From Neodothiora populina (taxonomy: Eukaryota): a stretch of 64,000 nt of DNA. Made by a program: the position numbers and the translations under genes. Shown here one piece after another: positions 1 through 64,000 of this stretch. Within the stretch, counting starts at the first letter, position 1; every line of letters starts with the position of its first letter. The DNA lies in NCBI RefSeq assembly GCF_041146345.1, contig NW_027191413.1, positions 2,294,001-2,358,000 on the forward strand, given 5' to 3'. A model generated the notes under the pieces. It did no database searches. It was not told the origin of the DNA and was given only the letters and a program-made list of their open reading frames with translations.

Positions 1-1
1 C

Positions 2-367
2 GTCAAGAACTTGCCATTCGAAGCCACCAAGAAGGATATCAGGGCCTTGTTCGGTGCATATGGACAGCTCCGATCCGTTCGCGTTCCCAAGAAATTCGAC
101 AAAGGAGCTCGTGGTTTTGCTTTCGCCGACTTCACAACACCAAAGGAAGCAGAGAACGCCATGGACGCTCTCCGCGATACTCATTTGCTTGGACGTAGGT
201 TGGTACTCGACTTTGCCGCCGAAGAATCCGAAGACGCCGAGGCCGAGATCGAGAAGATGCAACAGAAAGCCGGCTCACAACTCAACAAGGTTGCTTTGCA
301 GAAGCTCACCGGCGCAGGTCGCAAAAAATTCAGAGTTGGTGATGATCAAGATATGGCAGAGGACTGA
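2..367 (+). CDS. MRD1: Multiple RNA-binding domain protein 1, C-terminal RRM (5' truncated by window)
   Basis: Reads VKNLPFEATKKDIRALFGAYGQLRSVRVPKK...RGFAFADF...HLLGRRLVLDFA. RNP2/RNP1 motifs and tail typical of the last RRM of Mrd1/RBM19. Confidence 0.9.
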   Translation, partial: VKNLPFEATKKDIRALFGAYGQLRSVRVPKKFDKGARGFAFADFTTPKEAENAMDALRDTHLLGRRLVLDFAAEESEDAEAEIEKMQQKAGSQLNKVALQKLTGAGRKKFRVGDDQDMAED

Positions 368-1111
368 GCAACCCCCACCCGAACTTGGCTTCCGGGTGGT
401 GTGTCGACCCTCACCCCTTGCGTTCCCACTAGGCTCTGCAATCCAAATTCCTCCCTTGGCTTTGCTTACCATACGCAGGTCAATTTTACTTTCAATCGGC
501 AACGGCAATATATGATTGTGCCACGCTCAAGGTTGGTCATTTCGTCATGTTGTGTGTCACCAATCACCTGTCACGCTGATCGTATTATTCTGCATTCCTT
601 CTTCGTCGTTCGAGATTAGCACTTCCCCAAAGGCATCCCTATATTTGGGACGTAGGGTGCAAGTGATTGGAACCACCCCGGTGGCCAAAGTCGTCATGTA
701 AGAGACCCTTGCTGCCCATAAGATTACTGTCGCTCAAGAGCAATTCTATGCGATCGCTGCACAACCACCTCTCGGCTACAGAGGAAGGTTCAACCGTTAG
801 TTCTCTCACTACTCCTGCCTGACAGCGCCTCTGAGATTGGCCTATCCATCTCATGTATGTCAACTACAGGCGCACTGATCTGGCTCCCTTGGAGACTGGC
901 CAACGATGTATAAACAAAGCCATAGGCCATGACATTACAGTTATCTAGACCTGTCTTTACTAGGACCATTCTTTCCTTCAAATATTCTTATAATCCAACT
1001 TTCTACGTTCCTTACGATTGCAAACCGGCTTCACAACATTTCTCTCATTGTGAAGCGATCTCTCTTATCATCATAACATTCTTCACTTGAGATCATTCCA
1101 GAAGTGGGACC

Positions 1112-4100
1112 ATGGGCCACGTCATCCGCACTCCAATCGTGCCATCAAACGCTCCGCCTCTGAAAGGTGCCGACAAGCAAATGCCGATGTTGGAAGATGG
1201 ATGGAATGACAAGCACTTCGGCTTTCCTCCAACACGCACTTGCAACCTTGTTCAAGATACGGAGGAGCTCAGTGACATTGAAGAAAGCGGTTTCCATAAT
1301 GCCGTTCCTACCAACCGACAACTTGTCCGACAATATCAGGCTCAGGGTCGACAGTATGAACGCTATGATCCGCGGAACGAGAGAGAACAGGATGCCATTG
1401 CGAAGAAGCTGGCGGCCCTCTTTGCTCAATGTGAAGGCTATCGCAATTACCGCAAACGTCAGCCGAAGGAGGGAAAGGGGAAGGAGGAACAGAAATGGCC
1501 AGATCATCTCGAGGAGGCCTTCTTGAGAGGTTTGTAATCTATGTCGAAGGTTGAGAGCTCCTCAACTGATTGTTTATCTCACAGCGCTTGTCCGTTGGCC
1601 ACCCGTCGGCCGCAAGAAACATTCTCCTCGCCCTGGTATGAAGGCAATGGGTCGCAATGAACTCATTTCTGACTACATACTGCAACTCACAGGCGAACTG
1701 AGGCATAGAAAACAGATATCTAGCCATATTCAGACGCTGAAAGAGTTCGTCCGTATCGAACCCGATAGTGAGACCTACCTTAGTCACCAGTATACTTTGT
1801 TAGACTGACAATATTGCTAGTCATGTGTTACTTGTCGAGTGCAGCATACAAGAAACATCCAAGTCGAGACAACGCAGCATTAGCCCGACGGCAGGCCTCA
1901 ACGTACCCTGTCACGTCACACCAGCTTTTCTCCCCTAACAGATTCCGATCAAGCAGACAAGCACACTCAGCTCTGCATGAACATCTGCATCTTATCCTTG
2001 ATGAGTTTCAGATGTACATACGTACACCAGCGCAGACTGAGCATAGCGGACCCGAGATTGTGCACACTTATACTAGCTATGAGCCGGTCAGTTTTGGTAA
2101 CGGTGACAACAATGTGGTACGATCGATCCAAATGAAAGACATATGTGAGCTCTGGCGTATCCACCCTTGCATTGCCATGCTCAAACCCATTCGTCCCCAA
2201 ACTGGCCGCACCTTGCACATTGATGCCACGCTCTCCCTCCATGATACTCAGCAAGTGTGCTCCAATCCGGATATCGAATTGGCTATCTCATTTGCTTTTC
2301 ATGGCCCCCCAGTGTCCACAAGTAGAGCAGCGACGGCGTCACACCCTCGGCCCAACACAAGCTTGCCTCGCCTCGCTTGTCGCACGAAAATTTACATCAA
2401 CGGCGAACTAGAAGACCCTCTCGACACTAGCACCGGCATGCCCGAGCCTGCCAGGTTTGACAAGGTAGATGTGACCACAGTTGACGACGTGAATCAGAGA
2501 GAGTCAAGGACCGAGTATGTAGTCACGAACTTCCGATCAGTGTTCTGGGCTGGGTTATTCTGGCGTCTTGCTCGTGATCAGCAGACTGCTGACATCCTTG
2601 CTTCTACACCGCTTGCGGAAGACGAGCATGAAACATTAGAAGCACGCCGGACTCAAGTCACCAGGATAAGAGAAGCGGTCGAGGAAGAAATCAACAGTGT
2701 GACTGCGGTCCAAGATATTGTTGCAAGTCTACAGCCCGACGGCGCGGACACAGAGACGGTACTCACGATTTTCTGGACGTTCCAGCTCGCGAAGGAGGGA
2801 GAAAGAGGGCGCACGACTTGCGATGAGATCGTCATTGCCCCTTCTGCTTCTACAATGTCTGGTGGCAAAAAGGGGCAAGGCCCAAAAGCGCGACGAGAGC
2901 AACACCGACGACTCGAGGCCGACCGGAACAGAGCGAAGTCTCAAGAAGTACCAAATCTATGGCAACAGTATGCTCAGCTTCCACAGAATCGGTCACAAAC
3001 AGTGTCACGTCATGGCTTCCACACTCACTGTGAGAACAATAACCCTTTTTCGTATATCTACGACCAGATCTCTTCGTTAGATCATGTCAACGTTGGCGCG
3101 GACGCTACTCTGAATCCTTTTGGTTTCTCATCCCAGGAAAGCTCAGAGAGCTACAGCGGCCAGTATTTGCAGCAGTATGCTAGTATCATGAAGTCTGCCT
3201 CGCCCAACGGTTGTTCCGTAGGAGGCTCTTCAGCTTTGGTGGCACTCAAATCACCAATGTTCTTCGATCAGCAGATCAATGAGGGAGCCGACAGTGACGC
3301 GGTAGTTGAGGACGTATGGCCCTGTGTAGGAGCTGTCCTACCTTATGCTGCCGTTCCTGCTCAGAACTATTACCAGTCATTCTTGGAAAGTATGCAGTAT
3401 CAGCGACCTAGTTTCTACTCCGATTCTTACTTCGACTCGGGCTATCGCGCTACTGCAGCAGGTAATGGAATCGACCTTCCTGGGGAGTCTAGCGTCTCTA
3501 TCACCTTATTTCCCGAACAGGATCAACACCAGGCTCAAAGTCAAGCAATTCCGACCTCGACATCATCTCAGAACCAAAGCCATGGCGGTTCGATCATGGC
3601 TACCAGTATGGAAGACTTCAAAGCTCTTACAGCCTCGGATGTTGATCGCCATCGGCACACCACTGATCCGTTGCTCCTTGAGCCGAACGTGCGTAGTACT
3701 TGGAACGACACTACAGACAAACATATTGTCAATCCACCGGGCTTTCAGATACTTCCTAGTCAACATGTCGCCCAAGGCATTACTTCTTGTATCAACCGCG
3801 AGCACGACATACACTCGAAGTATATAGGAGCTCACGGCTCAGACCAGTATGGCATCATGCAGCTGCAACAAGCACAGCAAGCTCCTCTCAAGCCTGGTCC
3901 CGGTCCTCATGACGATCAATACAAGGATGGACTTGTAATCCATCAGCCTCGCCCTCTTCGCATCAATGTGCCCCTGCGCAGCACTCACGGCCAAATCGAG
4001 CAGGTAAGCGAAGCAAGACGTTATCGACGTCAAGCCTTCGCTGGTGCCGCGAGTTGGAATACTGGCGCTGCCACCCTAGACGAGCAAGCTCGGCAATTTG

Positions 4101-4465
4101 ATGGTCGCACTGATGGCAACATGGAGGCCGACAATGAAGACGCAATACGAGGAGTCAGCATACAACATAGTCCCTGGGGGCTACATGGACAAGAAGAGCA
4201 CGAGCTGGATCACTTGTCATCGTCACGGCTTGAGGTGTCTCCTGAACTGGGCTTTGTCGCAACCACTACTGCTGCTGTTGCCGAGTCATATCGACTTCCT
4301 GCGGATGCTTTGGCATTGAGTGTCGTCTCGCCTGCTACTGCAGTCGACTCCCCGACAGTCGCAGACTATACACTGGCATATAGCCAGGATCATCACAGCT
4401 ATGATGCCAAACTCATCGTCGAGGAAGACAGTGTGATGGAAGATAATCCGATGGGAAACAATTAG
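1112..4465 (+). CDS. TEA/ATTS-domain transcription factor (AbaA/Tec1-like), 3 exons
   Basis: Spliced TEA domain QKWPDHLEEAF..ALVRWPPVGRKK..GRNELISDYI..RHRKQISSHIQTLK. GT-AG introns at 1530-1584 and 1768-1820 join three ORF pieces. Long low-complexity C-terminus. Confidence 0.85.
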
Positions 4466-4577
4466 GTGTCAAGTCGAACAGTTTATTCGATGACATTGAC
4501 AACGAAACATGAAGAAGCTTGGGAGAGACTTGTGCGAGCACGATCTATGAGGTATGTAATGGTAAGATGCATGCTCT

Positions 4578-4599
4578 GAGAGAGAGAGAGAGAGAGAGA
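4578..4599. repeat. (GA)n microsatellite
   Basis: About 11 consecutive GA units downstream of the TEA gene. Confidence 0.9.
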
Positions 4600-5113
4600 A
4601 AGAAGAAATACTCAAAGATTAAGGAGCGAATTGTGGTACAGCGATGGGGCAGAAAAGTTATAAGATTGTCGGCTCTTGGGTTCAGTGGTCACGGGGCGAG
4701 TCGAGACTCATGTGGGAGTGAGGTGGACGATTGTAATGCTAAGTCTTGGTTCCTTGTTTTCTGTCCTTGCTTTTCGCCTGTCAAGTAATTTTGTACTTCA
4801 TTCGTTTATGGAGATGGCATTTCTCGACGTCATGGTAGAAGTTCAACCACGCAATCACAGTCTTTACCGCTTGTTTTGTAGCCTTTCCACCATCTCTTAG
4901 TCCGTACACAAGAGTCACACAAAGTTCCACAAAGATACCAGATTTACTTTTAGGTTTGATGTATATCTCTAACCATTTCCTTCCATCTACCGTCTAAGCC
5001 ACAGTCTACACAAGACCGACCAGTCCTTACTCGGAAAATGGAGACGGCCGGAGACAGCTATATTCTTCACGTGGACAGAGAGAAAGAAAGATCTACAACT
5101 TCGCCCGAGACAG

Positions 5114-6303
5114 TCACTGGCCCTCGGTCTTGGGCTGAACAAGACCCAGCTTCTCGGCTTGGTCCTTGTGCTCGTCCCAATCAGGTCGGGGCAGCTCGAT
5201 GCCCTCGGTCACTCTGCCGTAGGTGATGCCGCCCAATCTGGCCACTGGGCGAAGGATCTGTGTTGCACAATGTCAGCTCATGTCTCAAACATACAATTCC
5301 TACGAGAAGTGGATGAGAAGAAAGGGTGAGGAAAGAGAGCGACATACCGCGGGATCAACAATGTTCTTATCGGCATTAATAGCATCTTCGCGAGCCCAGA
5401 ACCTCACGCCCTCGAGAATAGCCAGGACATTCGTCTTCTTGCCAGGCGTCGCCTTGCTCTCGAACTCCTTGGTCTCCATCAACTTACACTCGACGGCGAA
5501 GACAGCCTCCTTGACTCTGGACGCCTTGACCTGCGAGCAAGGCGCGGGCGTCAGCCCCGTGAGCGCCCATTCGGAAATGCCGTAGGGCGCGTTGATGGAT
5601 GTCGCGTTGGCGGCTTCGAGGAAGTGCTCGCTGACGATGTTGATGACGCACTCGCCGGTCTCGAGAAGGTTCTTGAATGAGTCCTTGGCGTTGGCGACGC
5701 CGCCTGCGTGTGAAACGATGAAGATTGGTGGGTCGTGGTTTACGAGCTGGGTGTAGGAGTAGGGGGCCAGGTTGGAACTCTTGCCTGAGGGGTGGAGTCA
5801 GTGTCAAGCGGATCTGATGTCGCTTGCCCATATCTTGAAAATCACTCCGGGAGGTTGTCGCCACTTACCATCTTTCGAGGTTGTAGAGATGAACCCGATG
5901 GGGCGCGGGATGATGGTCGAGATGAGCAACTTGTAGTTGAACACGGCCGGCCTTCCCTCCTCGTAAGGGTCAATCTCAACCTGTCACGGTACCATATCAG
6001 CACTTCCCATCTCTGTACTAAACTCATATCAAGGAAAAGAAAACGCACGTGATCATATTTCTGACTCGCTCCTCCATCATTAGCACCATCGCCCAACTTC
6101 CAGTCCGGGTTTCGGGTCTTGTGAAACTCCCACTTCGTGTTCTCATTCCAGTCTGGCCTCGAGGCCTCGACCTTCTTGAAGTCTGGGTGCGGGTTGCGCT
6201 GGACGTGTTTCTCAGCGTCGAGGGCTGGCGGGGCCGCCGCCTCGTTGACCTTGTGCTCGGCTGCAGTGGGGTCCTGGGTGCGTTGTTCTTTGTCCGAACT
6301 CAT
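5114..6303 (-). CDS. Flavin reductase-like FMN-binding split-barrel protein (flavoprotein oxygenase family), 4 exons
   Basis: Spliced translation MSSDKEQ..RNPHPDFKKVEASRPDW..NYKLLISTIIPRPIGFISTTSKDG..NLAPYSY..HDPP..KDSFKNLLETGECVINIVSE..SEWALTGLTP..LRPVARLGGITYGRVTEGIELPRPDW. Three GT-AG introns (~5259-5346, ~5785-5868, ~5982-6047). Confidence 0.9.
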
Positions 6304-7113
6304 CTTTGCTCTTTGCAATGCGCTGTAGAAGAAATGCTGTGGGGGGTGAGCAGTGGATTATGTATGGATTTGTTTTCTATGATGACGAGGAAGTTGTATT
6401 TACCCTAGGGCATCCATGAGTTTCCGGCACTTCTTCAGCGATTGTATCCACCATATTTCGATACCCCACAGGAGGGTCCGTGAATTAGAGATAGAGATGT
6501 CGTAATTCCGCTCGCGGGGCACGTAAACTCCGCGTTATTACCAATTACCGGATACCTTCTTTGTTTCTCCGATTCCAATTCTTGAATCAGAATGACGATT
6601 GTACAGTACCTCTCTGCTTGACAAGGTTTGTTTGGAGCTGCGAACTATGTTCGTCAATAAGATAGTGTTTTCAGTGTGAGATTGGAGGAGCTGCCTGTGA
6701 ATTCCCATTTCGTCCTCTCTTCTCGGATCTATTTTCTGCGCGGCAGACTTCCCGAAGTCGGTCTGGTAAGGACTGTGACCGCAATAGATGATAATCGGGC
6801 TGTCAAATTCACAATGTTGCCTCTGTACTAGGTTCCAACCTCGATGGAGCGTACAGCAGCCATTGTTTATACACATACTGCTCTACTATTCTGTGAAGTT
6901 GACATTAGGAGGATGCCTTACTTCCAGGCGCCACTAGTACGTCACGGCATAAATATTTACAGTACCTTACCTTAGTACAGTGGAAAGGCGGGGTCCTTAT
7001 CTCTGCTTATACAGTGGCATATATTCAACATTCCATCTTCTATGTCGAGAGTATCGTATTGACTAGTAAACACTGCACCTACCTAGAGTGACTCTTTGTG
7101 ACCGTGCACGACA

Positions 7114-8462
7114 ATGTCTCACGACTACAAGACATACGCCCTGGGCGACTTTGAGCTCAAGAACGGAGAATTAATCCCCTCTGCGTACATAGCGTACAAG
7201 ACATTCGGCGACCCAAAATCGCCAGCTATAATCTATCCTACATGGTACAGTGGCGCGATATCAGACAACGAATGGCTCATCGGCGAGGATAAAACCCTCA
7301 ACCCAAGCGAGTACTTCATAATCATAACCGCTCTGTTCGGCAACGGTCAGTCCTCGTCTCCCTCCAACTTCCCAGACCTGAGGCCTTTTCCTAAAGTCCT
7401 CTTCTATGATAATGTTCATGCCCAGCACAGACTCGTCACCGAGCATTTGGGTATAAACCATGCGTTTGCTGTCTTGGGCTGGAGCATGGGCGCCGGTCAA
7501 ACATATCAGTGGGCGACCCAATACCCCGATTTCATGGACAAGACTGTGCCCTTCTGCGGGTCGGCCAAGACGTCCTTGCATAATCAGGTGTTCCTCGAAG
7601 GCGTCAAGGTCGCGCTAGTTGCGCCAAAAGGTGCTTCTTCAGGCGGCATCTGCAAAGGCGAAGTCCATTCATCTGGGTACAGGGCGTTCTCGGACGAAGA
7701 GCGTCAAGTGGGTCTTAAGGCTTTAGGTCGAGTTTATGCAGGTTGGGGCTTCAGTCAAGCGTTTTATCGGGACAGGTTGTATGAGAATGTGCTTGGGTAC
7801 AAGGATCTCGAGAGGTTTGTCCGGTCCAATCGGTGCTGTCGCTCCTTGCTGATTTGAAAAATGATAGCTTCATGGTCGAGTTTTGGGAGGCATGGGCACT
7901 TTCGAAAGGCAAGCGCAGTTATGCATGGTTGCAATTCCACTAGCCCGCTGACTGATGCGACCCGTAGACCCCGAGAACATGCTGTGTATGTTATACACGT
8001 GGCAGGCTGGAGACGTCTCAGCACAAGAACCATACAACGACGACTTCGAAGCGGCCATGAAAGGAATCAAGGCCAAGACCTTGGTTCTGCCCGGCAAGAC
8101 GGACTTATATTTCCCGTGAGTCATGCTTCAGCTCCTTCAGGTGCTCGTAATAACATGTGCTATCTGCAGTCCTGAAGACTCCGAGTGTGAGGTTCAATGC
8201 ATGAGGCCGGGTGTTGGCGTCTGCGAAGCATTCCCGTCGATATGGGGACACTGGGCTGGAGGTGTGTGTATTTACCGAAATAATTTGCTCATGTCACTGA
8301 TGAAGCTGTCATACAGGACCAGGACAAAGCACAGAAGATGTCAAATGGTTGGACAAGAAGCTCAAGGAGTTCTTTGCCGATACTAGTGTGGCGAGCTTGT
8401 CGCAGCTTATTGAGAAAGCAATCTGGAAGATGGATGGAGATGTGGCAAAACAAATCAAGTGA
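7114..8462 (+). CDS. Homoserine O-acetyltransferase (MetX)-like alpha/beta hydrolase, 5 exons
   Basis: AYKTFG, GNGQSSSPSN, nucleophile elbow GWSMG, acid TDLYFP, His IWGHWAG. Introns 7815-7867, 7909-7967 (GC-AG), 8116-8169 and 8262-8316 give one continuous frame. Confidence 0.88.
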
Positions 8463-8567
8463 TATTGCTTGATTGACCAGTATGTACATATGTACATGAA
8501 TAGGCGCACCGTGCACCGAAGATGGGTGTGTGAGGGGGTATCATAGGAAAGAAAGAAATTCGTTCAA

Positions 8568-8882
8568 TCATTTATCATCGTAGTCGACCCCATCGAAGAG
8601 ATCAAGAAGAACTTGCAGCATAGGGGCACAGAGCTCGCCTGCTTCATCCCCCGCATCACCACCAAAGACATGCACACGCCTAGCGTTTGTATGATCCTCG
8701 GAGTCGCTGCAGGCTGAGGCCGGAGATCCTGGTCTATTGATGCTGGGAGCAGAGATAAATGGAAGCGACTGGATCGTTGATGGATAGGCGACTTCGTTGG
8801 GCACAGACCCAATGTTGCCTGTATTGCCTGTGTTTCTTCTTGGTCTGCTTCTAGTGCGCTTCCTGTTGTGGCGTTGACCCAT
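8568..8882 (-). CDS. Small hypothetical protein (104 aa) with basic N-terminus and acidic C-terminal motif
   Basis: Clean ATG-start ORF MGQRHNRKRTRSRPRR...FGGDAGDEAGELCAPMLQVLLDLFDGVDYDDK, preceded on the minus strand by a TATATA (~9006-9012) and a CT-rich leader. Confidence 0.65.
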   Translation of the reverse strand: MGQRHNRKRTRSRPRRNTGNTGNIGSVPNEVAYPSTIQSLPFISAPSINRPGSPASACSDSEDHTNARRVHVFGGDAGDEAGELCAPMLQVLLDLFDGVDYDDK

Positions 8883-9581
8883 GTTGAAAAAGTGGATATG
8901 GAATGCGCAAGTAGTAGGAAAATAGTAAAAGGAAAGGCTTGCAAAAGAAAGGAGATAGATGGATGGTATGTAGTGAAGACAGACAGCCTACCTTTGTCCC
9001 TGCTCCTATATACTTGACTGCTATCTTAGGCTTCAACGTGGCGGGTACCCGATCTCGGAATAACGTGACTCTTCTGCAAGTGTCACATTTTTGTGCTACT
9101 TTGTGACTGGTCTAGGCGCAAACCAGATGCACAGAAATCCATCGAACAAGCTCGTACGCTCTGCTCGAGGTTCGAGATCCGAGGCGGATCTGGGTGTGTG
9201 ACTCATCGGGCAAACATGGAGGCTCCGTCCGCCAAGGCTAGACTTTGGTCCCATGACCCGGCTTTCACCAGCTTGGAGCCGTCCGTCGATACCAAATTTT
9301 ATGACTGCTTTAGGACCACATCTCGAACGATTGTGACACAGACGACTGCACATGTGACTACTGCTGCGCCTTTTATGATGGGAACTAATAAGTGTCATCA
9401 TCGATACTGACACAATTTACACAATATATTCATGTCGAAATCACGTTACGGCTTACAATGAAATAGCGAATATATGGAACCCTATGAAATTGAATCTGAT
9501 CGAGCTTGTGACCATTGTCAGATCTGCCTTCGATTTCTACAAAGCAAGGGTTTAGGCAGCACATCATCCTAGGCAACACGA

Positions 9582-11196
9582 TCAGGTGAAGAGGACGGCC
9601 TCGTTCAGTCTCATGCCAACCTCATAGTCGTCTTTCAGCTCGTGTGGTCGTAGATGATATTGCCGATGATTAGAATCTTTCGCAAGGCGACGGTCGTCCA
9701 TGTCCGACATGTGGTTGGCTCCCAGATTGTCGCATGCGGCAATCAAATTTGCCGGAGTTATTCTCAAAGCTGAGGTAGGATTGAGGCAAGCTCGGATCGT
9801 ATCAATCAGATCTGTACTGTATGCAGCAGCCATGTTGGTCATAGGTTGCCCCCAGTTGATAATTGGGGTGGTTGCATAGATGATCTGGTGTTGAGAAGGA
9901 TGGTCTAGCAGCATCATCATGTGACGAACTGTCTGACCAATCTGCCATATGTTCGTGGCATACGAATGTCGACCTGGGCCCCCCATTGGGAACCCATGAG
10001 CCTTGAAAATCCTATCCATCTCTGGAGCCAGATAACCAAGAGTCGTCCCATCGCGCCAGCCACGTGAGTTGGATCCATCGCCAGGGAATGTGACACGCGC
10101 CGATCCAAAGTCCCCAAGCTTAGCGCGAGGGTACACAGGATATGACGAGGCGACCGCTGGGGCGAGAAAAATATTCGACGGCTTGATATCTGGCGATTTC
10201 GAAATGCGTCAGTATGGTCCAATATAATGATAACCGGCTGGACACGCCTACCTTGATGGACGACCTGGGCAACATGTAACCACTGAGGATAGTCTTCGGA
10301 TTGGTTTATTTGAGGGAAACGTTGCATTATGTCAGCCGCCGCCGCCATTCGCCGGAGTGCAAACCAGCAGAAAGGCTCTGGAAACGGCTGCCCAGGAACA
10401 GTTACTACTGAACCATCGTCAAGACTTTGCCTAAGACCAGTCAACAATATCCGCTGTTGCTCACGACACCATGATCTGTACTTACTGTCCACCAATGTGA
10501 ATGTCCAATAGATGTTGAAGAGTCTGATAGCCGACCATCTCCATGTAGATTCTGTAGCGCCTGTTCACTTCGTCCACGCTGTATGCCAGTGTTCGGGCTA
10601 TACTGTCATGTGCGAGCATCATCGCGACCATAGCCTCACGAGGCGCATCATATTTCTGCAAGTGCCCTTCTATCCACCACTCCCCCTCGTCATCAAATTT
10701 GTCGCGGCGAGGTTGGATTTCTTTCACGACCTGTGTACACGTGGTGAGCTTTACCTTGCCGCCGATGTTGTTCACTTACCATTCTCTCCAGTATTCGATG
10801 AGTTCTTCGATTATATCTGACCCACAAGCCCGACCTTCCGAATCCGCCTCGTCCTAGGAGTTTGACCCCCTGCCAGTAGTCCTCGCTTGTAGCTGGGCGT
10901 CGATGTGGGCCTCGCAGGAAGGTGGCATTATCTTCGACAGGAACAGCAGGCGCCGGAGGCGAAAGAGCAGATATCTCAACCACGCTGGAGTCTGCCACGT
11001 CTTCATGGTCATCGCCAGCCATTACTGTGTCCTGATCATCATGAGTGTCCCCTCCACCAGGTGCGGCATCAGCCATAGCTTGGTCACTGTCAGTTCCCGT
11101 CGTGCCTGTCGTACCAAGGGTGAGAGGAGGAGGCTGCTGTGCTCCGATCATGGTTCGATTCAGGGGTCTCCCTGTATTGCCGATCCGATCTCCCAT
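9582..11196 (-). CDS. Ser/Thr protein kinase, divergent non-RD (HQD) type, multi-exon
   Basis: LGRGGFG Gly-loop, VVKE lysine, spliced catalytic loop HQ|DIKPSN, KLGDFGSA, YLAPEM. GT-AG introns join four ORF fragments. Confidence 0.85.
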
Positions 11197-11999
11197 GCTC
11201 AATGTTTTTTGAATGACAGGCTTCTATTCTATGTCGTATACTTTGCTCACGCTAGATGGACAGATTTGTGCAAGAAGATTGAGTGGGTTGATGGTAGACT
11301 GCGAACTGGGATTTTAAGGAAAGCATCACTATAGTGCCAGATTGGCACCGCATCCGGTCGAGTCATTTCGACGCTTGCGTCGATACGTTGTGTATTTGGT
11401 ACGAAGAAATAAGGAAGAAAAATTCACCTGAAATCATACTTGGCCGTAGTGTGGTGTGTATCATTTGAAGCGAAACAAAGAAATCCATTCCTTGGGACAG
11501 AACAAAGCCAGAGTGGTAGTAGCCTTCGAGGTTGTTTTCGGTACCGACATGATGTCGAATACAGACCCATTGATATTGTGAGCTCACAAGTGGGTATGTA
11601 TCGGTAGAAAGTTGGCGTCCTTGAAATCTAGTAAGATGCCTTGTAGCATCATTTATATCGCGATATATCCGTGGTGACACATCATATACAAGAGTAGGCA
11701 AGGTGTGCTGCCAATCTCAGGGCAGGTTACGACTACATGACAACTGCTCTCAAGCGGCATCAATCACATGATTCCCCTTGTATGCGTTCGGAAATGCTGT
11801 TACCGATTCAACAGTCAAGAGTGAAGTGAAATTGACAGTCGCACTTCCAACGCCAAGAAGAGAAGTTGGTAATCATTCCCAGGAGATTCGCAAGCGAGCT
11901 CCCGCCAAAAATGCTCCATATCGTACCTTAGCAGAATCAGAAAAATCAAAAGAGGCAAAACGAAAACACCTCATTACAACAGCAAAAGCAAAAGAAAAA

Positions 12000-13471
12000 A
12001 TGTCGACGACGATAACAACGAAACAGCTCGCATCGTCGAACCTTTCGGTTCCACCAGATACATATATCTACTCCCTTGCGCGGACGGCGACCTTCTGCGC
12101 CGCGATCTCCTCGGACGACTCGCTCCGCGTATTCGATCCTTCGAGTCTTGCTCTGTTGCATACCAAGACTAAGGCGCACGATGGGTTGACGTGTCTCAGA
12201 GCGAACACGCAGGGGAGAGGGTGGGTCACTGCTGGTCGGGACGGTGCTGTGAGATGCTGGGACGAAAGGGCGAGTTCTGCGGGGGCGGTAATGAATGATC
12301 GTAAGTTTTGATGTCAGAGAAAAAGAATGCTCTCTGTTCCTGGGGACATTTTATGTCGCGAGTGAGGATTTGATGTGCTTACGTAGTTGTGTTGTGTAGC
12401 TCGTGGCTCTGGCCTTACAGCTTTAGCATGTAGAGAGAATCTCATCGCGGCTGGTACGGAGAATCTGAAGGAAGGTCTAGGCAATGTGAGCATATTGTTA
12501 TGGTAGGTTTGCTTCTACATTCCATACATATCACCCTCTCGTACTTTGTGAATTTCGTTGCCACAGATACAAGCAGGGAAAGTGGAGCTTTGATCCTATG
12601 GTCTTTGTGTTCTCATACCTGACGACAAGACCACTGTAGGGATATGCGAAACACAGGCACCCCACTGCGGCAATACACAGAGAGCCACAACGACACAATC
12701 ACACAATTAGCATTCCACCCGACGCGACCACAGACCCTCCTATCAGCAGCAACGGATGGCCTAGTATCAATCTTCGACACCACAATCGCAGACGAAGACG
12801 ACGCCCTCGTCCAAGTGCTGAATCACAAAGCTGCAGTCCATTGCGCGGGCTTTCTGTCCGACGACCAAGTCTATGCCATCAGCTCTGACGAGCAGCTCTC
12901 CGTCTATACGCTGAGCAAGCCGACTGACCCCGAGGACGCGACGTTGCCGATCACGGCGTTCGGTGACGTGAGAGAGCGGTTAGGGTGCAGCTATGTCATC
13001 GATGTGTATCCTTCTTCGCCGGCATGGATAGCTGCAGGTGACACTGGGTATGAGTCACCCTTTTCCATTTCTAAGCGTTCGTATACGGCGACTGACAAAT
13101 TTCGGAGCTAGCACATCAAGATTGACCATGATACCGCTGAGGCCGAGTTGGTCATTTGATGTCGGAGAGGTTATGGACTTTTCAGGCGCTCACGGAGACG
13201 AGATCGTCCGTGATATTCTCATTGACACTACAGTAAGCAAGGCAACAATAGCATCATGAGTCATCAGAAACGGTATAAAAAGCTGACGCAGGAATAGAGT
13301 CAATGCATATTGACATGTGGCGAAGACGGCCACGTCAGACTATGGGCCCAGGAAGGCGGATCACAAGCCGCTGAAGCCGGGGCTATGGAGGTCGATGATG
13401 GTGAAGGGAGTAAGAAGCAGCGGAGGAAGGACAAGAAGCAGAAGAAGAAGGATAGATTCAATCCTTACTGA
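12000..13471 (+). CDS. WD40-repeat protein, WDR89/YNL035C-like, multi-exon
   Basis: AAISSDDSLRVFD, TAGRDGAVRCWD, ESHNDTITQLAFHP..LLSAATDGLVSIFD, GAHGDEIVR, TCGEDGHVRLW, basic tail ending KKDRFNPY. Introns near 12301-12399, 12503-12639, 13049-13111 and 13233-13297. Confidence 0.85.
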
Positions 13472-13755
13472 TGGTTTGTCACAAGAGCAGAGACGTGAAT
13501 GAATAACAAAAAGTTCTAATTATACAGACGCTATGTAAGAAGTATGAAAATCTTCATGAGAGAAGAGAGATCCGCCTTATTCTCCAGCATTTTGTCCTTG
13601 TGCAATTTATCGAGTTCCCTCTCTCGTGCGAAATCAGGCCAGACCGAGTTCATCACAGTCCTGCAGGCCAATGGCAAATTGATACACACCCCGTCCCCCC
13701 ATTGTCTCCCGTTAGTCCTTTTCTCGTTTTCCTGTTTCAAGTCATACACAAGTCA

Positions 13756-14676
13756 TCAACGACCCTCCTTGACTCCAATAACATCATCCAAATGATTAGC
13801 CAACGCCACAAACAAATCAAACCACATCCTGCCCCCCTTGTCCATCTCGAGCTGCATGGTCCCACTCCGCCTGAAGACATCTCTGCTTCTGATGATTAAC
13901 GCGAGATAGTGAGCTCGCAGCCTCGAGTCCGTGTCGGGCGTGTTATCGTAGGCGAATCGCGCACTGTTGAGGATCGTGGCGCATTGAATGCCTTGGTGCA
14001 GGCCTTGTTTCTTGAGCGCAAGGCGTTTAAGCTCTGGGAGGGAGTATAGGTCTGCTGTACACTGATTTGGGCTGTCAGCTTCTGCGGAGGGCAGGGCATA
14101 AAAACAGGAAGGGATAAAATAACGTACGTAAATAACTGTGTCTTTCAACACTGGTCCCATGGATGCATGGGGCAGCGCTACAGACTCGGTACCTTGACTA
14201 TCCCTGTCGTCCTCGAGAGTCCATGTGCCCCGTCTTTTGTCAAGGAGCAGTCGAGGCGAATAGTCTCCTTTGTAGAGATACTCAAGTACGCTACTGATGA
14301 CTTCTGCTTCTTGATCAGGCAAGTCGATGCGTTGGCCCTCGGAAGTGAAGCGAATCGGCGCCTCTACTGCAGCATGTGAGTGCGATTGTCTGCGAAGAAT
14401 ATCCGCGAACCAGGGGGAGTGGCACAGGACTTCTTCGTGGGCGGCGAAGATACAACGGGAAGGGCCGACGCAGAGAGTGATAATGCTGGAGTTCAAGGGC
14501 GATGGCGCCGAGGCAGGGCTGCTGGACGATTGGTACACCTCAGCTGCTTCTTTGAACGATCTCTCTTTCTGTGCAGTGCGGAACGAGAAAGAGGGTTGTT
14601 TTCTGCTGAAGCTCTTCTGCACTCGGTCGTTATGGTGGCGGTTACCATGATCTTTGTTTCTGCTGGATCCGAGCAT
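13756..14676 (-). CDS. BTB/POZ domain protein
   Basis: IITLCVGPSRCIFAAHEEVLCHSPWF..LPDQEAEVISSVLEYLYKGDY..YSLPELKRLALKK..ARFAYDNTPDTDSRLR. Intron 14062-14127. Start Met taken at MLGSS (uncertain). Confidence 0.85.
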   Translation of the reverse strand: MLGSSRNKDHGNRHHNDRVQKSFSRKQPSFSFRTAQKERSFKEAAEVYQSSSSPASAPSPLNSSIITLCVGPSRCIFAAHEEVLCHSPWFADILRRQSHSHAAVEAPIRFTSEGQRIDLPDQEAEVISSVLEYLYKGDYSPRLLLDKRRGTWTLEDDRDSQGTESVALPHASMGPVLKDTVIYVRYFIPSCFYALPSAEADSPNQCTADLYSLPELKRLALKKQGLHQGIQCATILNSARFAYDNTPDTDSRLRAHYLALIIRSRDVFRRSGTMQLEMDKGGRMWFDLFVALANHLDDVIGVKEGR

Positions 14677-15616
14677 CGTGGCCGGCAGGCGAGGAAGAAC
14701 AATGTGAACAGTGATTGAGGGGAGACTGTAGCAGTCTTTATAGTAGACTTCGACTTTCACATGAGGGCTGGGTGAAAGACCGCTGACAGTGACTAAAGCA
14801 TCGGGATATGAACAAGGAAAACGTGTATATGGAAACAGGATACATCAACTCACCTACTATATGAGCTACTTATATACACTGCAAGGCAGCCCTCGAAATA
14901 AGGTACCTAACCCAACTCAAACACCGCCTAGGCGATCACATTCGCACGCACCCGAGCCCCCGGGCGTACACACACACACATACACTCACACAGACATCAT
15001 GCGCCCGCCCAACAAAAGGAAACGCCCAGGCAAACAGTTGACCGACTGACGACGCTATTGATAGCCTGAGTCAAAAGCAATGGCACCCTAAAGAGTTGAA
15101 AGGAAAGAAGCAGGAATAGATATAATTGGTACGCGTCGTCCTGGCTAACGCGTCCTCCCTTGTCGCGATAACGCCGCGATATCACGAGGGGAGTCATTTA
15201 GCATGCATACATGCAAGGCGTCAGTGTTTCACAAGCTGCCTGGCTACCGTAGGCTAGGGTGTCATGGGGTTGTAGGCAGCAGTGAAGCAGAATAGATGTG
15301 GCTTGCGGTATACACTGGTGGTGCGTCCCGGTTCCATGGGACAGGTAGTCGGAGATATTGTAGGTTCTGAGTCAGGCTATATCATGACAGTTGATCGATC
15401 AGTATTTCGGTCGACGAATTTGATTCGCCTGCTGGCAGTGGAGACGTCTATATGCGTGACTCATTGCCGCATACAGGCATGCAGCAGTAAGGTAGGAGAT
15501 GGAAGTGAACAGCCCTGGCTCGGCGGTGCCTTGCATGAGCATCAGGCTTGGCAGTCCATACTCCTCTCGGTGACCGAACGGCCAACTCGTTCATCGACTC
15601 AGCTTGAGTAACATTC

Positions 15617-15861
15617 CTTATCGCAGAAGCTTAATTCTTCGCAAACAGCCACATCTGATCTGCGCTCCTGATAGTCTCTAACAATGGATACTCGAAAAGC
15701 ATCTTCGGATACGATGTCGGGCAGAGCAAGCGATGTGGTAACGAACAGCAGGCGAAGAATGGTGTAACATGCTGCTTGTATCTACGCTCGGCCGGGTTGA
15801 TAGGCCATGCTTTCTCTTATCGCTTGCTTTGTAAGGTAGGTGTCTATGAGCTGGGCGATAA
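15617..15861. promoter_or_regulatory. Cluster of five HGATAR (GATA-factor/AreA-type) sites upstream of the hydantoinase gene
   Basis: CTTATC 15617, TGATAG 15669, TGATAG 15798, CTTATC 15816, CGATAA 15856. Confidence 0.5.
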
Positions 15862-15978
15862 TGTATTGCTCGCTAGAACATGTTGGTCACATATATGTAT
15901 GTGAAGTGTATATAATGCATAAAGTGTTTTGACTCACTCACAGAGTAGGGCCAGGTCAAATAGGAGTAGCAAGTGAAC

Positions 15979-18900
15979 ATGTCTAAACACATCAGAATTG
16001 GTGTAGATGTAGGAGGTCAATGACATCGCTCCACACTATCAATCTACCTCCGGAGCAGCTCACAAAACATTATAGGCACGAACACCGATGCCGTAGCGAT
16101 CGATCCAACACAGAAACACACTCCAACCCGCGGTGTACTAGCCCACCACAAAGCGCCGACAACCCCAGACATAACCAGCGGCATCGAGGAAGCGGTTCGT
16201 GAAGTACTGACCTCGTCCTCGATCCCATCATCATCCATCGCCAGTGTCACAGTCGGCACAACAGCGTTCTTGAACTCTGTAGTCGAGCAGGATGCACGTC
16301 GGTTGAGTCGAGTAGCAGTATTGCGGCTTTCCAAATCGTTCTTGCGCGAAGTGCAGCCTTTCTCGGATTGGCCACCTGGCTTGGTATCTATCATCAAAGG
16401 TTATGTGGGCTATGTGGATGGAGGATTGCACATAGATGGGTCTCAAGAGGCTCCTGTTGTGGAGGCCCAGGTTGTAGAGAAATGCAAGGAAATCATCGAG
16501 TTGGGTATCAGTGCTGTTGTTGTCGCTGGTGTTTATTCGCCTATCGATGAGACGCATAGGCAGGAGGATAGAGTCAGGGAGATTGTCATGAGAGAGATAC
16601 CGGGGTGCAGTGTGGTTTGTTCCCACGAAGTTGCTAACATTGGTAAGACCAAAGCGCTTCACCATCATGAGTGGCCGGTATGGTGCAGTCCTGTTGACCA
16701 TAAGTGACCATGCAGGATTCTTGGAACGAGAGAACGCTTCCATCCTGAACGCGGCAATCCTCAAATACGCCAGGAAAACAGTCCGGCGCTTCAGGTTCGC
16801 CATGAACGCTCTACAATTGACCTGCCCGCTGTTCCTAACTCAAAATGACGGTACACTGCTCGACTCCGCGTCTGCTGCCAGAGTGCCTGTGCGCACATTC
16901 TCCTCTGGTGCCACGAACTCGATGCGAGGAGCAGCTTACCTCGCCGGACATGAGGTAGGTAAATCATCAGCGATTGTGGTAGACATTGGAGGCACCACGA
17001 CAGATGTCGGTGTCTTGCTCCCTTATGGTCTGCCTAGACAAGCGTCGGCATACGTGACGGTCGCAGGCGTCAGAGTGAACTACTCGATGCCCCACTTACA
17101 CTCTATCGGCCTTGGAGGTGGTTCACTCGTGCGAGATGTAGACGGAAAGATCACTGTTGGTCCTGATTCTGTGGGCCACAATCTGACCACCGAAGGTCTC
17201 GTCTTTGGCGGAAGCACTTTGACGGCTACCGACATCTCCGTGGCTTCGGGCAAAGCAGATATAGGCAAGAAGTCAGCCGTCAGCCAGCTCAGTCCAGAAC
17301 TTGTTCGCGACGCACAGCATCGTATCAAAGCACTCTTGGAAGGCGCCATAGACGTCGTCAAGACTTCGCCGGAACCTCTGCCTGTCCTTTTGGTAGGTGG
17401 CGGCTCTGTTCTGGCACCCGAAGTGTTGGCTGGCTCTTCTCAACTCATCTGCCCGCCATTCCATGATGTTGCCAACGCAGTGGGTGCCGCCTGTTCGAAA
17501 GTCGGTGGATCCGTAGACATCGTGCAGGGTGTGTCGAATCAGACGGTGGCTCAGGCTACTGAACACGCCAAGAAGCTGGCCATACAGCGGGCGATCGCTG
17601 CGGGAGCAGTCGAGGACAGCGTCTTCATTGCCGAAATCGATACGATGCCCTTGCAGTATGTCGCCAATCGATTGCGGACCATCGTCAAAGCTGTTGGAGA
17701 GCTTGACATCAACGTTGCGAAGACGGTTGAGGTAGACGGGGACGACGCCGAGGAAGAAGTCAATGAAGAAGTCGAAGAAGCTAAATCTCATACCCAAAAA
17801 GTGCTTGAAGTCGCGACTGTCGACCCCCAAACATACCGACCCCAAATTGTCTTGAACAAAGAAACAGGCGTCAAGGAGTGGCTCATCTCGGAGACAGATC
17901 TTGCCTATCTTGCAGATGGATGCTACGTTCTTGGCTGCGCCGGAGGTGGCAGTCCCGCGGCATCCAAAATCCAACTACGGGATATGCTACGCGCTGGCTA
18001 CCGGATGCGTGTCATCGACCACTCCAGTCTGCCCGAGAGCGCCAACATCTACTGGGGAGGACACATGGGATCGCCGGCGACTTCAGTCGAGAGGCTGCAG
18101 TCGACAGAAACGGTGGATGCCTTCAAAGTTCTCATGGAGTATCTGCACCACGACACCTTTGACGCAGTATGTGGACTCGAGATCGGCGGTGCCAACGGCC
18201 TCGAGCCCTTCCTGGTCGGATCCTCGCGTTTCTTCGACAGACCCGTCATCGACGCGGATTGGATGGGACGCGCATACCCTACGTACTGGCAGACGACACT
18301 GGCCGTGCACACGCCCGGAGAACTGGTGCCTTGCGCCATCGACTCCGGAGACGGCAAGTCGATTTTGATGGTGCGAGCTCCGGACGACGAGATTGTCGAC
18401 AGAGCCCTCCGAGCGTCGTGTTCGGAAATGGGATCACGAGTCGGCATGGCGGCGAAGCCTACGACTACGGACAAAGTTCGCAAGCATGCTGTGCTGAACA
18501 CGTGCTCTATGGCATGGCGTGTAGGCCGCTGCATCGCCAAAGCAGAAGCCACCAACAGCTTGTCCACCGTCGCCGAAGCCATTATCGAAGAAGCTGGTGG
18601 ACAGCAGAGTGCGAAAGTGTTGTTCCGCGGCAAGATCGTCGCCGTGGAGCGTAGACTTTACAAAGGCCATTCGTACGGCGAAATCCACATTGCGAATGTT
18701 TCGACCGAGGACGACGACGGCGCGGTGGACGACAAGCGTATGCCCGCAGTGGCAGAGGGAGGCCTCATGGAGATCCCTTTCAAGAACGAGAGTCTCTTTG
18801 CGGAGCACATTGCCGAGGACGGAACGAAGAGCATTGTCGCTGCTGTTCCCGATCTCATTGTTGTGCTGGACAAAGAGTCTGGACGCGCTCTCGGTGTTCC

Positions 18901-19084
18901 GGAGTTCAAGTATGGGTATCAAGTTGTCGTGCTCGGTATCACTTGTTCCCCTCGATGGACTGAGACGCCAAGAGGTCTGGAAATTGGTGGGCCCAAGGCT
19001 TTCGGGTACGAAGATGTCGAGTACAAGGCTCTGGGTGTGTACACGGAGCCGAAGAGTGTCATTGAAGAGTTTGCGCCTAAATAG
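15979..19084 (+). CDS. Hydantoinase/oxoprolinase N-terminal region fused to DUF917 domain
   Basis: MSKHIRIGVDVGG|TNTDAV, GTTAFLNS, LERENASILNA, QNDGT, VDIGGTTTDVG, SIGLGGGS, ANAVGAA, then DUF917 motifs GCYVLGCAGGGSP, MGSP, EIGGANG, DADWMGRAYP, IPFKNE, VPDLIVVLD. Introns ~16016-16075 and ~16643-16715. Confidence 0.9.
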
Positions 19085-19492
19085 ATGAGAATTCACATGA
19101 CTCTTGTTTTTTTCCTGTTGCAATGTTATGGATCTTGGGTGATTGTATCGATGTGCTGTTGAAGCATTTCAATTCCTATGCTGGGTGCAAGGTTCTCAAT
19201 GATCCCTTCACCTATCGCACACCTAAAGACGTGATCGTATCTCTACTCTGCCGAAGATAAACATATGAAGACATATGATTACCAACGCATGGAAAAAAGG
19301 GAAAAAAAATTGCAAGTTTCATAATGGTGACGTTAAATGGCTTTTCATTTTTGACACCTCCCCGGACGGGGGGAGCGTCGATGCTCCTAACTTTGGTATT
19401 CCGTCTAGTTGAGCAACAACCCCTGGTGAACTCGTCCGAAAAAATACTGTACCCAACCCATGACCCCGGCAATAACGCAACAGGCGACAAGC

Positions 19493-20628
19493 TTAGTAGA
19501 AGGTGGAAGGACGGTGAGCAGCGAAGACCTTCTTTCCAGCGGTCTTGGGGATACGGTGGGGAAGAGGGAACTTGAGGTCCTTGGTCATGAGCTGCTTCAT
19601 GTAAGGGCGGCGGATGTCGTCAGACTTCTCGATCTCGACAACCTTGAGGATCTGTGTTGTTTTTGGGTCAGCACAGCACTCGACCGAGCAGGCAGAGTGG
19701 CGACCTGCGGGAGATTTGAATGGAAGAGAAAAGAAGAAAGAAAAAAAACGTACGTGGATGGATCTGAAACGAGATCTGTGGCGGGCGGCCATGTCCTGGT
19801 ACATGGACTCGACGGCGTCGGTGCGGGACATGTCGCGGTACTCCTTGTACATGTTGTGGGTGCCGGAGCGCGAGTCATAACGGATCCAGATACCGAAGTT
19901 CTTGACCTTCTGAGGGCGCTTCTCATGAATCTGCAGGCGCGTGATTAACATGCGTTCCAAAAACGCCTAGCGCTGCAGCCCATTGTCGACTGAGAGGTCA
20001 TGGCTCTTTTGTCTCTGGCTCTGAGGCTCAGGTTATGAAGTGGAGGAGGTGTGAAAGTACCTGGTTCAGGGTGACGATCTCGCCGTTTGCCTTCTTGACC
20101 TTGCGGAGCTTGGAGAGGAAGTACCAGAAACGGGACTTGGCGACAACCTCGTTAGGGGCAAAGATGCGCATGCGGTAAAGTTTAGGGGTGGGGTTGGCCT
20201 CGCTGGGGAGGAGGCGCCCGATGACCTGGTACTCTTGAAGGCGACCTGAAGTGATTGTCCACATGTCAGCCAACTTCCTTGCTCTTTTTCATGGTTTTTT
20301 GGTTTTCGGTCTCGGCGGCGGCCAGACAGAGTCGGATGGAGAGGCGGTGATTGCGGCGAATGCAGTCGATGGCGGTGTGTTGCGGTGGTCTTCAATGGAC
20401 GCGATCGAGAAAAGCTCTTCCAATGAACAAATCTCTTTCCTCATCCAGTCAACGCTTTCACGCAGCTCTCCATCCCAGCTCCAATTCCATCAAACAAATG
20501 CCATTGCGTTCACTGCTGCCCCATCCGACTCTGTGTAGCTTGTCGAGAAAGTTTTGCGCTGATGGTGAAGGAGGTCGCTATTGCCATACGCCAGAGGTTC
20601 CTAAGGAAGAGAATGTGTGCTTACCCAT
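19493..20628 (-). CDS. RPL20: 60S ribosomal protein L20 (eL20/L18a), 4 exons
   Basis: [81 protein letters not shown]. Introns 20246-20624, 19931-20060 and 19652-19753. Confidence 0.97.
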
Positions 20629-21067
20629 CTGCAAAAGAATCAGCTTGACAAGACCACACACGACGCTTCCTCATGAGACTACTTACTGTTGATTTTGATC
20701 TGCTGGAGGTTAGTACAGATGGTTGACGGTCGCGATACGAAAAGACAAGACAAGAATTTGCGGACAACTTCGAACGACTTGTTGCACTGGCACGGCGAAT
20801 CCCGTGGGTGCGCTTTTCTGCTACCGCTAAGCGAGCCAATCACCAGCAGCGACTCTTGATTTCGAGGACCCAAAGTCTTGGCGTTACAGTCCTGAGTCGT
20901 GTCAGCCACGCGCCGCGTCGTTTCACATGTCAGTCGACGTGTATACCGCAGCCAAGCACGGTACTTTATACTGTTCTGTGTCGAGATATATCGTTGTTGC
21001 ATCTCAACCTGATGGAGTCGCGCGCACTTGTGAGTGAAAAGTAGAGTAATCTCGTGATCGCCGGAAC

Positions 21068-22465
21068 ATGGATGCCCTGATCGTAGACTTTGGCCGGGCG
21101 ATCAACTCACAAGACGGCTACGCTCTCGCCGCAACACTATCGCCCGTCCCACCCAAGCATGACCCAGCACGACTGTATGCTCTGCGCAAATCCACGAATG
21201 CGCAGAGTGTCGTCGTCGACTTGCGCTATGCCATAGGCCACAACCCGAACTTCACACTGGATCGTTCAGAAAGCAATGGCTGGGTCGACGTCTATGTTGC
21301 GTACTGGAAGGCAGTGGTGGAGATTCTGGTCGCAGATGAAGCAATGAATAAACACAGGAACACGGGCTCACATGGCGGAGCGGCAGCACACTGGGATAAA
21401 GTGTATAATGCGTGGAAAGATCTGCTCAACGCCCTCTACAAAGGATATCAGAACGCCGGCTTCGAAGCATGGACGATACCGTGTTTGTATATAACTGGCA
21501 AATACCTCCGAGTCTTCGCCATCAAGGCAGACGAAAGCGCACGCGACGCCAAGAAGAACAGCAGTAACAATAACGCATTCGACTCGGCATGCGAGGACGA
21601 CGTCGTGGCAGACGAACAGCAGGGCGGCAACGAGAAGCTGGAAGATTGCGCCAGACAGATCAACCGCATCTTCAGTCTTTGCATAAGCGACCGAGCACCC
21701 ATCACTGAATCCCGCAAATGGGGACTCTACTACATCACGAATCTCATGTTCAAAACCTACTTCAAACTGAACTCCGTCTCTTTATCCAAGAACATCCTGC
21801 GATCATTGTCTGCAACAGTGGTCGACATGCCTCCTGTGTCGGCATTCCCCAAATCGCATCAGGTCACGTTCAACTACTACGTCGGCGTCATCCACTTTCT
21901 CGACGAAGCGTACGTCAAAGCCGAAGAGCATCTCTCGGCAGCCTACGCCCAGTCTCTCGCCTCCTCGACAACGAACATCAAACTGATCCTGACATACCTG
22001 ATCCCGACCAAACTCATCACCTCGGGCGTGCTTCCCTCTCCCGCGCTTCTGGCGCCTTATCCGAGTCTGCAGAGGCTGTTCGGTCCGATAGCATCGTGTA
22101 TCAAGTCCGGCGATCTGGCAGGCTTCGACAAGGCGCTGCAGGCGGGCGAAGACGAGTTCGTCAAGCGGAGAATATACCTCACCCTCGAGCGCGGCCGCGA
22201 CACGTGCATGCGCAACTTGTTCCGCAAGGTCTATCTCGCAGGAGGCTTCGAGGCGGACACGACGACGCGTCGCAGTCGTATTCCTCTGGCCGAGTTCAAG
22301 GCGGCGTTGAGTCTCGGTGGCGAGAGAGACATCGACGGAGAGGAGGTCGAGTGTTTCGTTGCCAATCTGATCTATAAGGATATGATGAAGGGGTACATTT
22401 CTCGTGCTCACCAGATGGTTGTCGTCAATAAAAAGGGAGCCGCGTTCCCGGGAACCGGCGTTTGA
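21068..22465 (+). CDS. CSN12: PCI-domain protein Csn12 (PCID2 family)
   Basis: Intronless 465-aa ORF: SDRAPITESRKWGLYYITNLMFKTYFKLN, FPKSHQVTFNYYVG, EVECFVANLIYKDMMKGYISR..AFPGTGV. Confidence 0.9.
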   Translation: MDALIVDFGRAINSQDGYALAATLSPVPPKHDPARLYALRKSTNAQSVVVDLRYAIGHNPNFTLDRSESNGWVDVYVAYWKAVVEILVADEAMNKHRNTGSHGGAAAHWDKVYNAWKDLLNALYKGYQNAGFEAWTIPCLYITGKYLRVFAIKADESARDAKKNSSNNNAFDSACEDDVVADEQQGGNEKLEDCARQINRIFSLCISDRAPITESRKWGLYYITNLMFKTYFKLNSVSLSKNILRSLSATVVDMPPVSAFPKSHQVTFNYYVGVIHFLDEAYVKAEEHLSAAYAQSLASSTTNIKLILTYLIPTKLITSGVLPSPALLAPYPSLQRLFGPIASCIKSGDLAGFDKALQAGEDEFVKRRIYLTLERGRDTCMRNLFRKVYLAGGFEADTTTRRSRIPLAEFKAALSLGGERDIDGEEVECFVANLIYKDMMKGYISRAHQMVVVNKKGAAFPGTGV

Positions 22466-23691
22466 GCTGTGTTTCCACCTCTCCTGTTCACAGTTTCAAT
22501 GAAACGTTGGACCAGATTACTATGACGGAACGCGCCAATGATGATCTGTTTATATCGCCACCAGAACATGAACTCGTAGAGAAACGGTCAACATGACCGG
22601 GGCATGACATCTCCTTTTGAACCTCGAAGGTAGAGCGAGTGGAAGATAAGGTGAAGTCACCTTCCCAATCTACCTCGACGCAACTCCACGAACGAATCAC
22701 CCAAATCCCACGGCGGAGGAGAGAGAGAAAAAGGATGACAAACACCACTCCGTCTCGTACTGCTCCTGTCACAAGCCAACAGAAATGGACCGAACTCCTC
22801 ACGTCCCAACCAAGTCTAACCCAGCAACCAACCGCATGACCACGAAACAAGACAGAGACGACAAGTAAAACAAAAAACAAGGAAAAATCACAATTGCCGT
22901 CGACGAACTAACACTGCCTCGAAACCGAGTTCAGGGCATCAAAGGCGTAGGAGAGAAAGGGGGGAAGTGTATGCATACTCCACATGGGGGCCGAGTATTA
23001 TATACATTCCTTATCTGTCTCTCTGCCTTTTTTTTCGTGTATCTTTAGATCAAGCATGGAAAGGCTTCAACAATAGGACGGGCGGGATCAAGCTATCTCC
23101 TCGCCGGAAAGACAAAATGCGCAGAGAAAGGCAGCTGCACGGCGCGAGCAAGTGGAGGGATAGCGAACAGGTATGCGGAAAGAAAGCAGCAGTGGAGACG
23201 AAGAGGAAGGCGCAAGGCCGAGCAAGTGGAAGGAGCGAAGTCTACACTACCATAAAGGTAGGTGCCTTAGCTTACCTCACCTCTACAATAAAGTAATCTG
23301 CCTCACCTTACCTTGTCTTGCCATTTCGTCAAGTCTGTCGTCTCAAAGTAACGTACCTTAACCCGGTACTAGAAATTTGAATCAACTACACAAACCCACG
23401 CTCCCTCTACCATGTATACACGTCTTCTCTATTGCATTCGACTATTTCCTTGCTTATCCAGCGGACCGAGATCTTCACATTCACGAGAAGGGGAGAATTG
23501 ACCTTGTACGATTATCTGTATTATCATTCTTCGACAAGACAAAACTAAAACAGGAGATTTTATATGCACATGTATGCTATCGCTAGTAATCACCACGAAG
23601 GCCTTGCCTGACCTGGCCACAAGAAACAGAAGGAGAAAAAAACAAAAGTCGGGCACTGTCCAGCAGTACGTGAACCCAAACACGTCTCCTC

Positions 23692-26394
23692 TCATTGAGT
23701 CTCGGCGGCCGTGCCTCTCGCCGCATCGTGTTCTTCGTCTTCGACAGACGCAGAAGAAGGATGGGAAGGGATTGTCTTGCGCTCCCGCAGAGCATCCGTC
23801 ATCCCTGTAGCTGCATTCGCGGCGGTGGAGGTATCAATGTTACCGGTGATGTCGGCACCTGTGGCTACACCCGTCACAGTGGGGATCGGAATGGAAGACT
23901 GTTGTTCTTGTTCGTTGGTGCTGACGTCAACGTCAACAGATGCGGCAGGGACATCTTCGATGCTGGCTTGGGCCACGTCGCTCGCTGCGGCTTCGGCAAC
24001 GATGCGCTCTTGCTCTTGCCGTCTCTGACGCTCTTCTTCCTCTCGTCTGGCCGCTCCTGCTCGTTCGCCGATGCCTGGCCATAAAGAGGCGAGGAACAAA
24101 GCCAAGGCGCGCTCGAGCGGTCGAAGTGTTTGTCTGACCCAGTGAACGTTCTGTTCTTGCAATTGCTGTTGTGCAGCAGCAGCGGGCTGAGCATTTGCCG
24201 GTTGATCTCGGCCTGCTTCCTCCTGGCGGGCTGGAATGCCAATAACACCTTCCCACCACCCCCGAACCCCTACGCGGATCTGTCTTCCCATGCCTTCACC
24301 GTTGAGCAGATAGAAAACAAGACTGACAAACATCATGGCGGCTGGACGGAACCACCCCATGTTCGTAGGAAAGAAAAAGTACGCGAAGATCATGACACGG
24401 AGCAGGAGCCAGAACTGAGCCATTACGGGCTGCCACTGTGCGCGAAGGTCGAGAGCCTGGACGCCCGCAGCATGGTCTTGGTTTAGCAGGTTGACGAGTT
24501 CACGTAGTTCTGGTTCGCCTGGCAATTGTGCATTGGCTTGGTTTGGCTGTGCGGCATTCTGGGGAGGGTCAGGAAGACCAGCCGTGTTAGATTCCCTGGC
24601 GGCCGATGACGGAATGGGCTGGTTAGCGACAGGTGCTGCGAGTCCGTTCTGGGCTTGCAAAAGATGAGGGTGGTGGCGAGCAAAGGGCATCACTACGTTG
24701 CGCATCGGATTCATATTGTACAAGTGGTTTGGCTGCGACTGAGGCTGAAACTGCGCTCCAGTGTAGGTGCCTTGAGGTGCAAAGAGTAGGGCATGTGGGC
24801 CGGCAGGGGAGTTCAGAAGATAGACTGTGGCGGCGGTAGCATCTAATTGCTGGACCGCTGGCGTTTGGTACTGGGACTGTGGTTGCTGTTGCTGCTGAAC
24901 ACCTTGGTATGGCAGAGGAGCGGGACTGGACGAGGCGTTGATACGGTGATTTGCTTCGGCAGTGGGTGTCGGTCTGCGGGAAGCTCTGGTGCGAGTGCGA
25001 GCCACGCTCTCTCTCAGACGGGAGGCTATAGCATCAGTATTGGTGCGAAGTGTCTCGGCGGCGGCACGAGCTTGTTCAGAGATGCCAGCCTCGGCTTGCA
25101 TAAGCTGTGCGAACTGCGACGTGAGCTCTGCCAATTCCCTGACCTCGTTGGCGGTGACACGTGAATCAAAAGCTTCGTCCATTGCGATGTCTCCTTGAGG
25201 AGGTCGAGCCTGGTGAGCTTGGGCGGGACTCTGCGGCGGAAAGAAGTGCGGGGGCAGGTTGTGATGAGGCTGGCCGAGGTGTGGCTGACCATTGTTCGGA
25301 GGGTAGATGGCAAAGGTGCTCTGGTTGACCCTCACCGTGTATGTGGTGTTGCCGTCGGGGCCGGTGAAGGTGCGAGTCGATGCTGATGTAGCCGGGAACC
25401 CGGGGATCTGGTTCTGCTGGATTTGTTCGTGCCCTTGGCCGAGAGCGGGAGTCTGACCTTGGTCTTGCCCCTGCCCTTGACCCTGTCCTTGTCCCTGTCC
25501 TTCTCCCTGTCCTTCTCCCTGTCCTTGTCCATTGGGATTGACGGGGAAATGGTTCGCGAGCAAGGGCGCGACGTTGTTGACGTGTTGAGCAGGAAAGTGC
25601 GGTGGTATGAATCCAGGCACGGGGTGGAAGTGGGGGATATGAAGAGGCATGCCAGGGTTGACGGCGCCTATTCTAGGAAAGCCGGGGCCTCCATGGGGCA
25701 TGGGTGGCATGCGCATCTGTTGCTGCGGCGGTGCATGTTGTTGATGTGGTTGACCTGCTTGTCCTGCTTGTCCTGCTTGTCCTGGTAGACTTGGAGGTGC
25801 TGGTGAAGCTGAATTGGGAGCTTGGGCAGGACGAGTAGAAGGAGGGCGAGGACCGGCCAGAGCGACATGAGGACTCTGGGAACGAGAGCTGCGAGCTGCC
25901 GCCTCCAACGGGTTGGGGCTATGGCCGTGCTGAGTCGAAGGTCGCACAACAAGATGGATGATAAAGTCGGAGTGGTTGCGCACGTGGCTGGCTCCAAAGA
26001 CTGTCGTCATAGTGTCGCCATCATTGGCCAGAAGACGACCCTGATAGATGAGGCGCTGACGTTCAGGTTCGGGATGGAAGTCGATGAGACGGCATATCCT
26101 CTGTTTCAAGGCAGCGACAGTGGTGTCCACGGATACTGAGCTGACCAGGACGCCGCCGCCTGTGGCTTCAAATGCCGGAGACAGGATCCTGAGATTGATT
26201 GTATGCGCCTGCGAGGTTTGTTCATTCTGTCTATGTTGTCCGTCGTCCTCTGGTTTTGATACTGATATTGTTGATGGCGCCGTCGGTTGTGGTGATGACG
26301 ACGAGTCTTCTTGCGGTATAGTCGCTGTGTGTGTATCCGGAGCACCATCTACGACTTGTGCCGGCTCACCATCGTTGCCTTCGTGGCTCGACAT
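23692..26394 (-). CDS. Ubiquitin-like domain membrane protein, Usa1/HERP-like (ERAD scaffold candidate)
   Basis: N-terminal UBL (TTVAALKQRI..PERQRLIYQGRLL..IHLVVR), VYLLNSPAGPHALLF motif, two hydrophobic segments FWLLLRVMIFAYFFF and AAMMFVSLVFYLL, and ERALALFLASLWPGIGE. Confidence 0.75.
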   Translation of the reverse strand: MSSHEGNDGEPAQVVDGAPDTHTATIPQEDSSSSPQPTAPSTISVSKPEDDGQHRQNEQTSQAHTINLRILSPAFEATGGGVLVSSVSVDTTVAALKQRICRLIDFHPEPERQRLIYQGRLLANDGDTMTTVFGASHVRNHSDFIIHLVVRPSTQHGHSPNPLEAAARSSRSQSPHVALAGPRPPSTRPAQAPNSASPAPPSLPGQAGQAGQAGQPHQQHAPPQQQMRMPPMPHGGPGFPRIGAVNPGMPLHIPHFHPVPGFIPPHFPAQHVNNVAPLLANHFPVNPNGQGQGEGQGEGQGQGQGQGQGQDQGQTPALGQGHEQIQQNQIPGFPATSASTRTFTGPDGNTTYTVRVNQSTFAIYPPNNGQPHLGQPHHNLPPHFFPPQSPAQAHQARPPQGDIAMDEAFDSRVTANEVRELAELTSQFAQLMQAEAGISEQARAAAETLRTNTDAIASRLRESVARTRTRASRRPTPTAEANHRINASSSPAPLPYQGVQQQQQPQSQYQTPAVQQLDATAATVYLLNSPAGPHALLFAPQGTYTGAQFQPQSQPNHLYNMNPMRNVVMPFARHHPHLLQAQNGLAAPVANQPIPSSAARESNTAGLPDPPQNAAQPNQANAQLPGEPELRELVNLLNQDHAAGVQALDLRAQWQPVMAQFWLLLRVMIFAYFFFPTNMGWFRPAAMMFVSLVFYLLNGEGMGRQIRVGVRGWWEGVIGIPARQEEAGRDQPANAQPAAAAQQQLQEQNVHWVRQTLRPLERALALFLASLWPGIGERAGAARREEEERQRRQEQERIVAEAAASDVAQASIEDVPAASVDVDVSTNEQEQQSSIPIPTVTGVATGADITGNIDTSTAANAATGMTDALRERKTIPSHPSSASVEDEEHDAARGTAAETQ
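25455..25530 (-). repeat. Coding 6-bp degenerate tandem repeat encoding (GQ/GE)n
   Basis: ccctgt/ccttgt units translate to GQGQGEGQGEGQGQGQGQGQGQDQGQ. Confidence 0.85.
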
Positions 26395-29300
26395 GACTGC
26401 AGTCGCTGTCTTATGGTGACTGTGCAAGAGCAAGAGGGTGTTTATTGGTCAAGCCTCCAACACTTGTGTCACGGGATTATATGCACGCCTGTTGGCTCAA
26501 TGTGTTTTGAGAGAGTGTTCAGCGACAGATGGTTTACTGCAATGGCGCGCTCTCATCGACACTGGACACTTGACATTTGACACTGGCCTGTCTGATTAAT
26601 TGTTGATTACTGATTGATTATTGATGATGATAATGATGCTCTTCTGTCCACTTTACTAGAAGCATCCAAACGCGCGCCCGTCCTCGGTCTTACACTAACG
26701 CCGGGACTCCGTGCGTGATTCGAGCCTCAGTGCCAAGCCCACACCCCACATCGTTGCATCTCTCTGCTTGCACTTCAAATAGACAGGGTCGCTGTGAGTT
26801 CTCTACTTGCATCATTCTGGGGGCCGGCATGACATCTTGTACAGAATATCTCTTGTTCTATGCAAAATGACCTCCAGGTACTGCCTTTCAATCACTCGAC
26901 TTTATGATGACATTGTGTCCCCGACTTCAGTCCCTTAGTAGTTCCAGCTCATCCAGACTGATGCCGAGTGTGCTGCACAAGGTATGCCACCAGCAGAATT
27001 GGTAGTTGCACATGAGCATATACCTCAATAGACATGACGGCTGGCACCTCGTTGTGGGAAGATTGTATATGTTTTCTTGATGGATATACATCTGTTCAAA
27101 TGCAGCTGATGCATTCTCACCCATCTGATGTTCTGGTCTTCATGGCAAGAAGGAAGCTGCTGCTGATGGCCCACTGCAACTACCGCTCCATTCATTGTGT
27201 CCCACCTTGTCTTCTGGTGTCAAGGGATCACTCGTCTGCAGGCTCTCGTTTCGTGCATGAATGCTCCCTCGATCGCGCTCGCACTCCTGCTGGGCATTAA
27301 TGTCACCACCATCGATACACGCGTACTTGTTCTGGACCTTCGTATGTCGTTATCGTCCGGATCCATCATGTCACGCCATTGCCTGCGCATTACTGAATTG
27401 CATCTCCAACTGTCATGACGATCGTGCATCTGTGCATCTGTGCATCGTACGCGATTTCGCCCGATCGCACATTGCACACTGACCTGTCTGTCGCACCTCC
27501 TTGAGACACTACCGAGAAGTCGAACGTCGATATAAGGTTGATCGTGCAAAGACCACAATCCTCGTGGGTATTTCTCATCTCGCCCTTGCCTGCTAACCTC
27601 ATACATCTGGATTCCGAATCCGAAAGCCATGCTCCATTACCGTCTGTCGCCGACGATGCGAGACAATGAGCTGGCAGGTAGGCTAAGGTTGTGGTGGCTA
27701 CAAGCTGTGAAGTCTCTTTCAACACTGCCAGAACCTCGTCGTCCCTTTGCTCTAATATTTCAAGGTTCACCTGTACCCGCCACCATATGAAGAAACGAAT
27801 CGCGCCACGGCGCTCATGAGATACCGCTTCCGAGTTGGCAGCAGATTATACTTTGAAGCTCTGCGCTCGAGTGCACCGCCGTTGAAGCAGGTACTTCCGT
27901 ACCTTCTTCTCGTTATTCATCTACACGACGGCCAGAACAGGAGAACCTACCGCACCGCTGTTCTGCAACCTATGAATTCAGGAAGCAGCTCCGTCGTCGA
28001 CCCGTCCGCATGGCATCCCTACAGTAGTGTTGCAGGAAAAGCCAAATTGCTTGTTCTAACCTCCGACATGTCGCCGGCTTTCATCGGGTGCTCTACTTCA
28101 ACATGAACTCTATTCCCAGTCCGCCCAGACCTTGTCGATGATGCTGGGCAGCTTGCAGAGCACTCTGAATATGTTGATTCGGCTCAGCAGCGATTTTTCC
28201 TCCACAGTCCGAGTAACCTCGCGAAAGCCCAACGCTCATGTTCGGTTGCATAGTCCTTAGTTCGCGGATTATACTTCTAATGACGGATCGCAGGTCTGTC
28301 TTTGTACGTGTGGGTCACACGGTCCGGAGATGCTCGAATTTTGTTCGATTCTATACTTCACTAGCTGCCTCAGTAAGCTCTGATTCTCTTGTATCGCACC
28401 GTACAAGGGGTATACAGTAGCTTTTGGCATCATGTACGAAATGACACGCCACCTGGTCCACATTCTCCACTATCGATGCCCTAATCATCTCTTCAGGCAT
28501 CAAGGCCTACAGTATTCTTTGGCGGTGAGTTACAACTTGCCCTAGTGTTATGGCAGTATAGCGCCAAATGACGATCTAAGCCCTCGGACCTCTCCTCGCG
28601 CGATAACACTGTATCCTTCTTGCTCGGCACGACATACGCAGTCGAACCGAATTGCCCTCGCGAAACCTATTTTGTGTACTGTCAACAAGCATGTCACGAG
28701 TTTTGATCTCCGTCTCCACCTATTTCTCAACCTTAACTCTTCAACAGGGGTTGCTCCACAAAACAATAGGGTGGTTCTACAGCTATACCAGGACGCGGTG
28801 TTATAGGAGGGTTTGGGGAGGGTCTTACAGGTCCACAGTATAGTCTGGGTTTATCGTTTTGACTAATCCCTCGTCGGCACAAAAGGCGAGAAAGCCTGGG
28901 GGAAAAAAAAGGGTGATGATATATCTTGCTCTAGCGTCCTATAGCGTCCATAGTCAACTGTCTAGTTGCAGCACTTGCAATACCACTCACCTTTGACGGC
29001 ATGTTCGTGTCCGTATCCATTCATGCCCTTGACTTGTGCTATCTCAGTAATCAACGGTACATGGTTTCTCGCTTCTATCCGTAGACTTTACGTCAAGGTT
29101 GCCAGTTGAATACGGGGTATGGCTTTCTTCAATATCAAAGATCGAACGGCTGGCGTGACGGGTCCGTTTGGCTGACGGGCTCGCCGAGTGGCTGCTTAGT
29201 CGGCTGATCGGGTCAGCTAGGAGAGGAGGGTCGGCCCTTAGTCTCTCTCTCGATCCCTCAGACACGAGGCACGCACAAGCCAATTAGGGCAAATGCATAC

Positions 29301-31794
29301 ATGTATGCGCAGAGAAGGCTGTGGCTTGGGGCCCGCGAAGTGTGATTAAGGTAGAGGGAGGCTGAACGAGTGTAACGAGAGAGAGAAATTCGTGGACAGG
29401 GTCACTCTGCGTGATGGGACGCCGATCTATATCTATTTATCCATCCCAGCTGGGGAATATAGATATAATGAAAGGAGAGAAGAGTGTCTGCGTGACGGCG
29501 ACCTTGACTTCTAAGGACCAGAATGAGAAGAAGTGCAATGAAAGTGGGAGGATGGACACACACACAAGTGAGTGGCAGAGTGTTAGTATAGGATAATTGA
29601 TATCATCGATCGAGATAGACCAAGGTACAGTAAGCCACAGAGGGAGCGAGAGTCGCGCGTTTATTTGATCAAAAGAGCAGAGTGGAATGTTTTTAGTAAT
29701 TGTTCTAGGACAGATGAAAGGCGCAAGGGTAGCGATACCGTGCATACCCTAACACTAAGCAACATGTCCAGCTCCTAATCAATGAATAGATATACAAATC
29801 AGACGAGGATCTGCTGCCCCCGGTCCTTGAATCATCCACCTCTTGAATGGTCAATGCCAACGAACCATATAACGCCAGAACTCAACACCTTGTACCCCCG
29901 ACCAGAGACTAGGCCCGCAACATCAAATCTCCTTGGAAATCAGAGAGAGGAAAAGATAGAAAAAAAGAATGTACCGGAGAGTAAATTACGATCAAAAACA
30001 ATCTTGGAAGCGAAAAAAGAAAGTAATCGTACTCAAAGACCTCCAGCGAAGCTTTGTTCTAGTCCATTTGTGTGCGAGTGCGTGTAAAAATACATACATA
30101 CGTACACAATCCAGCTCGAAACCAATATATAGTGAAAAAGGTTGGTTGAGCGAGGCAGAGGACCTTTTGCTGATTTTTGGCTGGTGAAGGCCAGAAAAGC
30201 AAAGAGGAGAGGGAGATGTGTGTGTGCGTGTGTGTTTGTTCTTTCTTTCTCGTGGAGGAGCTGTGTTACTCACGTCGACTTACTTTATTTCTCTTTCCCT
30301 TACAGGTCATGTAAGATCAAGAGAGAATGGGCAATGAACCAAATTTCATGACAGAGTCTCAGCATGGGAGATGAGGTGTCCGGAAGTCACCACTCCCGGC
30401 ATGCCATTTCGCGCACGAAGCACGTGCTGTACATACTACAGTAAGACAAGACGACACATCAGTAGCAAAGCATGCACGACGTGAGCAAAGACCTCCCCTA
30501 ATAGACCCTTGAACCTGCTTGTTTAGCAATCTTTCTCATTATAAGCAGCGTGGTGAACCAGGGAGTGCCTCAGGCAAACGTTACACATCAGCGTAGGCTT
30601 CGACGACAGCTGCTTGCTTCATAGTACGACTGTAGCTACGAGCGACATAGCCATCGAGAAGTGCTACAGCAAATACACCCTTCGTCTCCGCTACGAGCAC
30701 GTTCAGGCAGTAGACTTACCGTTGAGTCGACCAATGAAAAGAGGTCAGATGTATCCTAGGCCTTGGTTGTCTCGATGTGATCGAGAAGGATTCCTTTTTT
30801 CTCTTTGATCCTGTGCTGCACGCGTGAGAAAACTCCGCTTCGTCGTTGAAGTTCGACCTCTTGATCCGAAGGGATCCGCTGGCTTGGCCGAAGCTGGAAG
30901 TGAAGAAGCCGTGAAGGAAGGAAAGAAAAAACAAGGACCAAAGATTGGGCAGCATTGGCCGCCGGCGCGGCAGCACGCGATTTTCGTCCGCGGGTGGGCA
31001 GGGTGTAAAGTGGTAGCACGGGTTTGCGGACTCATGGGAAGCGAGCGGGTGAGCGTGTGGGGCCCGCACGCACCTACCTTCCCTTGTCCTGTCCAAGTTC
31101 CCACTCGCTAAATCTCGAGCTTTGCCGATCCGTTCTGTCGGTAAGACCGTGCTGGCGTTAGGTACTGCATATGAAGACAGAATTTTATCGTGGATCAGGA
31201 GACGTGTGCCATTTCTTTACATACTTTGCAAATGATGGCTTGGGAAATGTCTATTCAAGAAATTAGAAACTATATGTTGATCTTTTGTGGTCGTAAAACT
31301 GCTGCTATCATGAATCTGCTACGCTGAATCCGAAATATTCGATCACGCTGATATCCGCCCTGCTGCTGTCTCCTGACTATCCAGCCCTCATCCCGCAACT
31401 CCTTTGCTAAGTCGATTGGCATGGGGTTTGTTACTGATGTTTTCTAATAGTCGAGTAGCTTGATAGCTTACACCGCAATCATCATGTCGTGTACTGGCGC
31501 GTGTCATGCCCGTTCCCGAACCGCTATGCGCCCTTTTCCCCCTTCTCTCTTAATCGTTCACCAATGTCTCCAGTAAACCCATGTAGGGCGGTGCTGAGAG
31601 CTCGCCCACTATTGTTCCCTTCGTACATGTTCATTTCGTGTTATCCTCCAATGATCTCGCCGTTGATCCATGTGAGAAGTATGCAAGTGTCGTGCAGGTC
31701 ATGATTGTATGAGAACCTGATCTTGCCAGAGTCAAACCGACGTTTCAATCATCCGTAGTCGCGGTAAAGTCTATGTCTGTCGGAGCTTTTCTCA

Positions 31795-34596
31795 TCAGTG
31801 CATCAGATCCTTGATGTTCATCCTTGATGAGGTCGTTGTGGCAGCTGGTCGCGTGTCACTAGGCCCTGGACTAGGGCCGTTGCTCGGGGCATGGTGAGGC
31901 ATAGGGGCTCCAAGCGGAGTCTGTGGCCTCTGCTGTGGTGGGTAATATGCTGTGGCTGGTGCTGCCTGCTGCTGCTGTTGTTGATGATGCTGTTGCTGTG
32001 GGTGTTGCTGCTGTTGATGTTGTTGTTGTTGTTGTTGTTGTTGCTGCTGAGGAGGAGGAGGTTGAGCATACTGAGGCGGCATGGGCACTTGATATTGGGG
32101 TTGTTGCGGCTGTTGTGGTGCTACAGCTTGAGATTTCCTATGCTGGTGCTCCTGGTGGAGATGGTTCAACATCTCCAAAACCCGCTGCCAATTGTTCCAC
32201 TCGGGTTCCTGAGGAGCGCTTGGGGTAGATGGGTCACTGGGCTCTAGCAAAGGCTCAGCCTGAACGGTCGAGACAAGAGACATCCGCTGCGAAGGCTCAC
32301 TACCTGTCCATGCCCACGCATATTCGCGAGACCCCTGCATGTCACCACTCACATAGCAAAGCATCTCTTCATCTGCTTCAAGTGCTTCTGGTGATCCTCT
32401 TCCAGTCTGGAATCGTTCAATCAAGCGTTCCAAGAAAAACTCCAGATATCGTCCGCAAGGTCCGTTGAAACTCGAGTTCTTTCCGACGCTGGCCATGGCT
32501 GTAGCGCAAGTTATGGCGGTTTGATAGTCTGCCCAAAACGAAGAGATGAGGGCGCAGCGCCAGAAGTGTGTAATGACAAAGAACGGAGAGCTGTTGGCCA
32601 TTCTTGCGGTCCACTCAGGAGCCGGGCCTGCAGACTGGCTTCTAGGGACGGGAAAAGTCTGCATGGAGCGTTGCAGATATGCCGCCGTATCTTTCGATAC
32701 GGAGAGGCAGCGGTACAGAGCGTTCTGGCGCTCCGCATGGCGACAGGCCGGAGAGGAATTGTGACGGTAGAGGTGGAATCTCGCTATCTGTAACAAGAAC
32801 GTAGCGCTAAACAAAGCAGGATCGAGAGGTGCGCTCGAATGTATTGGGTATGGATCTGGCCAAGAGTTCATTATTGCCCTGAAGTGCTCGTCATAGGCAT
32901 CAAGCGTTGCAGCGGTAATAGTCCTGGACCGGAGGGTCTTCTTCAACCCGCAGATGATGCGTACGACGGGCACAAATGCTATAAGGGCATTCGGCATTGT
33001 GTGGCCGGCAGAAGGTATGAGGCCATTAGGGCCGATGTGAGCGTCGTCGACCGGTATAGGCTCGCTGACCTCCACATCCGCATCATCAATGATAGGCGGT
33101 TGTCCAAGTTCCAGTGACAAAATCCTGCGCAATCATAAGCAAAACGTAGCAAAGCACGAGAGGAGTGAAAGCGCGTACTTGTCCCAATTGTATGTGGACC
33201 ACCAAACCCTCTTCTGCATCTCTGCCTCCAGCTCGAGGTATTGACCTTGTTCTCGGTGGAGCCCCAGGAATTGCGCGAATCGTACGGCGCAACTCAACCA
33301 AAACCAACTCGCAGATTTACGATTCAGATCCATGAAACACACGCTCAAGAGCAAGCAAGTTCGGACGTGGTCGACTGAAGGATCATCGTCCACAGTTTTA
33401 GTGCAGTTTTTCGCTATTACGCAGTACTTCATGATGTCCTGGTCGGCATTACTTGGTGAAGCTCCGTGAGGATCGGTGATCAGGCTGCCGCAAGCCATGA
33501 CTGCAAAGAACAGTGCCTTCCAAATCTGTCGGAGGCCTTGAAACGTACCGCGCTGGTACAGTCTCTCATACTCCTGGTGGAATGTTGGCCAATGAAGCAT
33601 GGGCGCCAGATGATGTAAGACTGTGCGGTACTGGTGAACAAGCCTATCGGCCAAAGCCTTTGGAGGAAGCGGTGTGCTTGAATCGGTGCATAGCAGTTGA
33701 ATCACAGGACGACCATACGGTTGCGGCGGCTGGAAGATACCTTTGCTGAAAGTCCTGAGGTTCGCGCGGACGTCGTCAAAGTTTGACATGACTGGGTTTC
33801 GGTGACTGCGCTCTCTCGTGGGCGCAACTTCGGGCACACCTATACTTGCTGCAGGTGCGGCCTGTGGTACATTAGCAGGGCCGCCTTGCTCCTGGAGCAT
33901 GTTGCGCAGCTGCTTGATCTCCTGGCGTGAGTCGTCCAACTGACGCTCAAGGTCTTGCGCATGCCTGTTCGAGATTAGTATCTATCCTGGTGCAAGCGCC
34001 GTAAGAGTTGATGTACTTCATCGAGGACATGCGCCGATTCGTATCCTTGGTGAATTGACACTTGACACTCCTACTAGAGCATTCGGTACAGCTCGACGTA
34101 TCTGTTGCATCGCACTGGCACTTCCGTCAACGACCTGCGAGAACTCGGGACGAAGTGAACACACCTTTACTTTCCTCTCGCGACAAGCATCACAGCTCGG
34201 ATCCTTGCGGCGCTGTCGGTACGCGCGCTTGTGCGCAGAGAGCATTGCTACAGAGGGGTGACGAGGCGAGAGTTGGGGACCCATCATGGGGTCATGCATC
34301 ATCATAGGCTCTGCCATGTTCATCGGGCCAGGATTGGAGCCCATCGGCATACCATACCCCGGAGGATATGCCGGTGGCGGGAGCGTTCCGGACATGGCCA
34401 TTGTTGGCGGCCCTGGCGGAGCAGACGTTACTTGCATATGACTCGGGCCTGGCATGGCATACGCCATCGGTGATGGGTGGACTGAGCTGTGATGTGAACC
34501 GTTCGGAGAATATCCAGGTCCGCCGCCGTATGGTGAGTGAGTTGGATAGCCCTCGTGCTGTTGCCTAGACGGCGGTTTGACCTCGTCCGTCACCAT
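31795..34596 (-). CDS. Zn(II)2Cys6 transcription factor with fungal-specific TF domain (resembles the COL-26/BglR/ART1 group)
   Basis: KRAYRQRRKDPSCDACRERKVK|CDATDTSSCTECSSRSVKCQF, middle homology region (AVRFAQFLGLHRE..KRVWWSTYNWDK|ILSLELGQP), poly-Q tail. Introns 34115-34164, 33965-34016 and 33125-33178. Orthology is from memory and unverified. Confidence 0.88.
31965..32048 (-). repeat. Coding CAA/CAG trinucleotide repeat (poly-Gln)
   Basis: tgt/tgc triplet runs on the + strand encode QQQQQQQQQQHQQQQHPQQQHHQQQQQQ. Confidence 0.9.
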
Positions 34597-37500
34597 CGCG
34601 ATGGCAGAAATACAAGAAGACTACAACCTGGTTGGGCCTTCTCTGAAGTAACGATGCAATGGAATTGACAACCCAGATGTTGCGAAGTGAATGGTGATGG
34701 AATCCTCACAGGCACGCCGAGCCCATTACCGAAAGTAGTGCAAGCTACACCCAGCAAACAAGAGAATGAAAAACGACTCCTCAGCTAACGAGTGGTGCGA
34801 TAAACCAATTCAGAAACACTCTGTGACAGTGCTGGAGGACCACAATGAGTGTGACAGGTGGCACGCGACAGACAAGACAAGGTGTCTAGGTGATGAATCA
34901 ATATCAAGAGGTCGATGCAAGAAAGACCAGCGAGCGAGACATCCACCGAGGGGCAACAGGGCGAAAAATGGCGTCGTGTCAACGTGGTCGACAGAGATGC
35001 AGGATGCGAGAGAGAGTCGCAGGCCCGAAGACGCGCTCAAATTGACTGAGCTAGTCGTCAGCGGGATCGGTACCCGGGGCAAGGTTGGTGTAGGAATCGA
35101 CGAGCACAGGAACTTCCAACTACCATTACCACTAGGTATTATTACCTGGAGTTACCTTGCCTGACCTTAGGTAACTTTGTCAAAGCTACTGCACAGACCT
35201 TGGCTTTCCCGCTCGCTCGCTCGCTCGCTCGCATGGCCCTTGCGGCTAGTAGTACTAGTATCTGTTGCCCGTACCCGCACCTGTACACTATCTGCTCTGC
35301 TTGCTCTGTTAAATAATGTCCGGAACAGCGAGCCTCTTTCAATTGCAAGAGCACGGAAGCCAGCCAGCCATAAGCTTTTGCCACCTTCCTATCCGAGTAC
35401 AGACCCGACTGATGATATTCTTCCTTGTTCATGCATGACCGGGGCTGACTGGACTGGAACACAGAGCAAGGCACCACTCATGTCTACGGGGCCACTTCAA
35501 CCAACCACTGAGTGCAAGATTCCGACATGATGGCACCGCTTCTACCGCTAGAACTACCTTATCCCTGCGCTCCCCATTCGATCAACTGCCGCCGAGGGCT
35601 CCCGCCTTGGCAATGTCACCGCGTACCATCAATACGTCGGGAGCAGCCTTTCGGTTGTTGCGCCGTGCGTGGTGGGGCCTGCCCTAAGCACATCTCAGCC
35701 TCCATGCTCTGTAGCTTTCCTCCTCCAAGGGGGGAAACTAGTACTTTCGTGGAAACCCTCGCCTTTATCCTTTAGCAGCGTTGTCCAAAGTGCATGATCG
35801 TCCTTTTTGACCGCTGAATTTCGCAATGGTCTCCACATGATACATCCGCTTTGGACCCATTGTTTCACCAGCGAACGTTCGTCTGACCTGAACAATCGCA
35901 CCGATGGTCGTCTTTTTGATGATCTCTTCACCGTCTCTCGGCCCTTGCCGCCGATTGACGCGTCCATTCGTGGACATGCAGCAGTCCCTCGCGTCGCAAA
36001 TCTGTGATGGCCCTTGGATGTAGTCAAGTACCGCCCAGCGAAAACAGGCAAGAACGCAGGGCTCTGCTGTGCCACAGACTATTCTTAATTGCAATTCATC
36101 TCATTCCTCCACTTGCTCGAGCATCTTGCGTAATTCGTGCTTCACATCGGCTGCATTACCGGGAGGACGGCGTGTGCGGCAGCATCCAGCCGGAGATGCT
36201 GCCATGGATCTAACCGCGATCTCTCCTCGTCATCTTCAGGTTCGGAACTAGCCTAGTTCCGAGTTTGCAAAACTATTCGGTGGCGTTGCCGAGGCATGGT
36301 ACGCCCATGTCCATGAGACATGTATACAGTGCGCCGCCTGTCATGGCTGTTTAGGTAAAATAGGCCACGGTTGATCTACACGGCAGGAGTCAACCAAGGA
36401 TGAATTTACGAGGCGGACGATTATCACGACGCGAGATCCATAGATGCCCATCTACTCTGATCATCAATCACTAAGGTGCAGTATGCCCAACAATTAAGAT
36501 TTCTGTTGGAAACTCGTGATGCTGGCCTTATGTAGTCGGATCAAGCGAGCAATCGGCTTGCGATTCTGCACAGCCTCAGTTCGTGCGCACCCGTTGGATA
36601 TTGCGAAGATCGCAATCCTATGCATGGTGATCCTCAGCAAACGCTAAAGCATTCAAGTAGAGCATGTCTGCCCGCTGAAGCTGTCGCACGTACAAAGTGA
36701 TCATGGTGGGTTGCTGCCAGGAATACTTATATGCATTCAAAGGATGTATATGCCAGTGAACTTCTCTCCCATTCACTTTGTCTCAGTGCCTCGTCTATTC
36801 GGGTCATGTAATTCGTCAAATATGAGGAGAGCCAAATAATGGTGGAGAAGAATGCGAGGGAAAGAGCCCTAAGGCATTGACCAATCAACACAGTTCTCTT
36901 CGTTCTAGAACGACCGATCCGCATCCTAAACGAGGAGATGGCAGTCGCGATCACTACTGTACAGTAAATATCAGTGCATGCATCGCTGGCAAAGTATCAG
37001 CTGCCATCCATATAGTCGACTTATACAGCAAGTATAGCAAGTATGACTCGCACAAGGGTACTGTTCGGATGTCTTCGACGCAGATATCCAGGTCTTGGCC
37101 GTTATACAGTGTGATTAGTTGACTGGACATTCGGTCCTTCACCTTGAGTAGAGATTGTAAGGTATGAGGGTCCAGTCAAGATCTTCCTCCGAGGCTTGGC
37201 CAATAAGATGTCGGCCAGAGTTTGTTAAATTGGGTGATAGTAGCGTGTATCATGCCTAGAGTATGTACTGTAGAAGTACTTGCACTTGCACCGTAAGAAG
37301 GTACTGTACATGTGGGGCAATGGTCAGGCACTCGTAACGGTAGAAGGATCGAATGCCACGCGAGGTGGTGGTCTTTACCGAATGCGAAATGCCACCTCGA
37401 TAGATGGTATCGGATGTCCGACGATGCTAAGCACAGTGATTGCGCCAGACGATAACGCAACGCTTGTTCAGTCTGCGCCAAGCTCGTTGACCAATTCTGT

Positions 37501-38169
37501 CCTTGAGCAGTTTTGTCTAACGCATATGCCAAGAGCACAAACGTGTTCTTATCTCAGCCGCGACGCACTCTCATTGCGAAAGACAGACCTACTCACACAT
37601 ACTGACTACACTTACTGTTAGCAGCTGCTATGTTACTTATAGCCGTCAGTCCTGCATATGGCCGCCAGTCAAGGACCAGGATGCTTGCTGAGCCTGCGCC
37701 AAGATGCATCACAAGCTCAGGGATCCACTTCAAAGTGAACTTCAATCGTAGATACCGTATCTATAGTTGATAGATATTTCCCAACTACACGATCCCTACT
37801 TTACGAATCATTCCCATACGACCTATTGTTATGTGCACAGGTGCTGTGCATGGCCTTCTTTGAAATTGCATCTGGTGTGTTGCTACAATTCTGCAAAAGA
37901 TGATAAATCTAAGCGTCGGAGACCGCCGCTTCTTTTGTTCTTTGCCAAAGTCCGCAGACCGTGCCCTTGCTTAGTTTTGTAAAAATTTCTCCTGCTACGA
38001 ACGGATCAGTATCGTAATCACAGCCGCCTATGTCTTGATACTTGCAGACGTTCCTGTAGTTATTAAGATAGTTGGTATCCAACAGTATATTTGACTTTGT
38101 TTCCTAATTCACTTTTCTTTCTACCATTGAAGCTTTCTCTTCGTCTTAGGCCAACCACTGATCTTAACC

Positions 38170-39237
38170 ATGTGCAACTCTCATCTCCATAACTTTCTCC
38201 AGGAGCTCCCCAAATGCGAGCACCATATGCATCTGGAGGGCGCTCTCACCCCCGAGGTCCTGTTCAATTTGGCGAAGAGGAACAACATAGCTCTGCCTAG
38301 TGACGACGAGGCTTTTGCATCACCAGAAGCTCTGCTGGCTCGCTACAACCGCTTCACATCCCTTGATGATTTCCTCCATTACTACTACATTGGCATGTCT
38401 GTTCTGGTCGAAGCATCAGACTTCGAGGATCTAGCCATGGATTATTTCAGACATGCCAACGTGGATGGTGTTGCTCACGCAGAGGTGTTTTTCGATCCTC
38501 AGGCCCATTTGTCTCGAGGCATTTCTTACGCCACCGTTCTTACCGGCTTCACCTCAGCTCGTCAACGTGCTGAGAAGGAATTCGGAATCACCAGTGAACT
38601 CATTTGCTGTTTCCTTCGCCATCTCCCTGTCCCAGAGTGCATTGAGACCTTCAAGAACGCAGACCTACAGGCAAGTTTTAAGAATGGCGCCGTCACCGGA
38701 ATTGGCCTCGACTCTAGCGAGAAGCCCTTCCCTCCCGAACTGTTCAAGGAAATCTACGCAGGTGCCAAGGAGCTTGGCCTTCGAAGGACTGCTCATGCCG
38801 GAGAGGAGGGACCAGCAACGTACATTTCGAACTCTCTGGACGTGCTTAACGTCGAGCGCATCGATCACGGCATTCGCCTTGCTGAAGATGAAGAGCTACT
38901 TCGAAGGGTCGCAAAAGATGGCACCATGCTTTCTGTCTGCCCCTTGAGCAACGTGGTGCTCTGCTGCGTGAAGGAAGTCAAGGAAGTACCCATCCGCAAG
39001 TTTTTGGACGTCGGTGTCAAGTTCAGCATCAACAGTGACGATCCTGCATACTTTGGCGGCTACGTCCTCGACAACTATTGCGCTGTGCATGAAGCTTTTG
39101 ACCTCACGATTGACGAATGGTCTGGTATTTGCCGCGCAGGTATCGAGGGAAGTTGGTGCTCGCAAACTCGCAAGGATGAGCTCATTACTCGTCTCGAGAA
39201 AGTCACGACTTTCTGGCAGTCCAGACTCCAGGGCTGA
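38170..39237 (+). CDS. AAH1: Adenine deaminase (adenosine/AMP deaminase fold)
   Basis: LPKCEHHMHLEG, EVFFDPQAH, GLDSSE, TAHAGEEG, RIDHG, CPLSN, INSDDPAYFGGY. Intronless CDS. Confidence 0.92.
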   Translation: MCNSHLHNFLQELPKCEHHMHLEGALTPEVLFNLAKRNNIALPSDDEAFASPEALLARYNRFTSLDDFLHYYYIGMSVLVEASDFEDLAMDYFRHANVDGVAHAEVFFDPQAHLSRGISYATVLTGFTSARQRAEKEFGITSELICCFLRHLPVPECIETFKNADLQASFKNGAVTGIGLDSSEKPFPPELFKEIYAGAKELGLRRTAHAGEEGPATYISNSLDVLNVERIDHGIRLAEDEELLRRVAKDGTMLSVCPLSNVVLCCVKEVKEVPIRKFLDVGVKFSINSDDPAYFGGYVLDNYCAVHEAFDLTIDEWSGICRAGIEGSWCSQTRKDELITRLEKVTTFWQSRLQG

Positions 39238-40983
39238 GCCCATCCTTTGGAGATTGATCAAGCCATGCGTGCGGCAGAGTCATAGGGCATCAGTGATATG
39301 TATCCGCAACGGTCTGGCTCGGGTTTATATAATGACCAGAATTACACCCTTGCGGAGCGGAAGCCAGGTAGCACAGTGATGAAGAGTATGGCCAAAGCCA
39401 GCATTCATGTGCCGCTATATCCATGCCGCACGGCATACCACTGGCACCATGATCTTGCCGACGATAGTCGCAGAGACATCAGTTCAAGCTTACGCGAGTC
39501 GCACCACCGCAGACCAGTCTTTGAATTGTCTACGAAATGATTCTGGACATATTACGACCCGATTTAGCAGTCTGTTCTTTGAGCAGTCAATATGCGATAT
39601 TTGTTGATTCTATAGATATCGTCTCGGCGCTGGAAAGCCTGTGGTGAGCAGAGTCGGACGAAGTGGTCAAACTCGAAAGCGCTGTGAGTCGGATCACCCT
39701 TCGTGATGTACATGAGATGACTCCGTGCAGGCCCGCTAGGAGAGTCATGTAACAGAAAGCACTGTACGAACGGGAAGGCAACGCCATTTATATAGTCCCG
39801 GATCATGTGGTTTACGAGCAGGATCGTCTTATGCAAATCATTCATGCTCTATTTTCATCCTTAGTCATGTATCTGAGATCAATCCATGGCACGCGAAGCA
39901 AAAAAGCGCCGCCCACATATAGACTGTGTATCACGTTCGTATACGAGCCGAATTTATTATATCGTGCCTATCTTCATCTAGCAGCAGGTACAGGACCGAT
40001 TCCCCTGATCGACGCGTTGCCGAAACCTTTGATTCAGCTGTGTACGCTCGAACATTTTTCAATGTGCGGTCTAGTCGTGAAAAATAATATAGTGGTTGAT
40101 CAGATGCCCACCATGCCCTGAATATGTTGTTTTTCGAGCTTTCTCTAGAACAGTAGTGTTTGCGAGAGTCCATGACTTTCTCGCTTGACTTGGTACACGG
40201 GGTCTAATTAAGCCACACAACGAAAGTCAACATAACGCTCCACAGAGCTCTCAAGCTATTTCAGCTATATTTAGTCCAATCGTCTACCTTAGTCGAAGCA
40301 TGACAAAATCACGCGGTGGTGATGCGGAGACAACAGGTTCGTGGAAAGAATGCGTTAAATGGCCGTGCTTATGCTACTGGCCCAGACTCTAAACCGCCCA
40401 TCTATGGTGAAATACATAATCGTCATACATACAGCCAACCCAGTGGCTGTTGCGCTGGTCCTGCCTTCGCCGAAACTCCTTTTGTTCATGTGGCTTGCCA
40501 TCCATAGCTTTTGGATGCCTTTCCTTCCTTCCGATCAAACGCAACCTCCGATCGAACTCAATGATAATGTTTGCAAAATTTGTACTGTCGAAAATATCGA
40601 TGATGATGATGCCAATAATTGTAACAATAATGGTGTCTGCAGGTGTATCGTGTAAAAAATAATAAAAAGTCGCAGTCGAAACAGAGCTTGGGTATGAAAA
40701 CGATCTAAAATGCTCCGAAGAGTCGGTAAAGATAATGGTGAGGGCGGAAAGGCTTCAGGTGTTTTCTTTTTCTTTCTAGCCCAGGAAGCGCTGTCGTGAT
40801 TGCAGCGAGGTTATAGGCATGCTGAAGTTGGACCGGTACTGGCCTGCTTGCCTATAGCTGTCGTTCCTTGCCTTTTGGATCCCGTCGTGGCTGCGTCGGA
40901 ACCGGATTGTGCCCAAAGTGATGGTGATTCGAAGTGCTCCTGGAATGCGGGTAAATTTTAGTCTTGGTCCATTCGGCGCGTGG

Positions 40984-42835
40984 TCAAGTCCAGATCGAAG
41001 GGGCATTTACGAACCCGCCAGTGAAACCTCCGTACGGCGTTCCAACCTCAATATAGTTACGCACATCCTCATGGCTCATATACGGTTGTGGTGTAAAAGC
41101 AGGAGAAGGCGTAGTACTCCAGCCAACATGGCTTCCATTATGGTACGCTGAACCATCATAAGATGATCCAGCAGTTAGTACGTCCAGGAAAGGTGAATGT
41201 GACCCCGTGGACATTCGCGATTGCAAAGAAGAAGGCACAAATCCAGGACTAAGGTTGGCGAAAGGCTGATATGCAAGATTGTTCATATCCATGTTTATGG
41301 GATCGCTGTATGAGGCATGCGCAGGCGAGCTACGCAGTCTGGATCGTTCGATCATCTGCTGTCGCTCCCATTCCGTACGACTGCGATAACTCGTCGCAGC
41401 TTGCTGTGGAAATTGCATGAGGCTACTGATCTCGACCGCTGTCTGTCCGAATTGTTGTTCGACTTGCATTGGCGCAGTCATGTGGATGATCTTCTCGAGG
41501 GCTCCAATGCTGATCGCTGAGCAAAACGCGGGTCCAAGGAAAGGGAAAAGTGGTTCAACGGCGAGTGCGATTGCATACAAGTGTGCCAATACCAAGATAG
41601 CAGGCCCATCGACGACAGGCCTCTCCAAGAGAAGGCACGGTACGAAGTAAACCCACTTTCGTAGTCTGTAGAGCTGGTCGAATTCTTCCACGGCGGACTG
41701 CGGCGGCGGTGAGGCGATCAGTGTTCGCACATATCCAAGCAACTGATTGATCCACTGCGACTCGGTTTCGTGACCTGCTAAAAATGGCTGAAGGCGCTGT
41801 AATGCGGTGATGATGTTGCCGAGTACAGCTTGTCTTTCCTGCATATTTGGCATTGGAGGAACATCCTTTTGTCCTACGGTGGGAAGATAATCCAAGATGT
41901 CTGCGAATACGGACTCGTGCTTCCAGCCCTCCATAGCGCTTGATACCTGTATCATGGGTCAATCCTTGGCCATCGAAGTATGTTGCGTTAATCTTACACT
42001 TGAAACCCCAGATTGGAGCGACGAGTATGTGCGCCTATAATGGAGTCAGCATACGTGGGTCACATGGAAAGCAGGACACCGCTCTTACCAGTCGTTAGCC
42101 TGCGTCATCAAGAGAAGACTTGCTGCAAGTATCGGATCCGCGTTGGCCTTTGAGAATGAGTTGATGGAGTCATGAAGACCTCGAATTGCAATACTGCCAT
42201 GGTGTATCTGCATCTCACGAGCGTCCGATGCAGGAGACACCCAGGCCAGATGGCTAGCAGAGAACGCCAAGAAAGCGTGCATGACGTATGGATACGAGGT
42301 CGCGATGCTCAGATACCTATACCAATTTCAGCAATGGCCCACGGATCTTCGGGCTGCAATAACGCACTGTGGGATCTTGGTTGTCCAGACATTGACCCCA
42401 CCCATACCATTGACAAGTAATGAGCGAGCTACCGATGAGAGGTGTGCAATCAATACAAGATCGTTCCTGCTGTAAGATTGAACCTGAGGGGTCGGGAATA
42501 CCTGCAGCTCAGGGAATGGGAAATTGCCCGTCTGCAGCCATAGATTGACACTCTGCTCGGTTTCTGCGGAGCAGGGTAGACTGGCTCGCTCAGGGCCAGG
42601 TGGCTGCTCCTCCTCGGCTGGCATGTTTTCCATGTAGTCGCACCTGACCTGGTGCTTTGTGCAATTGCGGCTACAACTACGTTAGCGGGAGATCACGCTC
42701 CTGTACGGGATTGGGTGCGTGTTACCATTGAGGGAATGTTTCATCGCATCTGATATGCCTACGTTTACAGGTCTTGCATCCAGTGCGACTTTTCGTATGG
42801 CTTCTTCGTGAAGGACCTGTGCCTTGGCCTGCCAT
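40984..42835 (-). CDS. Zn(II)2Cys6 transcription factor, Upc2/Ecm22-type cluster (resembles SclB/ADA-6 group), multi-exon
   Basis: MAGQGTGPSRRSHTKSRTGCKTCKRRHIRCDETFPQ|CRNCTKHQVRCDY, then YVMHAFLAFSASHLAW..NADPILAASLLL. First intron 42671-42725, with further introns to ~41950. Ends PSIWT. Orthology is from memory and unverified. Confidence 0.85.
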
Positions 42836-45800
42836 GGTTGCTAGATCGTAAACAGATCCTTGGCTCGCGGAAGGATCTCGTGATCTGGCCGCTGTGATTC
42901 AACGCACAGCGCTTGACAACAACTCGTTTATGTATGCTCAGAAAAGGAATCAGACGGTCAGTCCCAATGAAGTGTCTAGTGAGGGGAAGGAGTGGTGGGG
43001 AAGAGCAAGAAAGAGGCAACGAGAGTGCTGATATGCAAACAAGTGAATGTTACGGGTCTTTGTGTCTAAGTGGACCCGAGGCTAGGACAATTAGCGACAA
43101 ACGATGGTGCTGATGTGCAACGCGAAGTGGTAGCGGTATGGGGAACAGTATATAGTTCAAGAAACAACACGGGTAAGAAGTAGCTGCATGCTATTTTTAC
43201 CGAGAGGCCACAACGACATAGTCCCATGACGTCCTGTGGTACATTCTGACAGTTCTCCATGATCGTGCACCATGCCCGTGAAAACTACCCAAGCTGGTAA
43301 GGCATCAGACAAATCGGGTGTAGGACGATTCCAGAAAAAGACTCGCGACCCTCGACCCAAATGTAGAAAGCTTGTCTTTGGGTGGATTAGGCGTTTGGAG
43401 AAGAGCCCTGAGCAAGTACGGGTAAGCATCACTGGTGTTTTCACATCTGGACATGCACAGTCCAGTGTCGCATTTAACATTCAGTCGCGCTCAATCCAAC
43501 GGTTCCTCGAAGAAAAATACCTTGAATTCGGCGACTCCGACCACTCTGCTGCGATCCTAAAAATTGCTGCACTGCTGGCCCGACCGGCACGCCGGATGAT
43601 ACAGCGAGCATTGGCTACACCATCTTCAGCTTCTGACAGAGAATTGACGGACGTGGTCGTGACTACCTGATGGCCGTTACCATTCGCGGACGCATCGAGC
43701 CATCATCCAAAACCATGTGGTCTCTCCAAGGCGCGCCGAGCTCCGGTGACAAGTCTATTTTTAATCCTGGACACTACCGCATTGGCATACTGGCGCGCAC
43801 CACGATACCACTGAACGTCGCCACGACCCGTTGACGGCGCGCGAACTCTTGCTTACCTTACATCACACACATACATCTTACCGGCGCACCCATTGATGCT
43901 CGAGATCCGCATGGCCATCGCTATTTGACAGGTCGTGAGCCGACAATTACCGCTTGTATTCGGCTGGTCATGGCTTGCACCCGCACCACGCGCTTTCACT
44001 TGGCTTTGCAACAACCTTTCGCCAGTGGCGACCGCTTCGCTCATCATCCGTGCACCAATTCGTGATTTGCGGAGCATTTTGATTTCGTACCTGGTGCTAC
44101 AGTAATAATGGTACAGTCCGTCAATCTACCACCATCGCTTCCTACCCAATATCACGCAATGCTTCCCTGAGACCTTTGCTGCACCTTACTTGGTGCATGT
44201 CGCATTATTGCTTATTGCCTTCAGCTCGAGTCATCATGCGTACTCTACGTATTCCAAGCGCAAGCTATCATGTGGCACCTGCAGCGATCGGCCATGACAT
44301 GGCGCTATCGAAATGCCTTCCTTGTGATACGCCTAGATCTTGGGAGATGGCTGGCTTTTTTTTGCAAGAGGCGAAAACGCGGTCAAGCAATCGGCGGCCT
44401 TGACCTTGACGATGACTTGACGGAACTCTAATAAGAATACTTTGTATCTTACAGTACTGTACTTTGGGAGCAGGCTAAAACTTCGCAGCTATGGCACGAT
44501 CCGTGCAAATGGCTGCCATAAATAATACACTCCGGCATGATCGCAAGCGGGATCCGACCGAACGTTTACTCGTCCCTGAGTATCGCCCTCTTTTGATATC
44601 TCAAGTGACATGCTGGTTTTGGCACTGTAACCTTTGTCGCAAATCTGACTTTTCGGTACGAAAGAATGCCGTGCCCGATCGGCTATTGGCTGCGCGTTCC
44701 TTCTCCATTTCCCGATCCAAAGTCACGAAAACTCTTGCCATGTGCAGATGGAAAAGGGAAGTGCTCGCGTCCACTTTACCCGGTGGGCTACTTGTAAACC
44801 ACACGAACATCGCTATCTTCCTCCACGGTACGCGGCCCACATTGCTTGAGGACCTCGGTTCTCACGCTTCTACGGAGTACTAACTTAGTTATTAATAAGC
44901 TTCGAGGGATCCGTCGAGACTAGATCTATACAAGTACATAACAGCGGGGCTTCTCGATATGAAGAGGTGATGGCTCAAGCTTTCGAGCCCTATCCGCCTT
45001 CCTAGAATAACAGCTTTCTGTGCGTGCGTTCGTGAATTACCTACATGAGGTACCATACGGGACACATTTTCGGAGCGAGATATTGTCTTAGCCGAGCCTC
45101 TCTTGAATCACTACACGCGGGGTGGGCGACTCATGGTCATGGACGTGCGCGGGTGCCATCCGACCAGAATGAAGTAATGCGCGCCGTTTTTGTCCCCTCT
45201 GTCCCCTCCCCCTCTCTTCACAGATGACTGCATAAACTCGGGTAGCATCAGGTTCGGCGGAAGTCTCGGAGCGGCCTACCACGTGCCTTTTTTCGCTATG
45301 ACAGAGAACTTTTGACACAGACCCTGTGTGAGGAAATCAGCCCAGCCTCCTCGGTAAAAAAAGCTTGAAAGTCCCATAGGTCGTCGGCCTCTACGTCAAG
45401 AAGGGGGGGAGAAGGAAGAACATAAAACAAAAAGGAAAGGAGAGAATCAAATAGGCTAGACTGGAAAAACAGTTACTACGACTGAATTCAGCCCGAACCT
45501 CGTCACAACCTCCCGGCTGCCTGGATGAAAGGACAAACGGTCGTTGCCAAGTGTGTCCGCACATCAACATCTCCTCTGTGGAGTCGTACCCTGTTCTTAC
45601 GACATCACGATAAACTTCTCAGCCCCAATGCCAATACTGAGGGATGAATAAAGGGAGATCTATTGGCATTCTTTGGGGATTGGTGGTTGTTGTTTTCTTT
45701 TCTTTCCACTGTCGCGGGAAATCAAGAAATGCCTAGACGAAATAACAGCATCCACATGCAAAGGTACGGAGTACATCGTGTTGAATTGTCGAAATTATTC

Positions 45801-46519
45801 GGAAGGAAAAATCTGATAGGGTACTACACCAACTCAAATCCATGTCGATCTCGCTGAAACGCCTGTGATGTATCTGTACAGGTACATGATTGAGACTAGT
45901 CGGTGATCTAGAGAAAGTCACGCTGGGAATGTCGGGGCCACTAACAGCGTTTGTACTGCGTCTCCGTTATCACTTGTGAAACTGTATAGGTAAATAAGAT
46001 GTGGAAACTTTCCACTGTTCTGAGGCCAGGGAGGTGGAGTCTAGTTATGCCCCTTAGCTGTGCCGTGCCCTGATAGTCCTTTACTGTACAGGATTCCAGA
46101 CACAATTACAGTTCAATTACAGTTCAAGTCAAGTACAGTATGTCCAAAGCCTATCGCATGGTTTTCGCAGAGCCGCCGAAGTTGCGACGAACGACGTCAA
46201 GTACGTCGCAGATGCGATGTTGCGAAATGTCGGCTATGATCTGGTCCGGTCTTTGAAAAGCTCGCAGATACTCGCAGATACTCGGCAACCTCTTGGAACG
46301 GTGCAGATGAAACGCGGTAGAAATGTACTTCCCCCTGCGATTTCAACCCACACTTTGAGGCTAGGAATTACAGTTCCGGCAGAACGAGAACTGTCCTAGC
46401 TCTCGAATCTTTCTTCTTTCGGCTAAAGATATTGTCTCAATCTCACCAGATTGATCTGCATACCGGCAAAACGTACCCAAATGTAACACCTTTCCTCGCG
46501 AAAATGCGCGCAATCGATC

Positions 46520-49500
46520 TCAGCGAGGCTTGTACTTCTGGATGGTTGATTAGTATGTGGTCACTTATGCAGGGCCCATCTGCTCTGGAGATTAGATACG
46601 ATACTCACATCTTCGGTCCTTCGCACGTTGGCACGATCGACCTGATTGCCGACCCCCATGAGCGTTTGCCCAACCGCCCTGCTGGCACCAATAACGGGTC
46701 GTAAAATGATCGTTGGAGCGTGCCTAGCGAATGTTCTCGCTGCTCCAGCTGCGCTGCTGGAATCGACGAGCTCTCCTTGCACTGCAATGAAAGCATCGCG
46801 AGCGGTGAGGAGATCACGCTCCAACTGTCGACGCCCAGATTGTAGACCTTGCAGCACGCCTAAAGGTTGGTCCGCGTAGTTGCTCACAAGCCGACGGTCC
46901 TCTTGTTCTGAGCCATCGTCTCCCTCGTCCCGCGTGTGTCCCAGAGTCTCCTCCACACCTGACAGAACATTTTGAGTGCCCACAGCAAGTTTGGCTCCCA
47001 GACGAGCAAGCTCTGCTGTGGTAGTCTTGACAAACTGGAAAGCTCCCTTTTGGACGCTGCGGACTAGACGACCATCTTTCTTATACTCGCGTACCGGAAT
47101 AGCAACAACGTCACGGACTCCGGCACCAAGACTGACAAGGGATCTGAGCGGTCCAAGACCCGCCAGTACTCCTGGAAGCTGATTGCGAATGACATCTGGT
47201 GTCCAAATGTCACTTAGCGTAGGATGTAGGGCATCAAATCCATGTATACCGTAGACGATCACATGTTTCAGCTTGATGTTGGCTCTGTCGAGAATGACAA
47301 AGTTCTTGAATTCTCCAGTATGTCCCGAACGGATGCCAGCATAGTCAACCTTTTTCGGTTTGTAGTCGAGACAAAGCCCCACCGTGTTTACCTCGATACG
47401 TTGTATGAAAGGCGAGCTGCTCGGTGAAGAAGGTGCAGCTGTGTCTGGCTTGAATTCGAAGAAACGCGTGATGAAGTCGAGAGCATCTTGATCTACATGA
47501 AGTCGCAAGGGAAGGACGGAGACCTTCGCGGGTTAGCACTCGTTCATAGCAAAAGTAAGATATTCCCTACCCGAAGAGACAGTTCGGTCGCAGCCAAATC
47601 CGCTACTGGCCGGAGATTTAAAACCTCGATATGAATCATGGGTTTCATCATCTCTCGCATATTCTCGTCGTCTTGAGAGTATGTCAAGAACTTGCGCCAT
47701 GTTGATGTCGGGACATTGTCAAATATTTCAAAGTCTGAGAGTCGTACATCCACAGAACTCTGTACTTCGCCACTGCCCTGAGGATACAAGGAGAAATCCA
47801 AGGATGCTCCTTTCAGCTCAAATGCAATCTTGTGGGCTTTGCTGCGCGCTAAATGTAATTTCCTCTTGCGTGGACGCGGTCTGCCGTGCCGTGCAGAAGA
47901 ATAAGGCGTGGTCGGCCTCGAAGTACCGGAAGTTGCATAACTCTCCGATTCGCTGACCAAGTCATCAATACCTCTACTGATTTCGTGTCGAAGGTCGGCT
48001 GCATCGCGATTCGCAGGAACACCAATATAGATGGAGTTGAACAGGCAGTCGCCAATGACAGACTCGTCCTCGTCTTCTGCCTCCGTAGACCTTCTGCGAT
48101 TCTGCTTTCGCTCTTCAAGCTGCTGTTCCACATCCTCGACGGCTTCTGCTATAGCGTCACGCGTTCGTTTCCAGTCGTAACCGTCGTAAAGATTCCATAT
48201 GACGTGGACATCACGTACACGGAGCTGAAGTGGAAACGGCTCAATAATCTGTGAGGCAAATCCACCGTCACCACCAAGTGTCGTGCCTGTGACACGAGCC
48301 GGATACTGTACAGTACTGTGAGCCTTGTCAAGGTATTCGTCACCAAAGAAAAAGGACTTGAGCATGACCTCTGGTCTCCCACTGCTTTGCTTAGATTGTC
48401 TCTGAATATGTTCCAGTAAAGAGTCGTTGTCCAAATGTTGTGTTCTCGAAGCTTCCATCACCTCGTAAAAACCTTCCTCCTCAATAAAGCTTTCTATTGT
48501 CTGGGCTCGGTCTTGCTCGTTGTCAAATATAGCATGCTCTTCATCGGAGTGGACGAATGCATCCGTTGGACCGTACAAGCTGTTCGTCAAGCTCGACTGC
48601 TGGAGCAGATCATCAACCTCAGAGATAGGTGAGGTAGTATCCGCGTCAAATAAAGTATCCGCTGTTCGCGAAGACTCTCCAAAAGCGTCACCGGTGAAAG
48701 AAGCTATCATGTCTGGTACTGTCATGACTTCAGTGCGGAACTTGGGTTCCATGTTCGGCGGAGCTGGAGGTGAAAGGCCGTTGAGAATGCTGATAAGTGT
48801 CTGTGTCGAGTCCGCACAAGTCTCAAGTAAGAACAGTTCATCCCTGACTTCAACGTCTGCGGAGCGTTGTTTCGTGATTTGGTTCTCCGTGATGGTGACT
48901 GTTGCTTTCGCCGACATGATCGAGCTGACAGATATGTAGCCTTGTGCGGTCAGATACGCTTGAAGGCGATCGACAGAGCCCGGCGGTCTGGCAACAATCT
49001 CAGCTGGTGTAGGACTGCTTTGTTTCTGGTCGATTATATGCAGAGAAGCTTTGCGTAGCTCCAAGGTGGCCGTGAACGTCTGATCCGCTGGGATGATGGT
49101 ATCTAGTCTTGTGTTTGACAGAACAAGAACACCTCTGGCTTCGGAGTCCAAAGGATTCATCCCGAGTGCGCTGTCGAGAAGTAGAACATCCAAACGTACC
49201 TTCTTGCCAGCCTTCGTAGCAGACCCTCTTTCAATGATCGGAGAAGGTGGTGAAGCCTGGCCCTCAGCAACCATAGTACTGAGTATAGAAACGGAAGCTT
49301 GAAGAGCTGCATCCACTGGCTCAAGCGGATGATCCACACTAGTCAATGCAACGATCGTCGATACATCGTATTCTAAAGCGAGGTTGTAGAACTTGACCTT
49401 GATGGTAGGTTCGACTTCGTCGCCAATCATCCTCATCATGATCATGGGTAGCTGGTCGTTTGGGCGAACTTCGTGGACCAAGTCGCGGCCATCAAGCGGA

Positions 49501-52500
49501 CCTGCCCGGATGCTGCCCACGGAGAAAGCAATGAGGGCTGGCAAGCCTACATAAGCTGATTGTAGGTCTCTGCAAGAGATCTCGAGCGTGCCGAAACTCT
49601 TGTTCACGGGTACCCGTACGTTGAGATCTACAATCCGCGGCAGTATCAACAACCCGGGTCGATCGTCTTCGGGAAGATACTTGGCCACCGCAGAAAATCT
49701 GCTCAATTCATCACCAAGTAATTGCAAGTCAGAAACAAAGGCCCAACTCTCGATCTCCATTGCGGCGGAGGCGACTTTGATCCGCAAGACTGCACCCTTT
49801 CGTCTCTGGCGTATAAGGGTGTCCATAAGGATATCGTCGTCGTTTTCGTACTTGTTCTTTGACGGTGTAATCAGGGACAGCAAACGTTCGAGGTCTGTAT
49901 CCTCAGGCGCAGGAAGGTAGTCAAGCCTGAGATCTTTGATATGAACCATGAAGCGTGACAGAACTTCATCATCGAAGATCTCACAAAGGCTAGCATTGCC
50001 TAAAGTGACAAGAACGTACTTGGGGCGTACATTAATCTTTGTGGAGGAGCACTGCACTTGAAGGGAACAAGAGCCTGATCTGAGTACGATAGTGGCGCCT
50101 TGTATGCTGGTATTAAGTTTGAGTTCTGTTGTGCCTGAAGCTATGGCAGGAGTCTCGAGATCTTCCTCGAAGCGAACGCCTCTCCGTACGGGAGACCGAG
50201 GTATGCTTGCTGGACCGGGATCGCTGCTCGCAACGGAAGCACTCAATTCCATAATACCACTGACGCCGCCAAAGACACTCAATGCATCATCGATAGCAAC
50301 AAGATCAAGGTCCAAGTTGAGAGGTCGTATCCATGTACGGATATTTGTGACAGAATTACCCTGCGAGGTGGGCTGGGAGCGCTGGAATTTGACCAAAATT
50401 TCAGGCGATCCAGATCTGTTGACTCGAGCAGATTTTGGTTGCTTGAAAGATAGAAGGTCTTTTGAGGCGGTACCGATAGTCAACTTGCGGATTGCGAAGA
50501 TAACGTTGGGAGTATTTGCTTGTGAATGTAGACCGAAGGTGAGGTCTTTGGCCTTCGCGCGCATAACAACCTTAGGCTCTCCCATATCATCGGCTTGCGT
50601 TTTCCCGGAGGGAGATACTGGCACTTCAGTAACCTGTTCAACCAAGGATAGCTGTAGAGTTCCTAGACGCAGAGATACTTGCGGTAGAGATGTCTGGTTT
50701 GCCTGCTCTACTACGTTGTCTGTTTCGTCATGCGACTCTTTGGCACTCGATTCGACCAATGTATGTACCTGAGATAAGAGTTTGACTGCAGCTATATCGG
50801 CCTGGATGTTCAACAGACTCAGGTTGATGTCTATGTTTGCTTTATCAATGGTTGTTGAGCTGCTCAGATCTGAGATTGAAGGCTGGTCCTGGACGTATGA
50901 CGCCTGAAGTCGCCGTGATCCTCCCATTTCGGCATATGCAGAAAATGTCCCAGGCATATCTCTTGCGTAAAGCGATGCTGTTACGGAATCTTGTGGTGAA
51001 ACCTCAAAGGTTCCTGCTTGGATTGTCGGTTGGTCCTGGTTGGCTGCTTGCTGTGTGCTAGGGAGCCATACTGTCATACTGTCAAGCACAAGTAGTCGTT
51101 TGAAAACCTCGCTTGGGCTCTCCTGGTTTTGACTATTATCATCCATACCAGATCTTGAAGCGTTAAGTCTACCAGTAGTATGGAACTCTGATCCGGCATC
51201 GGGTAATGTCTCTCGACTTTCACGCGCTCTGGGGGTCGGGGCCCGGTCTTCCAAGTCGTTCGAGTCTGGAGCCTCAGCACTCTTCAGGGTACTGGTAGAT
51301 TGTGCTGGATATTCGAGATACGATTCATCAGGAAAATATCCGGGAGCTCTTCTATATTCAGGTGGCGATGGAGTACTCTGACTTATCGCACTCAAATACA
51401 TACTCTTACCCATTTCCTGACTGTACATCACCGATTGAGTCATCGGATCGTTCACATCATCATCGTCGGGGCTGTTGGGAAAGGTTGGAGAGTCGTGATC
51501 AGAATATGCTTGCGGCTGATAAGTAATACGGGCTCCAAAATCAACCACTCGTGGAGAGGAGTCTTGGGTAATACCGAATGACGGAGCTTCAGCAGTGGGT
51601 CTTATCGAATGGAAATCATATCTTGTCGACTCGCCATCCGAACTCTGAAAATCTTCGATGGAAGCGGAGAGTAATTGTGAGTCTTCAAGAGGCGCAAAGG
51701 CGGTATTGTCCGGATCAGAAGATGTTTGACTCCGCCGAGATGTATAGGAATGGCTATCTTCGCCTGCACGAATGTCATAAACATCTGTATCGTTGGTGGA
51801 ATCTATACTGTCATCTTCAGCGGCATCTGCGAAACGACCCTTTGTAGACGTAGTGACAGAAACAGGTGAAACTGCTGGGCTATAGTGATCTCGCGATGAT
51901 TGCTCAAACGTCGGCGTCGTAGGTGCAGATTCATCGTAGTCTGCAGGCTCGTCCTTATTTGATTGTGGTACAGATACCTGTAGGGGTACCTGAGATGGCG
52001 AAGCATGTGCACCTTCTTTGCTAGGACTTCTTAGAGCAGAGGGAGACTCTGCGGGAGTTGACGGAGATGTTGCTGAACCGTAAGTATCACCAGAGCTAGC
52101 CGGCTCGCAAAGAAGGTCCACGTTCAGTGCCCCCAGAGAAATCCGCCGACGACCTACATACGCTTCATTGATAGGACTCTGGCTATTTGCATTGACCTCG
52201 ATTGAAGCAACCGGATCGATATGTATGTGAGCGATATTCAGCGCAATGCCAACAGGCACGAGGCGGGTTGGCCCAGTCACTGAGGGGACATTTGCATCAC
52301 ACCTGATGTTGATATCCCTGATTGTTACTGTCAGGCGATCCAAAATACTTTGTAACATCCTAGCCAAGAATCCCGGGAGCCCTAAAGCATTTCCAGTGCC
52401 AACGATTGCCTCATCACTATCATCACTTGTAATCGAAGCTTCGATGCTCTTCGACTGAGACAGGATGGCGGCTTCAAGCTCTCGCTTCTCCTTTGCAGGC

Positions 52501-53036
52501 TCAACATCGAGGAAGGAAGTAGCAAGATCCTGCGCGGTGGGGAGGCTTGCATCTTCGACAGGACGAAACTGGCGTCCACCGGGATCGTGAGAAGGTGGAG
52601 AGTCTATCCGCTTTGCAGTCTTGCGATGGCGCGGGGTTTTGGAAGATTCCAAGTCCCGCTCAGTCTCCACTTCGACTCGTTCGACTCGGGCGCGGAGTTG
52701 TACGCCGTCAACTTCTGTCGTTATTGTCAAGTCACTGGCGACATTCACCCGGACCGTCACAGCCCGCGCTGCAAGAATCTGTAGCGTTGGGGGCAGTTGC
52801 AGTAGAGCAGTAAGTTTCTGCCTGCATATCAGTGATACTATCTATATATCACATCTGGAAATACACAAACGAACCTCTAAACGGATGCCTACGTCCTTGA
52901 ACTCCGCGCTGCTATTCCGTCCTATAGTGAAATTGAGCTTGTCGAGATCAAGAGTATCTGTGTCCAGGAAGCCTGTCTTAGCAAGGGCGAACCGCAGGAG
53001 TCGACTTCTGACTGAAGAAGGCAGGAAGTAATCCAT
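46520..53036 (-). CDS. ATG2: Autophagy-related protein 2 (lipid transfer protein), 4 exons
   Basis: N-terminal chorein-like [28 protein letters not shown]2 motifs [79 protein letters not shown], last exon KYKPR*. Introns ~52779-52872, ~47525-47570 and ~46538-46608. Confidence 0.95.
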
Positions 53037-53599
53037 GGCGTCGAAGCTAGCAGGCAACTACGGCCTCTGACTGTGGGGGAAAGGTTGCAAATAATGACCA
53101 AACAGTTCGACAAGTTACCAGGCGTATTTGATCAGACTGTGAGACGTGATTCGGCTCCGCTGTCTATACAAGGGTCACTGCTATGTGACTGGTGATCAGG
53201 GCGGGGATGTGGCAGTACGCGCTCTTGCACTGTTGTCCCTTTGGTACGTCGAGAGCTGCCGCTTGAAGCATGTTATCCGTGCAGGTGATCTGTTGTTGCA
53301 CTATTTTGATTCATATGTGAAAGCTATCGAAACTGTAGTCATGTCATCTTGACACTTCAAATCAGCTCGTCGAGTGCGGCAGTCAGCTTCACTCTTGCTC
53401 TTGTTGTTTCGACTGAGTAGGTAGGGATGTGTCGGGTCTCAATAAAGTCATGCGAGCTCGCCGTTAATCATTAGGTCGCCAGCACGTGGCGGTGATGATG
53501 AAGTCCACTGTTATCGTCCGATAAGGATCGGAGACAAGGCCGTGGGCTTGATAAAAGCCGAAGGGCGCCGTTCAGTCTCTATTGGAGACCAAGGCCGCT

Positions 53600-53695
53600 G
53601 CCGAGGCCGCCCTGTAGTTGCCTGCGTTGCCCCTGTGGCTGCCTCCGCTGTCTCCGTTGTCTCCGTGGTTGCTTCCGTGGTTCTCTCCATGGCGC
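53600..53695. repeat. Degenerate 9-12 bp tandem repeat in the ATG2/ADGF divergent intergenic region
   Basis: ttgcctgcg-ttgcccctgtgg-ctgcctccg-ctgtctccg-ttgtctccgtgg-ttgcttccgtgg-ttctctccatgg. Confidence 0.7.
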
Positions 53696-53929
53696 CTGTC
53701 CCGTCATTGCTTTGAGCATCTCGTCATCTATTTCAGTATTTGGCGTTTGCAGACTCCCGTCTCCCCCACACTCACACATCTAGGTACGGAGCACAAGTAC
53801 ATGTGATGTGGTACCAGTCCAATATCTTACATTAAGTGCTTCAAATCTACAATAGCCGTACACTCGTTTACATTGGCCTACTTCGATACCTACAAGCTCG
53901 ATACTAAAGGAGTCTGAAAGGGGGTAATC

Positions 53930-55779
53930 ATGGATAAGCTTACCATTAATGACGACGAGCAATGGATCAGGGAACAAGGCGTTCCTAGCAACGATCAACC
54001 TTTCATTCAGAAATATTTCCAAGGTCGAGATGCCTTGGTAGCTGAAGAGAAAAAACAGCGCAGTGGTTCGTAGGTGTGTTTATCGAACAAGGTAACAAAG
54101 ATCTGACCCTGACTTTTGTGTCATTAGACCATGCCTTCACGCAAACTTTGTCACCCATGGCCGCTGAGGCTTGTGCTATCGTTTCAGCCATTCGATTCGA
54201 AGAACAGCAGACCCTGTGGACAAAAGACTATGAAGATAGCCTAGCATCTGCCACTCCAGATGTGTTTCCTGGCATGATGTTCTCTTTGGCTCGGCCAAGA
54301 ATCGAGCAATCTAACTTGTGGAAGATCGTCAAGAAGATGCCAAAGGGCGCCCTCCTACATTGCCACCTTGAAGCTATGGTTGACCTAGACTGGCTCATGG
54401 AGCACGCCTTTAGTCTCGGAGGAATCCATGTGCAAGCAGATGCTCCTCTTGATACTGAAATGTCGCAATCGCTCACGCCCTTCAAGTTCAAGTGGCTCAA
54501 AAACAGTAGAAACTCAGATGTTTCCATTTGGAGCAGTTCATATGTACCAGGGACGTATGTCCCTATTACACATGTGGCAGATAGCTTCCCCGGTGGTGGC
54601 ACGGAAGGTTTCAAGCTGTGGCTGAGAGCAAGGTCGACCATCACCCATGAAGAGTCTCTAGCTCACCACCACGGCCCAAACGATGTTTGGCGAAAGTTTC
54701 AGTCCTGCTTTGGTATCGTCACCAGCTTGCTGCATTACGAACCAACATATCGAGAATTTCTGCGCCGCATGTTTCGTCAATTGGTGGAGGATGGAGTTCG
54801 ATATGTGGATATCCGATCGGCATTCCTCATTCCCTTCTACCAGAAGGGTAGTGAAGAACCAGAGGAGGACTTCGAGTATATGCTCGAAGTGCTAGAAGAA
54901 GAAATCGACGCTTTCAAGCGATCAGAAGCTGGTAAGACCTTCTGGGGTGCAAGGATGATCTGGACCGCGATACGACACTTTGATACCAGGAAAATCATTG
55001 AAAGTAGGTCCACAGCATGTACCCCGACGTGCGAAACGTGCGCTGATACTACTTTAGGTATGCAAGAGTGCATCGTGATGAAGCAACTGTTTCCTGATCT
55101 CATCGCTGGGTTTGATCTCGTAGGACAAGAGGACATTGGCAGACCTCTGGCAGACCTGATACCAGAGCTATTCTGGTTTAAGAAGGCTTGTGCTCAGTCT
55201 GGAGTCGATATTCCCTTCTTTTTCCATGCGGGTGAGACCTTGGGTGATGGAGATTCAACAGATGAAAACCTGTTCGATGCGATCCTCTTGGGCACACGCC
55301 GCATTGGTCACGGCTTCTCTCTTTACAAGCATCCTCTACTCATCGACATGATCAAAGAGAAAAAAATCCTCATCGAGAGCTGTCCCATCAGTAACGAAGT
55401 ATTGCGACTGACTGGCAGCATCATGTCCCACCCTCTACCGGCGCTGCTCGCCCGTGGCGTTCCAGTGGCACTATGTAATGACGATCCCGCCATCCTTGGG
55501 CATGGCCACAGTGGCATGACGCACGACTTTTGGCAGGCGCTGCAAGGATGGGAGAACCTGGGCCTTTCGGGTCTGGCCAGTCTTGCAGAGAACAGTGTAC
55601 GCTGGGCTTCATTTGAGGATCTCAATGCCAAAGATTGGGGCCAGGATGTCAAGGACGGTTTGTTCGGAAAGCGCGTCAGGGCACAGCGACTCAAGCAGTG
55701 GGCAGAGGAATGGGAAAAGTTCTGTCAGTGGGTGGTTTTGGAGTATGGAAGTGACCGGGACCTGGAGCCTGACGAGTAG
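53930..55779 (+). CDS. Adenosine deaminase-related growth factor (ADGF/CECR1/ADA2-type) deaminase, 3 exons
   Basis: MDKL..GRDALVAEEKKQRS|DH, KMPKGALLHCH, AGFDLVGQED, FFFHAGET, RIGHG, ESCPISNEVLRL, NDDPAILG. Introns 54065-54128 and 55004-55057. Confidence 0.92.
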
Positions 55780-56817
55780 TAATAATCGGGGCACGTAACG
55801 TATATGGGCTGGTATTATGCTTCAATCATTTAATTTTGGTTGGTTGGCGTTGGGGACTGCAAGTGCGGTACCACAAAGACAGTAATCGAATACAAGACAA
55901 GTAGTTAATCTCAAGTAGTTTATCTCAAGTAGTTTATGCGGACAAGAATATCCATCGAACAATACTCTAGTCTGACGATGAAGCATTCCCACGAGTACTT
56001 AGTCTATGGAAGCTCACTACCTGCGACTCATCTCATGGTTCTTGAACATCACGGCGAATTGGACAGGGTTAGCCTCCAGACATCAGACATAATTTCCATA
56101 CTTCCAGAACTGCACGACGAATGACATGCATGTTGTGCACCATATGATTACGACACCTCGGTCACTGCGTGCGATGATACCTCTCCTGCATAAGCACTCC
56201 AGTATCTACCAAGACTGTTCGTGGGATCCCACGGTTATCACAAGACAGCGTCTGTAACTAAGCGAGAAATTGGATACCTGCCTCCATTAACAACCAGACC
56301 ACTATTGCATGTCTCAAACCGCCAGAGCCACAGGACATGGACACAGAAACATCAATAGCAATGCATATCCTACAAGCACGGTGATGCGCAAGACAATACA
56401 CGATAGTTTATCATAGACTTTGCCCGAGACCACGAGAGAACGCGACATGACTTGACCAATAGCAGCTCGGCGTCACGACCATGTGTTTCCCTTGCCCTCG
56501 TCTGTTGGTCTCGCGCTTTTGCCGATACTCGAAGTCTGCTGTGTTCGATTCGATCTGTCCTGACGATTTTCAACGAAAGAGATCCTGACCGTACCTGGGT
56601 TAGTTCTTGACACCCTCAAGAACCATTCAATTGACTTTTCTCGCGTCATAGGTGCGGGCAAGGAAGGGGGGGGGGCGATAAGTTCGCCATTGCGGATGAA
56701 AGGTGGTTATATGTCTTTGTTATATAGTGATCGAGGTTGAGTGTCTATAAATATGTGAAGCGCTGGCTTTTGTTTAATCATTTCCTACATTTCTTTTGGC
56801 TATACGTATGCTGCACG

Positions 56818-58482
56818 ATGCTGTCATCCATGAATGTCGTTCTCTCATCCTGGGCAGTGTATGCTCTAGCCGGTCTATGCTCTGCGCACCCTAACGAACC
56901 GCGCTCGGCAGAAGCAGTACCTCTGCATAATACGACAAACGCCGTCCACTCGATCGATTGCAATGGTAGAGCATACGCATATCATGAACTGGCTGGATAT
57001 GGGTTCGTGCCTAGTGACGCCCGCGATAAGTTCGGCGACACGATCGGTGGGGTCGGATCTTCCATCTCTATCGACAAGAAGTCATGGACGAGGAAAGGGG
57101 ACCGCTATACGGGTGTCCTCTGGGCTTTGCCTGGTAGGTCGCATATCACCCGAGTCACTCATCGCCACAAGTCAATTCAGCTCATCATCTGGTGTAGATA
57201 GAGGTTGGAACATCCAGGGTACACTGAATTATCAGAACAGGGTTCACAAGTTCTCCATCGAGCTTCTGCTTCGCGGAATTGCCACCGTCGATGACCCCTC
57301 GCCTCCGAACCTTAGTTTTCAATATACAGACATTATTCTCTTCACAGGACCCAATGGTTCGGCTGTCTCTGGATTGGACGCGGATGCAGATGGACCATAT
57401 CTCAGCTTTGACGGCACTGACCTGCCACCGACCACATATGTTGGGGATGGATTTGGTGGTAATGGAACCGGAGGACATCGTGTCTCGATTGATTCAGAAG
57501 GTCTTGTACCGAATGCTGATGGGTCATTCTGGGTTTCGGATGAGTATGGGCCTTATATCTATAAGTTCTCGAGGACTGGCAGTATGCTGGAGGTAATACG
57601 GCCGCCCAACTCGTTCATTCCTTTGCGCAACGGGACCGAAAGTTTCAGTGCAGACTTTTCCATACTATGATCCGACGATTGAGGTCTTTCCGGCGAACAA
57701 CCCAAGTGGTAGAAGCAACAATCAAGGGTTCGAAGGTTTGACCGCATCGGCAGATGGCAAGAAGCTCTACGTGCTTCTCCAGTCAGCATTGAATCAGGAA
57801 GGCGGGCTGAAGAAGAACCGCAGATACACGCGATTTCTCAAGTACGACATCTCGGGAGCGAAGCCAGAGTATGAGGCCGAGTATATTGTACCTCTTCCAC
57901 TCTACGGCAGTGGCTCTGTTGCTGCTCAATCTGAGATTCTATTGGCTCGCGATTCTAATGCCGGAAGAGGGCAAAGCGAGACCCAGAGCTCATATCGGCA
58001 TATCGATGTAATTGACATCTCCAACGCGACAAATGTCACGAGTGCTGTGAATGACGCCTTCAATGGCTCCATTGCAAGCACCACAGGAACCTTACGCACA
58101 GGGATTCAGCCGGCCGCATACTGTAGCTTCCTTGACATCAACAGTAACAGCCAACTGAATCGATTCGGCGTACATAACGGAGGGGATTCTGACGCTGGCT
58201 TGTTGAACGAGACATGGGAGTCTTTGGCTATAGTACCAGTCAACAACTACGATCCTGATAGCGATGAATACTTTGTCTTTGCGTTCAGCGACAACGACTT
58301 CATCACGCACAATGGTGAGTGAAGCAGAGAAGCCTGATACGGCAGCGAACTGCCCCAAATGACCGAACCCAGGATATCTGAATTCTGGTCGATACCAGTA
58401 TGCCAATGCGTCGGGCTACAATCTGGACAACCAGGCTTTGGTCTTCAAGGTGTCGCTTCCAAGAGGGGCCCGGCCTTCTTAA
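56818..58482 (+). pseudogene. Secreted 'esterase-like activity of phytase' family gene with frameshift (probable pseudogene or assembly error)
   Basis: Signal-peptide-like N-terminus, LP|DRGWN, IDSEGL..FWVSDEYGPYIY, NNQGFEGLT, WESLAIVP, SDNDF. The frame changes at 57656-57661 with no intron signals, giving a stop at 57668-57670. Confidence 0.75.
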
Positions 58483-59102
58483 GAAAGATACAAGAGTAGA
58501 TACGTGATACCAGTGATCTTTGCACAAGTAGCAACTTGTTCTGCACTGAATATGGACGACATTAGTCAATGGCATGCTTGCATTTCAGATGCTCGATGAG
58601 CATCGCAGTTCTTTGTCTTAGTCAGGGACGCGAGTATGACAAAGAACGTGACTTCTAGATCAAGACAAGACACTCCAGTATAGAGGAATGTTCAACATCG
58701 TCCGAAACAAAACATACATGTATATCGCAATGCACAAACACTCAATCAATAGCATCGCGTGTTCGAGCACGCCAGAAGAAGCCGAAAATAGAAGCGTTGC
58801 GTTGCACTTGCACAGGCAAAAAATAGAAAGGTGACGTACTTTTGTGTATGTCGGCGGTGGCTAATGCGTAATGAATGGCGGGGCAAGTTTCAAAGGCGGA
58901 AACCTTGAGAGCTTCTCCCTTTCACCCAATCTCTCTATTATTCCATTACTGTATATAGTCAAGGTACGCTACTGCTACTGAAACAAAGAAAAGCTTTTAC
59001 AACACTGGTCTTTTTGACTTTCTATATCATCTTCTGTCTATCCTCCTCCTACCCCCGATCCCACACCGACATCTTTGTGCAACAACAACACAGGCAAGCA
59101 GA

Positions 59103-60711
59103 ATGGCAGCGGCTATCAAGGACATGGCGAGTGGAATGATGGAGAAGCTCCACCTGACCTCGAAGCACACGGAGGAAGCGGCTCTACCAGAGCCCTCTGC
59201 CGACGAGGTCAAGGAGCTCCGAGAAGCATACACCAAGGCTGGCCAAGAGCAGGTTTTTGCCTTCTGGGATATTCTGGAGAAGACCGAGCAGGCCGCATTA
59301 TATCAGCAGCTCTCTGGCATTGACCCCGAGTACGTCAATTCCATCACAGACAGAGCATTGAACCCTCCCAAGGCCGAGTCCGAGGATGCTACGCCAAAGC
59401 TCGAACCCCTCCCGGACACCGCCCTGTCGTCCATCTATGACTCGGCTTCAGGAGACCTCAGCAAGTGGTATGATGCCGGTTTGCAATATGTCGCCAACGG
59501 CGAGGTGGGTGTGGTGCTTATGGCTGGAGGTCAGGGCACTAGACTGGGCAGTTCGGCGCCAAAGGGCTGTTTCAACATTGGTCTGCCCAGTGAGAAGTCG
59601 CTCTTCCAGCTACAGGCAGAGAGAATCTGGAAGATTCAGAAGCTCGCAGAGCACAAGCACAACAAAGAGAATGTCGTAGTGCCATGGTACATCATGACAA
59701 GTGGCCCGACCAGGAAGCCTACCGAGGAGTTCTTTGAGAAACACGCATATTTTGGGCTGGAGAAGGAGAATGTTGTTTTCTTCGAGCAGGGAACTCTACC
59801 CTGCATTTCCAATGACGGCAAGATTCTTCTCGAGACCAAATCAAGAGTTGCTGTCGCACCTGATGGAAACGGTGGAATCTACCCTGCCTTGATCGGTACC
59901 GGCATTGTTGCAAACATGAAGAAGAGAGGCATCAAGCACATTCACGCCTACTGTGTCGACAACTGCCTTGTGCGTGTCGCCGATCCTACATTTATAGGAT
60001 TCGCGGCATCCAAGGAGGTGGACATTGCCACTAAAGTGGTACGAAAGCGCAACGCAAAGGAGTCGGTCGGCCTCATTCTGCAAAAGAATGGCAAGCCTGA
60101 TGTTGTCGAGTACTCGGAAATTGATACAGAGACGGCAGAGGCCAAGGACGCCAAAGACTCGAGCCTCCTCAAGTTCCGCGCGGCCAACATCGTCAACCAC
60201 TACTACTCTTACGGCTTCCTCGAAAGCATCCCGGAGTGGGCTCACAAGCTTCCTCACCACATCGCCAGAAAAAAGATTCCGTACGTCGATACCGAGAAGG
60301 GAGAGACCATCAAGCCCGAGAAGCCGAATGGCATCAAGCTCGAGCAATTCGTGTTTGATTGTTTCCCATTCCTCTCCATGGACAAATTTGCTTGCATGGA
60401 AGTGAAGCGAGAAGACGAATTCTCGCCCCTGAAGAACGCAAGGGGCACTGGCGAGGACGACCCTGATACCAGCAAGCGCGACATCTCAGCCCAAGGCACC
60501 AGGTGGATTCAGGCAGCCGGAGGCGTTGTGGAGAGTGAGAATGCGGATGCCGGTGTGGAGGTATCACCCAAGATCAGCTATGTGAGTCGGCAGCCAGAGA
60601 CACATGCCGAATTTGTTTACTGACCAGAATGAACAGGGCGGTGAGGGACTAGAGTTCCTACATGGTCGGACTTTAAAGGCACCGGCTGTTATCGAGGTGG
60701 AGAAGCAGTAA
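59103..60711 (+). CDS. UAP1: UDP-N-acetylglucosamine pyrophosphorylase
   Basis: [66 protein letters not shown]. Terminal intron ~60582-60636. Confidence 0.96.
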
Positions 60712-61819
60712 AGACTATCGTGCACGGATCATACCAGCTCACAAGACTGCGCAGTAGTGGACGGAGCGGACTACTGTATGTGACAACTGACCAGTCAATG
60801 GAAGCGAGCTGCGGGTTATATGGCGTGTTGGAGCACTGATATTTCTACCATGTTCTCTGTTTTGGCCAATTCGATCCGACACGGACACACATTAGAGATG
60901 ACTGATGAAAGAGTTTATTACCTTGAGAGGCTGAACCTAAGTCAAATATGCTGGATGTTCGAAACATGTACAAGCACAGCGTCTGCTTGTGTATTCTTAG
61001 GGTTGACTGATCCGCCGTCCTTGGTGTCCTTTTGCTTGTCCGTCCTGGCAAGTTCTGGGCGGGCGGCATGTGAAGAGGGAGACCGTGCACGATGGTGTGG
61101 ATCCCGGCCGATGGGCGACCGCCGTGTGTTTCCAACTTTGATGCGGCTGCTCGACTCTTACAAAGAACTCCCCACGTTTTTGTCTTGGTGTGTTTGCTGC
61201 GAAGTACGGTAGTTTTACGATTCCTCGGTGGAAGAAAGAGGAAGAAGAAGCCGAAGCAGAAGAAGTAGAAGAAGAGTAGAGAGAAGAGAGAGAGAGTTGC
61301 TGCGGGCAGGAGTGTTTCATCCTCTGGACTACCAAGTGTGTAATAGCTCTCGCTCTTATCATTTCCATCAGCCGACCGGCGCACCCAACGTTCGTCGCAA
61401 ACACATTGGAGCGTTGTCATACTGATCCTCGGGTCGTTGGACAGGCACGGAATATTACCCATAGCGGTATCATAAGGTCAGTCGCATAATATCGACCTTG
61501 TTTCTGCAAATGTTCGCATCACCGTCCATTCCGACTGCGCCAGAGCTTCAGCATGCGCCGAGTTGAAGCTGTTGTGTTTGGTTGGGAGTGACTGCCCTCC
61601 GTTATCGCCGCCTGCCTCCGCTACCACCAAATCAACACACGACCACGTCGACTTGGTCTTGGATTTTTCTTATTCTCTACCGCTGCAAGAATCTCTCATG
61701 CTGTCGTCTGGCGCTGTACCGAAACATGCATTTCTTTCAAATGACCTGCGGACATACGAGTTGAAGAAGTAGTGTTGACACAAGCGGGCTGTCCAGTTTA
61801 TACATCCAAGAGAGCAAAG

Positions 61820-62662
61820 ATGTCTTCCCTCTCTCGTCGTGCCTGCTACAAATGTGGCAATGTCGGCCACTACGCCGAGGTTTGCTCCTCGTCCGAGCGT
61901 CTCTGCTACAACTGCAAACAGCCCGGACACGAGTCGAACAACTGCCCCCATCCACGCACCACCGAGGGTGAGTTGTCTCCGGCGGCCTCGGGTCGACTGG
62001 ACATGAAAATGCTGATGTGAGAATACACAGGCAAGCAGTGCTACCACTGCCAGGGTCTTGGTCACGTCCAGGCTGACTGCCCCACCCTTCGCCTGAACGG
62101 AGGCGCATCGAACGGACGCTGCTACTCCTGCGGTATGGTCGGTCACCTTGCAGTAAGTCTTGTTCTACGACAGTCTCCGACGCCGAACAAAAGCTGATGA
62201 CATGTTCTACAGCGTGCCTGTCCCAACCCCGCTGTTCCCGGCGTTGGTCGCGGTGCTGGCGGTCCTCCTCGCGGAGGCTTTGGTGGCTTCCGTGGCGGCT
62301 TCGCTGGCGGTGCCCGTCCGGCCACTTGCTACAAGTGCGGTGGTCCCAACCACTTTGCTCGCGACTGCCAGGCCCAGGCCATGAAGTGCTACGCCTGCGG
62401 CAAACTCGGTCACATCTCGCGCGACTGCACTGCCCCCAACGGTGGCCCATTGAACACGGCGGGCAAGACCTGCTACCGCTGCGGCGAGACCGGTCACATC
62501 TCTCGCGAGTGCCCCCAGGCCGGGATCAACGGTGACGGTGCTACCGCTGCTGCTGCTGCTGCTGCTGCCGCCTCCGCCTCCGCCGCCGCCGCCGCCGCTC
62601 CCGGCACTGGCCCTGTCCCTGTTGCTGTCGTGCCCATCGTCCCCGCGCCAGTTGTGGCATGA
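61820..62662 (+). CDS. GIS2: CCHC zinc-knuckle RNA-binding protein (Gis2/CNBP family), 3 exons
   Basis: MSSLSRRACYKCGNVGHYAEVC; seven CxxCxxxxHxxxxC knuckles with a central RGG box and a poly-Ala tail. Introns ~61968-62030 and ~62153-62212. Confidence 0.93.
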
Positions 62663-63175
62663 AAGGGATATGTGTGCTTGGGTGACATTTCTAAGTTGGA
62701 AAGCAGAACTGGCATGTTTGAAAGCCTCTAGCAAGCATATATGCATGAATTAATGCCCTTGAATAACTCATCGGACAGCTGCTCGGGCTGACGAGGCTAA
62801 TTTTGATCACAAATCGTATCAACATGAAGAAACCTCAGGTTTCTGCTATGGCAGTATTTTCTCTATTAAATCTCTCGTCCTTTCTCGTGGGTTTTCGGTC
62901 TGCCGTATAGATAGATGTAATTGCAAAATGGGTGGAACCGCTGAAGCGTGTTTGGATCCTCCGCTCCGCAAAGCTTATCGCCTTATCAGCAACTTTTCAT
63001 CTGCAAAGCAAAGTGGAAGTGATTGATTACACCAGCGTCAATTTCATTGTCGCAATCCAAGTTATTTTCTTCCTCAGCATCTCACAATTGCGAATATTGT
63101 ATCCTAATCCCCGTTGATATTCATTTCCGTCGACGACAGCCTAAGGATCGAAAATAACGAAAACAGCCAGCAAGC

Positions 63176-63202
63176 ATGGCGCCCGCAACAGCGTTGTCCA
63201 CA

Positions 63203-63243
<41 letters not shown>

Positions 63244-64000
63244 AAAACCAGCACGAAAAGACATCCCCTCGACAGTCCACGACTACACCGTCCTGCCTTT
63301 GATCCTGCCGCCGACCGCTTCTCTCCCGAAACCCACGACGCACTACCTGTACCTGCGGCCTCACGACCCCAAAGTGCCCACAGACTCGACGCCGCGCCAG
63401 GTCTTCCTCGTCAACGTCCCCGTCGACGCAACAGAGACGCACATCCGCTCGCTGTTCGCCGATGCCGCGCTCGGGGCCACGCGCATCGAGAGCGTCGAGT
63501 TCGAGGGCGCCAGACGCACAGGTGTAGGGCGCAAGGTCACTGCGCCTGTGGCTGGGCCTGGTAGCGGCGGCAGCAAGAAGAGAAAGAGAGGGGCGGATAA
63601 GGAGAGCGTCGACGCCGTTGTCGAGTTGCCTGATACGTGGGACAGAGAGGTCAGGGGCAGCGGCGCTACTGCTGTCGTCTGCTTCGTCGACGAAGCGAGT
63701 AGAGACGTTGCGCTCAAGGAGGCCAGGAAGAGAGCGGTGGCTTCGTCAAAGACAACGTCGCCCAAGAGCGCAGCTGCTGTGCTTTGGGGCAGTGGTGCAG
63801 TCGAGGACAAGGTGCCTGCTCTGGGCTCTGCTCGTATGTTTCCTTTCTTTCCTTTCCACTTTTGACATTTGCTATTCCGAAGCCTGAATACTCATCATTA
63901 CAGGCTACCTGACCCACCACACCCTCCGCTACCCGTCCGCCTCGACGCTACAATCCAACGTAGACGCATACATGACCCAGTTCGCCGCGCAAGAAGCCGC
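63176..64000 (+). CDS. RRP7: Ribosomal RNA-processing protein 7 (3' truncated by window)
   Basis: HYLYLRPH..VFLVNVPVDATETHIRSLF..ATAVVCFVD..LGSA|RYLTHHTLRYPSASTLQSNVDAYMTQF. Intron ~63834-63903. Confidence 0.88.
63199..63244 (+). repeat. Coding (ACG)n microsatellite encoding poly-Thr
   Basis: About 15 ACG/ACA codons at the RRP7 N-terminus. Confidence 0.9.

Follow-up and report, generated by a model that had tools for sequence, protein, structure and literature searches.

Freitag is said to have described, in 2012, PTS1-bearing isoforms that arise by translational readthrough in the fungus Ustilago maydis. The isoforms of Tpi1, Pgk1, Art1 and Rpe1 from this species, tabulated in Ast 2013, share a UGA CU context and a short in-frame extension with a PTS1 at its end; in each case the same mRNA yields a cytosolic and a peroxisomal form of the enzyme, and some of the orthologues carry the PTS1 directly. 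In U. maydis, a TGA with CT behind it is enough to give efficient readthrough (Stiebler et al. 2014). The human redox enzymes LDHB and MDH1 likewise have a hidden PTS1 behind UGA CU, and were identified by requiring that both the stop context and the PTS1 be conserved (Schueren 2014 eLife; Hofhuis 2016 Open Biol; Stiebler 2014). Another cytosolic redox enzyme, IDP2 of pre-duplication yeasts, has a PTS1 hidden in its 3' UTR, which is reached by a +1 frameshift that bypasses the stop and can become genetically fixed (Yanagida 2015). Among viral readthrough signals, UGACUA and UGACGG are both Beier-Grimm type II motifs (PMC13517186, section 2.1). Fungi have no selenocysteine machinery (Stiebler 2014, section 6).

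Here we describe a candidate of this kind in the window, by which we mean the whole stretch of 64,000 nucleotides of Neodothiora populina DNA that was analysed. It resembles the U. maydis set in its stop context, in its short in-frame extension with a terminal PTS1, in the two forms that a single mRNA would give and in having orthologues with directly encoded tails. It differs from that set in its protein, an FMN reductase-like member of PF01613 rather than an enzyme of glycolysis or the pentose phosphate pathway, in its lineage, the Dothideomycetes, in having CUG and not CUA at positions +4 to +6, and in being known from sequence alone. Mammals have conserved both the UGA CUA (G) context and the PTS1 of LDHB and MDH1, whereas conservation in the present family is patchy and the tripeptide variable. 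The fixation of the IDP2 signal has a parallel in the direct tails of some relatives of our gene, and the conversion between hidden and direct tails recalls the yeast pair IDP2/IDP3, although the route proposed here is in-frame readthrough rather than a frameshift. The type II hexanucleotides are matched exactly in two relatives, loci L004 (TGA CTA) and L009 (TGA CGG), but not in the window or in locus L007 (TGA CTG); unlike the viral cases, ours is a cellular gene with a six-codon extension and no predicted downstream structure.

A four-exon gene of the flavin reductase family

The frame of the candidate extension is that of a real gene. The gene lies on the minus strand and has four exons and a coding sequence of 948 nt, with 315 codons and a single stop. 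Its coding parts are as follows:

Exon 1, 6303-6049, minus strand: start codon ATG at 6303-6301, 85 codons, hydrophilic N-terminal region; aligns to residues 12-72 of orthologue P0007
Exon 2, 5980-5869, minus strand: 112 nt, between introns of 68 and 84 nt, GT..AG
Exon 3, 5784-5348, minus strand: 437 nt, core of the flavin-reductase-like split-barrel domain, matching PF01613
Exon 4, coding part, 5257-5117, minus strand: 47 codons, ending in the conserved ..PKxxGQ tail

The three introns of this minus-strand gene measure 68, 84 and 90 nt and all have GT..AG boundaries, and the product of the joined coding sequence aligns with a full-length orthologue from residue 12 to residue 299. Exon 3 alone matches the flavin reductase-like domain PF01613 of Pfam with 65.5 bits (E 7.7e-18), where the gathering score is 27. 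A Pfam profile search with exon 1 (6303-6049) gave no match, and an NCBIfam search with the protein assigned it to no family. The nearest solved structures in a profile search are both bacterial: 3bpk, nitrilotriacetate monooxygenase component B (E 4e-30), and 4z85, 2-nitrobenzoate nitroreductase (E 3.8e-21). These PF01613 reductases have the same split-barrel flavin reductase domain; compared with them, the fungal proteins, of about 300 residues, carry in addition the ..PKxxGQ tail and a conserved region at the N-terminus. The gene product is taken to be a cytosolic member of the PF01613 split-barrel family, for which homology to these two enzymes suggests FMN binding and an NAD(P)H-dependent reductase activity.

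An AlphaFold2 model of the Tothia orthologue, built on a 44-row alignment, has a mean pLDDT of 88 and a pTM of 0.83. It contains neither helix nor strand past residue 280, and its last two residues average a pLDDT of 42. The model is compatible with an accessible C-terminus. A scan for bacterial promoters and terminators, of no relevance to a fungal gene, returned nothing.

The stop codon and the six codons behind it

Read on the minus strand, the last coding exon ends in ..ACC GAG GGC CAG, is closed by TGA, and continues in the same frame with CTG TCT CGG GCG AAG TTG up to a TAG. In translation this gives ..TEGQ, a stop, LSRAKL and a second stop:

5116-5114, minus strand: first stop, TGA, the candidate leaky stop
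5113-5111, minus strand: CTG after the stop, giving a TGA CT context that matches the known core readthrough context (Stiebler 2014)
5113-5096, minus strand: six-codon in-frame extension LSRAKL, homologous to extensions of 5-6 codons in L004, L007 and L009 and to the direct form in L008
5104-5096, minus strand: AKL, PTS1 tripeptide, with Arg at -4 (5107-5105)
5095-5093, minus strand: second stop, TAG, which puts AKL at the extreme C-terminus

The earlier note on this DNA had reported the same codons, and our translation of the window reproduces its coordinates, codons and frame exactly. Its description of AKL as a canonical PTS1 with an arginine directly upstream is borne out by the Arg at -4 and by Histoplasma, where AKL, SKL and ARL dominate the PTS1 of 34 Pex5-dependent proteins (PMC13343957). 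The stop context is, as the note had held, of a published leaky type, TGA CT being the core readthrough motif known from U. maydis. The note had also presented UGA-CUG as a variant; because the core motif consists of TGA followed by CT, the CTG found here falls within it and is no new variant. We found no RNA structure beyond that of shuffled sequences in the 100 nt from the stop onward (z +1.01), and any readthrough would therefore depend on the short context alone.

The six codons might be ordinary 3' UTR, the tails of the relatives a coincidence, and any extended protein functionless translational noise. A scan of the window itself gives a measure of this. Three of its 4338 inter-stop segments end in [SA]KL (0.07%) and 15 of the 4338 end in the strict PTS1 pattern [SAC][KRH][LM] (0.35%), and a large scan meets such cases. 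A PTS1-ending extension was found behind none of the 165 stop-to-stop open reading frames of at least 100 codons in the window. Taken as a single sequence, LSRAKL is hardly beyond chance. Single matches of this kind are expected by chance in a large scan, and the case therefore depends on the comparison of orthologues.

Orthologue 3' ends

A protein search with exon 3 returned 907 homologues, the best of them 83% identical, from Dothideomycetes, Lecanoromycetes and Leotiomycetes. The last exon stands at the end of the protein in 75 of the best 120 of these 907; 58 of the 75 end in GQ, 13 in another residue followed by Q and two otherwise, and two extend further, to SQL in Tothia fuscella and to AQL in the other. 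A protein search with the read-through C-terminus, in which TGA was translated as Trp, returned 23 proteins at a query coverage of at most 87%, none of them spanning LSRAKL. Of contigs from four sequencing runs aligned with the gene, that of X1, which may be the window's own source, is identical to the window, and those of X3, X4 and X6 cover 6106-6400 only, away from the 3' end.

At the DNA level, one metagenome scan provided 80 loci, 74 of which reach the C-terminus; together with the window they represent 56 distinct 3' ends. The window, the loci with a PTS1-type tail and those with another extension behind TGA-C read as follows:

Window: TGA CTG, extension LSRAKL
L004: TGA CTA, extension LSSTL
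L007: TGA CTG, extension LRSAL
L009: TGA CGG, extension RPSML
L008: sense codon GAT at the stop position, ..SQDSRSAL encoded directly
L072: TGA CTG, extension LICRRLVCQSLLG, no PTS1-type tail
L045, L047 and L048: TGA CGT and TGA CGC, extension RWC, no PTS1-type tail

Apart from the window, L004, L007, L009 and L008, the distinct ends, 51 of the 56, lack a PTS1-type tail; L072, L045, L047 and L048 belong to these. In-frame extensions of the PTS1 type, 5-6 codons long and ending in AKL, SAL, STL or SML, are thus present at four of the 56 ends (the window, L004, L007 and L009), and the stop contexts of these carriers, CTG, CTA, CTG and CGG, are all published leaky ones. The extension is missing from the other 52 ends, as would be expected if the tails were coincidental. 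Against coincidence stands the distribution of the carriers: all four are found within the seven TGA-C ends, compared with none among the 49 others (Fisher p 9.5e-5).

The size of this signal depends on how a PTS1-type end is defined. We used a list of 41 PTS1 tripeptides from plants (Table 1 of Deng et al. 2022), chosen after the data had been seen. AKL, SAL, STL, SML and SQL are all among the verified plant tripeptides of that table. With this list the binomial probability of at least four carriers among the seven TGA-C ends is 1.1e-6. The true frame gives four matches in 56 ends, and the other two frames give none and one in 56. Behind 15749 background stop codons the list matches 211 times (1.34%), a rate at which at least four of 56 would be reached with a probability of 0.0068. 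A looser pattern, an extension of 3-12 residues ending in [SA]xL, was likewise set after the data had been seen. It matched four of 56 ends in the true frame, two of 56 in the +1 frame (..ADL and ..SDL) and none of 56 in the +2 frame, over a background of 92 in 15749 stop codons (0.58%). The two out-of-frame matches show that the loose pattern is permissive, and count in favour of a chance origin. The association with the stop context is a stronger signal than the plain number of extensions.

Sequence evolution of the extension

The five extension sequences (LSRAKL, DSRSAL, LRSAL, LSSTL and RPSML) differ in length by whole codons only, and all five end in Leu, written TTG, CTC, TTA, CTG and TTG, that is, with four different Leu codons. 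L007 and L008 have R-S-A-L in common, encoded by CGT/CGC, TCG/TCG, GCG/GCT and TTA/TTG, with differences that are all synonymous. When the sequences are compared in pairs over their four final codons, the nucleotide identity is 0.50 at codon position 1, 0.68 at position 2 and 0.40 at position 3, the second position being the most conserved. The similarity stops at the second stop codon: in the 30 nt past the final stop, pairwise identity is 0.31.

The distance between the carriers gives weight to this pattern. Pairs of carriers agree at just 3 of 16 to 8 of 18 four-fold sites of the last exon. Neutral sequence should be near randomised at this distance because the four-fold sites are close to saturation, and the frame, the length and the end residues of the extensions are kept despite it. 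In a small sample, these are consistent signs that the extension evolves like protein-coding sequence. The whole-codon length differences, the four Leu codons, the conservation of codon position 2 and the loss of identity past the second stop all speak against coincidental tails.

What the tails conserve

Only the window has a tripeptide that is canonical for fungi, AKL; the relatives carry A, T, M, Q or S at -2. Across the tails it is Ser or Ala at -3 and Leu at -1 that are conserved, and not the basic -2 residue of the canonical PTS1. For the non-canonical tripeptides of the relatives, the PTS1 validation given in Deng et al. 2022 is for plants only.

This pattern leaves room for a different reading, in which the extension is translated and under selection and [SA]-x-L serves in something other than import, such as stability, another C-terminal motif or an effect on the ..PKxxGQ tail. 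No other fungal system that uses a C-terminal [SA]xL is known to us. The conservation of -3 and -1 and not of a basic -2 fits such a role, as does the strong conservation of the ..GQ tail even where the extension is missing, and fungal validation of SAL, STL, SML, SQL and AQL was not found in the literature examined. However, a small residue at -3 with Leu at -1 is itself the PTS1 signature, AKL and the four tripeptides SAL, STL, SML and SQL stand on the plant list, and the AKL of the window is canonical in fungi. We consider a non-import role unlikely. A peroxisomal role of the extension remains the reading that we prefer.

Directly encoded tails and their distribution

When the C-terminal half of the Tothia protein was used as a query, ten proteins among the 120 matches listed had [SA]xL at or just past the conserved Q. 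These comprise six SQL, three AQL and one SSL ends among the 120 listed; the SQL enders include Tothia fuscella, Verruconis gallopava and Coniosporium apollinis. One further protein each ends in THL and in GQL among the same matches. The sense-codon variant of L008 and the ten direct ends are a further argument against coincidence, and with the stop-context association and the coding-like evolution of the extension we rate chance as improbable, about on a par with a non-import role.

We placed the tails on a tree of 123 rows from which the eight alignment tail columns were left out. Its rows comprise 15 carriers, 66 without a tail and 42 of unknown state, the last including the named NCBI proteins with an annotated GQ end, whose flanks lie outside the data. 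The trait is patchy and requires at least six changes on this tree. Seven direct carriers form, with the THL protein, a single clade of eight (SH-aLRT 93). Tothia with P0097, Coniosporium, and L008 are each placed elsewhere than in this SQL-type clade. L007 and L009 fall in a Mycosphaerellales-like part of the tree, and the window and L004 within one well-supported clade of 10 rows. The carriers are confined to the Dothideomycete part: a PTS1-type tail occurs in none of the 51 rows outside it, and every Lecanoromycete and Leotiomycete locus lacks the extension. The nearest relatives of the window with a known end are also without the tail: L002, L003, L005 and L006 stop with TAG or TAA, and the tail of L019 and L037 is a different one. 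The sequence of the closest relative, L001 (87-91% identical), stops before the last exon.

A representative search collected 150 diverse family members, 30 of them with readable ends. The tails of 22 of these 30 are unrelated, and among the distant members P0127 ends in SAL and P0191 in SEL. As the tails of distant members are mostly unrelated, this search neither adds nor removes support.

Conservation of the stop context and the PTS1 among orthologues, on which the earlier note had made its case depend, is therefore found in part. What stood up is the concentration of the extensions behind TGA-C, the sense form in L008 and the ten direct ends; what did not is generality, with most of the 56 ends lacking the extension.

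The direct tails also raise the question of descent. A tail that was once direct, as in L008 and the SQL clade, could have been silenced by a nonsense change to TGA, leaving an unread extension in decay. The existence of these direct forms is in keeping with such a relic, and the many lineages without any extension show that the tail is dispensable. On the other hand, four lineages near four-fold saturation share TGA-C at the same codon, and each of them keeps an open frame of 5-6 codons with Leu and then a stop, which a dead tail would not. We regard a relic as quite improbable.

Other routes past the stop codon

An extended protein could also arise if the stop were bypassed by other means, that is by A-to-I editing that turns UGA into UGG, known from sexual-stage Sordariomycetes, or by alternative splicing. 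Fungal A-to-I editing prefers U before the edited A, whereas the base at this place in our gene is G. To our knowledge, no such editing has been reported in Dothideomycetes. Stop-loss editing does exist in Fusarium (PMC13123824), and in fungi GAPDH and PGK acquire PTS1 isoforms through alternative splicing (Ast 2013). Within the 24 nt at issue, however, there is no frame-keeping GT..AG pair able to excise the stop, and the AG just 5' of TGA, if used, would bring the stop directly behind exon 3. Alternative splicing across the TGA was rejected from the sequence, as no suitable GT..AG pair is available. Taken together, the routes other than readthrough strike us as very improbable.

A proposed dual targeting

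With readthrough as the preferred route, most ribosomes would terminate at UGA and produce the major, cytosolic form of the enzyme. The CU after UGA would weaken termination, so that a minor fraction of ribosomes would read on. A near-cognate tRNA would insert Trp, Arg or Cys at UGA, and translation of the six further codons would give ..GQ-X-LSRAKL. The new ..SRAKL end, a canonical PTS1 with Arg at -4, could then be bound by Pex5 and the folded flavoprotein imported into the peroxisomal matrix, a single mRNA giving a cytosolic major and a peroxisomal minor form. In the case of LDHB, unextended subunits are reportedly carried into the peroxisome together with extended ones. By analogy, extended subunits might bring unextended partners of an oligomer into the peroxisome here.

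Dual targeting to cytosol and peroxisome had been the central proposal of the earlier note. The leaky context, the AKL end and the association among orthologues argue for it; the many orthologues without the extension and the non-canonical tripeptides of the relatives argue against it. On this evidence a functional, readthrough-made peroxisomal isoform of the PF01613 protein is probably real. Readthrough at a useful level, import by Pex5 and a peroxisomal role of the enzyme, which the note had suggested might be the supply of reduced flavin or redox balance, are inferred.

Discussion

The mechanism of a PTS1 hidden behind a stop codon is already known; a PF01613 protein would probably be new to it. 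A full-text literature search returned no report that links the flavin reductase family with PTS1 or the peroxisome, or with a cryptic readthrough PTS1 in fungi.

A broader reading of the family is possible, though we hold it to be doubtful. The Dothideomycete members may have switched repeatedly between a weak PTS1 encoded directly (SQL, AQL, SSL, SAL) and a PTS1 behind a leaky UGA-C, with a trade-off between stop and tripeptide acting as a rheostat of the peroxisomal share. If this were true, the tree would record at least six gains, losses or conversions, and the hidden PTS1 would be strongest in the window, with its AKL. Sister lineages in which the tail is hidden, direct or absent would offer a natural comparison for how the peroxisomal share is set.

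The Dothideomycetes include rock-inhabiting fungi and crop pathogens. If the isoform is real, an FMN reductase-like enzyme would join the peroxisomal inventory of this class, and the UGA-CU rule would reach past the Ustilago and mammalian cases. A PTS1 behind a leaky stop escapes both genome annotation and transcriptomics, and the enzyme content of fungal peroxisomes is therefore underestimated.

Neighbouring open frames and C-termini of relatives

The flavin-reductase-like gene has two further open stretches nearby in the window:

1784-4465, plus strand: open frame of 893 residues, a neighbour of the flavin-reductase-like gene
7102-7857, plus strand: alpha/beta hydrolase fold stretch of 251 residues (PF00561, 7.3e-07)

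The comparison with Pfam profiles returned no family match for the 893-residue frame.

At the loci L019 (2157) and L037 (1535), both closely related to the window gene, the C-terminus is a different one, acidic and glycine-rich, with runs of four to eight tandem TGA codons after it. The distant family representative P0127 (365 residues, in a separate 50% cluster) ends in SAL, on a long Lys/Glu-rich tail that is unrelated; the same tripeptide closes the extension behind TGA in L007 and the directly encoded end of L008. The source record of the Chaenotheca gracillima orthologue P0087 gives this protein the name 'Guanine nucleotide-binding protein alpha-2 subunit', apparently an annotation slip.

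Possible remnants of the extension were seen at two orthologue loci:

L017, 3128-3160: repeat and downstream codons, read past ..GAG GGA CAG TAA
L023, 591-611: in-frame extension TCLSR (TGA ACG TGT CTC TCA CGA TAA)

L017 carries GAG GGA CAG TAA twice, the second copy directly after the first. The codons CGC TCG ACG come next and are similar to TCG ACG in the L004 extension. The 3' end of L017 may be a decayed remnant of the extension, left after a duplication. The L-S-R of L023 repeats the start of the window LSRAKL before TAA ends the reading early; the match could be due to chance or represent a truncated relic.

Conserved C-terminal tail

5117-5140, minus strand: C-terminal ..(K/Q)PKxxGQ tail, compared in the window gene and all orthologues

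This tail is strongly conserved in Dothideomycetes, Lecanoromycetes and Leotiomycetes. Among the exon-3 homologues (120 of 907 matches listed), 71 of the 75 readable ends terminate in Q, and 58 of the 75 in GQ. The conservation is independent of which stop codon comes after, and suggests that the free C-terminus of the flavin-reductase-like protein has a function of its own. A C-terminal extension would hide the conserved ..GQ end.
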